A stretch of DNA of 64,000 bases from a virus, in IMG/VR virus record IMGVR_UViG_3300027730_001702, positions 2,269-66,268 of that record, one strand, 5' to 3'. Both the position numbers and the translations under genes were made by a program. Of this stretch, positions 1-64,000 are shown one piece after another (within the stretch, counting starts at the first letter, position 1; each line of letters starts with the position of its first letter). The notes under the pieces are model-generated. The model saw only the letters and a list, made by a program, of their open reading frames with translations. It was not told where the DNA came from and made no database searches.

Positions 1-74
1 CCTATATTTGGCCGAAAATCATTCATATTTGGACTTTTTTTGTTCATATATTTGGACTTTTCTTGTTAGTAAAT

Positions 75-182
75 TTACTTTACTACTTCATTTAATAATA
101 TATTATATACAATGAAAGTATAAAGTATACTAATAATTAGTGCGACTATACAGCTTATCCCTTGGGCTTCTAGATCTTCCAT
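75..182 (-). CDS. small membrane protein (35 aa, MEDLEAQGISCIVALIISILYTFIVYNILLNEVVK)
   Basis: Hand-translated ORF below the track cutoff; one hydrophobic stretch; lies downstream of the tRNAs on the same strand. Confidence 0.4.
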   Translation of the reverse strand: MEDLEAQGISCIVALIISILYTFIVYNILLNEVVK

Positions 183-235
183 ATCATTATATACTATATA
201 AATATAAAGTTAATAAATTATTTATAACTAAAGTT

Positions 236-322
236 CGGAACGAGTAGGATTTGAACCTACGGATGGAGTTAACCATCGGAAGTTTAGTAAACTTCTGCTT
301 TAGACCACTCAGCCATCGTTCC
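236..322 (-). tRNA. tRNA-Ser, anticodon ACT (type II, long variable arm)
   Basis: Reverse complement GGAACGA...TGGCTGAGTGGTCTAAAGCA-GAAGT-TTACTAA-ACTTC-C-GATGG-TTAACT-CCATC-C-GTAGG-TTCAAAT-CCTAC-TCGTTCC-G; G73 discriminator; CCA not encoded. Confidence 0.9.
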
Positions 323-337
323 ATAATACTTTTTCTC

Positions 338-409
338 CTGCCTAACTAGGATTTGAACCTAGAACATCTTCATTAACAGTGAAGCGCACTACCGTTGTGC
401 TATTAGGCA
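338..409 (-). tRNA. tRNA-Asn, anticodon GTT
   Basis: Acceptor TGCCTAA/TTAGGCA, anticodon arm CTTCA-CTGTTAA-TGAAG, T arm CTAGG-TTCAAAT-CCTAG; CCA not encoded. Confidence 0.95.
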
Positions 410-412
410 AAA

Positions 413-1030
413 TCATTTTAGCCAAACGGAAGTAGGATTATAAGAGTTTATGTCTAGATAATCCCAAACCTTCCAATTCTTTTCGCCTTTTGAATAAGTT
501 ATTATATTAAATAAAAACGCATATAGATCTTCAATATGCCAAACATCATCTAGTAATTTCTTTCCTAAAAATCTAGATTGGTGAGCTATATGATCTGAAT
601 AACTATAAGCAAAGGCTGAAAATGGTGGCAAAACGCAACCCATTGAGCAAAGAACTCCTTGCATTCTTGATGCTACTTCTTTGCCTCCAACAGAGTGCAT
701 TGTTACGATAACTCCTGCTGGTTTTCCAAGAAGATGCTGTTTGCCTTCTATCTCTGTCATTTTCTCAAAAAGTTGTTGCATTGGGCTTCCCCAACTATCC
801 CAGTAAGTTCCAGTGCAAAAAATTAGTGCATCGCTATCTTTTATAATATTTCTAACTTTCGGCCAATCGAAATTAGAATGAAGATGAAGTATTTTTATTT
901 TTATATTTGGATCTATTTTAAAGATTTTTCTTTTTATCTTTTTTATAAGACATGCAGTATTACCATTCTTACCACCAATAGAACCATTAATTATCGTTAA
1001 ATTTGTATTGGTTGCTTCTTGCGGTTTCAT
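413..1030 (-). CDS. flavodoxin-like NAD(P)H-dependent FMN reductase (WrbA/SsuE-like)
   Basis: IINGS..G..GNT N-terminal motif, DALIFCTGTYW, GKPAGVIVT, GG. Confidence 0.75.
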   Translation of the reverse strand: MKPQEATNTNLTIINGSIGGKNGNTACLIKKIKRKIFKIDPNIKIKILHLHSNFDWPKVRNIIKDSDALIFCTGTYWDSWGSPMQQLFEKMTEIEGKQHLLGKPAGVIVTMHSVGGKEVASRMQGVLCSMGCVLPPFSAFAYSYSDHIAHQSRFLGKKLLDDVWHIEDLYAFLFNIITYSKGEKNWKVWDYLDINSYNPTSVWLK

Positions 1031-1298
1031 TTATATGACTTTTTATTAAATTATATAATCTAACTTCTTCTTTATTAGCTTCTCTTTCAACTTTATCTAA
1101 ATTAGTAAACTTATATTCTTTGAGTTGGTGATGTTTGAAATGATATACCGCTTTATTTGGATAAGAGTCATTCGCAAATCTTATATATCTAAATGGTAAT
1201 TCCTCGCCTTTGATTTTATAAAGGGTTCCTAAAACTGGTTGAATTTGTTCATATGGAAATACTCCATCAATAAAATTTAATATTTTTACCCAGTTCAT
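987..1298 (-). CDS. hypothetical protein
   Basis: ORF track; overlaps both neighbours in the same operon. Confidence 0.6.
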   Translation of the reverse strand: MNWVKILNFIDGVFPYEQIQPVLGTLYKIKGEELPFRYIRFANDSYPNKAVYHFKHHQLKEYKFTNLDKVEREANKEEVRLYNLIKSHINETARSNQYKFNDN

Positions 1299-1495
1299 AT
1301 GATTCCGAATACCTTAAGCATTATTATACAAGATAGTACCACTCCTACTAGGCCAGTCAAAGTTCTAATCATTTTCATTTTATGATTATGATGGTCTACC
1401 CATAACTCAAAAGAATCTCTTAGTTTTCCTTTGGCTAGAAGTTTTCTCTTTTGTTTTTTTGTTAAATTAATTTTTGACATATTTCTGATATGCAT
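1295..1495 (-). CDS. small membrane protein
   Basis: Basic N-terminus, C-terminal TM helix. Confidence 0.6.
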   Translation of the reverse strand: MHIRNMSKINLTKKQKRKLLAKGKLRDSFELWVDHHNHKMKMIRTLTGLVGVVLSCIIMLKVFGII

Positions 1496-1517
1496 TTAAA
1501 AAATTTATTTAGAGGTT

Positions 1518-1814
1518 TTATTTCTTAAAATCACCAAGGTCACGATCAAAGCTAAACTTTCCAACACTCTCAACTAAACCTTCATATGTCTCTTCTGTGC
1601 ATCCTGCCATTTCAGTAAATGGAGCAATCACAACAAAGATACCAAAAGCCCCAATAGTTGCTGCGGTTGAAACAGGGCGAACAAGTGCGATATCTCCTGC
1701 GGCTAGAAAGCCGTCTGCTACTGGTGTAGATTGATTAGATGTGCCAGAGTCGGCAAAAGTAAAAGAGGCAGAGATTAGAATGAGGCTTAATACTATATTT
1801 TTAATGTTTTTCAT
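1518..1814 (-). CDS. signal-peptide-bearing small membrane protein
   Basis: Sec signal (..FTFA|D) then DIALVRPV..AATIG..IFVVIAPF, a pattern seen in a widespread bacterial hypothetical family. Confidence 0.65.
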   Translation of the reverse strand: MKNIKNIVLSLILISASFTFADSGTSNQSTPVADGFLAAGDIALVRPVSTAATIGAFGIFVVIAPFTEMAGCTEETYEGLVESVGKFSFDRDLGDFKK

Positions 1815-1881
1815 ATTGTATATTATATATTAGTATTATGCTTTTGTCAACTATATATTTGGCATTTTCCTATTAGTAAAT

Positions 1882-2463
1882 TTAATATTTATTTTTCGGT
1901 GGATTTTCAAATATAGTTGGGGGTTCGGAAAATGTTGATGCGTTTTGTGAAGTTTTATCCATAAAAAGAACTCCATAATTCTTTATTTTTAATTGGCCAT
2001 AAGCTTTTAAAGTAAATCCCCATTCTTGTATTCTCTCAATAAATTTATTTTTTATTTTCAAAGAATGATATTCAATCGCCATCTCATTTATATTTATAAA
2101 ATCTTTTGAATTAAAATTCTCTGCTATTAATAATTCGTATCCCTCTATATCACTTTTAAGAGCGGTGATATCATTTGTATTTATTAAATCTTTGATTTGT
2201 TGTGAATCGGATATATCAACGCATTGAAAAGATAAATTATCTATATTTGTATATTTTTGTTTAAAAAAATTAATTTCATTTATATCTTTGTCTATGCCTA
2301 TTACTTTATTTGCTCTATTACTCAAAAAATATATAAAAGAAAATTCTTTTTCATCTTTAACTCTCCATCTCCCACATCCCAAATCAAGAACATTCTGATC
2401 TTGAGCTTTAAAATATTTCCAATGTTCTGATGAGTTTTCTGTCTTTATATTAAAATTAATCAT
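1882..2463 (-). CDS. class I SAM-dependent methyltransferase (FkbM-like)
   Basis: VLDLGCG, LKSDIEGYE, IEYH. Confidence 0.8.
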   Translation of the reverse strand: MINFNIKTENSSEHWKYFKAQDQNVLDLGCGRWRVKDEKEFSFIYFLSNRANKVIGIDKDINEINFFKQKYTNIDNLSFQCVDISDSQQIKDLINTNDITALKSDIEGYELLIAENFNSKDFININEMAIEYHSLKIKNKFIERIQEWGFTLKAYGQLKIKNYGVLFMDKTSQNASTFSEPPTIFENPPKNKY

Positions 2464-2468
2464 TTTAT

Positions 2469-2873
2469 TTAATAATTTTTAGATTTCCATTCAAAATTAA
2501 AAAAATCAAAAGGTTTTCTATATTCGTCTTTTTGATCATAATCTACATTCGTACAATTTAAAACTATAGCTTCTTCAGTTCCTATAGCTGAAAATCCATG
2601 CCATATTTCGGGAGGTATTGTTAAAACTGAAGAAAATGGCATTAATATAATTTTTTCAGATTTATTTATTTTCTCGTCATATAATCCAACTAAAAGTCTT
2701 CCTTGTAGTAATATGAATCTATCTGTTTGTTTTTCATGTTTATGCCATGCTTTTATAACTCCAGGTAAACATGTCGTGACATAAATATGCTTAATTATTC
2801 CATCTTCTTTTTCTTTAACTAACTCTGCAAGCCATCCGCGATCATCTATAATTTTAGATATTAATTTATTCAT
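2469..2873 (-). CDS. RmlC-like cupin (dTDP-4-dehydrorhamnose 3,5-epimerase family)
   Basis: DDRGW, KAWHKHEKQTD, IPPEIWHGF. Confidence 0.8.
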   Translation of the reverse strand: MNKLISKIIDDRGWLAELVKEKEDGIIKHIYVTTCLPGVIKAWHKHEKQTDRFILLQGRLLVGLYDEKINKSEKIILMPFSSVLTIPPEIWHGFSAIGTEEAIVLNCTNVDYDQKDEYRKPFDFFNFEWKSKNY

Positions 2874-2877
2874 TTTA

Positions 2878-3744
2878 TTAATATTTATTTGGCGGAGGAT
2901 TAGGATAATTACCAGATATAATAGGATTATGAGGATAATTCTTATTTGGTCTATTTAATTTTAACTTTGTGGATCGTGGAATATTTGCTATTTTTGGCCA
3001 AATCCAAGATTGCCCATCTTTATATTCTTTTATTATTAAATCTGCCGTTAAGTAATTTAAATTTGTTTCATTATTATAATATGACCTAAATTCTGATTTA
3101 TAAATTTCTCCTATCTTTCCTGTTCGATATAAAGAAAGTATCCATCTTTCTGTTAACCAATATAATGGATATCCATGATGGCTTTTGCTTAAATCTTTTT
3201 CATGTTCTATAATGTCGGGAAGATTTCTTATATAGGAAGTTTTTGCCCACCAAAAATTACCAGAAAAAAATAATTTATGCTTATATAAATCTATTGAATA
3301 GTTATGATGATAACTCTCGGTTAAATTTACTCCAATGACATCATATCCATCCTCTAGTCCTCTTATAGACTTTTCGTATTTATTTATTAATATAAATTCT
3401 AACATTTTCCTCCAAGCAGAAATTGTTTTTTTATACTGTGGTCTAGAAACTCCTTTAGCATGAATATATAATACATAAGATTCGTTATTTTGAGACCATT
3501 TTTTAAGTTGCCTTAAACAAGCTCTTTCGTAATCTTTCATATCTGTTGAATAATTAATTAAATGTATTTTACTTGTTTTTTCTAATAAAAAATTAATATC
3601 TTCTTTTGATTTGCCTAGATATGAGATATAAATTTTATCTAGTTCTTTAAATAAATCGCTAGAATATATACATTTAAATTGATCTTCGACAATCTCTCTC
3701 CAGTGATTCAAATCGCATATATGCCAAAATATTACTTTTTTCAT
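2878..3744 (-). CDS. putative glycosyltransferase-related protein
   Basis: LYIHAKGVS, GNFWWA, ERW motifs typical of proteins in viral glycan clusters. Confidence 0.55.
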   Translation of the reverse strand: MKKVIFWHICDLNHWREIVEDQFKCIYSSDLFKELDKIYISYLGKSKEDINFLLEKTSKIHLINYSTDMKDYERACLRQLKKWSQNNESYVLYIHAKGVSRPQYKKTISAWRKMLEFILINKYEKSIRGLEDGYDVIGVNLTESYHHNYSIDLYKHKLFFSGNFWWAKTSYIRNLPDIIEHEKDLSKSHHGYPLYWLTERWILSLYRTGKIGEIYKSEFRSYYNNETNLNYLTADLIIKEYKDGQSWIWPKIANIPRSTKLKLNRPNKNYPHNPIISGNYPNPPPNKY

Positions 3745-3877
3745 TTAAAATTTATCAATTATTAAATTTTTTATATCCATATTATGTTATATCTATATTT
3801 ATATAATATGGCAAATATAATTATATGGTGTTACATAAAATGTTTTACATTTTTAACCTATTTATGTATAATCTATT

Positions 3878-4069
3878 ATGGTTAAAAAATTAAATATATC
3901 AATAGAATATGTTATAGACTCCAAAAACAAAGTAGAAATCTTAGACGAATTATTAAAAGATGAGATACATTGGGTTCTTAGAAACAAAATAGACTCTTTA
4001 AAAGAGGTTATAGTCCATGAATTAGACTCTCAAATAACTAAAGACCATATCTATATAAATATAGTTTAA
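3878..4069 (+). CDS. hypothetical protein
   Basis: ORF track; TTTACA-N17-TATAAT immediately upstream; abuts next gene. Confidence 0.6.
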   Translation: MVKKLNISIEYVIDSKNKVEILDELLKDEIHWVLRNKIDSLKEVIVHELDSQITKDHIYINIV

Positions 4070-4855
4070 ATGACAAATTCTGGCACTTTATATGTTATTG
4101 GCACAGATATTGGCAATAAAAAATATCTTTCTCCTGCGGTAAAAGAAGCTCTTAGTGATGTAGAGTGGGCGTTAACTGAACATGCCAGACGGTCCACCGA
4201 TATATTAAACTATTTCAATATAAAAGTTAAACAGGTTACTTTTAATCTTAGAAATGAAAAAATAAAAACTCAAGAAGCTATTTATAGATTATCTAAAGGA
4301 GACAATTTAGGGTTATTATCTGATGCTGGCATGCCAGTAGTCTCAGATCCAGGAACAGAATTAATAGATTTATGTTTAAAATATAAAATAAAAGTTAAAG
4401 TCATCTCTGGGACATCTTCTATCGTACATGCCTTAGCTTACAGCGGATTTCCTAACGTACCATTTTATTTTGGAGGATTTTTAATTCCATCAAATGGAAG
4501 AAGACATCAAGGTTTAGATTTATCAAGCGTGAATATTAAAGAAATTTATAAAATAAATAAGAAAAATCAAATGATTCCAGTCATAGAAAAGTATATTAAT
4601 AATATTTTAAGTGAATGTTCTACAAGAAAAGGTCTTTCGGTGTTTCTTATAAATGGAATGCACTTAGATATAATTTTAACAAAATCTGAAAAATTTTTAC
4701 CTATTAATACTCAAATCGCTATTTGCTCTGAACTCACAAGAAGCCAAGAAAAAATACATAGAGGTACTGCTTCTGAATTAAAAAATATTCTTCAAGAAAA
4801 TCCAAAATTAAAACTTGGTGAACATGTTATAATTTTTTATATAAATAAAAATTAA
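4070..4855 (+). CDS. rsmI: 16S rRNA (cytidine1402-2'-O)-methyltransferase RsmI-like
   Basis: GTLYVIGTDIGN, LLSDAGMPVVSDPG, SGFP..FYFGGFL, ELTR..E..RGT, GE; has an internal insertion. Confidence 0.85.
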   Translation: MTNSGTLYVIGTDIGNKKYLSPAVKEALSDVEWALTEHARRSTDILNYFNIKVKQVTFNLRNEKIKTQEAIYRLSKGDNLGLLSDAGMPVVSDPGTELIDLCLKYKIKVKVISGTSSIVHALAYSGFPNVPFYFGGFLIPSNGRRHQGLDLSSVNIKEIYKINKKNQMIPVIEKYINNILSECSTRKGLSVFLINGMHLDIILTKSEKFLPINTQIAICSELTRSQEKIHRGTASELKNILQENPKLKLGEHVIIFYINKN

Positions 4856-5680
4856 TTATTTATTTTTATTGAATGAATTAGATAAAAATGGGCATTTAGA
4901 AATCTTTTCTTCGTTTATATTAAATTTATAATCTAATTTATGTTTTCCTTCGGCTATGTTATTTCCATTTGAATCTTTACCGTCTCTATAGAAAAATTGA
5001 CGATCCGAAATTTTCTCTCTTTTGCTCTCGTTGAAAATCGTTCTTGATTTTCTCCATGCTGAATGTTGGTCGTTAAGTTCTTTATTATTTTTTATGCTTG
5101 AAAATTTCATATTAGTTCTCTCATTTAAGTTTAATGGATAAGGCAATATCCTACATATTGGTGTATTTTCTTTTATTCTAATTAGTTTATTAGTTTCTGT
5201 AATTTTAAAATTCATAGTGAAAGTAAATGGCGACCAGTTTGTTTCTACTATAGCCTCCAATGGTTGAAGTCCATTAATTGGATTATTTGGGTATCCAGAA
5301 ACTAACAAGCCCCATCCTGGCGGTGTTTTAAATACTACTGGAAAAGTAAAAGTCACAATTCCTGCGGTAAAATGAGATAAACAATAGCTAAAGTATTCAT
5401 TTTGTTTCTTATGAATTATTTTTACGCTAGATATTCTTCCCTCTCCATCCCAAAAAACATCGGTTTCATTTTGATATAATATCGTATATCCTGCTTGATT
5501 TGCAGTAACTAAAGGAGTGCAGTAATAAGCATAATTCTGAGCTTTATCATCCATCCAATCTCTTTTTGAAGAAGATGGTATTATATATTTTTTGCATTGT
5601 TCTTCAATATTTTCATGTACAAAATAACATTCAATTAAAATATCTTTTTTTATAATAGAGTTTTCGTCGTTTAAATTCAT
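4856..5680 (-). CDS. DUF6065-like protein
   Basis: RDWMD..YAYYCTPLVTANQAG, VETNWSPFTFTMN. Confidence 0.75.
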   Translation of the reverse strand: MNLNDENSIIKKDILIECYFVHENIEEQCKKYIIPSSSKRDWMDDKAQNYAYYCTPLVTANQAGYTILYQNETDVFWDGEGRISSVKIIHKKQNEYFSYCLSHFTAGIVTFTFPVVFKTPPGWGLLVSGYPNNPINGLQPLEAIVETNWSPFTFTMNFKITETNKLIRIKENTPICRILPYPLNLNERTNMKFSSIKNNKELNDQHSAWRKSRTIFNESKREKISDRQFFYRDGKDSNGNNIAEGKHKLDYKFNINEEKISKCPFLSNSFNKNK

Positions 5681-6567
5681 TAAGAGTGTTTTTTATTAAA
5701 GGCAAAATTATTAATTCTATTAATTAAATCCAAAGATCCTTTTGTTAAATTTTTTTCTTCTGAATCTAAAATTGGTATAAAATTCCAAGGTTTATAAGAT
5801 CTTTTATCAAAAATCATCTGATTAGTTTTTTTGTTTTTAATACCATAGCAATAGTGGTAAAATGTTCCTTCTCTGTTTGGGTCGTCAAAGGGTGGCATAT
5901 CCATAACATCTATCATTTCTGGAATAATTTTTTTCTCTGCGAGGGCTATATTAAAACCAAACATATCACAAATCCAGTCTTTATATAAAGGGTTATTGTC
6001 TCTGTCCGTTGATCTAAATAATATTGTCAATTCTATCCATCTGTCAATTATTTTTCTTAGCACATTTTCTCTTACAAAAAATGGCCAACCAATTGGTCTG
6101 TAGTAGTTTAAAAAATCTATAAAATTTAAATTTACATATTTCATATAATAATTAATTGTTTTTTTACTGAATTCACTTAATTTCGGATCCATGTAGCTAT
6201 ATTGTTGCCCTGATATATCTGTTTCTTTTTCTAAAATAAATTTACTTTTAAAAACAAAATCTGCTTCTACAAATAAATAAAATTTGTCTGGTTCTGGAGT
6301 TTTTGATTCTAAATATTCTTTAACTGAAAAAGCTCTATCATATATAATATAATGGTCATCATCTTTTAATTTTGCATAACTTTTATTTTTGCATAAAAAA
6401 TATGGATAATTTTTATTTAAATTTTCTCTGTCTGATATTATTAATGATAAAAAATCTATATTTTTATCATTCCCATATGTTTTTAAAAATGAATCATACA
6501 TTAACTCCATCTGCCAATCAATATAATTGCTAGTTGTTTCGGTAACTAAAACTGTGAATTTATTCAT
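5680..6567 (-). CDS. HPAT/SGT1-like (GT95/GT96-like) protein O-glycosyltransferase
   Basis: YIDWQMELMYDSF, VEADFVF, GWPF, WICDMFGFNIA, HYCYG, FDKRSY match my recollection of plant/algal HPAT/SGT1 motifs. Confidence 0.65.
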   Translation of the reverse strand: MNKFTVLVTETTSNYIDWQMELMYDSFLKTYGNDKNIDFLSLIISDRENLNKNYPYFLCKNKSYAKLKDDDHYIIYDRAFSVKEYLESKTPEPDKFYLFVEADFVFKSKFILEKETDISGQQYSYMDPKLSEFSKKTINYYMKYVNLNFIDFLNYYRPIGWPFFVRENVLRKIIDRWIELTILFRSTDRDNNPLYKDWICDMFGFNIALAEKKIIPEMIDVMDMPPFDDPNREGTFYHYCYGIKNKKTNQMIFDKRSYKPWNFIPILDSEEKNLTKGSLDLINRINNFAFNKKHS

Positions 6568-6722
6568 TATATTTTTTTAATATATAAAGCCATTGATTTA
6601 TTTGATATTTTTTTAATATATTCTTTTGCTTGAGCTTTTCCTTTTTTAGAGGCTGGAAAAGCTCCATATAAAAATTTATCTTTTTTATTTAAAATTGCAT
6701 AATATTTACTTTTATTTTTCAT
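6567..6722 (-). CDS. small basic protein (51 aa), paralog of 25318..25497
   Basis: Hand-translated MKNKSKYYAILNKKDKFLYGAFPASKKG...; TAATG overlap with the next gene. Confidence 0.7.
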   Translation of the reverse strand: MKNKSKYYAILNKKDKFLYGAFPASKKGKAQAKEYIKKISNKSMALYIKKI

Positions 6723-6861
6723 TTAATATTAATTCTTTTAAAAGCTTAAGATGGTGAAGGTTCCAATTTTCCCCATCTTTTTCTTCATTTTCTATATCTT
6801 GATATATATTATATGCTATCATTTGATCTAATAAACTTATAATTTTTTGGTTATTATTCAT
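6712..6861 (-). CDS. small hypothetical protein (49 aa)
   Basis: Hand-translated MNNNQKIISLLDQM...WNLHHLKLLKELILNEK; overlaps the next start. Confidence 0.5.
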   Translation of the reverse strand: MNNNQKIISLLDQMIAYNIYQDIENEEKDGENWNLHHLKLLKELILNEK

Positions 6862-6905
6862 TATACTTATATTATATAAGAATAGTGTAATTCATTCTAG
6901 AATAT

Positions 6906-8066
6906 ATGTTTTATTTAAATGCAACCAAAAAATTTTTATCTTTCACTGTGACAAACGCTGGTGGATTTAGTTCTTATGGATCTAGCGCAAAATCTGGTCA
7001 TATATACTATAGTAATAATATATCTGACCCTTGGGGTAATAATGGAGTTCATATTGGCTCATTTGATCTTAAAACTGCTGGCTCTACTACATTCGTAATT
7101 GGTGAATCTAACGATGCCGCTGGAACAATCTTGGCTAATAAACAAAAATATACAAGTATGTGCAATTTATTTTCTGCTGGAACATTAGATTATCATTTTT
7201 TAACATTTGTAATAAATAGGTCTAAACCTGCTGATTTTGTGCCTACTAGCTGTCCATGTACACAATTTCCTGGGCAGGGAATTGTAAATAATCGTACAGT
7301 TTGTGACGCAGCAAATTTTACATTTTTAGATGGATATAATCATGCAGGCGCAAATATAACTATAACTCCATATTATATAAATTCTTCTAATACTTTAATT
7401 GCGGGGGGCAGTTTATCAACATCATTCTGGGATCTCATAGAATTTGCTGCCAATCCTAATTGTTATAATCTTAAATCAAATAGTCCAACATCTGGTAGGT
7501 TTCCAGATGATGCTAATAATTACGACGAGGTTGGTTGGACAAATGGTTCAGTTCTTATGCCTATACATGGTTGTGAGGCTAATGGTCCATCTAGCACTTT
7601 AAGAAGAGGCGCGTTTCGTGATTATTTTCCTTCAGGTGGAGTCACGTTTCCAGCTAAATGCACATCAGCACTTCCAAATTATACAAATAAAAACGGTAAT
7701 CATTATTGGGGCCGTGGATATGCTGATCCGCTGGGAAAAAATAAAACAAAAATAACTCAAAGTAATGGTCCGTATGGATCACCATTATCTGAAAATTATT
7801 ATAATGATAATATTGTTTATGATTCATTATTCGGTAGTTCAAACGGAGTGAGCGGAACTGGGTTAGTCCAATGTCCAATATCTACAGGAGTAGTGTCTAA
7901 TAACATGCGTCCAAGATATTTCTTAGATATTACCTCAAGATGTAATGCAGGTGCAAGAACTAGCACTTTCCAACCATATTATAATGGCTCGACATATCCA
8001 ACTTATGGTGGGTATGGATTTTACATGAAATTTAATTGGGACGCTTTATGCTATCCTTGCGTTTAA
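6906..8066 (+). CDS. Cys/Gly/Asn-rich protein, probably virion-associated
   Basis: 386 aa ORF, many Cys, GTGTAA motif upstream. Confidence 0.6.
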   Translation: MFYLNATKKFLSFTVTNAGGFSSYGSSAKSGHIYYSNNISDPWGNNGVHIGSFDLKTAGSTTFVIGESNDAAGTILANKQKYTSMCNLFSAGTLDYHFLTFVINRSKPADFVPTSCPCTQFPGQGIVNNRTVCDAANFTFLDGYNHAGANITITPYYINSSNTLIAGGSLSTSFWDLIEFAANPNCYNLKSNSPTSGRFPDDANNYDEVGWTNGSVLMPIHGCEANGPSSTLRRGAFRDYFPSGGVTFPAKCTSALPNYTNKNGNHYWGRGYADPLGKNKTKITQSNGPYGSPLSENYYNDNIVYDSLFGSSNGVSGTGLVQCPISTGVVSNNMRPRYFLDITSRCNAGARTSTFQPYYNGSTYPTYGGYGFYMKFNWDALCYPCV

Positions 8067-8067
8067 C

Positions 8068-8511
8068 TTAAAGAAAATAAACCTTAAGATAGTCTTCTTT
8101 TGCTATAATAGAAAAAGATCTATAAGCCGCTTTATCAAGAGTAATCTTTTTCCAAAAATTAGCCCAGTCTTCATCTGTTACACCAACAACAAAAACTTTA
8201 CCCCTATAATCTGTCATTTCTGGAGGCAATTGAGTCTCTATACTTCTTTTGGGTGGATTTTTATTAAATTGTTTTACTTTTTCTTGTATTTTTTCATTTT
8301 TAAAAAGTTCATCTAAAAATATAGTGTCCTCATTTTGAGTATAAATTTTAGTAAAAAAATCACTAACTCTTTGCCCACATTCACAAGTTGGATTATCTCT
8401 CCAACTTAATAGGTCTATTTCTATATTTTTATATTTTTCTTTTAAAATATCGAATGTCTCTGGTGTTTCTACTGCTGCTCTTAAAGTTAGAAAAGAAATT
8501 ATTTTGCTCAT
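8068..8511 (-). CDS. CxC-motif protein, paralog of 61719..62192
   Basis: WRDNPTCECGQRV; C-terminal RSFSIIAKEDYLKVYFL. Confidence 0.7.
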   Translation of the reverse strand: MSKIISFLTLRAAVETPETFDILKEKYKNIEIDLLSWRDNPTCECGQRVSDFFTKIYTQNEDTIFLDELFKNEKIQEKVKQFNKNPPKRSIETQLPPEMTDYRGKVFVVGVTDEDWANFWKKITLDKAAYRSFSIIAKEDYLKVYFL

Positions 8512-8575
8512 ATATTCTTATGATACTAAATTTTAATATAAAAGTCTAAAAATTTTTAAATGATATATATTTATT

Positions 8576-9007
8576 CTACATCCCAATCGGATCGGGAAAT
8601 GAGGGATTTCCGTCATCTCCGCCAGTGTTGCAGTTTGTTGGCGGATCGGGTGGTGGTGACGGTGGCGGTGGCGGTGTATAACAACAATCTGGTAACGGGA
8701 CTTTGTCTTTACACGTAACAGGAGTCACGACTTTACTTCTTGTGCATTCCATATCATAAACAAGTTCGTTCACAGGGCAACTAGCACCATCAGGCCAATC
8801 CTTGTAACCAGACCTACACCCTAACCCAGTGCCCTTGTCATCACTCCATTTTGTTTGTCCATAAATGCATTCACCACAAACACAACCATCACTTGGCATC
8901 GTGCAGGATTTACAGAATGCATCGCAGTCTTCATCTTTAAAGCCGAAGGGGTATTTTAGAACCTTGTATGGACAACTCCAACTACCATATTGTACAATAA
9001 GACACAT
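8576..9007 (-). CDS. Cys-rich protein with Pro-rich (TPPPPPSPPPDPP) tail
   Basis: ORF track; GC content higher than flanks; many Cys. Confidence 0.65.
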   Translation of the reverse strand: MCLIVQYGSWSCPYKVLKYPFGFKDEDCDAFCKSCTMPSDGCVCGECIYGQTKWSDDKGTGLGCRSGYKDWPDGASCPVNELVYDMECTRSKVVTPVTCKDKVPLPDCCYTPPPPPSPPPDPPTNCNTGGDDGNPSFPDPIGM

Positions 9008-9019
9008 AAATTACTTTCG

Positions 9020-11815
9020 TTAGTTTATCAAAGCCTTTAAACTTCCAGTTTCTTGAACTAAATTATATATTAAATTAATTTTTTCTTTATTTTCATCACT
9101 TGTAAGAATATTTATTGATCCGCTAATGATTGGAGATGTGTAATATTTAAATTTATTTTGAAAATTATTTAAAGTATTAATTTTATTGATTTTATTTCCT
9201 GCGTAAGCTGAATATTTATCTCCATAATATAGATTATTTGGAATGTGACTAGCAGAAATTGTATAAATTCTCACAGTTGGTTTTGTATAGCCAGTTATAG
9301 GAAATAGCACGAGTAAATTTCCTGAAGTATAAGATCCACTTTGCCTTAATTCTCCGCTGGATTCTGTATATGATATTGCCTGTCCAACATATTCGTTTAA
9401 TCCTGAGCCATATATACTATTGCCTGTATAAAAATAAAATCCAGTATATTCTGTTGATACTAATAATTTATAATCTATATTATTTTCAAGATATAGTTGC
9501 GGATACTTTTCATTTGAAAAATTATAATAAAATTTTGCTCCAGATCTTTGTGCGCTAATCGTACTTGATGAAACAACTTGATTTCCTATAATTGGATTTA
9601 GAATTTCTTGAATTAAATTTTCTCCAGTAACAAAAAGTTTACCAGAAACTGGATTTTCAGAAGCAGAGAAATATTCAATCTTTGGCGTTGGATGATTTGG
9701 TATATAAAATTGAAGAAGTCTATAATTACCACTTATTTTATTAAAATTTGGAGTTGTGATTTTCAATTCAGAAATATCTCCTTTAACTGCTAGTGGTCTA
9801 ATTTCAGTTAAATTTGTTTGTAATAAGTTATATGTATAGCCATTCTTTAAGATTAGTTCGCTTAAATTTTTCTCAAGGTTAGCTACTGTATCATAAAATT
9901 TATAACCAGTATAAGTGGCTCCACTTATAAAATTAACTGATACATAATGTTGTTTTGCGTCTGCTGAATTAAAAATTGGTAAAACGTCCGTATTTAATTT
10001 AAATAATAAATCTAATTGAACTGCTCCAGTAAATGGGTTAAATGTATTTTTTGTAGAAATAACTGAATCATTTTGTCCAGAGAAAAGCCCAGAAAAACCT
10101 TGGTTATATTTAAAATATTGTCTGTCGCTGTTTAAATAGTAGAGTCCATCTCCGCTTGATGATATTTTTATATTTGTTTGTGCTTGGTATGTGGGATGAC
10201 TATATATTCCAGATTGAAGTTTTAATTTTAAATTAGATCTTTCGGCTTCTATGTTTTTTCCAGTAGCATATAATGTTAATCCAAATATTTTTGAATCTAT
10301 TGGACTGTTATTTATTAATATTTTTCCATTAATATCATAATTAATATTTGATCCAGTTTTTTGCATTGGTAAAAAGTTATTACCTTTTTTAGCAAAATAA
10401 AAATAATCATCTGCTAATAGTCTATTATTGTTAGATATAATACTAAGGGTTGAGTTTATGTATTTTTTTGAGGCCAAGAAATTTAATTTACCATTGATAA
10501 GCATTGTTCCAGTTACTTCGTTTAATATTAAAGCTCCTGTATTTGTATATAATTTTGTACCATTTGGTAAAGTAGTGAATGTATTTCTTCCAGATGTTAA
10601 GTAATTATTTTTATAATGAACTGTTATACTAGAGTTTTTTCCAACAGTATAATATTTAACTAATTGCCCAGATAAATTTGTATTATCTGGATAATAAAAA
10701 CTTGTTTCTTTATAACCTTGATCTACAATATCAATTAAAGAATTTTGAGAACTGAGATAAAAATTCTTTGGAATATCGCCAGTATTGAATATTGCAAAAT
10801 CATATATCTCTTCGTCATTTAATGTACCAGACTGATTAAGATTAAAATTATTATTATATAATTTATATAATCCTGTATTTTTAGGTTGAAAATATGGGCC
10901 ATAACCTAGTGATAATACTTTTGGCGAGTTTCCTGTTGGTTTCCAATATACAGAGCCAGAAAAAGCAAAAATTCTATATTTTACAAGATCATTTTTATTT
11001 GTTGCATAAGGATTATGAAATTGTGAATTTTTTTGTCCAATAATATTTGTATAAACAAAAGTACACTTATTTTGAATGCACCAATCAATGTTTGGTATAT
11101 TGTCTTGCAAATATACTTTATTATAAGTTATTGCTCTTCCAGTTTGTGTACCAGATTCTGCGCCCTGAACATAATAATCTGCTCTTTCTTGTGAAAAACC
11201 TAATTTTTGTAAATCTTTTCTTGTATAAAAATTTCTACCTACAGAACCTATTTGATATCCACTATGATCTATAAGTTCATATACGTTTTTATATGGGGAG
11301 ATAAATGGCTTAGTAATCGGATCGTTCAATGAACAGTAGCCACATATTCTAAATTTTTCTCCAGAAGATAAACCGTCAGGATATTCGTCAGGTTTACCAT
11401 ATGGAATTCCGCGGCTATCTTCAAAATTTGCTGTTAAAACTCTATCTAAGCAGTAGCCTTGTTCATTTTGTGTTGAATATGGCAGTTCACCAGTTGGAAA
11501 AAAAGTTTTTGAACCAAATTTTATTCTTATTCCTGTGTTCCTGTAGTTTTGCATCCATCCAGATTCATACCACAATGAATTATATTTTTCTTTTCTTAAG
11601 CTAACAAGTTTATTCAAATAATTTTGATTTGTTCTTTTTGAAATGGATTCTCCTAGATTAATTGGAGATAATTCGACTAAATTTTTAAAATTACTATCTA
11701 AAAATCTGGGATCGGTAAATTTAGCGTATAAATTGTTATTTGCCGCAGCAGAATCCAAATCTATTGCTTTGATTGTTTGGTTGAAACCTTTTCTATAACC
11801 AGTAATTTTGTTCAT
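9020..11815 (-). CDS. large putative virion structural protein (SG/TG-rich)
   Basis: 931 aa, frequent SG/TG dipeptides, GTGTAA motif upstream. Confidence 0.6.
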   Translation of the reverse strand: MNKITGYRKGFNQTIKAIDLDSAAANNNLYAKFTDPRFLDSNFKNLVELSPINLGESISKRTNQNYLNKLVSLRKEKYNSLWYESGWMQNYRNTGIRIKFGSKTFFPTGELPYSTQNEQGYCLDRVLTANFEDSRGIPYGKPDEYPDGLSSGEKFRICGYCSLNDPITKPFISPYKNVYELIDHSGYQIGSVGRNFYTRKDLQKLGFSQERADYYVQGAESGTQTGRAITYNKVYLQDNIPNIDWCIQNKCTFVYTNIIGQKNSQFHNPYATNKNDLVKYRIFAFSGSVYWKPTGNSPKVLSLGYGPYFQPKNTGLYKLYNNNFNLNQSGTLNDEEIYDFAIFNTGDIPKNFYLSSQNSLIDIVDQGYKETSFYYPDNTNLSGQLVKYYTVGKNSSITVHYKNNYLTSGRNTFTTLPNGTKLYTNTGALILNEVTGTMLINGKLNFLASKKYINSTLSIISNNNRLLADDYFYFAKKGNNFLPMQKTGSNINYDINGKILINNSPIDSKIFGLTLYATGKNIEAERSNLKLKLQSGIYSHPTYQAQTNIKISSSGDGLYYLNSDRQYFKYNQGFSGLFSGQNDSVISTKNTFNPFTGAVQLDLLFKLNTDVLPIFNSADAKQHYVSVNFISGATYTGYKFYDTVANLEKNLSELILKNGYTYNLLQTNLTEIRPLAVKGDISELKITTPNFNKISGNYRLLQFYIPNHPTPKIEYFSASENPVSGKLFVTGENLIQEILNPIIGNQVVSSSTISAQRSGAKFYYNFSNEKYPQLYLENNIDYKLLVSTEYTGFYFYTGNSIYGSGLNEYVGQAISYTESSGELRQSGSYTSGNLLVLFPITGYTKPTVRIYTISASHIPNNLYYGDKYSAYAGNKINKINTLNNFQNKFKYYTSPIISGSINILTSDENKEKINLIYNLVQETGSLKALIN

Positions 11816-11844
11816 ATAACTATTTCGAATTACACTTAAAAATA

Positions 11845-11877
11845 AAAAATGCGAGAATTAATAACTCTCGCATTTTT
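11845..11877. terminator. intrinsic terminator (bidirectional), ends the minus-strand ribozyme transcript
   Basis: AAAAATGCGAGA-ATTAATAAC-TCTCGCATTTTT perfect inverted repeat with T tracts on both strands. Confidence 0.8.
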
Positions 11878-11880
11878 ATA

Positions 11881-12272
11881 TTCTTTTTTATTAGTTTGGC
11901 CCCGTTTTTGTCTGGTCCTTCTGTTGCTCTTTTGTATCTTTGTAGACGCATATACTTCATCAAAGAAAAAGCCTTATTACCAGATTGATCTTTCGCTTCT
12001 GTACAAATGATCTAAACCTTCTCATTTTAAGTTATTTTCTCAAAATTTATATTGAGAAACTCGATATTGCTATCGAGATCGGACTATATCTTGCTTACTA
12101 ACTTTCGTTAGTAAGACTGGGCGCTCGTGTCTCTGTTATTGTTGCGGTAACTCAAGAGTTAGTCTCTACACCTTCATGCTTCGTTTTTACCGCGAAGCAA
12201 GCTTGGCTCGGTATGATCCACTTGGGACTTCCACCGAATTCACCCAGTATGGCCAGTTTTATTTTTAAAGAA
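11881..12272 (-). ncRNA. group I ribozyme-like RNA (IA-like core), free-standing, possibly circularly permuted
   Basis: P3 CTGGGTG/CGCCCAG; P4 TTCGGT/ACCGAG; J6/7-P7 GTGTAGAGACTA; P8 CTTACTAAC-GAAA-GTTAGTAAG; J8/7-P7 AAGATATAGTC; P9 CTCGATA-GCAA-TATCGAG; no interrupted gene visible. Confidence 0.85.
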
Positions 12273-12282
12273 CTAAAACTAG

Positions 12283-12288
12283 TTACAC
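12283..12288 (-). promoter_or_regulatory. GTGTAA phage promoter motif ahead of the group I-like RNA
   Basis: GTGTAACTAGTTTTAGTTCTTT closely resembles GTGTAAGCTAGGTTAGTTCTTT upstream of the tmRNA. Confidence 0.6.
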
Positions 12289-12308
12289 CTTAAATTTAAA
12301 TATGCGCT

Positions 12309-13304
12309 TTATATATTAGCTGTATCGCCAGAAAATATTATTTCACAATATTTTTTTAATTTTTTTGAAATAAACTCTTTCATGTCTTTGAAGTCGTCAA
12401 ATTTTATAAAATTTGTGTTTTCTTTCTTATTATCAAACTTAATTTTAAATATTTTTAATTTCTCTAGAATATCACATTTATTAATAATTAGCCTTGTCAC
12501 TCCAGATTTTTTAATTGCGTATTCTAATTTAGTTAAATCTAACCAGTTGGCTATCCTTTTTCTTCCTGTGGTTGTGCCATATTCTTTCCCCACTTCTATA
12601 ACTTGATTAAGTTCATTATCTAGTAGTAATGATTCTGGAAATAATGGATCTACTCCGCTTTTAGTATCATATATTTTAGCAACACCAATAATGTCTCTTA
12701 TCTTTTTAGGACTAAAGCCCAATGAGCAAGCAGAGTAAGGTAATGTTTCGCTGCTTGTTACATATGGATAATTTCCATAATTTAAATCTAACCAAAAACT
12801 TTGAGCGCCTTCACAAAGTATGTTTCCATTAAGCTCGCCATCCCAAATATATTTTTTATCTAAATAATATTTAGCCAGTTTTCCTGTTCTTAATGCTTTA
12901 TCTGCATAACATGGTGCAATTCCTTGTCCAGTTGTCCCTAGTTTAGGTTTTAAAAATTTAAGATCATATTCAATGTGTCTTTGAGTAATGATATGAGCTT
13001 TTGGGCTAACTTTAATTAAAGAAGTATCAAAACCTTCGTTATCTAAGTACTCTATTTCGTCAAAAAATTTATCAATATTAATGACACAATTTGGACCTAT
13101 TATGCTAGTTTTATTTTGGAAAACTCCGCAAGGAATAATATGAGTTTTATATTTTTTATCATTAATATAAACTGTATGCCCTGCGTTTGGCCCACCATTC
13201 CAACGACAAACGATATCATAATTTTTAGATATTGCATTACTTATCTTGCCTTTTCCTTCATCTCCCCAACATAAACCAAAAATAACATCAACTGCTTTTA
13301 TCAT
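12309..13304 (-). CDS. purA: adenylosuccinate synthetase (short form), copy 1
   Basis: WGDEGKG, GGPNAGHT, GTTGQGIAPCY, EGAQ, YPYVTSS, GTTTGRKR, NKCD. Confidence 0.95.
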   Translation of the reverse strand: MIKAVDVIFGLCWGDEGKGKISNAISKNYDIVCRWNGGPNAGHTVYINDKKYKTHIIPCGVFQNKTSIIGPNCVINIDKFFDEIEYLDNEGFDTSLIKVSPKAHIITQRHIEYDLKFLKPKLGTTGQGIAPCYADKALRTGKLAKYYLDKKYIWDGELNGNILCEGAQSFWLDLNYGNYPYVTSSETLPYSACSLGFSPKKIRDIIGVAKIYDTKSGVDPLFPESLLLDNELNQVIEVGKEYGTTTGRKRIANWLDLTKLEYAIKKSGVTRLIINKCDILEKLKIFKIKFDNKKENTNFIKFDDFKDMKEFISKKLKKYCEIIFSGDTANI

Positions 13305-13530
13305 CTTTAGGTTTTTCTCTTAACTCATTAACGTAATTTTCTAAATTTTCTTTTGCTTTATTGCAAAAATCCTGTCCAGAAGCACCACAGCAATTCTTAA
13401 ATTTTTTTAATGATAATGGGCACATACTATTTCTAGATATTTTTGGTAATACTCTTACGACTGGAGAAAATGGAGTTGCCCTCGCGTAAGGATTATGATT
13501 TAATGAAATTTTATTAGATTCTTGTTCCAT
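13288..13530 (-). CDS. SEC-C-like metal-binding motif protein, paralog of 25107..25358
   Basis: KISRNSMCPLSLKKFKNCCG. Confidence 0.7.
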   Translation of the reverse strand: MEQESNKISLNHNPYARATPFSPVVRVLPKISRNSMCPLSLKKFKNCCGASGQDFCNKAKENLENYVNELREKPKDDKSS

Positions 13531-13535
13531 ATTTT

Positions 13536-13922
13536 TTATCTCGCTGGTTGTGGTTTTGGTCTTAACTGATTATACATTTGATTGTATTTATTCACATCTT
13601 CAATTTTATTAGCATCCATAATAAGGAAAGCTTTTTGACCTAATCTAAAATTTTCATTTTCCTTCGCAGAAATGACTCCTTGCATTCTTGATCTTAATTT
13701 CGAATCTTGTGTTAATGATAGACTATTTTTTTGCTCTTGCAATAATTTGTTGTATCTTTTATTAGATTCTATTTGAGTCTTAACAATATGATATTCTGCT
13801 CCGCGAGTTACATCATCGTACTTCTGATAAGTCGTTTGAGCTTTAGAGCCAGAGATAGTTATAATTAAAGCTAAAATAGCTAAAATAATTGATTTAATAT
13901 TTTTATAATTTACCATGTGCAA
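13536..13922 (-). CDS. signal-peptide-bearing hypothetical protein
   Basis: Hydrophobic N-terminus ending SKA|Q. Confidence 0.6.
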   Translation of the reverse strand: MHMVNYKNIKSIILAILALIITISGSKAQTTYQKYDDVTRGAEYHIVKTQIESNKRYNKLLQEQKNSLSLTQDSKLRSRMQGVISAKENENFRLGQKAFLIMDANKIEDVNKYNQMYNQLRPKPQPAR

Positions 13923-15003
13923 ATCCCTCGTACATGCTATTAGGACTATTTTTAACTGCTGTAATTTTATCTGTCCATAATCCTCCTCGCATATCTTTCA
14001 TATTTCTAAAGCCTAAATAACTCATCGCGCTTCTTAAGCCGTTAGCAAAATCATAAACTATATCTTCTATTGATTTATCAAATAGTGGGATTAAAGTGTT
14101 ATCTCCTTCTACAAATAAATTCTTTTTTGTTCCATCATGGAGTTCGTAATCTTCTACTACATCTTTACTAGCCATTCCTCTGTACTTTGCATATCTTATT
14201 CCATTTTTTTCAATTATATCTTCTTCATCAACTATATCTGATAATCCAGCGAAAATTCTTCCACAAATAACTGCGTCACAGCCACTTGCTATAGCTTTAA
14301 CTAAATCTTTCGGATATCGAATACCTCCGTCAGCTAAAATACTCGGTCTATGTTCTGGATTTGGTTTATCTTGCTTAAATAAATCTACTTGAGAAAGTTC
14401 CCAATTTCTTACGGCTTTCCAAGCGTAATAATTTCCAGTTAAACTTGGGCAACCTATTCCTGTTTTGACTTGAGTTAAACACATTGATCCTGGACCGATT
14501 AAATGTCTAAATCCATCCGCTTTTAAATTAGCTAGTCTATAAACGCTTTCTTTTGTTAATGTATTACCAACAATAATGTCTTGAGAAAATCCAGCTGTTT
14601 TAAACCACCTAAGAAAATCTTCTACATTTTTAGCTAAACCATTTGCTGTATCAAGAAAATAAATATCAGTATAAGTACTTGTCTGTCTTATTCTTTCTTC
14701 GGCATCTTTTAATCCAATTGCGTTTATAGAAAATCCGCTTTCATCTTTAATTGTTTTAGATTTAGATCTTTGATCATCGATACTCATAAATCGATGCAGT
14801 ACTCCAGCCGCGCCAATTTTATTCATTTTGATACAAGATTTAACAGTTGATACTGTATCCATTGGAGATAATATCAATGGAATTTTTATATAGTTTTTTC
14901 TTGAAATCTTTGCTGTTGTATCTATTTCTTTTCTAGACGAAATGTCTGAAAAATTTGGTAGTAGTGATATATCGTCGTAACTTAAAGCTTCAACAAATCT
15001 CAT
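13903..15003 (-). CDS. guaB: IMP dehydrogenase / GMP reductase family (no CBS domains)
   Basis: SPMDTV, IGPGSMCLT, ADGGIR, YRGMAS, VEG, GLRSAMSYLG; GuaB versus GuaC not resolved. Confidence 0.8.
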   Translation of the reverse strand: MRFVEALSYDDISLLPNFSDISSRKEIDTTAKISRKNYIKIPLILSPMDTVSTVKSCIKMNKIGAAGVLHRFMSIDDQRSKSKTIKDESGFSINAIGLKDAEERIRQTSTYTDIYFLDTANGLAKNVEDFLRWFKTAGFSQDIIVGNTLTKESVYRLANLKADGFRHLIGPGSMCLTQVKTGIGCPSLTGNYYAWKAVRNWELSQVDLFKQDKPNPEHRPSILADGGIRYPKDLVKAIASGCDAVICGRIFAGLSDIVDEEDIIEKNGIRYAKYRGMASKDVVEDYELHDGTKKNLFVEGDNTLIPLFDKSIEDIVYDFANGLRSAMSYLGFRNMKDMRGGLWTDKITAVKNSPNSMYEGFAHGKL

Positions 15004-15046
15004 TCTTAAATGATAAAGCTTCTTTCTATAAAAGTCAAATACAAAA

Positions 15047-15340
15047 TTAAATACTTTTTATTGATGTACCATCTTTTTTATTAAAATTCAAATGATCTGA
15101 TTCCGAAAGACCTAAAGTGGTTTTAAATAAAAGTAAAGTATTATTATCTATATTTTGAATTTTTTCTATATATTTGTCTTCTGCATATTTTTCTCTTGTA
15201 TTCTTGCTACAACCACACCCACCTAAAGACATATCATAAAAAGAAATAGTATCATTAAATATAGAAAATTCCTTATGTTGAGGAATTTGATTCCTTATTT
15301 CGTTTACAAATTCAGATAAATTAAGATTCTTCTCTATCAT
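15047..15340 (-). CDS. CxC-motif hypothetical protein
   Basis: GGCGCS motif; overlaps the upstream membrane CxxC gene. Confidence 0.6.
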   Translation of the reverse strand: MIEKNLNLSEFVNEIRNQIPQHKEFSIFNDTISFYDMSLGGCGCSKNTREKYAEDKYIEKIQNIDNNTLLLFKTTLGLSESDHLNFNKKDGTSIKSI

Positions 15341-15686
15341 GGTATTTCATTAATATTACACTTATATAATATAATATTAAAGAACCAAAAAAATTCAAAA
15401 ATATTATACTATATATTGAGATAAATGGATAACTTAGTATATTTAGCCATGTATTTAGACAAACTGGACATGATAATAGCTTGGTGAAAAAATTATTATA
15501 TTCAATACTTAAAAATATAGGATATTTGACATCTGAATATTTTTTCTTGAATTCTATATATCTATTTAGTTTTAAAAATTTATTTAAAATAGGTATTTTC
15601 GTGCCATATTCATAAAGTGCCTCTGTTTTAAACCATATCAAAAGAACAAAAGCGTTAATAAAGATGAAATATAAATCATTAGCCAT
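15321..15686 (-). CDS. membrane protein with CxxC (DUF1360-like)
   Basis: TM segments and KLLSCPVCLNTW. Confidence 0.6.
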   Translation of the reverse strand: MANDLYFIFINAFVLLIWFKTEALYEYGTKIPILNKFLKLNRYIEFKKKYSDVKYPIFLSIEYNNFFTKLLSCPVCLNTWLNILSYPFISIYSIIFLNFFGSLILYYISVILMKYHDREES

Positions 15687-16102
15687 TAAGCATTATACTT
15701 AATAAGATCAATATCGTAAAATTTAAATATATCTAAAGACTTTTGATCTCGATGATATTCTTCTAGATATAATACTTTTTCAATCCCATAAGAGGCTATG
15801 CTAATTGCACATGATGAACATGGTAGTAGACTTGTGGCAATTAAATATGGTTTATCATATCTAGATATACAGGATAAAGCGTTTGTTTCAGCATGAATGA
15901 CAAAAGCTCTTCTTTCATCTCTATCGTCCCAAAAAGTAATATCTATTTGTTTTTTACTTGTTAAACCGTTGTATCCTATACTTAATAGTCTCCCGTCATT
16001 ATTTAATATAGCGCATCCAACTTTTTTATATAGATCTTCTGACCTTTCTGACGCTAATAAAGCAAATTTAATTGCCATATCTTCAAATGAAATTCTTTCC
16101 AT
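15686..16102 (-). CDS. dCMP deaminase
   Basis: KVGCAI, GYNG, HAETNA, PCSSC. Confidence 0.9.
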   Translation of the reverse strand: MERISFEDMAIKFALLASERSEDLYKKVGCAILNNDGRLLSIGYNGLTSKKQIDITFWDDRDERRAFVIHAETNALSCISRYDKPYLIATSLLPCSSCAISIASYGIEKVLYLEEYHRDQKSLDIFKFYDIDLIKYNA

Positions 16103-16179
16103 ATCTAAATTATAAATTAATTATAAATTAAGTCAATTTTAACTTTACTTTTTTAAAATAAAGATGTATACTTGAGCCT

Positions 16180-16773
16180 ATGATAGGTATAACAGGAGTA
16201 GCAAGATCTGGAAAAGATACATTTTATGGTATTCTTGCTAAATATTTTGAGAACAAAAGTTTGAAAGCTAAGAGACTTGCTTTTGCAGATAATTTGAAAA
16301 AAGAACTAGGCCCATTTGTAATCGAAAAATTTAAAATAGACTTAGCGAATTGCTCAAACGAAGAAAAAGAATTAGTCCGTCCATTAATGGTTTCTTACGG
16401 TAAATGTAGGAGATCTCAAACAGAAGGTAAATATTGGACTTCATTATTAGATATAAAAATAAAAGAATTTAATCAAAAAAATATAATACCAATCATTACA
16501 GATGTTAGATATATAGAGTATAAAGAGGATGAATATTCTTGGCTGAAGAATTATAATGGAATTTTAATACATTTATGCAGAAAATTAGACGATGGAAGTC
16601 TTGTGCAGCCAGCTAATATAGAAGAAAAAGCTAATGACAATAAATTAAAAGCTGTAGCAGATTTTTGTATAAGTTGGGATACTTGCCAAGACACTAATTT
16701 TTTGTATGAGTTAATGGAGAAAAATTTAGAAAAAATATATGAATTATACACAAGACATAGACTTAATAATTAA
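16180..16773 (+). CDS. deoxynucleoside monophosphate kinase
   Basis: IGITGVARSGKDT, FADNLK, IITDVRY. Confidence 0.85.
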   Translation: MIGITGVARSGKDTFYGILAKYFENKSLKAKRLAFADNLKKELGPFVIEKFKIDLANCSNEEKELVRPLMVSYGKCRRSQTEGKYWTSLLDIKIKEFNQKNIIPIITDVRYIEYKEDEYSWLKNYNGILIHLCRKLDDGSLVQPANIEEKANDNKLKAVADFCISWDTCQDTNFLYELMEKNLEKIYELYTRHRLNN

Positions 16774-17338
16774 AGTAAAAGAATCAGCTGATAATGAATC
16801 TTTAAAAGAATTGTCTAATCGACATAGCGGTATATATAACGAAATGGTAAAAAAATACTACAGACATTTAGTAACTACTGGTCTAAATCCAAATGATATT
16901 ATTTCAGATAAAATGTACATTCTATATAAATCTGCTATGAGTTTTAATCCAGATAAAAATGTAAAATTTTCTACATGGCTAGGAAATCAAGCTAGGTATT
17001 ATTGCTTGAATTGTATGAATAAGAACAATCATTTAATCGCTATGGAAAATAACGATATAAGACTTATTTTAGAAAAAAAACAAACTAACGATAGTTTCGA
17101 CTCAAATCTATTAAAAGAAAAATGCGATTTAATATTTTCAATTCTAGATAGAGTAAAAGACGACCGCTTAACTAAAATATATAAAATGAGGTATTTTTCT
17201 GGTAAAAAATTAACTCCTTGGAGTAAAATAAGCGCAAAATTAAAATTGAGTACTCAAACCGTTATTAATTTACATAATAAAGGTAAAAAACTTTTAAAAA
17301 ATAAGTTGACAACTAAGAATAATATTGATATAATCTAA
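16739..17338 (+). CDS. RNA polymerase sigma-70-like factor
   Basis: Region 2-like FNPDKNVKFSTW; C-terminal HTH WSKISAKLKLSTQTVINLHNK. Confidence 0.75.
   Translation: MNYTQDIDLIIKVKESADNESLKELSNRHSGIYNEMVKKYYRHLVTTGLNPNDIISDKMYILYKSAMSFNPDKNVKFSTWLGNQARYYCLNCMNKNNHLIAMENNDIRLILEKKQTNDSFDSNLLKEKCDLIFSILDRVKDDRLTKIYKMRYFSGKKLTPWSKISAKLKLSTQTVINLHNKGKKLLKNKLTTKNNIDII
17306..17334 (+). promoter_or_regulatory. sigma70-type promoter
   Basis: TTGACA-N17-TATAAT, ending 9 nt before the ATG at 17344. Confidence 0.75.
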
Positions 17339-17343
17339 ATACT

Positions 17344-17640
17344 ATGAATAAAATACAAACAAATAACGAAAAACAAAAATCAGATTGGTCTAAAAGAGAT
17401 GTAGGCGCTCTATGGAAAAGAGAAAGCACTAATCAAAAATATCTATCTGGTTATGTTAAGATTGATGAACTCGGTATCGAGACTGAGATTAAGATCGTAG
17501 TCTTTTCTAATAAAAACAAGAAAGACAATCTCAAAGCTCCAGATTACAGAATTTATCTATCTAAACCTGCTGAAAAGCTAGATGAAACTAAAGCCACTAG
17601 AATTGAAAAAGTAGAAGAATCTGTAGACGAAGTGCTTTAA
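17344..17640 (+). CDS. DUF736-like protein (possible ssDNA-binding)
   Basis: VGALWKR, YLSG, APDYRIY, acidic tail. Confidence 0.6.
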   Translation: MNKIQTNNEKQKSDWSKRDVGALWKRESTNQKYLSGYVKIDELGIETEIKIVVFSNKNKKDNLKAPDYRIYLSKPAEKLDETKATRIEKVEESVDEVL

Positions 17641-18725
17641 TGGATTTTAGTTTAAATTTACCAATAAACTCGGTATCTTTTGGTCAGGTATCATCATTAC
17701 TCTTAAGAGAGCTATTTCTTAAAAATAAAGTAGTACCAATTAGTCCAATCGGTCAAGTAGATTTATCATCTCAAAACCTTGATAAAGACTACACCGATTG
17801 GCTACAGACCAATTTAAATCTATTTCTTTCTAAGCACTCTAGAAAAAATAAAACTTTTAAACTATGGCATATAAACGGTAGTTTAGAAAGTTTTTCAGAA
17901 AATCAAGTTTTGTTTTCATTTTATGAATTAGACTCTCCAACTGATGTTGAGTTAAATATTGTAAAAAACAATTATAAAGTATTATTTTCATCTAAATATG
18001 CAATTGATACATTTAAAAAATATGGATGTTCTAACGTAGACTATCTGCCATTAGCATTTGATAAGTATAACTTTAAAAGACTAGAGAAAGACTATTTTCC
18101 TGATAGGATTGTATTTAATTTATTAGGTAAATTAGAGAAAAGAAAGCATCATAAAAAGATTATCCAAACTTGGCTTAAGAAATTTGGTAATGATAGAAAC
18201 TATCATCTACAATGTGCAATTTATAATCCATTTATAAAAGCAGAAGATCAGCAAAGTTTAATACATAACTCTATTTTAGAAAATAAAAATTTCTTTAATA
18301 TATCTTTTTTAAATTTTATACAAAAAAATTCAGATTACAATGACCTTTTAAATAGCGCTGATATTGTATTAGGAATGAGTGGCGCAGAAGGATGGGGATT
18401 ACCAGAGTTTCATTCTGTTGCAATTGGAAAACATTCTGTTATATTAAATGCTCACGCTTATAAGGAATGGGCTGATGATTCAAATTCTGTATTAGTAAAT
18501 CCTTCTTCAAAAATTGAAGCATATGACAATATGTTTTTTCATAAAGGGCAAATATTTAATCAAGGAAATATATATGACTTTAATGAAGATGAATTCATCG
18601 CCGCATGTGAAAAAGCTATAGAAAAAGTTAAATCATCTAAATTAAATAAAAATGGTTTAAAATTACAAGAAGATTTCAGCTCTGAAAAATTTGCAGATAA
18701 CGTATTGTCTATTATGGTAAAATAA
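17640..18725 (+). CDS. GT-B glycosyltransferase (GT4-like)
   Basis: GKLEKRK, SGAEGWGLPEF. Confidence 0.8.
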   Translation: MDFSLNLPINSVSFGQVSSLLLRELFLKNKVVPISPIGQVDLSSQNLDKDYTDWLQTNLNLFLSKHSRKNKTFKLWHINGSLESFSENQVLFSFYELDSPTDVELNIVKNNYKVLFSSKYAIDTFKKYGCSNVDYLPLAFDKYNFKRLEKDYFPDRIVFNLLGKLEKRKHHKKIIQTWLKKFGNDRNYHLQCAIYNPFIKAEDQQSLIHNSILENKNFFNISFLNFIQKNSDYNDLLNSADIVLGMSGAEGWGLPEFHSVAIGKHSVILNAHAYKEWADDSNSVLVNPSSKIEAYDNMFFHKGQIFNQGNIYDFNEDEFIAACEKAIEKVKSSKLNKNGLKLQEDFSSEKFADNVLSIMVK

Positions 18726-18726
18726 T

Positions 18727-19077
18727 ATGCCAGAATATTTATATGAACATCCAAAATCTAAAGAGATTATTAGTATAATACAAAGCGTTCACGATGAGCA
18801 TGAATTTTTTGATAAAAAAGGTATTAAATGGAATAGAGTGTTTACTGCTCCAGAATTGAATACTCAAGATAAATTAACGGAACAATCTAGTGAAAATGAT
18901 TTTGCTAGAGTAACTAAAAATCAAAAAGGAAATGTAGGAGATCTTTGGGATAGAAGCTCTGAACTATCGGATAAACGTAAAAAAATTTATGGCGAAGATC
19001 CAGTAAAGAAAAAATATTTTAATGATTGGTCTAAAAAAAGAAAAGGCAAAGTACACCCCAAAAGTCGTTCAGAGTAA
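18727..19077 (+). CDS. FmdB-like protein (Zn-ribbon Cys absent)
   Basis: MPEYLYE N-terminus, RVFTAP. Confidence 0.5.
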   Translation: MPEYLYEHPKSKEIISIIQSVHDEHEFFDKKGIKWNRVFTAPELNTQDKLTEQSSENDFARVTKNQKGNVGDLWDRSSELSDKRKKIYGEDPVKKKYFNDWSKKRKGKVHPKSRSE

Positions 19078-19153
19078 ATTGTTTATAATATTTTAGAATT
19101 TTCTTTCTTTATATTTAAAAAGATGTAATATAGAGTCTCCTCAACTCTATAAA

Positions 19154-21400
19154 ATGAATGTAAAAAAAAGAAATAATACTACTGAAAAATTTGACATAGA
19201 AAAAATTAACAAAGTTATTAATTGGGCTATAGATGGTTATAGTGGGGTAAGTCTAACAGACGTAGAAATTAACGCTAAAATAAATATCACTGATGGCGTT
19301 CATACAAAAGAAATTCACGGTTTATTAATTGAAAGCGCAGCAAATTTAATCTCTATAGAAAAACCAAATTATCAATATGTTGCCGCTAGACTTCTTAATT
19401 ATCAATTAAGAAAAGATGTGTGGAAAGGTAAGCATGCACCAAGGCTTTCTGAATTTATAAATAACGGTTTAAAAAATAAAATATATGATCCTATTATTCT
19501 AGAAAAATATACAGAGGATGAAATAAATAAACTAGGAGAGATTATAGATCACGAAAGAGATTTTATATTTACATATGCTGGGGTAAAACAATTATGTGAT
19601 AAGTATTTAATAAAAAACAGAACCACTCAACAGATTTATGAAACTCCACAATTTGCATATATATTAATTTCTGCCTATGCATTTATTAATTATCCAACTG
19701 AGACTAGGCTATCTTATGTTAGAAAATTTTATGATGCTATTAGCAAGCACAAGATAAATTTACCAACTCCAATTATGGCAGGAGTAAGAACCTCCAGTAA
19801 AAATTATGCAAGTTGTTGTTTGATTGGAGTAGACGATACAAGAGAAAGTATTACTGCTAGTGCTACAGCGGTTAGTATGGCTACAGCAAATAGATGTGGA
19901 ATTGGAATTGATGTTAGTAAAATTAGAGCAATTGGTGCGCCGATTAAAAATGGAGAAGTTGTTCATACTGGTTTAATTCCATTCTTAAAAATTTATGAAA
20001 GTAGCGTAAAAGCTTGGCAACAAAATGGACTAAGAGGTGGAAGTGCAACCTGTAATATCCAATGGTGGCATTACGAAATTGAAGATATCATAGTTTTGAA
20101 AAACAATGCTGGAACAGATGATAATCGTGTTCGTAAACTTGATTATACAGTTGGCATGAGTAAATTATTTTATGATAGGGTTTTAAAAGACGAAGATATC
20201 ATGCTATTTAATACTGCCGAAGTACCAGAGCTTTATGAAGCTTGGGGAACAAAAGATTTTGACAAGATTTATAAAGAGTGTGAATCTAAAAAACTAAAAA
20301 TTAAAAAGAAAATGTCTGCTAGAAAATTATTCTCTTTAATTGTAAAAGAAAGAGTTGAGACTGGAAGAATTTATATTCTAAATGTAGATCATGCTAATAA
20401 TCATGGAGCATGGTCCGATAAGGTCACTATGAGCAATCTTTGCACAGAAGTTATTCATCCTACAATTCCGCTTAATGATTATCATGATAAAAATGCAGAA
20501 ATTGGTATGTGTATTCTTTCAGCAGTTAATATGTTAGAAGTAAAAAACTGGCAAGATTTAGAAAAAGTTTGTGATTTAATCGTAAGATTTCTTGAAGAAA
20601 TTATAGATATTCAAGATTATTTTAACACTGCTGCTGAAAATTTTGCTAAAAAACGTAGAAGCCTTGGAGTTGGAATTACAAATCTTGCTGCTTTTCTTGC
20701 TAAAAATGAATTAAAATATAATTCAGATAAATCTCTTTCAGTAATAGACGAATGGATGGAACATTTTCAATACTATCTTTTAAAAAGTAGTTGCCAGTTA
20801 TCTAAAGAAAAAGGTAGATGTGAAAAGTTTGAAAATACTAAATACTCTAAAGGCATATTACCAATAGATACATATAAGGATAAAATAGATGAATTAGTGA
20901 AAAGAAAACTATCACTTGATTGGGAAAAATTAAGAAAAGATATTAAAGAGTTTGGATTAAGACATTCCACTTTATCTTCTTGTATGCCTTGTGAGAGTAG
21001 TTCGGTTATTCAATCTTCTACAAATGGTGTTGAGCCAATTCGTAGTCTGATTACTTATAAGACAAGTAAGATGGGTAAACTTCCAGTTATGGTTCCAGGA
21101 ATTGGAAAATATGATCATAATTATGAATTAGCTTTTGATTTTAAAGATAATTTAGGCTTACTAAAAGTTAATGCTGTGATTCAAAAATATATTGATATGG
21201 CTATTTCTACTAATGTATACTATAATTATAGTCACTATGATAACCATATATTACCAGATAGCAAAGTTATGAAAGAAATAATGTATGCTTATAGCCTTGG
21301 ATTAATTAGTTTATATTATAATAACACAGATGATGGAGATAAAGAACAATCTATGATACAAAAAGAAGATGACTGTTCTAGCGGAGCTTGTAAGCTATAA
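19154..21400 (+). CDS. nrdA: ribonucleotide reductase class Ia alpha subunit
   Basis: ATP cone (VKKRN), TPIMAG, SCC, SNLCTE, MPCESSS, C-terminal CSSGACKL. Confidence 0.97.
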   Translation: MNVKKRNNTTEKFDIEKINKVINWAIDGYSGVSLTDVEINAKINITDGVHTKEIHGLLIESAANLISIEKPNYQYVAARLLNYQLRKDVWKGKHAPRLSEFINNGLKNKIYDPIILEKYTEDEINKLGEIIDHERDFIFTYAGVKQLCDKYLIKNRTTQQIYETPQFAYILISAYAFINYPTETRLSYVRKFYDAISKHKINLPTPIMAGVRTSSKNYASCCLIGVDDTRESITASATAVSMATANRCGIGIDVSKIRAIGAPIKNGEVVHTGLIPFLKIYESSVKAWQQNGLRGGSATCNIQWWHYEIEDIIVLKNNAGTDDNRVRKLDYTVGMSKLFYDRVLKDEDIMLFNTAEVPELYEAWGTKDFDKIYKECESKKLKIKKKMSARKLFSLIVKERVETGRIYILNVDHANNHGAWSDKVTMSNLCTEVIHPTIPLNDYHDKNAEIGMCILSAVNMLEVKNWQDLEKVCDLIVRFLEEIIDIQDYFNTAAENFAKKRRSLGVGITNLAAFLAKNELKYNSDKSLSVIDEWMEHFQYYLLKSSCQLSKEKGRCEKFENTKYSKGILPIDTYKDKIDELVKRKLSLDWEKLRKDIKEFGLRHSTLSSCMPCESSSVIQSSTNGVEPIRSLITYKTSKMGKLPVMVPGIGKYDHNYELAFDFKDNLGLLKVNAVIQKYIDMAISTNVYYNYSHYDNHILPDSKVMKEIMYAYSLGLISLYYNNTDDGDKEQSMIQKEDDCSSGACKL

Positions 21401-22070
21401 AATTGATTTTATTATTATTGTAAAGTATAATTATATAATGAAGTATTACGCTCAAATTGGACAAGATAAACTTGTAGATTTTATGTTTAAAAATAAAGAA
21501 AATGGATTCTTTATAGACATTGGCGCGCAGGATCCAGAAGATCTAAATAATACTTCTTTTTTTGAAAAATATAGAAATTGGAATGGAGTAGCAATTGAAA
21601 AAGCTTCTATGTGGAACGATAAATGGGCTAGTTCTTCTAGAAAAAAAACTTTATATATTAATAACGATGCAAGGTCTATAGATTATAAAAGCATATTAAG
21701 AGATAATAGTTTAGATGTCGTAGATTATATATCTTTAGATTTAGAGCCGCCACAAGTTACTTTTGATGTATTAAAAAATATAATAACACAAAATATAAAA
21801 TTTAAAGTTATGACTTTCGAGGTAGATGCTTATAGATCTGAAGATATTAAAAATAGATCAAGAGATCTTCTTAGTTCTAATGGTTATGAATTAAAATATG
21901 AATTATATTTTACTGATAACACTCTTAAAAATGCTCATGTAGATGATGTTTGGATTAATAAAGATTATATTAAAGACTTCAATTTTTTGAATATTAGTTG
22001 TAATAAACTAGAATTTAACTTTATTTTAAATGAATTTACAAATATAGATGAAAACAGTTTTAAACTTTAA
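21369..22070 (+). CDS. FkbM-family methyltransferase (probable start 21438)
   Basis: YAQIGQD, FIDIGA, YISLDLE. Confidence 0.8.
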   Translation: MTVLAELVSYKIDFIIIVKYNYIMKYYAQIGQDKLVDFMFKNKENGFFIDIGAQDPEDLNNTSFFEKYRNWNGVAIEKASMWNDKWASSSRKKTLYINNDARSIDYKSILRDNSLDVVDYISLDLEPPQVTFDVLKNIITQNIKFKVMTFEVDAYRSEDIKNRSRDLLSSNGYELKYELYFTDNTLKNAHVDDVWINKDYIKDFNFLNISCNKLEFNFILNEFTNIDENSFKL

Positions 22071-23112
22071 AAACATAGATACTACGAAGCAGCCATTGTT
22101 TCTTGGTGAAGATTTGAATCTTCAGAGATATGATAGGTTTAAGTATCCGATATTTTTTGAATTATTTAAAAAGCAAAATGAAAATTTTTGGTGGCCACAT
22201 GAAATAGCTTTAGGCAAAGATCGAAGTGATTATAAAAATTTAACAGATACAGAAAGATTTGTGTTTGATAGTAATTTACGATTCCAAACTCTTGGAGACA
22301 GTATGTTATCTAGAAGTATACATTCCCTTAAAGATTATGTTTCTAATCCAGAACTAGAAATATGTATGAACACTTGGGCTCAATTCGAAGGCATTCATTC
22401 TTATTCCTATTCTTATCTTTTGAATAATGTTTATCCCGACCCTACAAAATTTTTTGATAGTATCATGGAAGATAAGGAAATAACAAGTCGCGCTCAATTA
22501 ATTAGGGACAATTTTGATAAAATTCTTGGTAGCGATGAAAAGAAAGATCCTAAACAAAAGATTTTTGATGCTATTCTTTCTATTAATGTAATGGAAGGGC
22601 TTGTGTTTTATGTTTCTTTTGCTTGTTCCTTTTATTTTGGATATAGAGGAAAGATGGAAGGTAACTCTAAGATTATTAAGTTTATTCAAAGGGATGAGGC
22701 TCTTCATTTTGCAGTGTCTCAAAACCTAATGAAAATATTAAGGGACGAAGATAAAGAAGGTTTTACATCCCTTGTAAAGAAAAATGAAGATAAGATATAT
22801 GCTTTTTATGAACAAGCTGCAAAGAATGAAAGTGAATGGTCTCAGTATCTCTTTAGTAAAGGTAGTTTACTTGGATTAAATGCTGACGTTTTAGATGGCT
22901 ACTCTAAGTGGCTTTGTGATAGCAGACTAAGAAGCTTGGGTTACAAGAAGATATTTAATCAAAAAGATAACCCTATTGCTGGGTGGCATGATAGCTATTT
23001 AGACAGTAGTAAAGTACAAGTTGCACCACAAGAAACAGAGATATCCAGTTATAAAGTCGGCGCAAGAAAAACTGACATCGAAGACAAGGATTTTTCTGAT
23101 TTAAAACTGTAA
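22048..23112 (+). CDS. nrdB: ribonucleotide reductase class I beta subunit
   Basis: FWWPHE, EGIHSYSY, EGLVFYVSF, RDEALH, APQETEISSY. Confidence 0.97.
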   Translation: MKTVLNFKNIDTTKQPLFLGEDLNLQRYDRFKYPIFFELFKKQNENFWWPHEIALGKDRSDYKNLTDTERFVFDSNLRFQTLGDSMLSRSIHSLKDYVSNPELEICMNTWAQFEGIHSYSYSYLLNNVYPDPTKFFDSIMEDKEITSRAQLIRDNFDKILGSDEKKDPKQKIFDAILSINVMEGLVFYVSFACSFYFGYRGKMEGNSKIIKFIQRDEALHFAVSQNLMKILRDEDKEGFTSLVKKNEDKIYAFYEQAAKNESEWSQYLFSKGSLLGLNADVLDGYSKWLCDSRLRSLGYKKIFNQKDNPIAGWHDSYLDSSKVQVAPQETEISSYKVGARKTDIEDKDFSDLKL

Positions 23113-23191
23113 TACATTTTAATTACTCAAGAAACAACGACACTACCCACTTTAATAGAATAATACCATACATTAATGTGTAATTATCTAT

Positions 23192-23521
23192 GTGAATTTA
23201 GATATTTCATTACTATTTAATTTAGTTTTAGGAGCACTTTCTTTCTTAGGAGGATGGCTATTTACTAGAGTATTCTCTCTTTTCGATAAACAAGAGAATC
23301 TCATGAAAGAAATCAATGATAAAACATTTAGTGATTTTATAACATTAAGAAGAGAATTAGAAGTCGAATCTAGAAAACATCAACAAGAATTAGCTGATCT
23401 AGCACTTAAGGTAAGCGTAACATACATGACTAAAGAATCTTTTGAAACATACTTTAATAGAATAGAAGACAAATTAGATCGAAATTTTGAAATAATACAA
23501 GAATATTTATCAAAAAAATAA
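23192..23521 (+). CDS. single-TM coiled-coil protein (holin-like candidate)
   Basis: N-terminal TM, ends RIEDKLD; GTG start 8 nt after GTGTAA. Confidence 0.5.
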   Translation: MNLDISLLFNLVLGALSFLGGWLFTRVFSLFDKQENLMKEINDKTFSDFITLRRELEVESRKHQQELADLALKVSVTYMTKESFETYFNRIEDKLDRNFEIIQEYLSKK

Positions 23522-23556
23522 CCTTTACTTTACTTTAGGATATTGGTATAATTTGA

Positions 23557-24555
23557 TTGATGGTAAATCATGTAGATATTATATTTGGATTAGCTTGGGG
23601 CGATGAGGGCAAAGGCAAAATTAGCAATGCAATTAGCAAAAATTATGATATAGTTTGCCGTTGGAATGGTGGTCCAAATGCTGGACATACAGTATACTTA
23701 GGAGACAAAAAATATAAAACACATCTTATTCCTTGTGGAATTTTTCAAAACAAACTTAGCGTTATTGGCCCAAATTGCGTTATTAATATTGATAAATTTT
23801 ACGATGAAATAGATTATCTTAAAAAAGAAGGATTTGACACATCGTTAATTAAAGTAGGTCCAAAAGCTCATGTTATAACAGAAAAACATATTCAATATGA
23901 TCTTAAATTTTTAAAACCCAAACTTGGCACAACTGGTCAAGGTATTGCTCCATGCTATGCAGACAAAGCTTTAAGAGTTGGTAAACTTGCGAAGGATTAT
24001 CTAGATAAAGAATACCTTTGGGACGGAGAACTATATGGCAATATTCTTTGTGAAGGTGCACAGAGCTTTTGGTTGGATTTAAATTATGGAGATTATCCGT
24101 ATGTTACGAGTAGCGAAACGCTTCCATATTCTGCTTGTTCTTTGGGATTTAGTCCAAAGCTTATCAGAGATATTATTGGAGTAGCAAAAATTTACGATAC
24201 CAAAAGTGGAGTAGATCCATTATTTCCAGAAACTCTTTGGGAAGATAATGAATTAAATAGTTTGATAGAGCTAGGAAAAGAGTATGGCACGACCACTAAC
24301 AGAAAAAGATTAGCTAATTGGTTAAATTTTTATAAATTGCAAAAAGCAATTAAAATATCTGGCACAACCAAGCTTATTATAAATAAATGTGATATTTTAG
24401 ATCAACTCAATATTTTTAAATTAAGATTTGACAACTTAAGGGACGGACCTAATTTCATTAAATTCAATAATTTTGATAATATGAAAGAGTATATAAAAAA
24501 CCAACTTAAAGATTATTGTGATGTAATTTTTTCTGGTAATAAAGAGTATATATAA
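23557..24555 (+). CDS. purA: adenylosuccinate synthetase (short form), copy 2
   Basis: WGDEGKG, GGPNAGHT, EGAQ, GTTTNRKR, NKCD; colinear with copy 1. Confidence 0.95.
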   Translation: MMVNHVDIIFGLAWGDEGKGKISNAISKNYDIVCRWNGGPNAGHTVYLGDKKYKTHLIPCGIFQNKLSVIGPNCVINIDKFYDEIDYLKKEGFDTSLIKVGPKAHVITEKHIQYDLKFLKPKLGTTGQGIAPCYADKALRVGKLAKDYLDKEYLWDGELYGNILCEGAQSFWLDLNYGDYPYVTSSETLPYSACSLGFSPKLIRDIIGVAKIYDTKSGVDPLFPETLWEDNELNSLIELGKEYGTTTNRKRLANWLNFYKLQKAIKISGTTKLIINKCDILDQLNIFKLRFDNLRDGPNFIKFNNFDNMKEYIKNQLKDYCDVIFSGNKEYI

Positions 24556-24560
24556 AATAA

Positions 24561-24830
24561 ATGAATTTTTTAAATTTTAAAAATTTAATTTTTTGGGGAG
24601 GTTTTGTAAGAGATTATCTAATTCGTGGAGAATCATTTAATGATATAGACATAGACCCATCTCAGTGCGAAGTTAATCTAATAGATTATCTAGATAATAA
24701 TTATTCTGAATTTAAAACTACTTGTAATTTTTTTCCTACATATATAATTAATAATTATAAGATTCAAATAGTGCATCTGAATGGGAAAGAAGGATTCAAG
24801 CCAATACATTCTCATAATTTGTTTCATTGA
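24561..24830 (+). pseudogene. truncated pol-beta-type nucleotidyltransferase (CCA/poly(A) polymerase head-like)
   Basis: GGFVRDYL...FNDIDI; only 89 aa; 3' end overlaps a convergent gene by 141 nt. Confidence 0.55.
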
Positions 24831-25064
24831 AAATCCTAGAGGCCTTGGTGTTGTTGGTCCGACATTGTTTCCTTCAGCTATGCAAAATGGAAAACCTCCA
24901 ATTTTATTATTTTCATCAACTATCAAACACCCCTCGTCATCGACTAGGCTTTTAAGATCGCAAGCGCAATCTTTTAATTCATCGTCGCTTCCAACATCTA
25001 TCTCTTTAAGAATTTTCTTAAGATAGTCTGGATAATTATCAGGTTCTGTTAGTGCACATGGCAT
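24690..25064 (-). CDS. MPCALTE-family protein copy A (C-terminus probably lost)
   Basis: N-terminus shared with 47152..47982; runs into the antisense of the NTase gene just after the MxxYW motif. Confidence 0.7.
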   Translation of the reverse strand: MPCALTEPDNYPDYLKKILKEIDVGSDDELKDCACDLKSLVDDEGCLIVDENNKIGGFPFCIAEGNNVGPTTPRPLGFSMKQIMRMYWLESFFPIQMHYLNLIIINYICRKKITSSFKFRIIII

Positions 25065-25106
25065 ATATTAGAGATTTACACTTAATATAATATAATATAA
25101 TATAAT

Positions 25107-25358
25107 ATGAACAAAGAGAACATAGATAAACTAACTTCAATTGAATATGCTAGAGCTACAGAATTTAGTCCAATTGTAAGAATATATCCAAAGATACCAA
25201 GAAATACAGTCTGCCCTTCTACTGGCAAAAAGTTCAAAAATTGTTGTGGTAAGTTAAATCAAGACTTTTGTGAAAAAGCCAAAGACTCCTTAAAAGAGCA
25301 TCTTATGAAAATGGTAAATGAAAAAGAAAATCAAAATAAAGAAACCGAAACCAGCTAA
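25107..25358 (+). CDS. SEC-C-like motif protein, paralog of 13288..13530
   Basis: KIPRNTVCPSTGKKFKNCCG; YARAT.FSP shared with the paralog. Confidence 0.7.
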   Translation: MNKENIDKLTSIEYARATEFSPIVRIYPKIPRNTVCPSTGKKFKNCCGKLNQDFCEKAKDSLKEHLMKMVNEKENQNKETETS

Positions 25359-25497
25359 ATATTACGCTGTTTACAGTAAAAGCGATAACTTTCTTCACGG
25401 AGTTTTCCCTCCATCTAAAGAAGGATTACTTAAAGCTAAGGCTCATATATTAAAAATAGATCCATCAAATAAAAATTACAAAATTAAAAAATATTAA
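25318..25497 (+). CDS. small basic protein (59 aa), paralog of 6567..6722
   Basis: Hand-translated ...KYYAVYSKSDNFLHGVFPPSKEG... Confidence 0.7.
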   Translation: MKKKIKIKKPKPAKYYAVYSKSDNFLHGVFPPSKEGLLKAKAHILKIDPSNKNYKIKKY

Positions 25498-26480
25498 TTA
25501 TTAATACTTGGATCTGCTAAAGTGGGGTCGTGTTTAACTTTTGTTCCTCGTTTAAAGTTTTTATGTAGATTTTCGTATAGCACTTTGAAGGTATTTAATG
25601 ACTTTTCTATAAGATCTTTAATCTTTCCTTCTGGTATTGGCACATCTTGATTTTCTATTTTTTTAATCATTGAATTATAGGCTATTACTAAACATACTGC
25701 TAGTGGATCAAAAACAATAACAATTAATATAATAAATATTCTAACTGCATTTTCTATTTTTAATCCAAAAGCTTCTGCTACAAATTTAAATGTTCCAATT
25801 TCTCCTTTGCTATTATCACTTTCAAGTTTCATTATTTCTTGGCTATTATCTAGACTTTGTTTTTCTAAATTTTGAAGATCAGAAGTTACTGTAGATATTT
25901 GAGAGAATAAATTATTAATGTTGCTTTGAGATCCTTCGACTATTTTATTTTTGCTTTCTACTAATTTAATATCTGTTACTTTTTCAGTTTTAGCTGAACT
26001 AAAGAATCCTCCATCTATAGTTTTAGTTGTAGTAACATCTTGTTTGACAGCATTATCTAAAGATGTTTGATATGTCTTTTGTAATTCTATGAGATCTTTT
26101 AATTTATTTTTATTGAAATCTATTTGAGAGAGGTAGAAGTTTTGCTGAGATTTTAAGCTTTGAATTTTGTTTAAGTTTAAAGAGTACTGTGAAAAATTGC
26201 GTTGAAAAGCGTCAGAAAGAAAACCAAATATGCCTAAACTAGTAATACCCATCAATAGAATTATAGCACAAAGCATATAATTTTTAAGAATTTTGTTGAT
26301 ATCTTTCCAGTAACGATAAAGATAACTAGCTGTAACTAATTTAGCTATCTCTAAACTACCAGACATAATTGCTACGCTATAAAAGCTAGCAGCAAATAAT
26401 AAAGCTATTCCTTTGACTGAAAAAAATGCAGCACAAGAAGCTAATAGTAAAGCTGATAACCCAAGTATATATTTAAACAT
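25494..26480 (-). CDS. multi-TM coiled-coil membrane protein
   Basis: Three N-terminal TMs (LEIAK, GIFGFLS), coiled coil, C-terminal TM VFDPLAV. Confidence 0.75.
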   Translation of the reverse strand: MFKYILGLSALLLASCAAFFSVKGIALLFAASFYSVAIMSGSLEIAKLVTASYLYRYWKDINKILKNYMLCAIILLMGITSLGIFGFLSDAFQRNFSQYSLNLNKIQSLKSQQNFYLSQIDFNKNKLKDLIELQKTYQTSLDNAVKQDVTTTKTIDGGFFSSAKTEKVTDIKLVESKNKIVEGSQSNINNLFSQISTVTSDLQNLEKQSLDNSQEIMKLESDNSKGEIGTFKFVAEAFGLKIENAVRIFIILIVIVFDPLAVCLVIAYNSMIKKIENQDVPIPEGKIKDLIEKSLNTFKVLYENLHKNFKRGTKVKHDPTLADPSINN

Positions 26481-26522
26481 AATAATTAATCTAAATTACA
26501 CATTTTAAATGTAATTATATGA

Positions 26523-27038
26523 GTGATAGTATCAGAAAGAGATATAGACTTTTTTGCTAAAAAACTAGGACTATCTTTAGAAAAAACTTTTTTATTGATT
26601 CAAGATCCAGATTGTTTACCAGAAATATTAAATAAAATATCAGAAACAAATATAAATGGAATAGTAGATATAAGCTTTCCAGTATTTGCAGAAATAACAA
26701 TTATTAAATATGCAAAAGATTTAAAATATTCTTTTGAAGAAAAAGAGTATGTTTCAGAGAGTATTGGTAATAAATTTTATGATTTAATAGAGTATCCAGT
26801 AACAGATAAATCATTCTTTGAACTCAAAAAAGATGAAGATACAGCTAGATCATTATTAGTTTTCTTAGGATTCTTTTATAAAAGTTTAAATAAAAGAAGA
26901 AGAGCTTATCCTTCAGAGAAAATCTATTACAATATAGCTAAAGATGGATTTAAAAATTCAGACAAAATACAAGTATCAGAACATCTACAAGATTGGATTA
27001 AAGTATTAAGAGTTATACATAATGAAGTCTGGTTTTAA
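26523..27038 (+). CDS. hypothetical protein
   Basis: ORF track; GTG start 8 nt after ATGTAA. Confidence 0.65.
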   Translation: MIVSERDIDFFAKKLGLSLEKTFLLIQDPDCLPEILNKISETNINGIVDISFPVFAEITIIKYAKDLKYSFEEKEYVSESIGNKFYDLIEYPVTDKSFFELKKDEDTARSLLVFLGFFYKSLNKRRRAYPSEKIYYNIAKDGFKNSDKIQVSEHLQDWIKVLRVIHNEVWF

Positions 27039-27039
27039 T

Positions 27040-27368
27040 ATATCTCTCTGAATTATTTAACTTTTCTTTAATATCCAAAAGGGCTTTACCTCTAGATAAG
27101 ATATATCTGAGGTTAAGTATTATCAATCCAACTTTTCTTTTAACTCCAATTTTTGCTTCGATCTCAGAAGCAAACGGGCCATCGCACTTATGGATCAGAG
27201 GTAGCTTCGATCACTACATTCTGCGATGCCTTTAGCTACATTCCCTTCTTTAGCCATATTATGTACAAATGAAGGTTTTAATAGTTGTCAGCCCTTATGA
27301 CATTGCTATCTCAGGGATTGATAGTTGATTTTTTGACATCAACAAACTGTCCTATTTGGGAACTATGT
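27040..27368 (-). ncRNA. candidate structured non-coding RNA with several pseudoknots
   Basis: No long ORF; GC-richer than flanks; many stems found by eye; sigma70-type promoter directly upstream. Confidence 0.55.
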
Positions 27369-27374
27369 TGACTT

Positions 27375-27403
27375 ATAATATATTAAACTTGATCTTTTGT
27401 CAA
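27375..27403 (-). promoter_or_regulatory. sigma70-type promoter for the candidate ncRNA
   Basis: Minus strand TTGACA-N17-TATTAT. Confidence 0.65.
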
Positions 27404-27424
27404 ATTTTATTTATTATAATACAA

Positions 27425-27634
27425 ATGGAAGTGATAAAAAATAAAGCTAGATGGACAGTTTACTCATATAAATGCATAAAACATTACAATGTATCTAACG
27501 AAAATATCTATGACGAGCCAAATGAATATCCATGCCTAGCCGTACCTCAGTTAGTTTCAGATATTAACGGCGCAAGGATTAAATTTAATTTTGTTTATAA
27601 AAAAGATTGTGAAAAACTATTAAAAGCTTTATAA
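27425..27634 (+). CDS. hypothetical protein (likely start MEVIKNK at 27425 rather than 27356)
   Basis: ORF track; TATAAT ends 4 nt before this ATG. Confidence 0.6.
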   Translation: MEVIKNKARWTVYSYKCIKHYNVSNENIYDEPNEYPCLAVPQLVSDINGARIKFNFVYKKDCEKLLKAL

Positions 27635-27663
27635 TGTGTAAGCTAGGTTAGTTCTTTCTTATT

Positions 27664-28049
27664 GGGCCCGTACTGGTTTCGATTTTAGAGATACGAATTA
27701 AAATGCAAGTGGAGGTTGAATCGTGGACTCCTTAAAAAGTTTCACTTATATTAACTGCCAAAAAAGCAAAATATAAAGGTCACATTTCAGCAAGAGTTTC
27801 TCTTGTTGAGCTGACCGCTTCTGTAGCTTAAGTTACAGCGTGATACCCTTGAAGCATCTATTGGGATATTGCGTAATTAGATGTTTGATTATAAAGAGTT
27901 TTTTTATTCTTTTTATACTCAATATTAAAAATAAAATCGCTAAGTATGTTTGTTGTTTATCTATATAAAGCTAAAAACAAAAACGACTAAACTTGTAGTA
28001 TTTTAATTTAAATTTTTAAAAGACAGAGGTTCAATTCCTCTCGGGTCCA
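27664..28049 (+). ncRNA. ssrA: tmRNA
   Basis: GGGCCCG/CGGGTCC-A acceptor with G3:U70, GGTTTCGA, T arm AGAGG-TTCAATT-CCTCT, TAACT|GCC resume context and tag ORF 27757..27831. Confidence 0.93.
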
Positions 28050-28114
28050 AGTTAAATATCTAATAAATTATTTAAGAATTAGATTTTAGCATTAAAAAAT
28101 GTGTATATAATATT

Positions 28115-30292
28115 ATGGCCGAAGATAAAAAAATTGTAGTATTCGGAGACGGTACAAAAGATACCAATCTTGAGAGCGCAGGGTCCTGTGCAAATTGTTC
28201 TACTTATAATGGAGCAAGTAGCCCATTTGTATTTACTCCTATTAATCTTACTTATAAGATTAAAGCTAAATACATTTATGCTAAAGACGGAAGCGAAGAT
28301 ACTCTAGCTTTGACCCCTAACGGAGATACCTACGTTGAGTATAACCTTATGTCAATAGAAAGTATTGATAAAGGAGCCGAAGGAAAAAATGCAGCAGAAG
28401 AATTAAAGAATTATTATAACGACGAGCTTGATCAAGGCGGTGGAGAAGAAGAAATGACAATAGGTTTCGCAGAAAAAGTAATAGCAGAGTTCCATACAGA
28501 ACTATCAAAGTCAAAATGGAAAACTTTTTTTGAAAAGGTAATTAAAAATAGCATAAAGACAGAAAATCTTTTAAAATCAACATTTCAAGATTACATTAAT
28601 CATGATTTTATTACTGACCATAATAGAAAAGCAATATCTTATAGCGGTTGGAGCGGAAACTCAGTTGAAAAAACTTACTCAGTTAAAGTAAATGTAGGCG
28701 TGAAACCAAAATTTTTAAAAAGTTGCACTTTAGAAGACGACAAAAGCAGACTCACGCTAACTAAACCAGAAAAAAAATTCTGTAAAGCATTTTTGGCTGT
28801 CATAGGAGAAGAGAAAGAATTATCAGATGATAATTTTTTATTTGAAGTCACAGATCAATACTCTGAGCCAACTCCAAGAGGATTTTTCGCAACTACTGCT
28901 CTTGGGAAAATAGAAGATCTCGATACCAATGAAAAGTTAATCACTCCTGCTACCATGCTACAAACTACACGAGATTATGAAAAGTTATTAAAAGATGGCG
29001 CTTTTGCTGGTTTTCAAGGAGCGGCAAGTAACGGTGGAGGTCCATTTAAATTTAACAGCGAAGAAAAAGCTTGGAGTATAGGTGCGCAATTCGGAAGTAC
29101 TCGAGTAGAAGTCGAAGCAGATATGAGTGGAGGTCAAGCAAAACAAGATATCTACGTTAGATATAAAATGGCTATTGGTCCTGACGGTAAAATAGGCCAA
29201 ACCACAGTAACTATAGGAGGAAGAAAAGCATCTCTTGGATACGCTCTTCAACAGATTGCTAAAAATATGCAAGGTTGGCTGCATCAGGTCTGGATGTCTT
29301 GGCACAAACCCAATGATTCAAGCAGCTTAGCTGCGGTAGAGCTAGCTGAGGATAACGCTGACAAAGTTAAGGACAAAACTGAAAAATTAAAAGATGACGC
29401 GGAGGTAGCTGCAGACAAGATAGCCGATGCTGCTGGAGCTGTTGCAGGCGCTACCCCTGAGACCGCTGCTGCTGTGGCCCAACAACTGGCATCTGTTAAG
29501 GCCGCGGCTGAGCAGGCAAATACTGCAGCAATTGCTGCACAGACCGAACAAACCATTCTATCAACAGGCTCAGGATCTAATCCCGTAACTTCTAACACAA
29601 ACGAGGGGAACATAAGCAAGGCAGTAACTCAGATTGGTCAAACCATACAACACTTAGATACCGTCATAGAAAATCTTGGTACTGTCCCAGCTAACCTTCC
29701 AGCCGCTCAATCATCAATGACTGCGGCAGTAAATAAATCAGCAGAAGCTAGTAACACAGCAACTGAAGCTGACACCAAAGCCACAGAAGTAAAAACAGAC
29801 GCAACTGGCCTCGTAAACGTCGTTAAAAATCTCACAGAGATAGCAGGATCAGGAAGAGATGTTGATCCAGACACAAGAAATATGCTAAATACATTTGGGG
29901 CGAAAGTCGAAGAGGCTAAAAATGTTGTAAAAGATATAGTAGCTGATAATAATAAAACAGTACCACCAGATTTAATAGATAAGATTGGTGAGGTAATAAC
30001 CCCTGTTCCAGAGGGTAATATACCAAAAACTTCCACACCGAAATCAGATCTTGAAGCCGACACTAGCATAGATTCAGGTGATACAACAAAAGGAAATACT
30101 TCTTTTATATTTAAAGGTTCGGCCACGGAAACACCAAATCCAATATCAACAATTGGAGCTAACGAAGGAGAGGGTTTTAAATCTGATAATAACGAAGGGT
30201 GGCAGAATCCAGAATCCGTAGGATTTCTGCAATTTAAAATAACACCCGCAAATGAGGATAACGAACCACAAAATGGAAAGTTTTCTCAATAA
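28115..30292 (+). CDS. large protein with Ala-rich coiled-coil region, probably virion-associated
   Basis: 725 aa ORF; GTGTAT 8 nt upstream; GC-richer Ala/Thr segment. Confidence 0.65.
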   Translation: MAEDKKIVVFGDGTKDTNLESAGSCANCSTYNGASSPFVFTPINLTYKIKAKYIYAKDGSEDTLALTPNGDTYVEYNLMSIESIDKGAEGKNAAEELKNYYNDELDQGGGEEEMTIGFAEKVIAEFHTELSKSKWKTFFEKVIKNSIKTENLLKSTFQDYINHDFITDHNRKAISYSGWSGNSVEKTYSVKVNVGVKPKFLKSCTLEDDKSRLTLTKPEKKFCKAFLAVIGEEKELSDDNFLFEVTDQYSEPTPRGFFATTALGKIEDLDTNEKLITPATMLQTTRDYEKLLKDGAFAGFQGAASNGGGPFKFNSEEKAWSIGAQFGSTRVEVEADMSGGQAKQDIYVRYKMAIGPDGKIGQTTVTIGGRKASLGYALQQIAKNMQGWLHQVWMSWHKPNDSSSLAAVELAEDNADKVKDKTEKLKDDAEVAADKIADAAGAVAGATPETAAAVAQQLASVKAAAEQANTAAIAAQTEQTILSTGSGSNPVTSNTNEGNISKAVTQIGQTIQHLDTVIENLGTVPANLPAAQSSMTAAVNKSAEASNTATEADTKATEVKTDATGLVNVVKNLTEIAGSGRDVDPDTRNMLNTFGAKVEEAKNVVKDIVADNNKTVPPDLIDKIGEVITPVPEGNIPKTSTPKSDLEADTSIDSGDTTKGNTSFIFKGSATETPNPISTIGANEGEGFKSDNNEGWQNPESVGFLQFKITPANEDNEPQNGKFSQ

Positions 30293-30454
30293 AAAATAAA
30301 CAAAAAATTAATCAATAAAATGTCAAACCACAATATTATAAACGAAGCAGATATAGATATTAAATGTTCTCCTATAGAAGAGAATGTTCCTAAAGAAAAC
30401 ATACAAATAACAAAAAAATAAGAAAAAAATTAATCTTTACTCTATAATAAGTTA

Positions 30455-31420
30455 TTGAACATTCTTTGGCCCGACATTCATAAAAATTTAACTAAAAATA
30501 TAGCAAAAGCATTTTCCTTGCTTGGTCATAATCTCATACTACCAAGCAATGAGTATATACCAACAAATTTACCACCAAAACAATTTAATCAATGGGCATG
30601 GAATAATACTTGGACTCAAGAAAAAGCTGACCTAGAATTTACTACGAAAAATGTAAAAGTCTTAAACAAACAACAAATATTAGATCTTAAACCAGAAATA
30701 ATATTTATCACAAGCTTTGAAACTCAATTTGAAATATTAAATGAAATTTGGCCTCACTTAAAAGAAAAAAGCAAACTAGCTTGCTATAGTGGCAATGATT
30801 ATTGGGACGGAGCTTATCCATTTTATATTATTAAAAATTATCTTTGTGCAGATTATGTTGGTTATGCTCTCGCTAATAAGTACAAAGTAAATCATCTTTA
30901 CTACAAGCCTTGGGTAGACTATGATAGATGCACTTTTGATGGACCAACAGATGGAAATATAGTTGGAATTTATATTTCAGAATACGAAAAGAATTTTAAT
31001 CAAGAATACAACATGAGTAAAACATTACAACAAATTACTCCATATATAGACTACCATTACCATACAAATAGTTCTCAAGAAGAATTAACAAAAACTTTAA
31101 AATCAAGTATTGCAACTCAACATATTAAACATCTTGAAGGATATGGAATATCAGTAATTGAAAGCATGGCTTGTGGAAAACCAGTATTAATGCATCGGCA
31201 AATGGCACAAAACAAAAGTTTAATGAATTGGAGCATTGAAAATGTAACAGCTTTATTTTTTGAAAGTCAGCACGAATATATAGCAAAATTAAAAGCATTA
31301 TACGATAGTAAAGAATATAGATATTTTCTTCAACATACTACGGCTAATGTTATTCGTCAAATCATAGATAATCAAAAAGAAACCGAAAAGCTTGGACATT
31401 TTCTTAATAATCTAGTATAA
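30455..31420 (+). CDS. GT-B glycosyltransferase (GT4-like)
   Basis: EGYGISVIESMACGKPV. Confidence 0.8.
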   Translation: MNILWPDIHKNLTKNIAKAFSLLGHNLILPSNEYIPTNLPPKQFNQWAWNNTWTQEKADLEFTTKNVKVLNKQQILDLKPEIIFITSFETQFEILNEIWPHLKEKSKLACYSGNDYWDGAYPFYIIKNYLCADYVGYALANKYKVNHLYYKPWVDYDRCTFDGPTDGNIVGIYISEYEKNFNQEYNMSKTLQQITPYIDYHYHTNSSQEELTKTLKSSIATQHIKHLEGYGISVIESMACGKPVLMHRQMAQNKSLMNWSIENVTALFFESQHEYIAKLKALYDSKEYRYFLQHTTANVIRQIIDNQKETEKLGHFLNNLV

Positions 31421-31429
31421 TTTCACATA

Positions 31430-32266
31430 GTGAAAATCTGGCTCTGCGGAATAACTCAAAATGAGAAGCAGAATATTGATGATATGACAAAAGATATATA
31501 TCAATATTTTGATGGTTTAATTTTTGTAGATGGTGGATCAACAGATGATACATTAGATATATTAAATGCAAGAAAAGGTCAAGGAAAGGTTATAAATAGA
31601 GAATGGTCTAACGACCATGACCTTCAAATGAATGGTTTTTTAAGAGCAAATGTAATGCAAAATGGCGATTGGTTTATTATTCGGGATAGTTGCGAAAGGC
31701 TAGATATAGATTGGGTTAAGAATTTACGTAATTTTATAGAAAATTTCTTAGAAAAGAACAAAGTAAATAGTTGCGTTGACAGACAAAAAGCTTTTCTTGT
31801 TAAATATTTTGATGATATGATATTTCAAGGAAGTCCTCATTGGGGTTTACAAGGAATGAAACCAGGATATCTTGATCTTTATGAATATTACGGTAAAAAT
31901 CAACAATTATTCGCATGGGAAGAAAGGCCATCTCAAAGAAAGCATTATATTGATAGTGATATGAAATATTACTTTGTTTACGGAAGATCTAATCATTGCG
32001 TTCTTCATTATTACGATAACGGTAAAACTCCAGAAAGATATCAACAACAAGAAGAAATCAGACAAACATTTAGAAGGTATTGTCAAGATTTAGGAATAAA
32101 GTTTAACCTAGACTCATTAAAAGAATATTGGAGAAATAATGCAATTGATGAAAAAATGAAATTCTTTATTAACAACGAAAGATTGATAAGGAGATTTTAT
32201 AGGTTGAATATCTTGAATCATTCAGTAGAGCAAATTGATTCATCAGAAGAATGGACACTAGAATGA
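31430..32266 (+). CDS. GT-A glycosyltransferase (GT2-like)
   Basis: QNE, FVDGGSTDDT, RDSCE. Confidence 0.75.
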   Translation: MKIWLCGITQNEKQNIDDMTKDIYQYFDGLIFVDGGSTDDTLDILNARKGQGKVINREWSNDHDLQMNGFLRANVMQNGDWFIIRDSCERLDIDWVKNLRNFIENFLEKNKVNSCVDRQKAFLVKYFDDMIFQGSPHWGLQGMKPGYLDLYEYYGKNQQLFAWEERPSQRKHYIDSDMKYYFVYGRSNHCVLHYYDNGKTPERYQQQEEIRQTFRRYCQDLGIKFNLDSLKEYWRNNAIDEKMKFFINNERLIRRFYRLNILNHSVEQIDSSEEWTLE

Positions 32267-33162
32267 AGTTAGTAGATTGTTTCATGTATTTTAATGAAAA
32301 GGATATTGCATATTTAAGGATTAAAGAATTATATAATGCTGTAGATTATTTTGTAATTAATGAAGCTACGAAAACGCATCAAGGACAAGAGAAGCAGCTA
32401 TCTTTTTGGAAAGATGATAGATTGCAAGAATTTAAAGATAAGATTTTTTACTCAGCGATAGAGCTAGATGGAAGATTTGACGTTTTAATGCCAAAGTTTT
32501 TTCCAGATGCAAAAATTGGAGCTAAAGAGCATGAACAAAGAATTAGACTCTTTGAGCAAATTGAAACATTAAATTTAGATAATTCAGATACGATAATGAT
32601 CTCTGATTGTGATGAAATCCCTAATAAAAATGTTTTTCAACAGATGGTAAAAAATCCAATCGTTGCATTAAATCAAATGTTTTTTGTTCATTATATTGAT
32701 TTTTATACAAACAAAAATGTAACTGGAACTGTAGCTTGTAAATACGAAGGATTAAAACATTTAAATACTCTATGCTTTGGAATGGGATTTCAACTTTTAA
32801 GACGAGATAAAGATTTTATGCCAAGAATAGAGAATGGTGGATGGCATTATTCTTATATGGGCGGAGCAAAGTCGGTAAGTCAAAAAGTAGTTTCAACTTA
32901 TGATGGTAATTTAGATTCTCAATGGAAAACAGAACAAGCAGCCCAACAACTAATTGACGAAAGCATTAAGAATAGACAAAGTCCATTTTCTCAAGAACCA
33001 ATCACTATTCTAGATTTTAAATACGCAACATTTACTGATTTAAATTTCATAACAGCAAAACAAGGCGGATGGCATAAATCATCAGCGAGATGTCAATTAC
33101 ATCCTAAAGTATTAGAGCTGGACTTCAATGGAGATTTCCAAAATTTAAGGTATATAAAATGA
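32251..33162 (+). CDS. GT17-like glycosyltransferase
   Basis: DCFMYFNE, FVINEA..TH.G..K, SDCDEIP, GGWHYSY. Confidence 0.8.
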   Translation: MDTRMKLVDCFMYFNEKDIAYLRIKELYNAVDYFVINEATKTHQGQEKQLSFWKDDRLQEFKDKIFYSAIELDGRFDVLMPKFFPDAKIGAKEHEQRIRLFEQIETLNLDNSDTIMISDCDEIPNKNVFQQMVKNPIVALNQMFFVHYIDFYTNKNVTGTVACKYEGLKHLNTLCFGMGFQLLRRDKDFMPRIENGGWHYSYMGGAKSVSQKVVSTYDGNLDSQWKTEQAAQQLIDESIKNRQSPFSQEPITILDFKYATFTDLNFITAKQGGWHKSSARCQLHPKVLELDFNGDFQNLRYIK

Positions 33163-33863
33163 GTAATCCTTTTGATTTTTTTGAAGAAATTTATTGCATT
33201 AATTTAGCTTATCGTACGGATAAGTGGAAAATGTGTCTAGAACAATTCGAAAAACTAGGTATCCATAAAAGAGTAGAAAGATTTGATGCCATAAAATTCG
33301 AAGGATCACATCCTAATGTAAATATTCGTTCAGCTGGATGTTTTGCGTCTCATAGAGCAGCAATCAATTTAATTAAAGAGCGTAACTTAAATAATGCTTT
33401 AATTTTTGAGGATGATGTTGAATTTCTTAATGATGTAAATAATCAATTATCATTATCTTTAGAAGATCTTAAAAAACAAAATTCTTGGGATATATTTTAT
33501 CTAGGTATGCATGTTGGATATGGATTTGATATTTCCAGACCAAATGACATTCCACTAGAAAGAGTTAGTGAAAATTTATTAAAAGTTAATGTAGCGCTAT
33601 GTGCTCATGCTCAAGCATATAGCAGAGAAGCAGCTGAAATTATTAGCTCAAATATTCCAGCAGGACAAGAGATTATACCTTGGCTCCAAAGAAATGAAAG
33701 CGTAGATGGATGGCTAATGCGACACATTTTACCAAGAGGAAAATCATTTTCTACAAATGAAATATTAGCAACACAAAAAGAATGTTTTTCTGATAATAAT
33801 CTAGTAATCACAAGATTAGATAAGCATTTCGTTACTGAATTTAATAAATTAAAACCATCATGA
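33159..33863 (+). CDS. GT25-family glycosyltransferase
   Basis: YCINL..RTDK, ERFDAI, GCFASH, LIFEDD. Confidence 0.85.
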   Translation: MSNPFDFFEEIYCINLAYRTDKWKMCLEQFEKLGIHKRVERFDAIKFEGSHPNVNIRSAGCFASHRAAINLIKERNLNNALIFEDDVEFLNDVNNQLSLSLEDLKKQNSWDIFYLGMHVGYGFDISRPNDIPLERVSENLLKVNVALCAHAQAYSREAAEIISSNIPAGQEIIPWLQRNESVDGWLMRHILPRGKSFSTNEILATQKECFSDNNLVITRLDKHFVTEFNKLKPS

Positions 33864-34669
33864 TAACATTTTCTCAATTAGGTAAATATGGCGCAATTGG
33901 AAATCAACTTTTTCAATATGCTACCTTGTATTCTATTGGTAAATTAAATGGGTATGAAGTTAAAATTCCAAAAACAGAAGAACATTTTGATGAAGGTACA
34001 TTTAGAATACAGCACTATTTTTTAAATTGTTTTGATAATATATCAGCGAATATTCTTACAGAAGAAGATTTGAAGCAAATAAAATATACCGCCAATTGGT
34101 CTTATAATTTTTACAATAAAAATATATTTACAATACCAGACTTTACTAATTTAGAAGGATATTTTCAATCTTATAAATATTTTAATATCTTTGAAAATGA
34201 CTTAAAAAGACAATTAACTTTTAAAAATGAGATAAAAAACTCTGTATATAATAAACATAATATAGATTTTAGTAAATTTTCTTCTGTTCATTTAAGATGT
34301 GGTGATTATGCTCATAGACAACAATATCATCCAGTAATGAATAAAGACTATTACGCAAAAGCTTTTGATATAATCAATTCAGAGAATTACCTAGTATTCT
34401 CTGATACAATGCCTAAAGCCAAAGAAATTTTCCAACAATTTAATAATATTAATTTTATTTATATAGAAAATAATCACGCATTTGAAGATATGTATTTAAT
34501 GTCCATCTGCCAAAACAATATTCTTGCAAACAGTAGTTTTGCTTGGTGGGCTGCTTGGCTTAATAAAAATAACAACAAAGTAGTTGCACCATCAAATTGG
34601 ATGGGACCAGCTTATAATGGTCAATGGAATATAGATGATCTAATTCCACAAAATTGGAGTATCGTCTAA
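33860..34669 (+). CDS. GT11 alpha-1,2-fucosyltransferase-like
   Basis: GAIGNQLFQ, GYFQS, VHLRCGDY, NSSFAWW. Confidence 0.88.
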   Translation: MITFSQLGKYGAIGNQLFQYATLYSIGKLNGYEVKIPKTEEHFDEGTFRIQHYFLNCFDNISANILTEEDLKQIKYTANWSYNFYNKNIFTIPDFTNLEGYFQSYKYFNIFENDLKRQLTFKNEIKNSVYNKHNIDFSKFSSVHLRCGDYAHRQQYHPVMNKDYYAKAFDIINSENYLVFSDTMPKAKEIFQQFNNINFIYIENNHAFEDMYLMSICQNNILANSSFAWWAAWLNKNNNKVVAPSNWMGPAYNGQWNIDDLIPQNWSIV

Positions 34670-34670
34670 T

Positions 34671-35279
34671 ATGCTTTTATCTCTAGAAAATTTAATTAAT
34701 AAATATAATTGCAAAATCAATGGAGTAATGCATATTGGTGGTCATCATGGCGAAGAACATGAGTCATACAAAAAGCATAATATTCAAAATATTATTTACT
34801 TCGAGCCAATGAAATCTTCATTTGAAATATTAAAAAATAAAGTAAAAGATGAAGCCTTAGTTATAAATAAAGCTCTAGGAAATGAGAATAAAAAAGTACA
34901 AATGAATGTAGAAAAAAATAATCAAGGCCAATCTAGTTCAATACTTAATCCTAAAATTCATTTACAACAATATCCATGGATTCATTTTACAGACAAAGAA
35001 GAAGTAGAGATGATGAAATTAGATGATTTTGAATTTAATAAAAATAATTATAATTTTATAAATATTGATGTTCAAGGTTACGAACTAGAAGTATTCAAAG
35101 GCGCTAAAAATACATTAAATAATATAAATTATATAGTCTCAGAAGTGAATCGAGCAGAAGTTTATGAAGGATGCCCGCATATTAAAGATTTATGCGATTT
35201 CTTAAAAGAGTTTGGGTTCGAACTAGAAGAAGTTTGTTGGGCTGGAGAAACTTGGGGTGATGCATTTTTTAAAAAATAA
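34671..35279 (+). CDS. FkbM-family methyltransferase
   Basis: HIGGHHGEE, FEP, NIDVQGYELEVFKG, WGDA. Confidence 0.85.
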   Translation: MLLSLENLINKYNCKINGVMHIGGHHGEEHESYKKHNIQNIIYFEPMKSSFEILKNKVKDEALVINKALGNENKKVQMNVEKNNQGQSSSILNPKIHLQQYPWIHFTDKEEVEMMKLDDFEFNKNNYNFINIDVQGYELEVFKGAKNTLNNINYIVSEVNRAEVYEGCPHIKDLCDFLKEFGFELEEVCWAGETWGDAFFKK

Positions 35280-36140
35280 ATGAAAAAAATTTTTAATCTT
35301 ATAGATGGACACTTTGCTCACGATAAATATTCAGTAGCGGCCAGAGATTCTAAGCATATAGAATGGGATAGATCTTTAAATAATCTTAATTCTCCAACTT
35401 TTTATTCTCATATGAAGATGTTTGATATAGATAAAATTAGAAGCGAAAAAGAATTATCATATGGATGGGTTTTTGAATCCCAAGGAGTAGAGTCAATCTG
35501 CTACCAATCAATAGAACAAATAATACCTAAATTTAATAAAGTTTTTACTCATAGTTCAGATTTATTAAATAAATATGAAAATTGTAAATGGATTCCAGGA
35601 GGTGGAATATGGATAGAAGGTAGAGATGATTTGCCACATGGAGAAGGAAAAATCGCTATTCATGATAAAAATAAATTATGCTCAATGGTATCCTCAAACA
35701 AACAAATGTGCAATCTACATTTAACAAGATTAAAAATAATGGAATCAATAAAAAATAACAATAAAATTGATAAATTTTTTGCTACAGGAGGAAATATTGA
35801 TCAAGGTTGGATACCTATTTATAGGACATTAAAAGATTATATGTTTTCAATTGTTATTGAAAATTTTATAGATGACCTATATTTTACAGAAAAAATATTA
35901 AACTGTTTTGCTACTGGTACAATTCCAATATATCTTGGCGCAAGAAATATAAATTGTATTTTTGATAAAAATGGAATACTTCAATTTTCTTCTTTAGAAG
36001 AATTTAATAATATTATTGATAAATTATCACAAAATGATTACAATTCTAGAATAGAAGCAGTTAAATATAATTTTAATAAATGCTTGGAATTCAAATCAAT
36101 AGAAGACTATATATATGAAAAATATTTTATTACTGGGTAA
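35280..36140 (+). CDS. GT10 alpha-1,3-fucosyltransferase-like
   Basis: YMFSIVIEN, YFTEKI, GTIPIYLG. Confidence 0.8.
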   Translation: MKKIFNLIDGHFAHDKYSVAARDSKHIEWDRSLNNLNSPTFYSHMKMFDIDKIRSEKELSYGWVFESQGVESICYQSIEQIIPKFNKVFTHSSDLLNKYENCKWIPGGGIWIEGRDDLPHGEGKIAIHDKNKLCSMVSSNKQMCNLHLTRLKIMESIKNNNKIDKFFATGGNIDQGWIPIYRTLKDYMFSIVIENFIDDLYFTEKILNCFATGTIPIYLGARNINCIFDKNGILQFSSLEEFNNIIDKLSQNDYNSRIEAVKYNFNKCLEFKSIEDYIYEKYFITG

Positions 36141-36990
36141 AGGTTATATTGGATCAAGTCTCTCGGACTATCTTATTTCAAAATCAGACATAAAATCAAA
36201 TATTTATTCTAAAAAAGATTTAAATTATTTAGATTTTAATACTTTAAATAAGTACCTCCAACAAAATCAATCCATCAAAATAGACTATATTATAAACTGC
36301 GCTGGATATACTGGAAGACCAAACGTAGAAGGATGTGAAAACGATAAAGAAACTTGTTGGAAATATAATGTAAAATTACCTATTATTTTAACAGAAATAG
36401 CTTCTCTCTGGGACATACCAATTATTCATATTAGTAGCGGATGTGTTTATAGTGGATATGAAAAAGATTATACAGAAGAAGACGAACCAAATTTTGGAAT
36501 TTACAATCAAAATAGTAGCTTTTATAGTAAAACTAAACATGCATGCGAACTATCATTAAAAAATAGTAACTCATATATTTTTAGAATAAGGATGCCATTT
36601 TCATATAAATCTTCTGAACGTAACTATATAGACAAAATATTAAAATATGATAATTTAATCAGCTATAAAAACAGTTTAACTAATATTGATGATCTTAATG
36701 AATTTATTTATAAATTTATAAATTTGCAAAATAAACCAGAATATGGAATTTATAATGTTACTAATCAAGGTTATGCTACGGCCAAAGAAATCGTAGAAAT
36801 ACTCAAAAAGTATAATTTGCAAAATAAGAATTGGAAATTTTTAGATCAAAATCAAATGAATTTTAAAGTTTTAAGAAGTAATTGCGCTCTTTCTACAAAA
36901 AAAATTAAAAAACTAAATTTAGAGCTACCTAATATATATTATAGCATGGAAAACTCTATTAAAAACTATGACAATTTGCACACTATTTGA
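36115..36990 (+). CDS. NDP-sugar reductase/epimerase (RmlD/NRS-ER-like SDR)
   Basis: LLGKGYIG, NCAGYTGRPNVEGCE, SSGCVY, YSKTK. Confidence 0.8.
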   Translation: MKNILLLGKGYIGSSLSDYLISKSDIKSNIYSKKDLNYLDFNTLNKYLQQNQSIKIDYIINCAGYTGRPNVEGCENDKETCWKYNVKLPIILTEIASLWDIPIIHISSGCVYSGYEKDYTEEDEPNFGIYNQNSSFYSKTKHACELSLKNSNSYIFRIRMPFSYKSSERNYIDKILKYDNLISYKNSLTNIDDLNEFIYKFINLQNKPEYGIYNVTNQGYATAKEIVEILKKYNLQNKNWKFLDQNQMNFKVLRSNCALSTKKIKKLNLELPNIYYSMENSIKNYDNLHTI

Positions 36991-37909
36991 TTACAACTAT
37001 CTAGATAAAGGCTTAGTAATGATAGAATCATTATTAAAACATGATCCTGAATTAGAAATTCATGTATTATGCCTTGACGATAAGACTTTTGACATTTGCA
37101 ATAAAATAAAAGAAATTAAAGCTTATTCATTACAAGATTTAGAGAAAGAAGATCAAAATTTATTAAAAATAAAAAATAGAAATATAAAATCAGAATTAGG
37201 AGATTGGTATGATTTAGGTGATCATGCGTATTATTGTTATTCCTTAACTCCATATTTTACAAATTATATATTAGAAAAATATAGTAAAGAATCAGTTTTA
37301 TATTGCGACTCTGATTTAATCTTTTATGAAAATTTGAATACTTTAAAAGAAGAAATAAAAGAAAAAGATTGCGCTATAGTAACTCATAAAAATGAATCGG
37401 CATTTTATAAATACGAATCGAGAGTTGGAATTTATAATGTTGGTATTATTTATTTTAAAAAATCAAATTTAGGAATATTAATATCTAGATTCTGGAGAGA
37501 TTTAATGTTTGATTGCGCTAATCAATTTGCTCAATCACATGGAACTTGTGGAGACCAGAAATACTTGGAGCTTTTTGAGCCGCTTTTTGGAAAACACAAT
37601 ATTCATGTAGTTGAAGGTAATATTGCTCATGGAGCTCCATGGAATTTTGAGAATTATACATTTTTAAATGAACGAGACGTAATTTATAAATTTAATAATG
37701 CAAAACAAAGAATTTTATTCAATCATTTTTCGCATTTTAATATAAAGAATGAGAAATGGTATTCTGCATATAAAGGCGAATGGAATCCAGAAACTTTAAA
37801 TAAATATGTGCATGATATTTATCAAGATTACTATGATAAAATACTTGAAATAAGAAATAAATATAGTATAATAGAAGAACATATTTGCCCATATCCAAAC
37901 TCAAAATGA
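36968..37909 (+). CDS. GT-A glycosyltransferase (GT8-like)
   Basis: CTLFDYNYL, YCDSDL, YNVG, GDQKYL, APWN, HFSH. Confidence 0.75.
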   Translation: MTICTLFDYNYLDKGLVMIESLLKHDPELEIHVLCLDDKTFDICNKIKEIKAYSLQDLEKEDQNLLKIKNRNIKSELGDWYDLGDHAYYCYSLTPYFTNYILEKYSKESVLYCDSDLIFYENLNTLKEEIKEKDCAIVTHKNESAFYKYESRVGIYNVGIIYFKKSNLGILISRFWRDLMFDCANQFAQSHGTCGDQKYLELFEPLFGKHNIHVVEGNIAHGAPWNFENYTFLNERDVIYKFNNAKQRILFNHFSHFNIKNEKWYSAYKGEWNPETLNKYVHDIYQDYYDKILEIRNKYSIIEEHICPYPNSK

Positions 37910-38523
37910 ATAAAGAAATGAAATCCGCATGGTACAATAAGGATATACTCTGCTCTGAAATGATAAGAGGAGCATTAGGATTAAATGGATGGGCTAGATT
38001 AGAGCATTCTGGTCATTTTAAATATCTAGATACATTAGTTCAAAAAATACATATTAAAACTTTGCTAGACTTAGGATGTGGTGCAGCAGAATTAGGTAGA
38101 GTATACCAAAATAAATATGAATATACAGGATTTGATTTGGAGCATATAATAGAAAATGTAGCAAAAACAGTAAATCCACAGTTAAAATATGGGTATTTTG
38201 ATGCATATAACTCAGACTTTTCTTTTTTGAAAAACAATGATTTAATTGTTTGTAATAGCTTCTTATCTGAAATGGATACTCCAGTAGAAATATTAATTAA
38301 AATATTAAATAATATTGATAGATATTTTATAATACATAGACAAATTTTCTCAAATGAACCAACCAATACTGTAAAATATGGCACATATGGAAACCTAGAA
38401 ACATCTAGATCAATCATAAACTTTAAGGATTTTGAGAATATAACTAAAGAATTTAATTTAATATACAAAATTGATATGCCAGAAGATCTTGGTAGTTCAA
38501 TTTTACTAGAAAGAAAAAAATGA
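37885..38523 (+). CDS. class I SAM-dependent methyltransferase
   Basis: LLDLGCG, YTGFD. Confidence 0.75.
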   Translation: MPISKLKMNKEMKSAWYNKDILCSEMIRGALGLNGWARLEHSGHFKYLDTLVQKIHIKTLLDLGCGAAELGRVYQNKYEYTGFDLEHIIENVAKTVNPQLKYGYFDAYNSDFSFLKNNDLIVCNSFLSEMDTPVEILIKILNNIDRYFIIHRQIFSNEPTNTVKYGTYGNLETSRSIINFKDFENITKEFNLIYKIDMPEDLGSSILLERKK

Positions 38524-39404
38524 AATTAGCATTTGGCATGATAGTTTTTGAAAGTGATTACGTTCTAAAAGAATGTTTAGAGCAAGTTTATCCATTTGCT
38601 GAACAAATTTTAATTGCAGAAGGACCAGTTTCATATTGGCAAAGGATGGGCAAAACAACTTCACAAGATGAAACTAATCATATTTTAAATACATTTCCAG
38701 ATCCAGATAAAAAAATTACAATAACTCATGGTCAATACTCAGAAAAAGACGAACAATGTCAAGCTTATATGAAGAATTTAAGACCAGATATAGATTATCT
38801 TTTTAACTTAGATTCAGATGAAGTTTATAAAACCGAGGATCTTAAAAAAATAATTAAAATTTTAGAAGAATATAAACCTGCTAGAATGGCAGTTAGAAGT
38901 TGTTCTTTTTATGGCGGATTTGATCATTATCTAAATGGATTCGAATTGGGTAAAGATAATTTTTTAAGAATATTTAGAGTAACTCCAGGTTGCTCATGGG
39001 AAAAACATAGACCACCAACAATAAGATATCCAGATGATGCTAATATAAATTGGATGCATATAGATTCAGAAACGTTATGGAATAATTTTGGCATTCAAAT
39101 GTATCATTATTCTTATGTATTCCCAAAGCAAGTTTTTAATAAAGTAGGTTATTATAAAAGTGATATTAGTAAAGAAAATTGTATAGATGATTATTTTAAT
39201 CAAGTATATTTACCTTGGGTTACTGGCGATGAAAATCAAAGAAAAAATATTGAAGAAAAATACGAAGGAGTACATGAATTTAAACCGAATGTAAGAGGTT
39301 TTTGTGGGACTTCTAAATTCGAAGGAACTCATCCAGAAGCAATTTTAAAAAATTTAGAAAATTTAAAATTAAAATTTAACAAACAATTAAAAGAATATGT
39401 TTAG
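38520..39404 (+). CDS. GT2-like glycosyltransferase
   Basis: IAEG, S.D.T, LDSDEVY, HYSY. Confidence 0.7.
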   Translation: MKLAFGMIVFESDYVLKECLEQVYPFAEQILIAEGPVSYWQRMGKTTSQDETNHILNTFPDPDKKITITHGQYSEKDEQCQAYMKNLRPDIDYLFNLDSDEVYKTEDLKKIIKILEEYKPARMAVRSCSFYGGFDHYLNGFELGKDNFLRIFRVTPGCSWEKHRPPTIRYPDDANINWMHIDSETLWNNFGIQMYHYSYVFPKQVFNKVGYYKSDISKENCIDDYFNQVYLPWVTGDENQRKNIEEKYEGVHEFKPNVRGFCGTSKFEGTHPEAILKNLENLKLKFNKQLKEYV

Positions 39405-39867
39405 TACAAATCAAGAATCTTCCTTTTTCTTAAATCATATAAATAAAACTCATAAGGTTCTAGAGTATGGATCTGGAGAGTCAACATTTGAAATAGCTCA
39501 AAGATGCAAAGAAATTTTATCTATAGAACATCAAGAGAATTGGTTTTTTAAAATTAAAAATGATCTACCATCTAATGCTAAAATCGTATTAAGAACACCT
39601 AATTTACCATATACTGAAGGAGGAGATTGTGGAACATATCAAGAATTTAAAGATTATATAGACTATCCAATTCCATATGGACCATACGATATAATTTTGA
39701 TAGATGGAAGAGCCAGAATATTCTGCGCTTCAATATGTTCAAAAATTGGCAGACAAGATACTATAGTATTTATACATGATTTTAATAGAGAAGAATATAA
39801 ACCAGCTTTAAATTTTTTAAATTTAATAGATCAAGTTGGTACGATGGCTAAATTTTCGATAAAATGA
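39397..39867 (+). CDS. class I SAM-dependent methyltransferase
   Basis: VLEYGSGEST, ILIDGRAR, IHDF. Confidence 0.8.
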   Translation: MFSTNQESSFFLNHINKTHKVLEYGSGESTFEIAQRCKEILSIEHQENWFFKIKNDLPSNAKIVLRTPNLPYTEGGDCGTYQEFKDYIDYPIPYGPYDIILIDGRARIFCASICSKIGRQDTIVFIHDFNREEYKPALNFLNLIDQVGTMAKFSIK

Positions 39868-40093
39868 TTTCTGTAAATTACGCTGGAAGACTAGGAAATA
39901 ATATTTTCCAATGACTGGATTCTGGCATCCAAAAGGTGAAAGAAAAGATGTGAATCTTTTAATAAATGAAGATAGATATATATATTGCGATTTAGGAGTA
40001 AAGGACGATTGGATTAGCTCAAAAGAACAAATAGACTCTTTATTAATTAAAAATAAAAACTTTGAATATTATACATATGATCAAATTATTTAA
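39864..40093 (+). pseudogene. internally deleted GT11-like gene remnant
   Basis: MISVNYAGRLGNNIFQ* (39864..39914), a GT11 N-terminal motif, then an out-of-frame 60-aa fragment. Confidence 0.6.
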
Positions 40094-41000
40094 TTTAAAT
40101 AACTATAAAATAGATTTTTCTAAATTTAAAAATCATCTACATGATAAAAATGTCGTAGAATTAGAAAATTCTATCGCCAAATATGTAGGTGCAAAATATG
40201 CATGTTCGATAAATAGTGCCACAAATGCTATATTCTTATTATTTTTAAATAAAAAAATACAAGTAAAAGTTCCAAGTATGATACCTCCAGTAGTATTAAA
40301 TGCATTAATAACATCTGGAAATTCTATAAAATTTACTGATAATACAGAATGGATAGGAAATTCCTATATACTACACGAATTTAAAGACTATAAAATAATT
40401 GATTCCGCACAAAAAGTAGAAAAAAATCAATTCAAAAATGAAGCAAATCCTAATGATGTAATGTTTTTTAGTTTTTATCCAACTAAACCAATAGGAGGAA
40501 TTGATGGAGGCATGATTGTTTCTGACGATTATGATAAAATTCGCTGGCTAAAAGAAGCTGTAATGAATGGGATGTCTTATGCAGAAAATAATTGGGAAAG
40601 ACAAGTTAAATTTCCAGGATATAAAATGTATATGAATTCAATACAAGCAGAAATTGTGCTCAGAAATTTTGATAAATTTGATTTAACAAAAAGTAAATTA
40701 AAAAATATTAGAGATTTTTACAATAAAAAATTTAATTTGAATAATACAAGCGATCATCTTTATAGAATAGAAGTAAATAATAATAAAAATTTCATAGAAG
40801 CGATGAAAAAAAATGAAATCACTTGTGGACTTCATTATGAAGCTCAAAATTTAAATCCAATATATTCAAAAAATGATCAAAAATGCCCTAATTCAGAAAG
40901 AATCTCTAAAAAAACAGTAAGCATACCCTTTCATTATAAGTTGACAAAAACTAATTTAAATTATATAATTAAAAAGGTCAATGAATATAGAGATTTATAA
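40062..41000 (+). CDS. DegT/DnrJ/EryC1/StrS sugar aminotransferase (FdtB-like)
   Basis: NSATNA, IDSAQ, SFYPTKPIGGIDGG, SIPFH. Confidence 0.88.
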   Translation: MNIIHMIKLFNLNNYKIDFSKFKNHLHDKNVVELENSIAKYVGAKYACSINSATNAIFLLFLNKKIQVKVPSMIPPVVLNALITSGNSIKFTDNTEWIGNSYILHEFKDYKIIDSAQKVEKNQFKNEANPNDVMFFSFYPTKPIGGIDGGMIVSDDYDKIRWLKEAVMNGMSYAENNWERQVKFPGYKMYMNSIQAEIVLRNFDKFDLTKSKLKNIRDFYNKKFNLNNTSDHLYRIEVNNNKNFIEAMKKNEITCGLHYEAQNLNPIYSKNDQKCPNSERISKKTVSIPFHYKLTKTNLNYIIKKVNEYRDL

Positions 41001-41367
41001 TACTTTTACAGACGAAAGAGGAGGGTATCTGCTGCCTATTGACTTTAAAAGATTACCGTTTAGCCCCAAGAGAGTTTTTATAGTAAGAGACGTACCAAAA
41101 AATACAGTTAGAGGAAATCATGCGCATTTCAAAACTCAACAATTTTTAATATGTGTTAAAGGTAAAATACAAGTAAATCTAGATTATGGAAATAAAAAAG
41201 AAAAAACCTTAATTAAACAAGGAGAATTTGTTCATATACCACAAATGGTATGGGATTCACAAAAATTTTTAACTGGCAGCGATATAATGATTTCTATTTG
41301 CTCAACAATATATGATGAAAAAGATTATATTTTAAATAAAAAAGAATTTTTAAATTTAATTAAATGA
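40981..41367 (+). CDS. FdtA/QdtA-like dTDP-sugar 3,4-ketoisomerase
   Basis: DERGG, PFSPKRVF, RGNHAH, YDEKDYI. Confidence 0.85.
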   Translation: MNIEIYNTFTDERGGYLLPIDFKRLPFSPKRVFIVRDVPKNTVRGNHAHFKTQQFLICVKGKIQVNLDYGNKKEKTLIKQGEFVHIPQMVWDSQKFLTGSDIMISICSTIYDEKDYILNKKEFLNLIK

Positions 41368-42338
41368 ATATAATAGTGACAGGTGGCCTTGGTTTTATTG
41401 GCTCTAATTTTATTAAGTATATAATTAATAAAAAAGAAGTCCATTCCATCATAAACATAGATACAAAAAGTAAATATCATGGAGCAGCAAACTTAAATAA
41501 TACAAAATCTTTTCAAAATAATATAAAATATAAATTTGAGGATTTTTGGTTGGAGATGTTAAATAACTCTATAGAAATTAAAAAATTTAAAAACATATTA
41601 AAAGAAAATAATATAACCCACATAGTCCATTTTGCCGCAGAATCTCATGTAGATAATTCAATATCTGACCCAAGGCGATTCATTCAATCAAATATATTCG
41701 GGACATTCAACCTATTAGAGATTATTAGAGATTTTCCAGAGATTAGATTTCATCATATTTCTACTGATGAAGTTTATGGCAGTTTAGGTGAAGAAGGTAA
41801 ATTCACAGAAAAAACGCCATATGCACCAAATTCTCCATACTCTGCATCAAAAGCTTCGAGCGATATGCTAGTTAGAGCTTATCATCATACTTTTAAAATT
41901 TTAATCACAATTTCTAATTGCTCAAACAACTATGGACCAAATCAACATAATGAAAAATTCATACCAGTTGTTATCAATTCTATATTAAATAATAAAAAAA
42001 TACCTGTTTATGGGAATGGAAAAAATATAAGAGATTGGATATTTGTTGATGATCATTGTGAAGCAGTATGGTCTATACTAAATAATGGTAAAATTGGCGA
42101 AACATATAATATAGGTGGAGATTGCGAAAAAACAAATCTAGAGATTATTAATGATATTTGTGAAGTATTAAATGTTAATCCTCAAGATCATATGTCTTTT
42201 GTAGAAGATCGTAAAGGACATGATTTTAGATATGCAATAGATAATAACAAAATAAACAAAGAATTAAATTGGTATCCAATCACATCTTTTAAACACGGAC
42301 TAAAACAAACAATTGATTTTTATAAAAATTTGTTATAA
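41364..42338 (+). CDS. rmlB: dTDP-glucose 4,6-dehydratase
   Basis: TGGLGFIGSNF, HFAAESHVDNSI, STDEVYG, YSASK, DRKGHDFRY. Confidence 0.95.
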   Translation: MNIIVTGGLGFIGSNFIKYIINKKEVHSIINIDTKSKYHGAANLNNTKSFQNNIKYKFEDFWLEMLNNSIEIKKFKNILKENNITHIVHFAAESHVDNSISDPRRFIQSNIFGTFNLLEIIRDFPEIRFHHISTDEVYGSLGEEGKFTEKTPYAPNSPYSASKASSDMLVRAYHHTFKILITISNCSNNYGPNQHNEKFIPVVINSILNNKKIPVYGNGKNIRDWIFVDDHCEAVWSILNNGKIGETYNIGGDCEKTNLEIINDICEVLNVNPQDHMSFVEDRKGHDFRYAIDNNKINKELNWYPITSFKHGLKQTIDFYKNLL

Positions 42339-42347
42339 TATAACAAT

Positions 42348-44531
42348 ATGAGTTTGAATTTTCAAGAAACCTATTATGGTAAAAAGATAGACACTTCTAA
42401 TATCCTCAATATTGAAGATGCTAGTAGAATAATTAATGGAAGAAAAACAGTAGTAATAACTGGCGTAACTGGTCAGGATGGAAGTCATATGGTTGATTTT
42501 TTACTTAAAAATACAGATTATCTTATTTTTGGTGGAGTAAGAAGATTAAGCGTATATAATCATGAAAATATTAAGCATATCAAGTCTGATAGATTTCATC
42601 TTATTAATTTTGATTTAACCGATTCTCATGCTATATCAAGAACTGTAGAAAAATTGCAACCAGATTATTTTATTAACTTTGCTGCTCAAAGTTTTGTTGC
42701 GAGCAGCTGGGATTTTGCTCGTCAAACTTGGCAAACTAATTCTACCGCTGTGCTTGATATTTTAGAAGCAATAAGGCTTTACAAGCCATCTTGTAGACTT
42801 TATCAAGCTGGTTCAAGCGAAGAATTTGGAAATGTACAATATACTCCTCAAGACGAGAATCATCCATTAAAGCCAAGGAGTCCATATGGAGCGAGCAAAG
42901 CTGCTTCTAGACAATTAGTTAAGGTATACAGAGAGTCTTATGGATTATATGCCGTACAAGGGTATCTTTTTAATCACGAGTGTTTGACTGAAAAAACCCC
43001 AATTATTATAAAATATAAAGATTCTGGATTGATAAATATTCTACCAATTAGCGAGATTGTTCCTCATAGAAGAAACCATTTAAAAGGTAAAAAATATATC
43101 TCCACGGATAATTGTAATTATTTAATATGGGATGGCGGAACGTGGAGCGAAATTTTAACAAGAACGGCCACATGGAATGATGAAAATAATGATAAAGATA
43201 TACATAGAATAATGTGTCGCGCTGGATTTTACGAAGCAACGGCAGATCATATATCTTTTATAAAAGGCGGAATGCAAATTAAAACCAAAGATTTATCTGT
43301 CAATAATGAACTAGAACTTAAACCACTACCAGAAAAAAATAACATATCTATTGTTTTAGATGAAGAGGCTGAACTTTTAGGATTAATGACTGCGGAGGGA
43401 TACATTAGCGAAGATGGTCGTGGCAAATTTACTAATAAAGATAATGATTTATGCGAAAGAGTAAAGTTTTTGTGGAGCAAACTATCCTCTGGATATACAT
43501 CTGAATATTACAGCCAAAGCGGATTCACGAATAGAAAAGATATAAAAAATATAAATTTATGCGGAGATTCAAATTATTTAAAACTATTAAGAAAAAATCT
43601 TTATACTGAAACGGGCGATAAAAGAATTCCAATTAAAATTTTAAATTCAAACCTAAAAACAATTCAAATTTATTTAAAAGCATATAACGATGGAGATGGA
43701 TTAAAAGCTAGTAATCAAAAAACTGAATTCCAAGGTTTTACGACCTCATCCTATACGCTTGCTTCTGGCTTATGCTATTTATTGAGTTTACTAAAATTTA
43801 GATTTACATTATGTCCAGAAGAAAGAGGAGATAGGCTTTATTTTAAAATTAATATAAATTCAAATAATAAAAATATATCTAATAAAGGAAAACATTTAAT
43901 AAAAAGTCAAAATGAAGTAACTAAAATATCAAAATTACAATATTCTGGATGGTTATTTGATCTTGAAACAAAGTCGGGAACATTTTCTGCTGGAATTGGA
44001 TTTTCTTGGGTCCACAATAGTCCAAGAAGAGGCGAGGAATTCGTAACTCGCAAAATCACTAAAAATGTAGCAAGAATTTACCATGCAATTAAAAATAATG
44101 AACCCTTTAGTCCATTAGAATTAGGCAATATTGAAGCGAAAAGAGATTGGAGTTATGCTGAGGATTTTATAGAAGGTGTTTGGATGATGTTAAATCAAGA
44201 TAAATATAATAGTAATTACGATGGAAATGCGAAAGAATATGTTTTTTCATCGAATGAGACGCATACAATTAAAGAGTTTGCAGAAAAAGCTTTTGCTTAT
44301 GCTGGAATTAATGGCGAATGGATTGGAGAAAAAGAACATGAAGTATATGTCTCTGAGGATAAAAAGGTATTAATTCAAATTAATCCTAAATTTTATAGAC
44401 CAGCAGAAGTGGAGCTTCTTCTTGGTAATTCGGATAAAGCTAGAAAAGAGCTAAACTGGCAACCAAAAATTTCATTTGACAAATTAATAGAAAAGATGGT
44501 AAACTGGGATATTGAAAATCTCAAATCATAA
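42348..44531 (+). CDS. gmd: GDP-mannose 4,6-dehydratase containing an intein
   Basis: ITGVTGQDG, AAQSFV, QAGSSE, RSPYGASK, FNHE|intein|SPRRG, RPAEV. Confidence 0.95.
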   Translation: MSLNFQETYYGKKIDTSNILNIEDASRIINGRKTVVITGVTGQDGSHMVDFLLKNTDYLIFGGVRRLSVYNHENIKHIKSDRFHLINFDLTDSHAISRTVEKLQPDYFINFAAQSFVASSWDFARQTWQTNSTAVLDILEAIRLYKPSCRLYQAGSSEEFGNVQYTPQDENHPLKPRSPYGASKAASRQLVKVYRESYGLYAVQGYLFNHECLTEKTPIIIKYKDSGLINILPISEIVPHRRNHLKGKKYISTDNCNYLIWDGGTWSEILTRTATWNDENNDKDIHRIMCRAGFYEATADHISFIKGGMQIKTKDLSVNNELELKPLPEKNNISIVLDEEAELLGLMTAEGYISEDGRGKFTNKDNDLCERVKFLWSKLSSGYTSEYYSQSGFTNRKDIKNINLCGDSNYLKLLRKNLYTETGDKRIPIKILNSNLKTIQIYLKAYNDGDGLKASNQKTEFQGFTTSSYTLASGLCYLLSLLKFRFTLCPEERGDRLYFKININSNNKNISNKGKHLIKSQNEVTKISKLQYSGWLFDLETKSGTFSAGIGFSWVHNSPRRGEEFVTRKITKNVARIYHAIKNNEPFSPLELGNIEAKRDWSYAEDFIEGVWMMLNQDKYNSNYDGNAKEYVFSSNETHTIKEFAEKAFAYAGINGEWIGEKEHEVYVSEDKKVLIQINPKFYRPAEVELLLGNSDKARKELNWQPKISFDKLIEKMVNWDIENLKS
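42981..44018 (+). mobile_element. intein with LAGLIDADG homing endonuclease (346 aa)
   Basis: Begins CLTEKTPI, block B ATADH, LLGLMTAEG and YLKAYNDGDG, FDLET, ends VHN with Ser+1. Confidence 0.93.
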
Positions 44532-44856
44532 ACTTTGTCAATTAATCGTTAAGAAATTTATTAAAGGAAATATTAATTGGCCAAGAGAGATTAAAATCGC
44601 TCAAAGATTAGTTAAAAGGTTTAATTCTTTTGATTTTTGGGATAATCTTAAAGAATTAGGAAGTCCACCACCTTCATTAGCTTGGTTTCTTAAGCCAGAG
44701 GGAAAAGCTTTTATTTTAAAAGAATATGAAAGTTTTAATTTAAATTTAAATACAGAAACAGTAAAACTAGAAGAAAATAAAGTCCAAGATGATAAAAAGA
44801 TTTGCAAAAAGCCCAAAAGTTTGATAGAATTTATAAGATATGGCAAAAAAATCTAA
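44512..44856 (+). CDS. hypothetical protein
   Basis: ORF track; overlaps the recA start. Confidence 0.6.
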   Translation: MKISNHKLCQLIVKKFIKGNINWPREIKIAQRLVKRFNSFDFWDNLKELGSPPPSLAWFLKPEGKAFILKEYESFNLNLNTETVKLEENKVQDDKKICKKPKSLIEFIRYGKKI

Positions 44857-45982
44857 AGAAGAAATTATTGAATCATCTGGTCCAAGTGCATCAGATAGAC
44901 TATTATCATTTTTAAAAGAAAATAAAGAAGATCATTATAACTTTGAGGATGAAGTATATTACAAAGTATCTACTGGTAGTTTAAACCTGGATATCGCCAC
45001 AAGCGGTGGTTTATGTCCAGGTTTGCATAGATTTATTGGTATGAATGAAGGTGGTAAAACTTCAGAAGCACTAGAAGTTACAAAGAACTTTCTTAAAACT
45101 GTAGATAATTCTAGAGCTTTACTCTTTAAAGCAGAAGGAAGATTAAGCAAAGAGATTAAAGATCGTTCTGGTATTAAGTTTGTGACTGACGCTAAAGAAT
45201 GGGTTGATGGAACTTGCTTCGTATTTGAATGCAATATTTTTGAAACCGTTTCAGAATTAATGAAAGATCTTATTCAATCAAATGATGAGAATAAGAGATA
45301 TATCTTTATTCTTGATTCAGTTGACGGCTTGATGACAAAAGGCGATTCTCAAAAGAGTATGACCGAAGCAACAAAGGTTGCAGGTGGAGCAGTTATCTCT
45401 TCAATGTTGATGAAGAAGATTTCTCTTGCACTTTCTAAACGTGGCCACATGGCAATCTTTATTAGTCAAGTTCGATCTGACATCAAGCTCGATCCTTACG
45501 CAGCAAATAAGGATATTCGTCAAACTACTGCAACTGGTGGAAATGCGCTATTGCATTTCGCTAATTGGATTCTTGAATTCGAACCCAAATTCAATAAAGA
45601 TATGATTTTCGAAAAACCAAATGAAAAATACGACCCAATTAAAAACAAAATAATTGGTCATAATGTTAAAATTACTATTAAAAAATCCACAAACGAAACA
45701 ACGAATTCCAAGGTTCAATATCCAATAAAATATGGCCGTAAAGATGGTTCTTCTGTTTGGAGAGAATATGAGATTATTGATCAAATCCTAAGTTGGGAAT
45801 TTGCGACCGCAAAAGGAGCATGGGTTACTTTTTCTGATGAAATTATTGAAGAACTTAAAAAGGTAAATCTAGAGCTTAAGAAGCAACATCAAGGAATAGA
45901 CAATTTGAGATCCTATCTTGAAGAAAATAAACCAATCGTAGATTATTTTTACACCAAATTTATTAATACTCTAGCGTCATGA
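44840..45982 (+). CDS. recA: RecA/UvsX-like recombinase
   Basis: STGSLNLDIA.SGG, GMNEGGKT, ILDSVDG, FISQVR, GGNAL.H, GAW. Confidence 0.88.
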   Translation: MAKKSKEEIIESSGPSASDRLLSFLKENKEDHYNFEDEVYYKVSTGSLNLDIATSGGLCPGLHRFIGMNEGGKTSEALEVTKNFLKTVDNSRALLFKAEGRLSKEIKDRSGIKFVTDAKEWVDGTCFVFECNIFETVSELMKDLIQSNDENKRYIFILDSVDGLMTKGDSQKSMTEATKVAGGAVISSMLMKKISLALSKRGHMAIFISQVRSDIKLDPYAANKDIRQTTATGGNALLHFANWILEFEPKFNKDMIFEKPNEKYDPIKNKIIGHNVKITIKKSTNETTNSKVQYPIKYGRKDGSSVWREYEIIDQILSWEFATAKGAWVTFSDEIIEELKKVNLELKKQHQGIDNLRSYLEENKPIVDYFYTKFINTLAS

Positions 45983-46398
45983 GATTATTAAATATTAACG
46001 GTAAACTCGTTAATAAAAACGTAAGAAAGAATCTCATAGATTGGGAGGCTAAAAGCCGCAGTAAACTTCAATTTAAATTCAAACAATTCTTTTATCCCTA
46101 TTGGAAAAATCATATTGTATATGAAGAGTTTCCAGTATATGGAAGCATGCTTAAAGTCGATATATTAAATGCAACAAAAAGAATAGCAGTTGAGATACAA
46201 GGTAATCAACATGAATCCTTCAATGAATTTTTTCATGATCATTCTAGACTCAAATATCTTCAGAGCATAAAAAGAGACGTTAAAAAAGAAAAATGGCTGG
46301 AGCTTAATGAATTTAAATTTCTTGAATTATACGAAAGTGATTTAAAAAATTTATCGCCACAGTATATAGAAGAAAAAACTGGAATATTAATCATTTAA
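45979..46398 (+). CDS. Vsr/DUF559-like endonuclease
   Basis: EEFPV, VDI, AVEIQGNQH, RD..K. Confidence 0.75.
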   Translation: MRLLNINGKLVNKNVRKNLIDWEAKSRSKLQFKFKQFFYPYWKNHIVYEEFPVYGSMLKVDILNATKRIAVEIQGNQHESFNEFFHDHSRLKYLQSIKRDVKKEKWLELNEFKFLELYESDLKNLSPQYIEEKTGILII

Positions 46399-46413
46399 GT
46401 GTAAAACTTGCTA

Positions 46414-46689
46414 GTGGCAAGTAAAAATAAAACTTTTAAAATACCAGACTCTTTGCTCAAGCAAATTGATGAATGTAGCTTCGGCGGATATATTCTTTTT
46501 AATTTCTCAAGTAAAGGCGAACCCCAAGTATATACAAAATTCGATAATCAAATAAACGCTATGGCTCTTTTGTATTATGTAAATACTTGGAGTCAAAGCG
46601 TAGATCAACTAAATTTAGAAGCCACAACAGATCAAATAGCAAGAACCAATCAAGATGATAAAGATTTTGGTGAAGAAGATAAAGATTAA
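46414..46689 (+). CDS. hypothetical protein (GTG start after GTGTAA)
   Basis: ORF track 46408..46689; in-frame GTG 9 nt after the motif. Confidence 0.65.
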   Translation: MASKNKTFKIPDSLLKQIDECSFGGYILFNFSSKGEPQVYTKFDNQINAMALLYYVNTWSQSVDQLNLEATTDQIARTNQDDKDFGEEDKD

Positions 46690-47141
46690 ATAAATTTATA
46701 ATTATCTAAATCGTAAGTTTTATTTAAGATGATTAGTTTCCAACCTTTATTTATTAAACTTTTCTCAACGCTTAAATTCCTACCAATATCATTTGTATTT
46801 AAAAATTTACATATTTTATTTTTAGTTAAACTTAAAAATTCTTCTTGATATTTTTCATATGGTGGCATAATTTTAAACTCTCCATCATAACGAAAAAGAT
46901 TAGCTGAATATTTAGAGCTATAAAATGGTGTTGACCCAGCTCTAAAATCTAATTTTATATTTGGAAATTTATTTAAAACTTCTCTTGTTATGGTGGCCTC
47001 TTTATCTTTTGCGCATATGACATCAACATCATTCCATCCACGGTCCATTGGTTCTCCATTTCCAATCCATTCTCTCACATAACTACCAGTTAATTTTCCT
47101 TCATTTTGAAGAATATATTCAATAAACAAAGAATGATTCAT
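46686..47141 (-). CDS. small pol-beta-type nucleotidyltransferase-like protein
   Basis: LTGSYVRE...WNDVDV (GS + DxD). Confidence 0.6.
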   Translation of the reverse strand: MNHSLFIEYILQNEGKLTGSYVREWIGNGEPMDRGWNDVDVICAKDKEATITREVLNKFPNIKLDFRAGSTPFYSSKYSANLFRYDGEFKIMPPYEKYQEEFLSLTKNKICKFLNTNDIGRNLSVEKSLINKGWKLIILNKTYDLDNYKFI

Positions 47142-47151
47142 GTTATATTTT

Positions 47152-47982
47152 TTAAGTTATGACTAAAGCGCTTCTAGTTCCAGGAACATCAGTAACACAG
47201 CCGCCAGTTGAATCAAATCTTTTATACATAGGTATAGAAACTGTAGTTTTATCTATTTTTATTGACATATTATCTTGACCAACTAATTCAGTATTAACAC
47301 AAGTTTGTTCATAAGACGAAAAAGTAGTATTATAAGTTCCATAAAGCATTAAAAATGATGGATAAAAATAGTAATCATTTCCTTCTTTTATATAATATTG
47401 ATAAACTGGAACTTCAGGAGGATTAACACCGCAAATATCTTGATACATATTAAAGAAAAAACCAGCTAAAAAAAGATCGTAGAAACTTACGTCCGTAAGG
47501 CAAACTGACGGACTACTGCCTGACGCATATTTATACGTGAGTTTAAGATTATAAATTAATGATCTTTGCTTTTTACAAACAAGCTCTTTGTCTTGCTTGA
47601 CATACCTTTCATATTTATTCTTTTTATAATCATGAATTGCTAATGGAGAGCAGCTACCGCAGCTTCCAACTTCTATGTGGTTCAATGTCTGGGTAAAATC
47701 TTTACTTTGCCAATATAGCCACATAGCATCTTTTAATGATAATTTTATAGGATTAAGAGTTCCACCTCCCACTAAAGAAGTATCTTCTGTAAATTCCCAA
47801 CAAAATGGAAATGCTCCAACTTTACCATCTGAATCTGTAATAGGGCATCCTTCATCTGTAGTTGGAGTTTTTAAAGAGCAAGCGCAATCTTTTAATTCAT
47901 CGTCGCTTCCAGCATCTATCTCTTTAAGAATACTCTTAAGGTAATCTGGATAATTATTTGGCTCTGTTAGGGCGCATGGCAT
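47152..47982 (-). CDS. MPCALTE-family protein copy B, Cys-rich variable C-terminus
   Basis: ORF track; shared N-terminus; GTGTAA 8 nt upstream. Confidence 0.8.
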   Translation of the reverse strand: MPCALTEPNNYPDYLKSILKEIDAGSDDELKDCACSLKTPTTDEGCPITDSDGKVGAFPFCWEFTEDTSLVGGGTLNPIKLSLKDAMWLYWQSKDFTQTLNHIEVGSCGSCSPLAIHDYKKNKYERYVKQDKELVCKKQRSLIYNLKLTYKYASGSSPSVCLTDVSFYDLFLAGFFFNMYQDICGVNPPEVPVYQYYIKEGNDYYFYPSFLMLYGTYNTTFSSYEQTCVNTELVGQDNMSIKIDKTTVSIPMYKRFDSTGGCVTDVPGTRSALVIT

Positions 47983-48000
47983 ACTTTAAATTACACTTGA
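47815..48000. repeat. 186-bp direct repeat, copy 1
   Basis: Identical to 48502..48687 except one base, in the start codon. Confidence 0.9.
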
Positions 48001-48003
48001 TTT

Positions 48004-48669
48004 TTAAAAATTAGCAGTTAATTTGAATGTTGAGCTTCCCATCGTATGTCTTTGTTCATCAAAACCACCATCATAATTTATATTTTTTCCGTTAAAAGTT
48101 CCTTGGTTAGGACCACCAGTAAACCATCGACTTATCGCATAAAGAGGGTCTGGAGTTGGAGTGTCTACTTCCCATGAAAATTGAACAAATACTGCAATGT
48201 CCAAAGAATAAAGGTTTTCCTCTTCATTTTTCTTTCTTGGATTTGGATATACCTCTACATAACCACCAAGCCCAGGAACTCCTCCAATCTTCTGGTAAAC
48301 AGCATTAGGACAAACTTTTTCCTTTCCACTGGTAGATCCAACATAAGGCATTTTAATAGTAAATGATTTAGACTCACCATCATCGTAATTAAAATCAACG
48401 TTTAATGTAAAACTCTTCGTTTTCCAATAGATTTCCATGATTTCTTTTAATGTAAATAATTGGAGGCCATTATCTTCTATAACAAGACATCCTGGAAAAA
48501 GTCCAACTTTACCATCTGAATCTGTAATAGGGCATCCTTCATCTGTAGTTGGAGTTTTTAAAGAGCAAGCGCAATCTTTTAATTCATCGTCGCTTCCAGC
48601 ATCTATCTCTTTAAGAATACTCTTAAGGTAATCTGGATAATTATTTGGCTCTGTTAGGGCGCATGGTAT
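48004..48669 (-). CDS. MPCALTE-family protein copy C, start codon ATA (possibly silent)
   Basis: The 48004..48438 ORF extends in frame 77 codons upstream to ATA-CCA-TGC-GCC. Confidence 0.7.
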   Translation of the reverse strand: MPCALTEPNNYPDYLKSILKEIDAGSDDELKDCACSLKTPTTDEGCPITDSDGKVGLFPGCLVIEDNGLQLFTLKEIMEIYWKTKSFTLNVDFNYDDGESKSFTIKMPYVGSTSGKEKVCPNAVYQKIGGVPGLGGYVEVYPNPRKKNEEENLYSLDIAVFVQFSWEVDTPTPDPLYAISRWFTGGPNQGTFNGKNINYDGGFDEQRHTMGSSTFKLTANF

Positions 48670-48687
48670 ACTTTAAATTACACTTGA
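48502..48687. repeat. 186-bp direct repeat, copy 2
   Basis: Offset 687 bp from copy 1. Confidence 0.9.
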
Positions 48688-48721
48688 CTTTTAATTTTTA
48701 GCTTGGTATCATATATAAAGG

Positions 48722-50206
48722 ATGATTTACTCTTTACAAGTAGAAAGACATGTACTAAGCGGCTTACTTAAACATCAAGATCTCTTTGCGGATATTGATG
48801 TATTTTTAACCGAAAATGATTTTTATAATGATGTTCATTCATCAATATATACTGTATTTAAAAATATAAAGCACAAGGGAGAAAACGTAGATAAGGTATT
48901 ACTAGCAGAAAAGATTAAGAATCTTGGGATTTCATTCAAAGATGAGATTAATATTTTTGATTATATTGATAATTTAAGTTTTTCTCAGATCACAGAAGAA
49001 GCCACAATGACAGCTTGCAAAGAGCTAATTAAATTAAGAGTTCGAAGAGAAATATCTCAGACAGCAGATAAATTAAAAGAATATATTAACAAGAATTCAG
49101 AAGATTCAATGGATGAAATTATTGGTAAGATTGATCAAATTTATAATAAGAAAATATCAGCATACTCAGAAAATGATGTACCAGTTAATGTTTTTGAAGA
49201 AGTTGAGGATTTAATAGAAGAAATTGGTAATAGTCCCAAAGATGATACAGGATTAATTACTCCATACTCCGAGTTTAACAGAATGTACGGAGGCTTAAAA
49301 AATGGGAATATTTATGCTATCGCAAGTCGCCCAGGTCAAGGAAAAACTTCATTTTTAAATGACATTTGTTTTAAAACTTCTATTAATCCAAAGAATAAAA
49401 CTAAAACTTTAATTCTCGACACAGAAATGCAAACAATGGATATTCAAATTCGAATGGTTGCATCATTAACTAATGTTCCAGTATGGTATCTAGAAACGGG
49501 TAATTGGCGTAAAAATGAAGATATGACCCGAAAAGTAAGAGCAGCTTGGGCAAAAGTTAAGACTTATGAGTACTTTCACTATCATGTTGGCAATAAGAAT
49601 ATTGATCAAGTATGCTCTATTATACGCAGATGGTATTTATCTAAAGTTGGTCGAGGCAATCAAGCTATGATAGCTTATGATTACATTAAATTAACAGGTG
49701 AAAAAGTTGGCCAAAACTGGGCAGAACATCAAGCTATTGGTGAAAAAATTGATAAGCTAAAAAGAATTTCAGAAGAAATCAATTGTCCAGTTATAACAGC
49801 AATGCAATTAAATAGGACTGGGGAGAATTTTAACAGAAACTCTTCTAACGTTGTTGACGATAGCTCTGTAATCTCTCTTTCAGATAGACTCCAATGGTTT
49901 GCTTCATTCGTGGCAATCTTTAGGCGAAAAACTCTAGATGAATTGACTCTAGATGGTCAAGCATTTGGAACACATAAACTAATTCCAACTAAAACAAGAT
50001 TTCAAGGTAAAGATGCGGCGGGCCACCAAGACTTGGTGAGAAGGCTAGATTCATCTGGCAAAGAGGTATGGGGACAAAACTACCTTAATTATCAAATTAC
50101 AAATTTTAATATAGAAGAGCGCGGTTCATTAAGAGATGTTGCTGAAAGACAAAGGGAGCAATACGAGCTAACCGATCAAAATGCAAATGATGGAGAATTA
50201 CTATGA
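48722..50206 (+). CDS. dnaB: replicative DNA helicase
   Basis: ASRPGQGKT, DTEM, YDYIK, AMQLNR; TTGACT-N17-TATCAT promoter at 48684..48712. Confidence 0.92.
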   Translation: MIYSLQVERHVLSGLLKHQDLFADIDVFLTENDFYNDVHSSIYTVFKNIKHKGENVDKVLLAEKIKNLGISFKDEINIFDYIDNLSFSQITEEATMTACKELIKLRVRREISQTADKLKEYINKNSEDSMDEIIGKIDQIYNKKISAYSENDVPVNVFEEVEDLIEEIGNSPKDDTGLITPYSEFNRMYGGLKNGNIYAIASRPGQGKTSFLNDICFKTSINPKNKTKTLILDTEMQTMDIQIRMVASLTNVPVWYLETGNWRKNEDMTRKVRAAWAKVKTYEYFHYHVGNKNIDQVCSIIRRWYLSKVGRGNQAMIAYDYIKLTGEKVGQNWAEHQAIGEKIDKLKRISEEINCPVITAMQLNRTGENFNRNSSNVVDDSSVISLSDRLQWFASFVAIFRRKTLDELTLDGQAFGTHKLIPTKTRFQGKDAAGHQDLVRRLDSSGKEVWGQNYLNYQITNFNIEERGSLRDVAERQREQYELTDQNANDGELL

Positions 50207-50859
50207 ATGTAGATTTAGTATCAGTTACAAAACCAGAAATTAAGGGAATTAAAAACGCAGAAGATTTGGTCTCCTATTGCGCTAGAGTTAGCAATCCATC
50301 TAATCAAATGAATACAGAGACCGCTCCAAAACTATTAAAATTTTTAATCAAACATAAACACTGGAGTCCATTTGAACTTGTTGATATGTGTGTTGAAATA
50401 AAAACTAGCAGAGCTATTGCTGCGCAAATTTTAAGACACAGATCATTTTGTTTTCAAGAATTTAGTTTAAGATATAGTTTAGCCACAGAATACGAAGACA
50501 TAGAACTTAGACTTCAGGGTGATAAAAATAGACAAGTAGGCGAAATTCTTATGAAAACAAATACAGAAGCATACGATAAAGTCAATGAACTTTTAATAGA
50601 ATCCCTATCCCTTTCTCAACATTGTTATGATACAATGATTGAAAATGGAGTTGCAAAAGAAGTAGCAAGAATGATATTACCTTTAACAACTCAAACTACA
50701 ATGTATATGAAAGGTTCGTTAAGAAGCTGGATTCATTACATCGAGTTAAGAACCGATCAAAATACTCAAAAAGAACATAGAATAATTGCAGAAAAATGCA
50801 AAAAGATTTTTATTAAAGAATTTCCTGTGATAAGTGAGGCTTTAGAATGGAGCAAGTAA
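50203..50859 (+). CDS. thyX: flavin-dependent thymidylate synthase
   Basis: HWSPFE, QILRHRSFCFQEFSLRY, EVARMILP, QKEHR. Confidence 0.95.
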   Translation: MNVDLVSVTKPEIKGIKNAEDLVSYCARVSNPSNQMNTETAPKLLKFLIKHKHWSPFELVDMCVEIKTSRAIAAQILRHRSFCFQEFSLRYSLATEYEDIELRLQGDKNRQVGEILMKTNTEAYDKVNELLIESLSLSQHCYDTMIENGVAKEVARMILPLTTQTTMYMKGSLRSWIHYIELRTDQNTQKEHRIIAEKCKKIFIKEFPVISEALEWSK

Positions 50860-51752
50860 GTATTTACGAAGTCCTTACTGAATTGGGATATCAACTAAAA
50901 GATTGTGGTAAAGAATTTAGAGCTAGACCCTTATATAGGGATAGCGATAATGATACAGTTTTAAGAATATATAAAGACACAGGTAAATGGTTCGACTTTA
51001 AACAAAATATAAGCGGAGACTTGAACTCTCTAGTGAGGCTTACTCTGAGAATAGATGATCCAGAAAAAGCCCAAGAATGGCTTAAAAATAAAAACTTTGC
51101 ATTTAATCAACCTCAAGGGGCGTCGAAACCGCTCCTTAAATCAACAAAAAAGTTTGATTTAGATCTATTATCTAATTTAGAAAATAATCATTTGTATTGG
51201 AATAATAGAGGAATTATTACAGATGTTTTAATAAAATTTAAAGGTGGGATAGGTAAGGCTGGTAAAATGAAAAATAGATATGTTTTTCCTATATTTGATA
51301 TTAAAAATAATATAATAGGATTTTCTGGTAGAGATATTACAAATCTTTCTAAGATTAAATGGAAACATCTTGGTGAGAAGAATGATTTCGTTTACCCACT
51401 ATTCTTAAACTCGAAAGTAATAGAGATTCAAAAAGAAGTAATTCTTGTTGAGAGCATTGGCGACATGCTGAGTTTATATCAAGCAGGAATTGAAAATGTA
51501 TTAGTAACGTTTGGTACAAGTCTTAGTTTATCTATATTAAACTATTGTTTAAAAATAGATATAAAAAAGATATACATTAGCTTAAACAATGATTCACAAA
51601 AGAATAACACAGGGAATATAGCTTCAGAAAAGATCTACGCCAGATTGAATAGGTACTTTGATAGCAATCAATTAAAAATCATTTTACCAACTAAAAAAGA
51701 TTTTGGAGAGATGACTAAAGAAGAAATTTTAAAATGGAAAACAAACCTTTAA
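50847..51752 (+). CDS. DnaG-like primase (Toprim)
   Basis: RYVFPI, GFSGR, LVESIGD, KDFGEM. Confidence 0.85.
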   Translation: MEQVSIYEVLTELGYQLKDCGKEFRARPLYRDSDNDTVLRIYKDTGKWFDFKQNISGDLNSLVRLTLRIDDPEKAQEWLKNKNFAFNQPQGASKPLLKSTKKFDLDLLSNLENNHLYWNNRGIITDVLIKFKGGIGKAGKMKNRYVFPIFDIKNNIIGFSGRDITNLSKIKWKHLGEKNDFVYPLFLNSKVIEIQKEVILVESIGDMLSLYQAGIENVLVTFGTSLSLSILNYCLKIDIKKIYISLNNDSQKNNTGNIASEKIYARLNRYFDSNQLKIILPTKKDFGEMTKEEILKWKTNL

Positions 51753-52699
51753 AAATATTATCTGCTTCTAGAATAAAAACTCTTGAGACTTGCTCTTGGG
51801 TCTACTGGAACAACTATCATGAAAAAATTCCGCAGACTCAAAATGATGGTAGTCTTAGAGGTACAATCTGCCATACAATATTCGAGATTCTTTTAAATCC
51901 AAAACATAAAAATCACTATAATAAAATAATTAAGAAAGATTCTATTACATCTAGTAAAGCTATCACTAGATTAGTTAAAAAGTTAAAAGCTAAAGTTGGA
52001 CTAAATGAGTCTAATTTTGAACTATTAGATCAGATGATATTAGTAGGTCTTAAGAATGATTTTTTCGGTGAAAAAGATGGTAAAATTGTATCTCCAGAAT
52101 ATGCTTTCGACATTGAAAATGATGAACCTAAATATCATATTAAGGGTTTTATTGATAAACCCGTTAAATCAAACAATAAAATGGTTATAATTGACTACAA
52201 AAGCTCTAAAGCCAAGTTTAGGGGCGATGACCTTCAGGCAAATATTCAAGCCATGATGTATAGTTTAGCCAGCAAAAAGTTATGGCCCAAACTCAAACCA
52301 GTCGTAAGATTCTTATTTCTTAGATTTCCCAAACAACCAATTCAAGAGCTTGAATTTTCAGATGACCAAATTAAAGGATTCGAGCATTATTTAGAGCATA
52401 TTAATAACTATATTAATAAATTTGACGAAAATTCGGCAAAAGCAAATTTTGCTATAGATAATAATAAAAGTAAATGGATGTGTGGGGTAGGCAATTGGAG
52501 ATGTCCATATAGAGATGCCTATGAATATTACGTTAAATTAAATGAGAAAGGCGAGATTGTAGAGTCAAGTCTTAACAATGAATTTAAAGATATCACAGGA
52601 TTTACTATAGAAAAAAGAAAATATCAAGGATGTCCAAAGTTTAACAATACAAATAAAGATGATATTTTAGATAAAAAAGAAGATGAATTTTTAGATTGA
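51734..52699 (+). CDS. PD-(D/E)XK (RecB/Cas4-like) exonuclease
   Basis: LSASR, GTICH, GFIDK, IDYKS, Q...Y, C-terminal Cys. Confidence 0.8.
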   Translation: MENKPLKILSASRIKTLETCSWVYWNNYHEKIPQTQNDGSLRGTICHTIFEILLNPKHKNHYNKIIKKDSITSSKAITRLVKKLKAKVGLNESNFELLDQMILVGLKNDFFGEKDGKIVSPEYAFDIENDEPKYHIKGFIDKPVKSNNKMVIIDYKSSKAKFRGDDLQANIQAMMYSLASKKLWPKLKPVVRFLFLRFPKQPIQELEFSDDQIKGFEHYLEHINNYINKFDENSAKANFAIDNNKSKWMCGVGNWRCPYRDAYEYYVKLNEKGEIVESSLNNEFKDITGFTIEKRKYQGCPKFNNTNKDDILDKKEDEFLD

Positions 52700-52733
52700 T
52701 TCGCATTAAAATATAAACTATAATAGTCTCAAA

Positions 52734-53480
52734 ATGATACCATTATTTAAATCTCACTATTCTTTAGGTAGATCTATATTAACTTTAGAAGATAAACAAG
52801 AGCAAGATGATTATCCAGACTCTATTATTCAAATAGCAAAACAAAACAATTTAAAAGAAATATATTTAGTTGAAGATAATATGTCTTCTTTCTTAGAGGC
52901 TTATACTAATTGTAGAGCGAATAATATCAAATTAAACTATGGATTAAGGATATCAGTCACAGAATCAATAAGCGATAAATCCGAAGAATCAAAAATCAAG
53001 TCATCAAAGATAATCTTATTCTTTAAAAATAAAAAAGGACATCAGCAATTAACAAAACTCTATAGTGTCGCAGCTAAAGAAGGTTTTTATTATGAACCAA
53101 GACTAGATTATAAAACAATTTCCAAAAATTGGACCGATGATTTAATTCTATGCATACCATTCTATGATTCTTTTATATTCAATAATACTCTTAAAAATAG
53201 TCTTTGCGTCCCTCAATTTGATTTTACAAAACCTATCTTCTTCATAGAAGATAATGATCTACCATTTGATTCACTCGTAAAACAAAAAGCTTTATCTTTT
53301 GCTGAAAAGAACAATCTTAAAATATACAAAGTGCAAAGTATTTTTTATAAAGAAAGAAAAGATTTTAAAGCTTACTTAACTTTTAGATGCATTAACAATA
53401 GAAGCGTTTTAAATAAACCTAATTTAGATCATATGTCCAGTAACGAATTTTGCTTTGAAAGCATTCATAAAAGGAATTAA
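52734..53480 (+). CDS. stand-alone PHP domain of DNA polymerase III alpha
   Basis: KSHYSLGRS, KNKKGHQQL.KLYS, FYYEPRLD. Confidence 0.8.
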   Translation: MIPLFKSHYSLGRSILTLEDKQEQDDYPDSIIQIAKQNNLKEIYLVEDNMSSFLEAYTNCRANNIKLNYGLRISVTESISDKSEESKIKSSKIILFFKNKKGHQQLTKLYSVAAKEGFYYEPRLDYKTISKNWTDDLILCIPFYDSFIFNNTLKNSLCVPQFDFTKPIFFIEDNDLPFDSLVKQKALSFAEKNNLKIYKVQSIFYKERKDFKAYLTFRCINNRSVLNKPNLDHMSSNEFCFESIHKRN

Positions 53481-54118
53481 TGGACGAGCATCTTTTAAGA
53501 TACGATAAAGACAAGACTATAGTCTTTATAGATTGCGAGAGTTTTAATCTTTGTCTTAACTTTTGCCATAATATTCCTTGGCAGATAGCGATGATAAAAG
53601 TCAAAGGCGACAAGAAAATAGACCAGAAGAATTTTTATTTAAAATGGGATACAGATTTAAAAATAAGTGAAGATGCTGCGAGAATCACAAGATACGATCA
53701 CAGAAAAGTCCAAAAAGAAGGTTTCAATCCAAAAGAAGTATTTCCTACAATAAAAGATTGGCTCGACAATGCAGACTATATAATTGGACACAATATTTTA
53801 GGGTTTGACATTTACCTTATAAAAGAATACTATAAAACTATGGAATCAAATTGGAAGGGATTAATGAATAAAATTATAGATACTAATGCGGTCGCAAGAG
53901 GCATTAAATATAATTCTATTTATACTCCTAAAGATGATTTACTTGAATATCAATATAAAATTCTTAATACCAGAAAGAAAAATGTTAAAAGCTCTTTAAC
54001 TTTTTTGGGTAAAGAGAACGGCATAGATCACGATTATGAGAGTCTTCACGACGCAATAAATGATCTTGACTTGAATTTAAAAGTATGGAATAAACTAAAA
54101 TGGCAGATAGAGGTATAA
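53480..54118 (+). CDS. DEDDh 3'-5' exonuclease (DnaQ-like)
   Basis: FIDCES, GHNILGFD, LHDAINDL. Confidence 0.85.
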   Translation: MDEHLLRYDKDKTIVFIDCESFNLCLNFCHNIPWQIAMIKVKGDKKIDQKNFYLKWDTDLKISEDAARITRYDHRKVQKEGFNPKEVFPTIKDWLDNADYIIGHNILGFDIYLIKEYYKTMESNWKGLMNKIIDTNAVARGIKYNSIYTPKDDLLEYQYKILNTRKKNVKSSLTFLGKENGIDHDYESLHDAINDLDLNLKVWNKLKWQIEV

Positions 54119-54119
54119 A

Positions 54120-54347
54120 ATGGGCTCATTAGACAATGTTTACGATACTATACAAAAATTAGAAGACCATGGAATAGAATATCTTCTTATAACCATAGAA
54201 AAAGGAAAGAAGCAGGGTAAAGCTGATGTATTTTACAGCTTAAAAGATAGAGCTTCTATGAAAATTCTAGCAAAAGGATTGGATGTTTTTAATCAAGAAA
54301 TAGATAAAATTGAAAAAGAGCAAGAGGAAGATGAAAATGAAGACTGA
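54120..54347 (+). CDS. small acidic hypothetical protein
   Basis: ORF track; lies within the polymerase operon. Confidence 0.6.
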   Translation: MGSLDNVYDTIQKLEDHGIEYLLITIEKGKKQGKADVFYSLKDRASMKILAKGLDVFNQEIDKIEKEQEEDENED

Positions 54348-56925
54348 CAACTACTCCAACGCAAAAGATTTTTCTGATCAATTCGAAAATATAGAGCTAG
54401 ATATTCACGGGGTTAGATTGCCTGAGTTTGAGATTGATCTAGCCTCTAAAAGACATTTAGGTGTTAGTGAGGATGCATCAAACTATGACTTTTTAAGAGC
54501 CTTAACATTAAACGGATTTAAAACTTTAAATATTAATAAAGCTGATAAGGATTACAAGAGGTATATCGATAGGGCAAAATATGAATTAGACACGTTAAAA
54601 GAGTTAGGGTTTATTGATTATATATTATTAGTATGGGATGTTATACATTTTTGTAAAACTAGTGATATTCCAGTGGGTTTAGGCAGAGGTTCGGCCGCAG
54701 GGTCTTTGATATTATATTTAGTGGGCGTTACCAGAATTGATCCAGTTAAATATGATCTCTATTTTGAAAGATTTATATCCAAGATTCGCGCTAAAAAACA
54801 GATTGTTGATGGGGTAACGTATTTAGATGGTAGTTTGATGTGCGATGTAGATTTAGATATTTGTTATTATAATCGTCAAAAAGTCCTTCAATATTTAGAG
54901 AATAAATTCAAAGACAAAACTAGCAAGATATTAACCTTTAATAGTTTAAGTGGAAAATTGCTTATTAAAGAATGTGGTAAAATCATTGCTGAAAAACCAG
55001 AGCAAGAAATGACAATGATATCTTCTTTAATTCCTAAAACCTATGGCCAAGTTAAGGACATCTCAGAAGCCTATAAAGAAGTTGAGCAATTTAAAGAGTG
55101 GTGCGATCAAAATAAAGAAGCATATCAAGTCGCCCTTAAATTAAGAGACTTAATCAAGAATAAAGGAGTTCATCCTTCTGGCGTATTACTTTCTTATTAC
55201 GATTTAGAGACTATCTGTCCAACAGAATTCTCTTCAGACAAAGAAATCGTATCTAGCTTCGATATGAACTGGGCAAGCGTTTTTAACATAAAGCTTGATA
55301 TTCTTGGCTTAAGAAGCGTTTCTGTAGTAGATAATGTTTGCAAGAGCATTAATCTAAAAATAGAAGATATAGATTTAAATCATGAATCTATTTATAGAAA
55401 TTTACAGGATTTAAAATCGCCACATGGTCTATTCCAAATCGAAGCAGAAACTAATTTTAGGGTATGTCAAAAAGTTAAACCAAAAAATCTAGAAGAACTT
55501 AGCGGTGTTCTAGCTTTAGCTAGACCTGGAGCTCTTCAATTCGTAGATAAATATGCAGCTCATACAAATTTTCAACAATCAGAAAGTATTCATCCGTTTT
55601 TTGATGAAATTTTAAAACAAACTGGCGGGGTTGCTTTATATCAAGAGCAATTAATGAAAATGGCTAATAAGATTGGTTTTAATTTAGATGAAGCAGAAAT
55701 CTTAAGAAGAATCGTGGGTAAAAAGAAAACGGAAGAAATCAAAGCTTGGAAACAAAAGATCGAACAAAAATGTAAACAAAATAAAATTCCAAAAGAAGTT
55801 AGCGAAATTTTATGGAAGCTTCTTGAAGATTCTGTTAATTACTCCTTTAATAAATCGCATTCAATAGCTTATGCTGGACTTGCAGCAATTACAATTTATC
55901 TTAAGTTTAATTATCCTCAACAATTCTTTTTATCATTATTAAAGATGAGCAGGAATGAACCAGATCCAATTGGCGAAATATCTAAAATTCAAAAAGAAAT
56001 GCATAACTTCGGGATCAAACTCCTTCCTCCTCATATTATTAAATCAGAAATGGATTTCTCAATTGAGGATAAAGACATTAGATTCGGTCTATTATCAATC
56101 AAAGGTATTAGCGATAAATCAATAGAAAAATTGAATAGCTTTAGAAATAAATATTCTAATAAATTTGAAATATTTGAAGCTGCAGAAGAAGCTGGATTAA
56201 ATATTGGAGCATTATCTGCATTAATTCAAGCTGGCGCACTTAGTGGGTTCAATCAATCAAGAAGTAAAATAGTACTAGAAGTTCAATTATGGAACATGCT
56301 AACCTCTAAAGAGAAGAAATACGCTATATCATTTGCAGATAAATTCGATTATGATCTAATTAAAATTATTAAACATCTTAATAAATTCACTGACGAAAAA
56401 AATAAAGTGGTTATTAAAGATAATAGATTGAGTACCATTAAAGAAAAGTATACTCCATATTTGAGCATATATGAGCAAAATAATAAAAGTGAAAGCTTTG
56501 CTAATTGGTATTACGAAAAGAAGCTTCTGGGATATACTTATAATAAAAATCTAAAAGATATCTTTGCTGAGAAAAGAGAAAATCTTAAATATATATCTGA
56601 TATATTAGATGAACCAGTAAACTCTAAAGTAGCTTTAGTTGGTCAAATAGAAGAGGTATTTTCTGGAATATCCAAAAATGCAAAAAAGACAAGATATGTT
56701 AGATTAAAGATATCAGATGAAACAAGCACCATTAGCGCATTAATATTTAACGATAATATCGACACAAATAAACTATTAAATAATAAAAATTTTGAAGAAG
56801 GGAATATTGTTATAGTAAAAGGTTCTAAAAGAGATGATTGTATATTTGGTGATTTAATAGCTATTCAAGATCATGAGATATACATGAAATTAAATGATTT
56901 AAAAAAGATAGATAAAAATAATTGA
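54310..56925 (+). CDS. dnaE: DNA polymerase III alpha catalytic core (lacks PHP)
   Basis: GRGSAAGSL, LYFERF, CDVDLD, HPSGV, KLDILGL, FNKSH, C-terminal OB fold. Confidence 0.93.
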   Translation: MKKSKRKMKMKTDNYSNAKDFSDQFENIELDIHGVRLPEFEIDLASKRHLGVSEDASNYDFLRALTLNGFKTLNINKADKDYKRYIDRAKYELDTLKELGFIDYILLVWDVIHFCKTSDIPVGLGRGSAAGSLILYLVGVTRIDPVKYDLYFERFISKIRAKKQIVDGVTYLDGSLMCDVDLDICYYNRQKVLQYLENKFKDKTSKILTFNSLSGKLLIKECGKIIAEKPEQEMTMISSLIPKTYGQVKDISEAYKEVEQFKEWCDQNKEAYQVALKLRDLIKNKGVHPSGVLLSYYDLETICPTEFSSDKEIVSSFDMNWASVFNIKLDILGLRSVSVVDNVCKSINLKIEDIDLNHESIYRNLQDLKSPHGLFQIEAETNFRVCQKVKPKNLEELSGVLALARPGALQFVDKYAAHTNFQQSESIHPFFDEILKQTGGVALYQEQLMKMANKIGFNLDEAEILRRIVGKKKTEEIKAWKQKIEQKCKQNKIPKEVSEILWKLLEDSVNYSFNKSHSIAYAGLAAITIYLKFNYPQQFFLSLLKMSRNEPDPIGEISKIQKEMHNFGIKLLPPHIIKSEMDFSIEDKDIRFGLLSIKGISDKSIEKLNSFRNKYSNKFEIFEAAEEAGLNIGALSALIQAGALSGFNQSRSKIVLEVQLWNMLTSKEKKYAISFADKFDYDLIKIIKHLNKFTDEKNKVVIKDNRLSTIKEKYTPYLSIYEQNNKSESFANWYYEKKLLGYTYNKNLKDIFAEKRENLKYISDILDEPVNSKVALVGQIEEVFSGISKNAKKTRYVRLKISDETSTISALIFNDNIDTNKLLNNKNFEEGNIVIVKGSKRDDCIFGDLIAIQDHEIYMKLNDLKKIDKNN

Positions 56926-56958
56926 CATTTTAAAATATAAGTAGTAATATAAAGGAAT

Positions 56959-57492
56959 ATGATATCATTTTACAAACCAAATAGTAAAAACACAGGCACA
57001 GCTTGTAGTTTTAGCGTAAATTCAAAAGATAATTCTGTATGGGGTTCATTAATCAAGCAAAGCTCTTGGAATGATGCCAAAAAGATTGGGTCTTTTTCGG
57101 AGAATCAAAATAATCCAAATAAAAGTGTTAAGGTTAAATTTTCATTAACAGAGGCAGCTGGAATTCTTGACGCAATAGAAAGAAATACAGAGTTTTCTGC
57201 TTATCATAACTCAGAAAAACAAATTACTAAGATCAAGTTGTCGCCCTATATTAGAGAAGAAAAACAAGTCGGTTTCTCTTATAGTGTTCATAAAGAAGAT
57301 AAGCAAAATATAGAAAATAAACAGTCTTATTTAATTGGTTTTTACTTTAACGAAGCTAGACTTTTAAGGGAGTTTTTAGCCTATTCTTTAAATTCTGTTT
57401 TTGAAACTCAAAGAATTGAAGCAATAAAGAAAGCTAAAAATTCAACAGAAGAAACGATCAATAGCCCACAAGAAGATAGCGAACTTTGGTAA
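56959..57492 (+). CDS. putative ssDNA-binding protein (Whirly-like pattern)
   Basis: ISFYK...FS, KFSLTEAAGIL, IGFYFNEARLL, acidic tail ending DSELW; promoter TTGACA-N17-TAATAT at 56922..56950. Confidence 0.45.
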   Translation: MISFYKPNSKNTGTACSFSVNSKDNSVWGSLIKQSSWNDAKKIGSFSENQNNPNKSVKVKFSLTEAAGILDAIERNTEFSAYHNSEKQITKIKLSPYIREEKQVGFSYSVHKEDKQNIENKQSYLIGFYFNEARLLREFLAYSLNSVFETQRIEAIKKAKNSTEETINSPQEDSELW

Positions 57493-59408
57493 TCGTGAAA
57501 AGAAAAAAAATCTTATTTCAAAGTGATTTTTCTTTAGCAAAAACTGGTTTCGGCAGAAACTCTAGAGCTTTACTAAAGTATCTGTATTCTACGGATAAGT
57601 ATGATATAACTCACTACTCCTGTGGTATGACTTATGATCACCCAGAGCTTAAAAAAACCCCATGGAAATCTGTAGGCTCGCTTCCTAATAATCAACAAGA
57701 ACTAGAACAACTCAATAGAGACCCAAACTTGGCAAGAATGGCTAGTTATGGGGCTCATTTTATAGACAGAGTAATTAACGAAGAAAAACCAGATGTCTAT
57801 TTCGCTGTACAAGATATTTGGGGGGTCGATTTTGCAATTGAAAAGAATTGGTTTTCTAAAATTAGTTCTGTTATTTGGACGACATTAGATTCCTTGCCTA
57901 TACTTCAATCTGCTATTACAAATGCAACCAAGATAAAAAACTATTGGATCTGGAGCAATTTTGCAACAAAAGCTCTGCATAAACTTGGTTATAGTCATAT
58001 AAAAACAGTTCACGGGTGCTTAGAAGATAAAGATTTTTATAGATTATCAGATTTTGACAGAAAAGAACTTCGCAGAAAGAACAATCTTCCAGAAAATGCT
58101 TTTATTATCGGATTCGTGTTTAGAAATCAGTTAAGAAAAAGCGTTCCTAATCTTTTGCAAGGTTACGCTTTATGGAAAAAGGAAAATCCAGGAATTGAGA
58201 ATACTTATTTATTGTTTCATACACATTGGGGAGAAGGTTGGAACATACATAAGTTAGCTTCAGAGATCGGAGTAAATCCTCAAGAAGTATTAACGACATA
58301 TATATGTAAAAACTGTGGTCAATACGAAATTAAACCCTTTACTGGTCAAGATTTAAACTGTAAATATTGTGGAGCAGAAAAGAGTCAGACAACAACGAAT
58401 GTAGGATTAGGAGTTACAGAGTCTCAATTAAACGAGGTATACAATTTTATGGATACATACTGTCATCCTTTCACAAGCGGAGGTCAAGAGATACCCATTC
58501 AAGAAGCAAAATTAACAGAATTAATTACGCTAGTTACTAATTATTCTTGTGGAGAAGAAATGTGTGAGTCACAAGCAGGTTCATTACCTCTGGAATGGAC
58601 AGAATATAGAGAACACGGAACAGAATTTATTAAAGCTTCTACAACTCCAGAATCTATAGCCAAACAAATTAACATTGTATTTAAAATGCCCGAATATAAA
58701 AGAAGAGAGTTGGGTAAAAAAGCTAGAGAATGGACAATTGATAATTTTGCAGTAAAAAACATAGGTAAAACTCTAGAAGATTTTATCGATTCTCAACCTT
58801 TTGCTGATTGGGAAAAAATAAAAGAAAACCCAGAGGATAAAAAAGATCCTTATTATCAAATGCCAGAGATTAAAGATGATGCAGTCTGGTTGATTGAGCT
58901 GTATCATAATATTTTAAAAATGAAAAATATCGATAGTAATGATTCTGGGCATAAATATTGGATGCAAGAATTATCTAAAGGAGCAAAAAGACAAGATGTA
59001 GAAAATTATTTCAGAAATGTAGCCTTGAAAGAAAATGAAAATAAAAAACAAGTAAAATTTGAAGATCTACTTGATGAAAAAGATAAAGGTAGAGTTATAT
59101 ATGTTATGCCAGAAAGCGCAGGAGACATATTCTTAAGTACTGCTTTATTTAAATCTATTAAAAATAGATATCCAGACTATAGCTTGTATGTGGCTACAAA
59201 ACCGCAGTATAAAGACATACTAGATGGTAATCCTTATGTTCATAGATGGATAGAATATAATCCTATGATGGATAACTTAATTTGGTTAGAAGGAAATAGT
59301 CAACACAATGGATACTTTGATATCGCTTATTTACCTTATACCTGCACTCAAAGAAATTTAAATTATCTTCACAATGGCTTAGATAAAATAGATTTTGAAC
59401 TCAAGTAG
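57486..59408 (+). CDS. multidomain glycosyltransferase (GT4-like with Zn-ribbon insert, GT9-like C-terminus)
   Basis: TGFG, RNQLRK, CKNC/CKYC, GGQEIPIQEA, SAGDIFLST..GNPYV. Confidence 0.75.
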   Translation: MVIVKRKKILFQSDFSLAKTGFGRNSRALLKYLYSTDKYDITHYSCGMTYDHPELKKTPWKSVGSLPNNQQELEQLNRDPNLARMASYGAHFIDRVINEEKPDVYFAVQDIWGVDFAIEKNWFSKISSVIWTTLDSLPILQSAITNATKIKNYWIWSNFATKALHKLGYSHIKTVHGCLEDKDFYRLSDFDRKELRRKNNLPENAFIIGFVFRNQLRKSVPNLLQGYALWKKENPGIENTYLLFHTHWGEGWNIHKLASEIGVNPQEVLTTYICKNCGQYEIKPFTGQDLNCKYCGAEKSQTTTNVGLGVTESQLNEVYNFMDTYCHPFTSGGQEIPIQEAKLTELITLVTNYSCGEEMCESQAGSLPLEWTEYREHGTEFIKASTTPESIAKQINIVFKMPEYKRRELGKKAREWTIDNFAVKNIGKTLEDFIDSQPFADWEKIKENPEDKKDPYYQMPEIKDDAVWLIELYHNILKMKNIDSNDSGHKYWMQELSKGAKRQDVENYFRNVALKENENKKQVKFEDLLDEKDKGRVIYVMPESAGDIFLSTALFKSIKNRYPDYSLYVATKPQYKDILDGNPYVHRWIEYNPMMDNLIWLEGNSQHNGYFDIAYLPYTCTQRNLNYLHNGLDKIDFELK

Positions 59409-59422
59409 GATACAATAAAAGA

Positions 59423-60574
59423 GTGAGACTTTTAGATACATACGCAACTAATACTGGTTCAAAAATTGACAAACCTTTTATCTATACTAAATTTTTTCCT
59501 TTGCCCTTACAAAAGTATATAACTTTTCAAGCTCAAACTCCTTATGACTCTAGAAATTATTCTTATTGGCAAGAAGTAATTGGATTGATTCATGCTCCTT
59601 TATTAAAAGAAAACATTCATATATTACAAGTTGGTATAAAAGACGAAAAAGTTTTAAATGGAGTAATTAATATCGTTGGCCAAACGACTCTAAATCAATT
59701 AGCTTATGTTATTGAAAATAGTATTTTACACTTTGGCGCTGATAGTCTTTCTGTTCATTTAGCTTCTTATTTTGATAAGCCCATAGTTTCAATTTACAGC
59801 ATAAGCAATCCCGATGTTGCTGGTCCTCATTTTGGAAATAAAAATAAACATATACTACTAAAAGGGTACGAAAAAATTGGAAATAAAAAACCATCATACT
59901 CTCAAGTAGAAAACCCTAAATCAATAGATACCATAAAACCAGAAGAAATTGCTAAAGGGATTTTGGATTTATTAAATATAAGCCATTCTAAATTACCAGA
60001 AACTATACATATTGGACCAGATTTTAATAATAGGAGTTTTGAAGTTATATTAGACGATGAGATAGACGTAAATTCAATTCCAATAGAAAATCCTATCATA
60101 AGAATGGATTATCTTTTCAACGAAAAAGTTCTTGAAAAAGTATTATCAATTAAAAAATCCATAATTTTCACAGATAAACCCATTAAAAAAGATATACTTA
60201 AAAAGTACAAAAGTAATATTATCCAATTAATTTACATTATAGACCATGATAATGATGTAAACTTTGTTAAAACGTTAAAGAATAATTCAATAAACTATGT
60301 ATTACTATCTTTCTTGAAGGATGACGAGCTTAGTAAGTATAAATTAAATTATATGGATTATAACTTAATTATAAACAGAAACCATAAGAGTAAACAAGAC
60401 ACTAGCGTAAAAGAGATTGATAATCTTTACTATAACTCTTCTAGAATACTGCATACTTCAAAAGGTCAGTTTAGATCAAAATATGATTGGTTAAATAAAA
60501 CAGGAGATAAAGTAGTGGATCATCCTGATTTTTGGAAAGAAGCTGATAATTTTTATATTTTTAAGTTGACTTAA
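59423..60574 (+). CDS. GT9-like glycosyltransferase
   Basis: YWQEVI, GQTTLNQLA, GADSLSVHLA. Confidence 0.7.
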   Translation: MRLLDTYATNTGSKIDKPFIYTKFFPLPLQKYITFQAQTPYDSRNYSYWQEVIGLIHAPLLKENIHILQVGIKDEKVLNGVINIVGQTTLNQLAYVIENSILHFGADSLSVHLASYFDKPIVSIYSISNPDVAGPHFGNKNKHILLKGYEKIGNKKPSYSQVENPKSIDTIKPEEIAKGILDLLNISHSKLPETIHIGPDFNNRSFEVILDDEIDVNSIPIENPIIRMDYLFNEKVLEKVLSIKKSIIFTDKPIKKDILKKYKSNIIQLIYIIDHDNDVNFVKTLKNNSINYVLLSFLKDDELSKYKLNYMDYNLIINRNHKSKQDTSVKEIDNLYYNSSRILHTSKGQFRSKYDWLNKTGDKVVDHPDFWKEADNFYIFKLT

Positions 60575-60594
60575 TATACAATCTGTAGTATCAT
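60566..60594 (+). promoter_or_regulatory. sigma70-type promoter, leaderless spacing
   Basis: TTGACT-N17-TATCAT, 6 nt before the ATG at 60601. Confidence 0.7.
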
Positions 60595-60600
60595 TACTAA

Positions 60601-61425
60601 ATGAGCCCTAAAATCAAATCAGAAGAAAATACAGTTTCAATTGGTAGTTCAGAGTTGTTCAATGTTGTGAATAAAGGATCAGACATTCAAATTGAAAATA
60701 CTGCGACACCAATGCTTCAAGTTACTCCTCCAAAGCTAGTAACTAGAAATAATTATGGTCTTATTGAAGATCAAACTTTAAATTATGTATTTAATGATGA
60801 TGGTACAATCAATTGGCGTAAAATGGTTAAAGTTGAACATCTTGTACCTAATAGGCAAAAAACTCAAGAAACAGATGTTTCAAAACTTCAAGATAAAGAT
60901 CTTCTTATACTTTTAGGCGGAATTAAAGAACTAGCTCAAATTAGGGGCTATACTAGTGTTGAATATAAAGTTGTTGCAGCTTCTGAAAATTATTTTGCAA
61001 CGAGTTGTAGGATTACTTGGTTGCCAAATTATGAAACTGGTGGAAAAGAGGTGATTTTTGAATCTCTTGCTGATGCCACTTTAAATAATACAAAGAGCTT
61101 TGCCAGATTCTTCTTGGCTGCAATTGCCGAGAATAGAGCGTTTGTGCGTTGTGTTCGTAATTTTTTGAAGATTAATATTGTTTCTCAAGAAGAACTTGGA
61201 GATGCAAAACTTCTCGATGACTCTTCTTCTGTAAATGAAAATCCAACTTCTCCCCAATCATTACTTGAAAAAGTCATGAAAGAAAAGAATGTTAATTTTG
61301 AAGCGCTTAAGAAAAGATTAATTAAAGATAATTTTGATAATGCAGAAAATTTAAACTCTATCTCAGATATACCCAAAGTTAAGTTGTTTGAATTAATAGA
61401 TCGAATTAAAAAAATTAAAGATTAA
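60601..61425 (+). CDS. putative ssDNA-annealing protein (Rad52/Red-beta-like)
   Basis: GGIKELAQ, AIAENRAFVRCVR, VSQEE; assignment by motif resemblance only. Confidence 0.45.
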   Translation: MSPKIKSEENTVSIGSSELFNVVNKGSDIQIENTATPMLQVTPPKLVTRNNYGLIEDQTLNYVFNDDGTINWRKMVKVEHLVPNRQKTQETDVSKLQDKDLLILLGGIKELAQIRGYTSVEYKVVAASENYFATSCRITWLPNYETGGKEVIFESLADATLNNTKSFARFFLAAIAENRAFVRCVRNFLKINIVSQEELGDAKLLDDSSSVNENPTSPQSLLEKVMKEKNVNFEALKKRLIKDNFDNAENLNSISDIPKVKLFELIDRIKKIKD

Positions 61426-61718
61426 TAATCTTTATACTTTACTAATTGGTTTCTTACAAAATAAAGATTAATAAAAAATCCACAAAAAGCGCTTAATATA
61501 TTACTAAAGTAAGAATAAATTAATAAATCAAAAGGATTAATAAAAAAACTAACACCTAAAGATATCCAAAAACTAGAACATTCATGACAAAGCAAAGGTT
61601 TATGAATATAAGGAATCTTAGCTATAAAATTTCTAAAAGGTCTAGCAATCTCAGTATCGCTCCAAGCATAAGTCACTCCCAAGCAAACAAACAAATACGC
61701 TAAGAATTGATAAAACAT
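61422..61718 (-). CDS. membrane protein with CxxC (DUF1360-like)
   Basis: TM segments, IARPFR, PLLCHECSSFW. Confidence 0.65.
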   Translation of the reverse strand: MFYQFLAYLFVCLGVTYAWSDTEIARPFRNFIAKIPYIHKPLLCHECSSFWISLGVSFFINPFDLLIYSYFSNILSAFCGFFINLYFVRNQLVKYKDY

Positions 61719-62192
61719 TTAAATAAAATAAACAACTAGTTTATCTGATTTTTCTACTATTGAGAAAGACTTAAAAAGTATCTTTTCTTCAGTTAATTTT
61801 TTAGCAAGATTTTTCCAATCTTCTTCTGTCTTGCCGATTTCGAATACTCTTCCGCCGCTATTTCTAAACATGTTTTGTTGCATCATTTGCATATGGTTCT
61901 CCATTGGGTTAGTTGGTGCTTGAGAATTTTTAATTTCTTCAGCTTTTTCTTGTGTTGATTTCTTAACTTCTTCATTATTGATAAGATTATTGAAATAATC
62001 TTGCTCAGTAGTAAGTTTCCCTTGAAGATGAGCTTTTACTCTATTTTTGCAAGAGCAATTTGGATTGTTTCTGGAGCTAGTAAGGTCTGCTAAGATTTCT
62101 GGAAACTTGTCTTTTAAAGAGTTGAAAAATGTATCATTTTTGATAAAAGTATTAAAAAATACTGGCGAATTGAGGAGTTCTTGAAATGTCAT
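61719..62192 (-). CDS. CxC-motif protein, paralog of 8068..8511
   Basis: SRNNPNCSCKNRV; C-terminal KSFSIVEKSDKLVVYFI. Confidence 0.7.
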   Translation of the reverse strand: MTFQELLNSPVFFNTFIKNDTFFNSLKDKFPEILADLTSSRNNPNCSCKNRVKAHLQGKLTTEQDYFNNLINNEEVKKSTQEKAEEIKNSQAPTNPMENHMQMMQQNMFRNSGGRVFEIGKTEEDWKNLAKKLTEEKILFKSFSIVEKSDKLVVYFI

Positions 62193-62232
62193 ATAATTTA
62201 TTATATATCAATACTTCATATATTTCTAAATT

Positions 62233-63042
62233 TTATAAACTACCACTCAATATATATGTATCAAAGCTTAAGGTTAATTTAGCATCATTATTTATTGAAT
62301 ACGATAATTGAGTATTATTATTAATTAAATTAGCCAAATTTATCTTTAACAAAGACTGATTAGTGTTATATTTTCTAAAATTAACACTAAAGTCTCTACT
62401 TGATATAGATTTAAATATATTAGTTACTTTTTCTTGATCATAATCACTCATTGAAAATTCAAAATTTAAACTTATATTTATAGGATATTTAATGATAACA
62501 GCATCTGGTAAATAATTACCAATAGTGTAGATTGGAACCCTATTTATATTTATATTTAATCCGAATGATTCTAACCTATTAGAGTTCGCTTCATTTAAAT
62601 TTAGGTCGACATAGCAGCCATCACTTATATCGAAATCATTTATTGGTTTTGGATTAAAGTTAAAAGATCCAGAAGTATTTCCTAATTCTCCTAATAATAA
62701 AGTTTTTACGTTGACTTTTGGGTATTCGTTTAATCTATATTCTATAGAGTAATTATTCAAATATCCGCTAGAAAATGTAAAAAATTTGTTCCCGTACTCG
62801 ATTTTTCCAGAGAAGGAATTACTGCCTGTATAGGATACAAAAGGGTCATTCGAGCTCAAAACGTAATTTAAATCCAAATTAGCTATAATTGGAGCAGAAA
62901 CAAAGTAATTCATGTCATTGCTATCTATAGATAGATAAGGATTAATATTATTACCGTAAGATATACTCAAGTCTTCAATTCCAGAAATAAGAGAGTTATT
63001 TAAATAAAAGTTTTGGTTTTCTATAGAATATACGTTAAACAT
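62233..63042 (-). CDS. putative tail/baseplate structural protein
   Basis: Beta-rich, R.PIY.IG...P motif; divergent from tail genes; GTGTAA upstream. Confidence 0.5.
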   Translation of the reverse strand: MFNVYSIENQNFYLNNSLISGIEDLSISYGNNINPYLSIDSNDMNYFVSAPIIANLDLNYVLSSNDPFVSYTGSNSFSGKIEYGNKFFTFSSGYLNNYSIEYRLNEYPKVNVKTLLLGELGNTSGSFNFNPKPINDFDISDGCYVDLNLNEANSNRLESFGLNININRVPIYTIGNYLPDAVIIKYPINISLNFEFSMSDYDQEKVTNIFKSISSRDFSVNFRKYNTNQSLLKINLANLINNNTQLSYSINNDAKLTLSFDTYILSGSL

Positions 63043-63051
63043 TAAACATGA

Positions 63052-63073
63052 TTACACTATATTTTAAGTGTAA
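63052..63073. promoter_or_regulatory. back-to-back GTGTAA motifs for divergent structural genes
   Basis: TTACAC at 63052..63057 and GTGTAA at 63068..63073. Confidence 0.65.
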
Positions 63074-63094
63074 ATTATTAGAGGTAAAAGGTAT

Positions 63095-63637
63095 ATGGCA
63101 AGTATTCACGATACAGTTTCCTACTGGAGCAATTTAACTACTTATAAAAAGTATGATATTGTGAAAGGTAGTGACGATCGTTTCTATTATTCAATTAAAG
63201 ATTCTAATGTTTCTAATAACCCAATAACCCTTGCGAATCTACAAGTTCATTGGGAGGGATATATTTCTTTGAACGGAATTTTAGTCCCTAATTTTTGGTG
63301 GAAACCATCATATAATGCATCAATAGAAATTAGTCCTCAAATTACAGTTTCTCAATTTGGGAATGGTTATCAACAAAGAATTTCTGACGGAATAAACTCA
63401 ACTCTTGCAAAATTTACTTTAAACTTTGAAGGCAGATCTGAAAATGAAACAGTTTCAATCTTGCATTTTTTAAAAGAAAGAGCGGGTGTAGAGTCTTTTA
63501 TTTATAATCCTCCAACCATATATAAAAAATCAAATGATAAAATTGACACAAGATATGTTTCTATAAATTGGACAGCTTCATATATATCGTATGATATGTA
63601 CATTGTTCAAACTACCCTTCTAGAGGTACCTGTTTAA
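63095..63637 (+). CDS. phage minor tail protein (lambda gpM-like)
   Basis: W.PSY, FGNGYQQRISDGIN, FL....G..SF.Y.PP. Confidence 0.8.
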   Translation: MASIHDTVSYWSNLTTYKKYDIVKGSDDRFYYSIKDSNVSNNPITLANLQVHWEGYISLNGILVPNFWWKPSYNASIEISPQITVSQFGNGYQQRISDGINSTLAKFTLNFEGRSENETVSILHFLKERAGVESFIYNPPTIYKKSNDKIDTRYVSINWTASYISYDMYIVQTTLLEVPV

Positions 63638-63642
63638 TAAAT

Positions 63643-64000
63643 ATGAGCACATCTTCTGAAATATACAATTTAATCGTAAGTGGTAGTAAAGATATAAACT
63701 CCAACCTAACCTCTTTAACACCATCGACACCAATAAGTTTCTATGAGATAGATCTTTCAGAAATATCGCCAAATTTAAAAAACTTTAATAATACGGGAGA
63801 GCAGCCGTTGAATGGAGGAGTATTAAGGCTATACAATGAATATTTCTTATACAACATTAGTAATAACCCATCCGCTGCAATAAAATGGAAAAATAATTTT
63901 TATTATCCATTTCCAATAGTAGCAGATGGATTTGATTATACAAGCGCAGGCACTCTTCCAACACCTAGACTTGCCATGGGTAACTTTAGTCCAGATAAGT
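63643..64000 (+). CDS. phage minor tail protein L-like (partial, runs off the window)
   Basis: Hand-translated MSTSSEIY...FYEIDL...W....YYPFPIVADGFDYTSAGTLPTPRLAMGN. Confidence 0.8.
   Translation, partial: MSTSSEIYNLIVSGSKDINSNLTSLTPSTPISFYEIDLSEISPNLKNFNNTGEQPLNGGVLRLYNEYFLYNISNNPSAAIKWKNNFYYPFPIVADGFDYTSAGTLPTPRLAMGNFSPDK

What the first reader, a model, noticed from the sequence alone, without database searches (positions are those of the whole stretch)
11845..12288. Free-standing group I ribozyme with no host gene, apparently circularly permuted
Seen (minus strand): a complete catalytic core P3-P9. P3 is 12241-12247 with 12117-12123, P7 is 12160-12164 with 12082-12086, and the conserved GTAGAGACTA and AAGATATAGTC are present. 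Both flanking genes (purA and the 931-aa gene) are intact. The RNA has its own GTGTAA motif (12283-12288, nearly the same context as before the tmRNA) and a terminator (11845-11877). Only ~25 nt precede P3, too little for a 5' exon plus P1 and P2. Instead the 5' end (TTCTTT...TGGCC, then a 3-nt ATA linker into P3) is complementary to the 3' end (GGCCA at 11897-11901, AAAGAA at 11881-11886). After P9/P9.1 comes a typical intron end, ATAACTTAAAATG (candidate omega-G at 12023), then ~120 nt of further stems (TCTGGT/ACCAGA, GCTTTTT/AAAAGAGC, CTTTG/CAAAG). Established: engineered permuted intron-exon group I constructs yield circular RNA, and naturally permuted group II introns are known. Inference: the intron is opened in L2 with P1 moved to the 3' end, so it could release a small RNA circle from ~12022-11910, or act in trans through its guide. 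I could not place a confident U:G 5' splice site.
Basis: partly seen in the sequence, partly recalled or inferred. Interest (0 to 1): 0.92.

Follow-up and report, generated by a model that had tools for sequence, protein, structure and literature searches.

The report
Guide-first permuted group I ribozyme
A lake phage carries a complete self-splicing-type RNA enzyme that sits in front of a gene instead of inside one, with its cutting site moved behind it; relatives use this layout to head their genes, and a near-identical copy is visibly active in lake RNA data.

Summary
The minus strand 12342-12060 matches Rfam group I (70.6 bits, cut-off 50), and purA and the 931-aa gene are intact.

Comparison with about 80 unique related cores shows a natural "guide-first" circular permutation.
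- A 5-nt guide (UGGCC, 12255-12251) lies 3 nt before P3. There is no P2 and no 5' exon.
- The guide pairs with a strand behind the core (window GGCC|A, 11901-11897).
- In relatives this helix covaries, keeps an invariant G.U, and lies 2-36 nt before a start codon.
- The break is therefore in L1, not L2.

Lake metatranscriptome contigs from a 98%-identical copy (L192 type) join the predicted omega-G to the leader C equivalent to 12270. This closes a 248-nt ribozyme circle that is absent from all DNA held. The ribozyme is therefore active in vivo and omega-G is G12023.

The window's copy is a derived variant. It has C instead of U at the cut site (42 of 42 others have U), plus an inserted terminator and a second promoter-like motif.

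This scan has noted the family before on other DNA. I found no printed description for phages or bacteria.

The parts
12283..12288 (-). GTGTAA promoter-like motif heading the ribozyme RNA
   Evidence: One search lists 18 sites in the window (21.9 expected, so the motif is not enriched overall). In one search, 10 of 18 are followed within 30 nt by a start codon opening at least 60 aa, against 418 of 4000 random positions. Two more sites precede the tmRNA and this RNA. A GTGTAA lies within 45 nt upstream of the guide in 17 of 42 family members. Promoter function is inferred.
12263..12274 (-). Conserved leader motif AGUUCUUUAAAA. The RNA circle junction of the expressed relative falls inside it (AGUU|CUUU, C = 12270).
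   Evidence: Searches show the motif at a fixed 8 nt after GTGTAA in the leader-type members. One search gives the junction. Its function is unexplained.
12251..12255 (-). Internal guide sequence UGGCC (5' strand of the permuted P1). The U lies exactly 14 nt before GAATTC (start of P4), and 3 nt (AUA) link the guide to P3.
   Evidence: Fixed register in all hand-checked members. Covariation.
12036..12247 (-). Catalytic core P3-P9.1, including P4-P6, P7, an insertion between P7 and P3' that pairs with L6, P8, P9 and P9.1
   Evidence: Rfam RF00028 at 70.6 bits. In one search, P3 pairs in 100% of cells, P7 is invariant, and L6 with the P7 extension pairs in 93.8% of cells with compensatory changes. 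The core is 98% identical to that of L192.
12023..12023 (-). Omega-G, the last base of the ribozyme (...AUAACUUAAAAUG|)
   Evidence: The context (A-rich stretch, then UG after P9.1) is conserved in all subfamilies. RNA contigs of the 98%-identical copy end the ribozyme at the equivalent G and join it to the leader.
11898..12022 (-). 125-nt structured 3' domain between omega-G and the cut site. This is the segment that a permuted intron-exon reaction would close into a ring.
   Evidence: RNAalifold on the window, L097, L081 and L083 predicts 24 pairs, 14 of them with compensatory changes. Length is 119-125 nt. Circularisation was not observed.
11897..11901 (-). 3' strand of the permuted P1, GGCC|A. 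The window has C where relatives have the splice-site U.
   Evidence: All 42 of 42 other members have U. The DNA contig of run X1 covers 11780-12138 with 0 differences, but it may come from the same sample.
11816..11896 (-). Window-specific insertion between the cut site and the start codon. It holds an intrinsic terminator (11877-11845) and a second GTGTAA (11835-11830), 14 nt before the ATG.
   Evidence: Absent from L058/L097, L021, L025, L053 and L065 in alignment A1. Terminator scan. Second GTGTAA. L084, L085, L086 and L092 also carry a second GTGTAA.
9020..11815 (-). 931-aa gene of unknown function headed by the element
   Evidence: In the 80 purA loci, homologues occur only in the 6 loci that also carry the ribozyme, always just downstream of it. 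No Pfam, PHROG or Atlas match. Twelve homologues at 43-89% identity, none named beyond 'hypothetical protein'.
12309..13304 (-). purA (adenylosuccinate synthetase), intact. This is the upstream neighbour, not a host gene.
   Evidence: Pfam PF00709, E 2.4e-82. Full-length relatives in 80 of 80 loci, of which 73 have no ribozyme match.

Best explanation
The element belongs to a widespread family of naturally permuted, guide-first group I ribozymes of aquatic phages.

Layout:
- Transcription starts at a promoter that abuts the RNA.
- A 5-nt guide (UGNNN) follows directly, linked by 3 nt to P3, with no P1 hairpin and no P2.
- After the complete core and omega-G comes a spacer, here a conserved 125-nt fold.
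- Then comes the strand that pairs with the guide to form P1. In relatives it ends in the splice-site U and lies 2-36 nt before the start codon of the next gene.

Inferred mechanism in the family:
- A free guanosine nucleotide attacks after that U. This frees the downstream message with a very short leader.
- The 3' splice site after omega-G is also cut.
- The released ribozyme closes on itself, which is seen in RNA data.
- The spacer may be ligated into a ring, as in engineered permuted intron-exon constructs.

The window's copy is a derived, uncoupled version. The cut-site U is C, a terminator ends the RNA, and the 931-aa gene has its own promoter-like motif. Here it is a stand-alone RNA whose first step is probably impaired. 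Its core is intact and almost identical to an active sibling.
For: Shown:
- Group I core: 70.6 bits.
- No room for P1/P2. The guide is in a fixed register, and GTGTAA lies as little as 7 nt before it.
- P1 covariation in subfamily B (27 sequences, windows chosen without using the guide). G.U is present in 27 of 27. U-A changes to C-G in 4 and G-C to A-U in 3. 92.1% of cells pair, against 24.6-53.0% when slid. The covariation score exceeds 500 of 500 shuffles.
- Across subfamilies, the 5-nt complement of a sequence's own guide lies in the 40 nt before the independently called ORF start in 42 of 60. With swapped guides the figure is 31 of 780.
- Other guide/substrate pairs: UGGUCC/GGACUA, UGGGC/GCCUA, UGCCC/GGGUA, UGCCUU/AAGGUA, UGACC/GGUUA, UGCCA/UGGUA, GGCCC/GGGUC.
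- The cut site has U in 42 of 42, and the median cut-to-ATG distance is 11 nt.
- L093 is a canonical relative. It has the same GGCU|A...UGGCC as a local hairpin plus P2, and it sits in a tape-measure gene (E 2.2e-19).
- Activity in vivo: RNA contigs of 3 lake metatranscriptomes cover only 12274-12026. Two of the 3 carry the junction of omega-G to C12270. One closes on itself with a 30-nt overlap, giving 248 nt. The junction is absent from 222 of 222 DNA sources held.
- The 3' domain is a conserved fold.

Inferred: attack by free guanosine at the distal P1, release of the mRNA, and the spacer ring.
Against: - No cleavage at the distal P1 and no spacer ring was observed here. The RNA evidence is assembled contigs, not reads. 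It comes from the L192-type copy, not the window's copy, and RNA libraries can contain DNA.
- The circle junction lies at AGUU|C in the leader. It can also be read as use of a proximal, canonical-order 5' splice site.
- The window has C-G instead of U.G at the cut site. From recalled Tetrahymena work, this weakens the first step.
- 18 of 60 sequences missed the own-guide test. Most have an extra spacer with a second promoter-like motif, or a U.G at the flanking pair, or a wrong ORF call.
- In subfamily C the spacer is only about 15 nt, which is small for a ring.
- The promoter role of GTGTAA is inferred, and the motif is not enriched overall.
Confidence: 0.72

Rival explanations
1. Ordinary-order intron in a 5' leader. 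The 5' splice site would be AGUU|C (12271|12270), a few bases after the transcription start. Splicing would simply remove the ribozyme from the leader, and the distal pairing would be a structural closing helix.
For: The RNA junction joins omega-G to exactly C12270. That is what a full-length intron circle would give. The leader after the junction (CUUUAAAAAUAAAAC-UGGCC) resembles the L1 loop of canonical L093 (GGCU|AAAAUAAAU-UGGCC).
Against: AGUU does not covary with the guide, which varies (UGGCC, UGGUCC, UGGGC). Subfamilies B and C and the L082/L094 type have no such leader, because the promoter-like motif abuts the guide. The distal helix carries the invariant G.U and the compensatory changes expected of a true P1. 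Circularisation at a weak site near the 5' end is also normal behaviour of released group I RNAs (recalled).
Confidence: 0.1
2. In this window the element is a decaying relic. After the 931-aa gene gained its own promoter, the ribozyme lost its cut site and is on its way out.
For: C at the cut site, against U in 42 of 42 others. Inserted terminator and second GTGTAA. In L221 the same purA-to-big-gene junction has lost the whole core but kept the leader and 3' domain.
Against: The core is 98% identical to an expressed, active copy, with all helices intact. The 3' domain keeps its fold through compensatory changes. The strong fold has z = -5.8. A dedicated terminator suggests the RNA is made as a unit. 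Gene conversion from the sibling copy could, however, keep a useless core intact.
Confidence: 0.13
3. A canonical intron using the P1/P2 that the Rfam model places in the end of purA (12342-12300). It would splice purA to a downstream exon.
For: The Rfam alignment extends to 12342 with high posterior probabilities.
Against: purA ends where 80 of 80 relatives end, and 73 of those have no ribozyme match. The modelled P1 has a non-standard pair at the splice position. No open frame continues after 12023. Relatives with other upstream neighbours keep the element.
Confidence: 0.02
4. A lariat-capping (GIR1-like) ribozyme that caps the downstream mRNA.
For: The topology is similar: a group I-derived ribozyme directly upstream of an ORF, with a helix formed by the strand just before P3 and the strand at the 3' end (recalled from the GIR1 literature; passages in PMC8637638).
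Against: No match to any Rfam family other than RF00028 among the 17 matches up to E = 10 in the region. The helix carries the G.U typical of P1. Omega-G is used in an ordinary 3'-5' circle junction.
Confidence: 0.03

Closest known systems
   Same: Same core sequence family (GUAGAGACUA, AAGAUAUAGUC, the P7-P3' insertion pairing with L6). Same P1 sequences (GGCU|A with UGGCC). Same GAUAAC...UG context of omega-G.
   Different: In L093 the P1 is a local hairpin followed by P2, and the intron interrupts a coding frame. Here the substrate strand lies behind the core, there is no P2, and no gene is interrupted.
Engineered permuted intron-exon and 'ribozyme first, target behind' circular-RNA constructs (Tetrahymena system, PMC10415121, abstract read; PIE systems, search listings)
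   Same: Order of parts: guide and ribozyme upstream, the segment to be circularised downstream, and the splice-site strand at its end.
   Different: Those are laboratory designs made to produce rings. Here the layout is natural, heads a gene, and the only product seen is the ribozyme circle.
ND5-717 intron of mushroom-coral mitochondria (Chi et al. 2019, PMC6545197, abstract read)
   Same: A natural group I RNA processed from a permuted intron-exon precursor.
   Different: There a canonical intron holds most of a circular genome in P8 and only the transcript is permuted, so that coding exons are rejoined. Here the gene order in the DNA itself is permuted, the break is in L1, and no coding exons are joined.
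Natural circularly permuted group II introns of bacteria (Roth et al. 2021, PMC8637638, passages read)
   Same: A stand-alone permuted self-splicing ribozyme that interrupts no ORF.
   Different: A different ribozyme class and chemistry. By that paper, those RNAs never precisely abut an ORF, whereas this family does.
Lariat-capping ribozyme GIR1 and the c-di-GMP-controlled group I ribozyme of Clostridioides difficile (both recalled; GIR1 also in passages of PMC8637638)
   Same: Group I-type ribozymes placed in a 5' leader that shape the 5' end or the translation of the downstream message.
   Different: GIR1 branches and has lost P1 chemistry. The C. difficile ribozyme has the ordinary order with a riboswitch. 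Neither is guide-first.

Membership tests
Group I ribozyme (Rfam RF00028) | Conserved catalytic core P3-P9 scoring above the family's gathering score | tested here: met
70.6 bits against 50, E 7.5e-18.
Group I ribozyme (Rfam RF00028) | Terminal omega-G used at the 3' splice site | tested here: met
   The context is conserved. RNA contigs of a 98%-identical copy join the equivalent G to the leader. This was shown for the sibling copy, not for the window's own RNA.
Group I ribozyme (Rfam RF00028) | P1 with a U.G wobble at the 5' splice site | tested here: inconclusive
   In the family, G.U is present in 27 of 27 and U in 42 of 42. The window itself has C-G.
Group I intron in the strict sense (mobile intron inside a host gene) | Interrupts a gene and restores it by joining the flanking exons; P1 strand 5' of the guide | tested here: not met
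   purA and the 931-aa gene are intact. The substrate strand is 3' of the core. No frame continues across the element.
Permuted intron-exon (PIE-type) arrangement | 3' splice site upstream of the 5' splice site on one transcript | tested here: met
   Omega-G at 12023 lies upstream of the P1 substrate strand at 11901-11897. The same order holds in all members placed.
Permuted intron-exon (PIE-type) arrangement | The segment between the splice sites is released as a circle | not testable with these tools
Lariat-capping ribozyme (GIR1) | Match to the GIR1 model and branching chemistry | tested here: not met
   No Rfam family other than RF00028 gave a credible match among 17 matches up to E = 10. 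The chemistry is not testable here.

The most novel reading that the evidence does not exclude
The family is a ribozyme-run start-of-message device. The phage transcribes ribozyme, a folded spacer and a gene as one RNA. A guanosine nucleotide then cuts the message free a few bases before its start codon, which makes translation of short-leader late genes depend on ribozyme activity. The spacer is closed into a stable RNA ring with a function of its own.

Phages carry two such units with concertedly evolving cores. The window's unit, with a dead cut site and its own terminator, has become a stand-alone RNA gene. It either supplies the ring or ribozyme function, or acts in trans on the sibling unit, which has the same guide and a GGCU|A site.
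Probability: 0.2. Interest if true: 0.92.

Novelty: new variant of a known kind. Interest (0 to 1): 0.8.

Why it matters
Group I ribozymes are textbook selfish introns. Here the same enzyme is rewired in nature so that it interrupts nothing and instead heads genes.

- The rewired helix shows matching base changes in relatives.
- Environmental RNA shows that a near-identical copy reacts in vivo.

If the inferred reaction is right, this would be:
- a protein-free way to make the 5' end of a bacterial-virus message;
- a natural counterpart of the constructs now used to make circular RNA;
- a case where a large ribozyme has been domesticated for gene expression.

The window adds a natural experiment: a copy with the splice-site U changed to C and uncoupled from its gene. 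In five searches of the paper library I found natural permutation only for group II introns and one coral mitochondrial intron. Subscription journals and supplementary files were not searchable.

Tried and rejected
- **Whole-window Rfam run.** The gathering-mode run and the genome search 'own' with RF00028 did not list the ribozyme. Only the restricted E-value run did.
- **GenBank phages.** blastn against this collection gave only 40-50-nt core matches in 6 records of 3 phages.
- **Protein-based locus searches.** The search for related loci with the 931-aa protein alone and with P0003 found nothing. With alignment A3 it found 5 loci, one of them new.
- **Function of the downstream proteins.** Pfam, PHROGs and the protein atlas gave nothing for the 931-aa protein or for 9 other downstream proteins.
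- **First automatic placement of the guide partner.** It was too noisy and I replaced it with a fixed register.
- **MAFFT across subfamilies.** It could not align the 3' strands across all subfamilies or within subfamily A. The column-based count therefore covers subfamily B only. I used 27 of the 28 sequences picked. I left out L124 because its tail is of the long type.
- **tRNA check.** ARAGORN on 20 loci without a guide-type 5' end called no intron-bearing tRNA.
- **Close relatives of the window's 3' domain.** The pattern search found only L097, so I could not see whether close relatives share the C and the terminator.
- **RNA cover of 11780-12025.** RNA contigs did not cover this stretch. 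I draw nothing from that.
- **Subgroup.** I did not assign a group I subgroup (IA or IC3).
- **Supplementary files.** These were closed and may hold relevant catalogues of introns.

Full report
**What is there**

On the minus strand between purA (12309-13304) and a 931-aa ORF (9020-11815) lies a 456-nt non-coding stretch.
- Rfam's group I model matches 12342-12060 at 70.6 bits (gathering score 50, E 7.5e-18) when the region is searched alone. The whole-window gathering run missed it.
P3 is 12247-12241 with 12123-12117. P7 is 12164-12160 with 12086-12082.
- A strong intrinsic terminator sits at 11877-11845.
- The RNA folds far better than shuffles (z = -5.8).
- purA is a short-type adenylosuccinate synthetase (Pfam E 2.4e-82). 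It is conserved to its last residues in 80 of 80 related viral loci, so it is not split.
- The record is a 66-kb fragment (about 43% complete) of a large tailed phage with ribonucleotide reductase, DnaB-type helicase, DNA polymerase and a UvsX-like recombinase. DNA runs that hold the stretch are lake and freshwater metagenomes.

**The element travels with the downstream gene, not with purA**

- Of the 80 purA loci, 7 have an nhmmer match to the element: 4 directly after purA and 3 elsewhere.
- The 931-aa protein has a tblastn match in 6 of the 80 loci. All 6 are among those 7, and the match always begins about 140-150 nt after the core. In the seventh locus the core is followed by a different large ORF.
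- In the alignment of these regions, the relatives have no terminator between the RNA and the ATG. The window alone has an extra stretch of about 70 nt holding the terminator and a second GTGTAA.

**A large family with the P1 strands in swapped order**

From 138 pattern matches I dropped 27 without the P4 motif, 4 without P7', 3 cut at the 5' end and 24 duplicates. That left 80 unique cores.

Guide strand:
- In the family a 5-nt guide sits in a fixed register, with its U 14 nt before GAATTC and 3 nt linking it to P3.
- A promoter-like motif lies close upstream. GTGTAA occurs within 45 nt in 17 of 42 members and is as close as 7 nt. In subfamily B, 19 of 22 have a TAnnnT hexamer in the 22 nt before the guide.
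- This leaves no room for a 5' exon, P1 hairpin or P2.

Partner strand:
- The partner of the guide lies behind the core and ends in U followed by A.
- Examples: UGGCC/GGCUA, UGGUCC/GGACUA, UGGGC/GCCUA, UGCCC/GGGUA, UGCCUU/AAGGUA, UGACC/GGUUA, UGCCA/UGGUA, CGGCC/GGCUG and GGCCC/GGGUC.

Formal count on subfamily B (27 sequences, windows chosen without reference to the guide):
- G.U is present in 27 of 27.
- Two positions show compensatory changes: U-A to C-G in 4, and G-C to A-U in 3.
- 92.1% of cells pair, against 24.6-53.0% in the slid controls.
- The covariation score is above all 500 shuffles.

Register-free test across subfamilies:
- The complement of a sequence's own guide lies within 40 nt before the independently called ORF start in 42 of 60.
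- With swapped guides the figure is 31 of 780.
- The 18 misses are mostly members with an extra spacer and a second promoter-like motif (the window among them), a U.G at the flanking pair, or a wrong ORF call.

In the 42 hits the base at the cut site is always U. The cut lies 2-36 nt (median 11) before the ATG.

An invariant G.U flanked by freely covarying Watson-Crick pairs is the signature of a group I P1. The family is therefore circularly permuted with the break in L1.

L093 shows the ancestral order. It has the same GGCU|A...UGGCC as a local hairpin, then P2 and P3, inside a tape-measure gene (PHROG E 2.2e-19).

**Omega-G, the spacer and the L6 pseudoknot**

- After P9 and P9.1, all subfamilies have an A-rich stretch ending in UG.
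- The segment from there to the cut site varies: about 15 nt in subfamily C, about 65 nt in B, 119-125 nt in the window's group, and up to about 300 nt elsewhere.
- In the window's group this segment is a conserved fold, with 24 predicted pairs of which 14 have compensatory changes in 4 sequences.

**RNA evidence**

- Three lake metatranscriptomes each contain a contig that matches only 12274-12026, with 4 differences and 1 inserted base. That is the difference between the window and locus L192, whose leader the contigs also carry.
- In run X22 the contig runs 12270 to 12026, adds UG (RNA sense), and continues at 12270 with a 30-nt overlap. This is the form a 248-nt circle takes in a k-mer assembly.
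- Run X19 shows the same junction, followed by adapter sequence.
- Run X20 shows the unprocessed continuation.
- L192 predicts exactly 248 nt between the leader C and omega-G. The junction is absent from all 222 DNA sources held, and no such joint appears in DNA run X1.
- Hence, in a copy whose core is 98% identical to the window's, the 3' splice site after the predicted omega-G is cut in vivo and the ribozyme circularises.
- Caveats: these are contigs, not reads. RNA libraries can hold DNA. The window's own copy was not seen as RNA. The spacer ring and the cut at the distal P1 were not observed.

**How it most likely works**

Shown:
- core, guide, distal P1 and omega-G;
- proximity of the cut site to start codons;
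- in vivo reactivity at omega-G.

Inferred:
- a free guanosine nucleotide attacks after the distal U, which releases the message with a short leader;
- the U then attacks the 3' splice site, which closes the spacer into a ring as in engineered permuted constructs;
- the released ribozyme circularises at AGUU|C.

A rival reading takes AGUU|C as a proximal 5' splice site of an ordinary-order leader intron. AGUU does not covary with the guide, and many members lack that leader, so I rate this reading low.

**The window's copy**

- It alone has C at the cut site (GGCC|A).
- Its RNA is ended by a terminator, and the 931-aa gene has its own GTGTAA 14 nt before the ATG.
- Cores cluster by phage and spacers by gene type. 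The window core is 98% identical to L192 but 92% to L097, and two copies on one contig are 93% identical. Two contigs carry two copies each.
- I infer two units per genome with concerted evolution. L192 is probably the sibling unit of this phage lineage.
- L221 shows the same purA-to-gene junction with leader, guide and spacer but no core, so loss does happen.

**Novelty**

This scan has noted the family before in other genomes. Those notes are leads, not evidence.

In the paper library I found natural permutation only for group II introns (PMC8637638, passages read) and one coral mitochondrial group I intron (PMC6545197, abstract read). I also found engineered analogues (PMC10415121, abstract read).

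I file it as a new variant of a known kind.

Noticed in passing
window 27636-27663 (+): The GTGTAA before the tmRNA gene is followed 7 nt later by TAGTTCTTT. This is the same motif, at the same spacing, as in the ribozyme leader (AGTTCTTTAAAA). In other family members the motif sits inside the P5 loop instead.
   Followed up: partly
L221:1290-1505: The same purA-to-big-gene junction has GTGTAA, AGTTCTTT, the guide TGGCC, a ...CATAAATG motif and a roughly 110-nt 3' domain, but no catalytic core. This is a natural core deletion.
   Followed up: partly
L091 and L097 (one contig); L055 and L099 (one contig); L192: Phages of this group carry two ribozyme units heading different large genes (the MNKxxGxRK type and the MKRFGITGNIS type). 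Cores are more alike within a phage lineage than between phages, while the 3' domains follow the gene type. This suggests gene conversion between the copies.
   Followed up: partly
L107, L113, L122, L139, L144 and about 20 more loci: Subfamily B units, with a sigma-70-like -10 hexamer directly before the guide, head small lysine-rich proteins of about 126 aa (MPRKK...SQxHGKEE...LDQIWGD). These have no Pfam or PHROG match.
   Followed up: partly
L093:2069-2677 (-): A canonical relative lies inside a tape-measure gene. It has two GAUAAC...UG motifs. The frame reopens only after the second, about 300 nt further on, so this intron carries a long 3' extension.
   Followed up: partly
window 12309-15003 (-): The phage encodes purA next to an IMP dehydrogenase/GMP reductase-family gene (13903-15003; Pfam PF00478, E 1e-59). 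This is a small purine-interconversion block.
   Followed up: no
window, whole: Rfam's default filters on the 64-kb window dropped a 70.6-bit group I match that the restricted search found. AT-rich phage windows may hide more such hits.
   Followed up: no

Follow-up and report, generated by a model that had tools for sequence, protein, structure and literature searches.

The DNA analysed here, a window of 64,000 nt from a 66-kb IMG/VR virus record (IMGVR_UViG_3300027730_001702) that is about 43% complete, holds a phage tmRNA gene and, pointing away from it, a promoter followed by ~320 nt without a credible reading frame. The question raised by this locus is what such a gap encodes and, if its product is an RNA, whether that RNA belongs to a known class and how it might act. 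The initial annotation had proposed a new phage ncRNA class. This proposal is supported by covariation among homologues, by the strand on which the annotation had placed the RNA, by presence in RNA libraries and by the lack of a match in Rfam or in the literature. With a probability of about 0.95, we conclude that positions 27368 to 27051, read on the minus strand, form a stand-alone, single-copy gene for a non-coding RNA of an uncatalogued family.

Locus, promoter and homologues of the RNA gene

The RNA gene covers ~318 nt of the minus strand (27051–27368), as delimited by the match of a covariance model, R1 (27052–27368, 360.4 bits), by the conservation profile and by contigs from RNA libraries. 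Its 5' end was placed from the position of the promoter and the onset of conservation, and its 3' end was taken as the point where conservation stops; nucleotide n of the RNA corresponds to window position 27369 − n. The stretch is present once in the record. The G+C content of the RNA is 0.33–0.38 in the homologues (about 0.35 in the window), as compared with 0.28 in the surrounding genome.

The promoter, of the sigma-70 type, lies at 27403–27375 on the minus strand and consists of the −35 box TTGACA (27403–27398), a 17-nt spacer and the −10 box TATTAT (27380–27375). It had been proposed from the start, and its assignment was confirmed, with agreement at 11 of 12 consensus positions. By scan alone, the region contained 8 promoter sites against 11.0 ± 3.2 expected, which is not above chance. 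TTGACA and a TAnnAT-like −10 box are conserved across all three clades of homologues, and the spacer sequence is variable; it is the conservation of both boxes around a varying spacer, not the scan count, that makes the promoter credible. The window sequence folded alone had a mildly unusual energy (z = −2.2), 3 of 100 shuffles being equally stable. Since the promoter scan is not above chance and the single-sequence fold is only mildly unusual, the case for the gene rests on its relatives. No terminator-like site was found after the RNA in the window; at several other loci, an AT-rich hairpin with a U tract, recognised by eye, stands directly 3' of the RNA.

Using the neighbouring 171-aa protein as a query, we obtained 32 IMG/VR loci, of which 23 carried the whole stretch at 85–99.7% nucleotide identity, the others holding diverged or displaced parts. 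A search with a conserved 17-nt motif yielded 102 stretches, and nhmmer located the full-length RNA in 84 loci, the window included, representing 51 distinct sequences in three clades (37 in clade A, which includes the window, 9 in clade B and 5 in clade C). A two-motif pattern, applied to contigs from lake and other metagenomes, matched 81 stretches; 78 were true members, and the remaining three were chance matches in apparent coding sequences. These contigs contributed 43 further distinct sequences, bringing the collection from IMG/VR phage contigs and lake metagenomes to 94 distinct homologues with lengths of 307–327 nt. R1 (316 positions, 65 pairs), which was used to build alignment A3, matched all 94 sources with 204–374 bits. 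A scan of IMG/VR with the motif of the second purine tract described below revealed no new full-length member, with truncated copies at 3 of 48 new loci, and a neighbouring 69-aa ORF used as a query returned clade A loci only. The RNA was not seen in the available parts of three relatives carrying the 171-aa gene, records that are 35–54% complete, so this has no bearing on its absence. The two-motif pattern gave zero matches in 185,579 prokaryote species (one genome each), and blastn found no match among 50,697 GenBank phage records. The known range so far comprises uncultured freshwater phages only, with near-complete genomes of 134–172 kb, and the RNA was single copy in all three large records searched (134, 136 and 172 kb).

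We compared the locus with catalogued RNAs and found no match for the RNA among 4227 Rfam families. At the gathering threshold of Rfam 15, the whole window matched only tmRNA and two tRNAs. When 1.3 kb and 341 nt of the locus were searched at E ≤ 10 with lax filters, the only matches were to a plant-virus element and to eukaryotic models of snoRNA, miRNA and lncRNA (14–24 bits, E 2.6–7.7). Detectable membership of RNase P, 6S, SRP, tmRNA, introns, ROOL, GOLLD, OLE, raiA, HEARO, pRNA and the small ribozymes was excluded, and a full-text literature search found no description of the RNA family.

The presence of the stretch in sequencing libraries was also assessed. Thirteen lake-water metagenome runs contained at least half of its sampled words, and six metatranscriptome runs contained small shares of it. 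In all four runs examined, which came from four studies, lake metatranscriptome contigs covered 27146–27357 (RNA nt 12–223) with 0–2 differences, and other contigs in the same RNA runs covered the tmRNA. Contig cover of nt 224–318 and of the flanking ORFs was absent or almost so, which is evidence neither of silence nor of a 3' end. The RNA is present in RNA libraries, in the form of contigs that give no strand, ends or level and for which DNA carry-over is possible.

Fold and covariation

Helices were identified by an unbiased scan of alignment A2 (MAFFT only) for runs of compatible columns, followed by explicit pair counts. In A2, 94.3% of the cells were paired and 43 of 79 pairs changed on both sides, as compared with 32–49% and 13–19 pairs in slid controls. 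In A3, built from the 94 homologues, 96.0% of 7483 pair cells were canonical and 49 of 81 pairs changed on both sides; none of 500 shuffles reached these values, and slid controls gave 33.4–50.0% paired cells and 13–19 pairs. A3 was fitted to the nested helices of the model, from which the two pseudoknots PK1 and PK2 are absent, and the shuffle statistics overstate independence, since related sequences share ancestry. Even so, with variation both between the three clades and inside them, as many as five kinds of pair occurred at one paired position.

Covariation shows a fold of at least 11 helices, including the hairpins P1, P2, P10 and P11 and a core closed by P3 that contains P4/P5, P6 and P8/P9, all on the minus strand. 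Near the 5' end, P1 (27349–27363; nt 6–9/17–20) was 99.7% paired with 3 of 4 pairs changing on both sides, and P2 (27324–27343; nt 26–31/40–45) was 87% paired with 4 of 5 doing so. P3 (27121–27323; nt 46–54/240–248) is a long-range helix that seals off the multi-helix core; it was 87–100% paired, and all 9 pairs changed on both sides. Inside the core, P4 (nt 59–63/85–89) encloses P5 (nt 67–70/80–83) at 27280–27310, the two being 97% and 96% paired, respectively, and P6 (27244–27275; nt 94–98/121–125; 92.8% paired, 4 of 5 pairs changing) carries a conserved apical UUGU...GCU. A knotted domain at 27177–27239 is made up of PK2, P8 (nt 139–147/183–192; 98.0% paired, 3 of 9 pairs changing on both sides) and P9 (nt 157–161/172–176; 98.5% paired, 4 of 5). 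The variable hairpin P10 (27152–27174; nt 195–202/210–217) changed on both sides at all 8 pairs, and P11 (27088–27113; nt 256–264/272–281), a hairpin with one bulge, was 92.4% paired with 5 of 9 pairs changing.

PK1 joins the P5 loop AAGGGCU (nt 73–79, 27296–27290) to AGCCCUU (nt 284–290, 27079–27085), with 99.7% of cells paired and changes on both sides at 4 of 7 pairs. PK2 joins GUAGCU (nt 130–135) to AGCUAC in the P9 loop (nt 163–168); 97.3% of its cells were paired, with changes of both partners at 2 of 6 pairs. The P1 loop CCAA (nt 10–13, 27359–27356) is complementary both to nt 291–294 and to nt 220–223, at 98.4% and 95.2% paired, respectively, and the pair types AU, UG and UA occur in parallel at the two acceptor sites. 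Judging from these counts, the P1 loop probably pairs with 291–294 and extends PK1, so that one 3' strand would bridge two hairpin loops. A further helix, P0 (nt 22–25/293–296), was 100% paired and never changed on both sides, and was dropped as the preferred pairing; because the pairing of the P1 loop with 291–294 competes with P0 and is better supported, we prefer a composite 11-bp contact in which 284–294 bridges both loops. The P5 loop has a weaker second site at nt 189–193 (97.4% paired, 2 of 5 pairs changing on both sides), which is mismatched at one pair in clade C (12 cells) and of which nt 191–192 can extend P8 instead. At the apex of P6, a self-complementary hexamer, with wobble allowed, occurs in 94 of 94 sequences and is a weak lead; the apical hairpin is lost in part of clade C.

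Twelve pairings had been read from the single sequence by the initial annotation, and eight of them were borne out with compensatory changes in the 94 homologues, namely GTTGAT/ATCAAC, TGTCA/TGACA, CCTTC/GAAGG, CATCGCA/TGCGATG, GATC/GATC, TTTGCTTC/GAAGCAAA and both parts of ACCTC-AGAT/ATCT-A-GAGGT. The other four, CTATC/GATAG, CCCT/AGGG, TGGCTA/TAGCTA and GTAG/CTAC, are broken in clades B and C; of the 19 pairs that they comprise, a single one changed on both sides, and shuffles gave as many. The suggested kissing loops CCCT/AGGG were wrong; the AAGGG loop pairs with AGCCCUU near the 3' end, in PK1. One of the two proposed H-type pseudoknots was likewise wrong, TGGCTA/TAGCTA and GTAG/CTAC both being without support, and the actual partner of GUAGCU is the P9-loop strand of PK2. 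P1, P3, PK1, PK2 and the contact of the P1 loop were absent from that annotation.

Read on the minus strand, 96.0% of the pairs are canonical, as compared with 86.7% on the other strand, and the pair cells include 736 G-U and 42 A-C. Since G-U is tolerated and A-C is not, and canonical pairing falls to 86.7% on the other strand, the functional strand is the minus strand of the window, as the promoter implies. No reading frame is conserved among the homologues on either strand, and RNA lengths differ by non-multiples of three. The 14-codon ORF present in the window lacks a start codon in clades B and C. A stop-free stretch of 42–97 codons on the antisense strand, the frame of which differs between relatives 89% identical, is a by-product of the purine-rich sense strand.

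Invariant purine tracts and neighbouring genes

Of the 317 positions, 104 are the same in all 94 sequences, including 60 that are unpaired. Invariance extends furthest in AAAAGAAAAGU (nt 228–238), GGAUAU (nt 293–298) and AAAGAAAAGU (nt 300–309), the three longest runs of this kind, which fall in two purine tracts of the minus strand. The first unit, UUGGAGUUAAAAGAAAAGU (27131–27149; nt 220–238), is unpaired in the model and ends in the invariant AAAAGAAAAGU; the second, UUGGAUAUUAAAGAAAAGU (27060–27078; nt 291–309), contains the invariant GGAUAU and AAAGAAAAGU, and the P1 loop is the probable pairing partner of its UUGG. The tracts and their GGA-containing heads make up two 17-nt repeats, 71 nt apart, and each tract follows a sequence that complements the hairpin loops of P5 and P1. 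The invariance of the tracts is partly built in, because most homologues were found with patterns that contain them. In a control with a pattern from the 5' domain only, 54 loci were re-found, all with tract 1, in addition to two loci cut at contig ends; in the set obtained with the 171-aa protein as a query, both tracts were present in all three clades. Both controls cover fewer sequences than the full set. Taken together, the two invariant single-stranded purine tracts look like a candidate working end of the RNA.

The motif of the tracts had no telling placement elsewhere in the window. When pairing of the tracts with phage tmRNA was examined in 10 loci, the best duplexes (about −8 to −15 kcal/mol) lay at different places. 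A 10-bp match between a tract and the sequence before the tmRNA resume codon in the window was rejected, as it showed no covariation.

The RNA is transcribed away from the tmRNA gene, as the initial annotation had stated; the latter is divergent and lies at 27664–28050 on the plus strand (Rfam RF00023, 108.5 bits; ARAGORN). Upstream of the tmRNA gene, and also divergent from the RNA, is a conserved 69-aa ORF (27425–27634, plus strand), which by tblastn shares 75–78% identity within clade A and 43–51% with clade B and for which neither a Pfam family nor an Atlas lead was found. On the other side of the RNA, a convergent 171-aa ORF ends at 27038. We examined gene order upstream in 85 distinct loci with at least 800 nt of upstream sequence. 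The tmRNA gene lay within 800 nt in 55 of these; in divergent orientation, 50 loci had both the 69-aa ORF and tmRNA, 9 the ORF alone, 5 tmRNA alone and 21 neither. The 69-aa ORF is a frequent neighbour that adjoins the RNA in 59 of the 85 loci and, judged from this gene order, may be regarded as a candidate partner only. Downstream, 91 distinct loci with at least 700 nt of sequence were compared. The convergent 171-aa gene followed in 50, nrdA-nrdB on the same strand at a distance of ~120–140 nt in 11 (clade C), a 328-aa gene on the same strand in 2 (some clade A phages) and other genes in 28; overall, the next gene was on the same strand in 13 of 91 loci. Among the loci with other genes, the next gene was convergent in 10 of 12 sampled, often after an AT-rich hairpin with a U tract. 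Given the gene order and the variable neighbours, most members cannot be leaders or riboswitches, which points to action in trans.

The clade C RNA occupies a different locus, upstream of nrdAB. A tmRNA gene was found in two clade C loci, at a distance of 6.6–10 kb from the RNA. Between a clade C phage and the window, the tmRNA was 92% and the 171-aa gene 81% identical, as compared with only 72% for the RNA, from which we conclude that RNA types move as cassettes with their own promoter. The region of the RNA is a nucleotide-metabolism neighbourhood, and the phages that carry it have a DnaE-like polymerase. A pattern search found no relatives of a 725-aa neighbour, and SmpB was not found in the source record, which at 43% completeness has no bearing on its absence.

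Possible function and relation to known RNAs

We tentatively prefer the hypothesis that the RNA is a trans-acting scaffold or sponge, a reading to which we give somewhat less than even odds. The folded core would act in trans as a scaffold that displays GGAGUY-AAAAGAAAAGU and GGAUAUY-AAAGAAAAGU, 71 nt apart. Each tract would offer a site to the same conserved partner, engaged as two copies or as a dimer. This partner may be a protein, from either the host or the phage, or else a nucleic acid; on this view, the RNA would be produced during infection to serve as an RNP core or as a sponge. Against this reading, no neighbour gene is constant and the 69-aa neighbour is without a family, and instead of binding sites, the invariant purine joiners might just as well provide tertiary A-minor contacts or belong to a catalytic core. 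A doubtful alternative is that the RNA forms an RNA-only quaternary assembly (a dimer, ring or cage) or a conformational switch, some of its pseudoknots being intermolecular; since there are two acceptor sites, which co-evolve, the P5 and P1 loops would be able to select between partners. The P5 loop is indeed complementary to both 284–290 (99.7%) and 189–193 (97.4%), and the P1 loop to both 291–294 (98.4%) and 220–223 (95.2%), with the same three pair types; the self-complementary hexamer of the P6 apex is present in all 94 sequences, and the faster divergence of the RNA type than of the phage backbone (72% against 92% for tmRNA) would fit type-specific self-recognition. ROOL provides a precedent for a contact first regarded as tertiary that turned out to be quaternary (PMC12286853). 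However, at ~318 nt the RNA reaches about half the length of the ROOL studied (659 nt), support is weaker for the second acceptor sites, given the mismatch of 189–193 in clade C and the possible use of 191–192 in P8, and the palindromes are differently placed in clades A/B and clade C, hexamers of this kind being common in AU-rich RNA; moreover, covariation is blind to pairing in cis versus in trans. It seems unlikely that the RNA represents a third kind of self-assembling phage RNA, far smaller than the others, in which the covarying contacts of the P5 and P1 loops would join separate molecules or flip between the two acceptor sites; it would then make a type-specific dimer, ring or cage, or act as a two-state switch exposing either purine tract to catch a host factor during infection. 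If the self-assembling reading were true, types A, B and C, swapped between near-identical phages, would be mutually incompatible assembly types.

A new ribozyme, self-cleaving or acting in trans, for instance on phage-encoded stable RNAs, appears improbable. The RNA is large and multiply pseudoknotted and has 60 invariant unpaired nucleotides, the tmRNA gene adjoins it in 55 of 85 loci, and most complex bacterial RNAs of known function are, as is generally known, ribozymes or RNP cores; yet no Rfam ribozyme family was matched even at E ≤ 10, complementarity to phage tmRNA is not conserved, the best duplex sites varying by locus, and no substrate is evident. Still less probable, to a degree that we would call slight, is a cis-acting 5' leader or riboswitch of the downstream gene, nrdAB in clade C or the 328-aa gene in some clade A phages. 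The nucleotide-metabolism region, nrdA on the same strand ~120–140 nt downstream in 11 of 91 loci and the 328-aa gene as the next same-strand gene in 2 of 91 would suit such a role, but a convergent gene follows the RNA at 50 of the 91 loci and at 10 of the 12 further loci sampled, an AT-rich hairpin with a U tract just past the RNA was seen by eye at several loci, and the clade C spacer before nrdA has, also by eye, promoter-like and palindromic elements of its own. We give almost no credence to the view that the locus is not an RNA gene, being instead a DNA-level element, such as the replication origin that the initial annotation had kept as its alternative, or a small protein gene. A gene-free region with a G+C content of 0.35 against 0.28 and an antisense stop-free stretch of 42–97 codons could be read in this way; however, the 736 G-U as opposed to 42 A-C cells fit an RNA read from a single strand, relatives with 89% identity differ in their antisense frame, lengths differ by non-multiples of three, and the gene is covered by contigs from RNA libraries.

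Eleven helices, two or three pseudoknots and 94 natural variants amount to a compact, well-determined fold. This fold and the candidate working end make the RNA amenable to cryo-EM, chemical probing and pull-downs. As its carriers are abundant uncultured lake phages with their own tmRNA, the function of the RNA may be relevant to the way in which large phages deal with translation or defence in their hosts.

To our knowledge, bacterial and phage RNAs of such size and complexity are rare, and the classes of known function are nearly all ribozymes, RNP cores or, as the latest addition, RNA-only nanostructures. The GAGGUAAAGCC context of the 3' strand of PK1 is reminiscent of what we take to be CR-I of RNase P. 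RNase P RNA was rejected as a candidate, as its models were unmatched and the partner strand of PK1 lies in a hairpin loop near the 5' end, a different topology. The RNA resembles tmRNA in its similar size, several pseudoknots, A-rich single strands, strong promoter of its own and presence in the same RNA libraries. It differs in that it does not match the tmRNA model, shows no acceptor-stem pairing of its ends and has no conserved reading frame, and it is not always beside the tmRNA gene. The pRNA of phi29-type phages is made from a strong promoter, and its loops form covarying intermolecular pairs that produce a ring. The present RNA is likewise a phage-encoded structured RNA with a strong promoter, but it has no Rfam match to pRNA and no link to packaging genes was seen; its phages are 134–172 kb with a DnaE-like polymerase, in contrast to the small, protein-primed phages of pRNA. 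Protein-sponge sRNAs such as CsrB/RsmZ, and Hfq-binding RNAs, present short single-stranded repeats on a folded RNA, following rules based on GGA and A-R-N motifs. Similarly, a GGA stands beside each tract and AAGAAAAGU amounts to three A-R-N triplets, whereas the RNA has two sites only and a fold that is more elaborate and conserved, and the invariance of its tracts covers positions beyond those read by the proteins that bind such RNAs.

The same data source supplied the DNAVirus_N set of candidate structured RNAs from IMG/VR, which are 29–151 nt long (PMC10690425) and were obtained, as here, from covariation in intergenic phage DNA. Judged by size, at most part of the ~318-nt RNA could be among those candidates. 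The 2026 Minerva preprint concerns a different, RT-linked array. ROOL and GOLLD are large ornate RNAs of phages and prophages, with Rfam families of their own, and belong to a kind that forms RNA-only cages. They are often located near tRNA islands, the ROOL studied by cryo-EM being 659 nt and GOLLD often >800 nt, and a covariation contact of ROOL first called tertiary was later shown to be quaternary (PMC12286853). The RNA described here differs from both in the lack of a covariance-model match, in its length of 307–327 nt as opposed to above ~550 nt, in its fold and in its two invariant purine tracts; hints of a possible homo-oligomer are indirect, namely the duplicate acceptor sites and the self-complementary hexamers. 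Like ROOL and GOLLD, it is a stand-alone, non-coding, highly structured phage RNA with several pseudoknots, it often lies beside stable-RNA genes (tRNA islands in their case and tmRNA, in 55 of 85 loci, in this one), it has no known protein partner, and its covarying loop contacts could be intermolecular. By Rfam 15, GenBank phages and the literature search, the RNA class appears to be new, and it may yet work like a known kind.

Mosaic surroundings of the RNA gene

The region around the RNA and the 171-aa gene (26523-27038, plus strand), its convergent neighbour beyond the 3' end, is a mosaic. We found that some relatives carry the 171-aa gene and others are devoid of it. In locus L047, a 328-aa gene lies directly after the RNA, both on one strand, and in locus L019 the 171-aa gene and the RNA are separated by approximately 1.3 kb, which includes a copy of a 124-aa ORF.

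Between the RNA promoter and the phage tmRNA gene (27664-28050, plus strand) lies a conserved ORF of 69 aa (27425-27634, plus strand) that fits no known family; a promoter-like site of the tmRNA at 27607-27635 overlaps its 3' end. A partial homologue of this ORF adjoins the tmRNA in L053 and L091, two loci of clade C, the sequence type in which the RNA is located upstream of nrdAB. The tag predicted for the tmRNA, AKKAKYKGHISARVSLVELTASVA, is unusual, and no SmpB gene was seen in the virus record, which is 43% complete. In the contigs assembled from lake metatranscriptomes, word depth over the tmRNA far exceeded that over the RNA gene. The 725-aa ORF directly after the tmRNA (28115-30292, plus strand) has neither a Pfam nor a PHROG family, and a pattern search of IMG/VR returned no relatives; the G+C content of the stretch containing it is 0.38, as compared with approximately 0.28. 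A pair of tRNA genes, tRNA-Ser (anticodon given by ARAGORN as ACT) and tRNA-Asn (235-410, minus strand), is 27 kb away from the RNA gene.

Nucleotide metabolism, transcription and replication genes

Nucleotide-metabolism genes are clustered in the window: two short adenylosuccinate synthetase (PurA)-like paralogues (331 aa, 12309-13304, minus strand; 332 aa, 23557-24555, plus strand), a GMP-reductase/IMPDH-like gene (13903-15003, minus strand), a dCMP-deaminase-like gene (15686-16102, minus strand) and nrdA/nrdB (19154-23112, plus strand). Both paralogues scored under all curated PurA cut-offs, and both also matched the PurZ model at approximately 100 bits, the cut-off being 300. The PurA-like genes may imply modified adenine in the phage DNA.

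A 199-aa protein resembling sigma-70/ECF sigma factors (16739-17338, plus strand) matched the superfamily model at 42.5 bits, just under the cut-off of 42.9. Among 50,697 GenBank phage records, the DnaE-like DNA polymerase (54310-56925, plus strand) showed less than 30% identity to anything, and no cultured relative of the phage lineage was found.

Possible operators in the RNA-nrdA spacer

By eye, the clade C loci L053, L091, L070, L039 and L052 keep an ACACT-N5-AGTGT-like palindrome in the spacer between the RNA and nrdA, together with a T-rich tract preceding nrdA. A related ACACTT element, also recognized by eye, lies upstream of the RNA promoter in this clade. Judged against the NrdR consensus, these palindrome and ACACTT elements may be NrdR-box-like operators.
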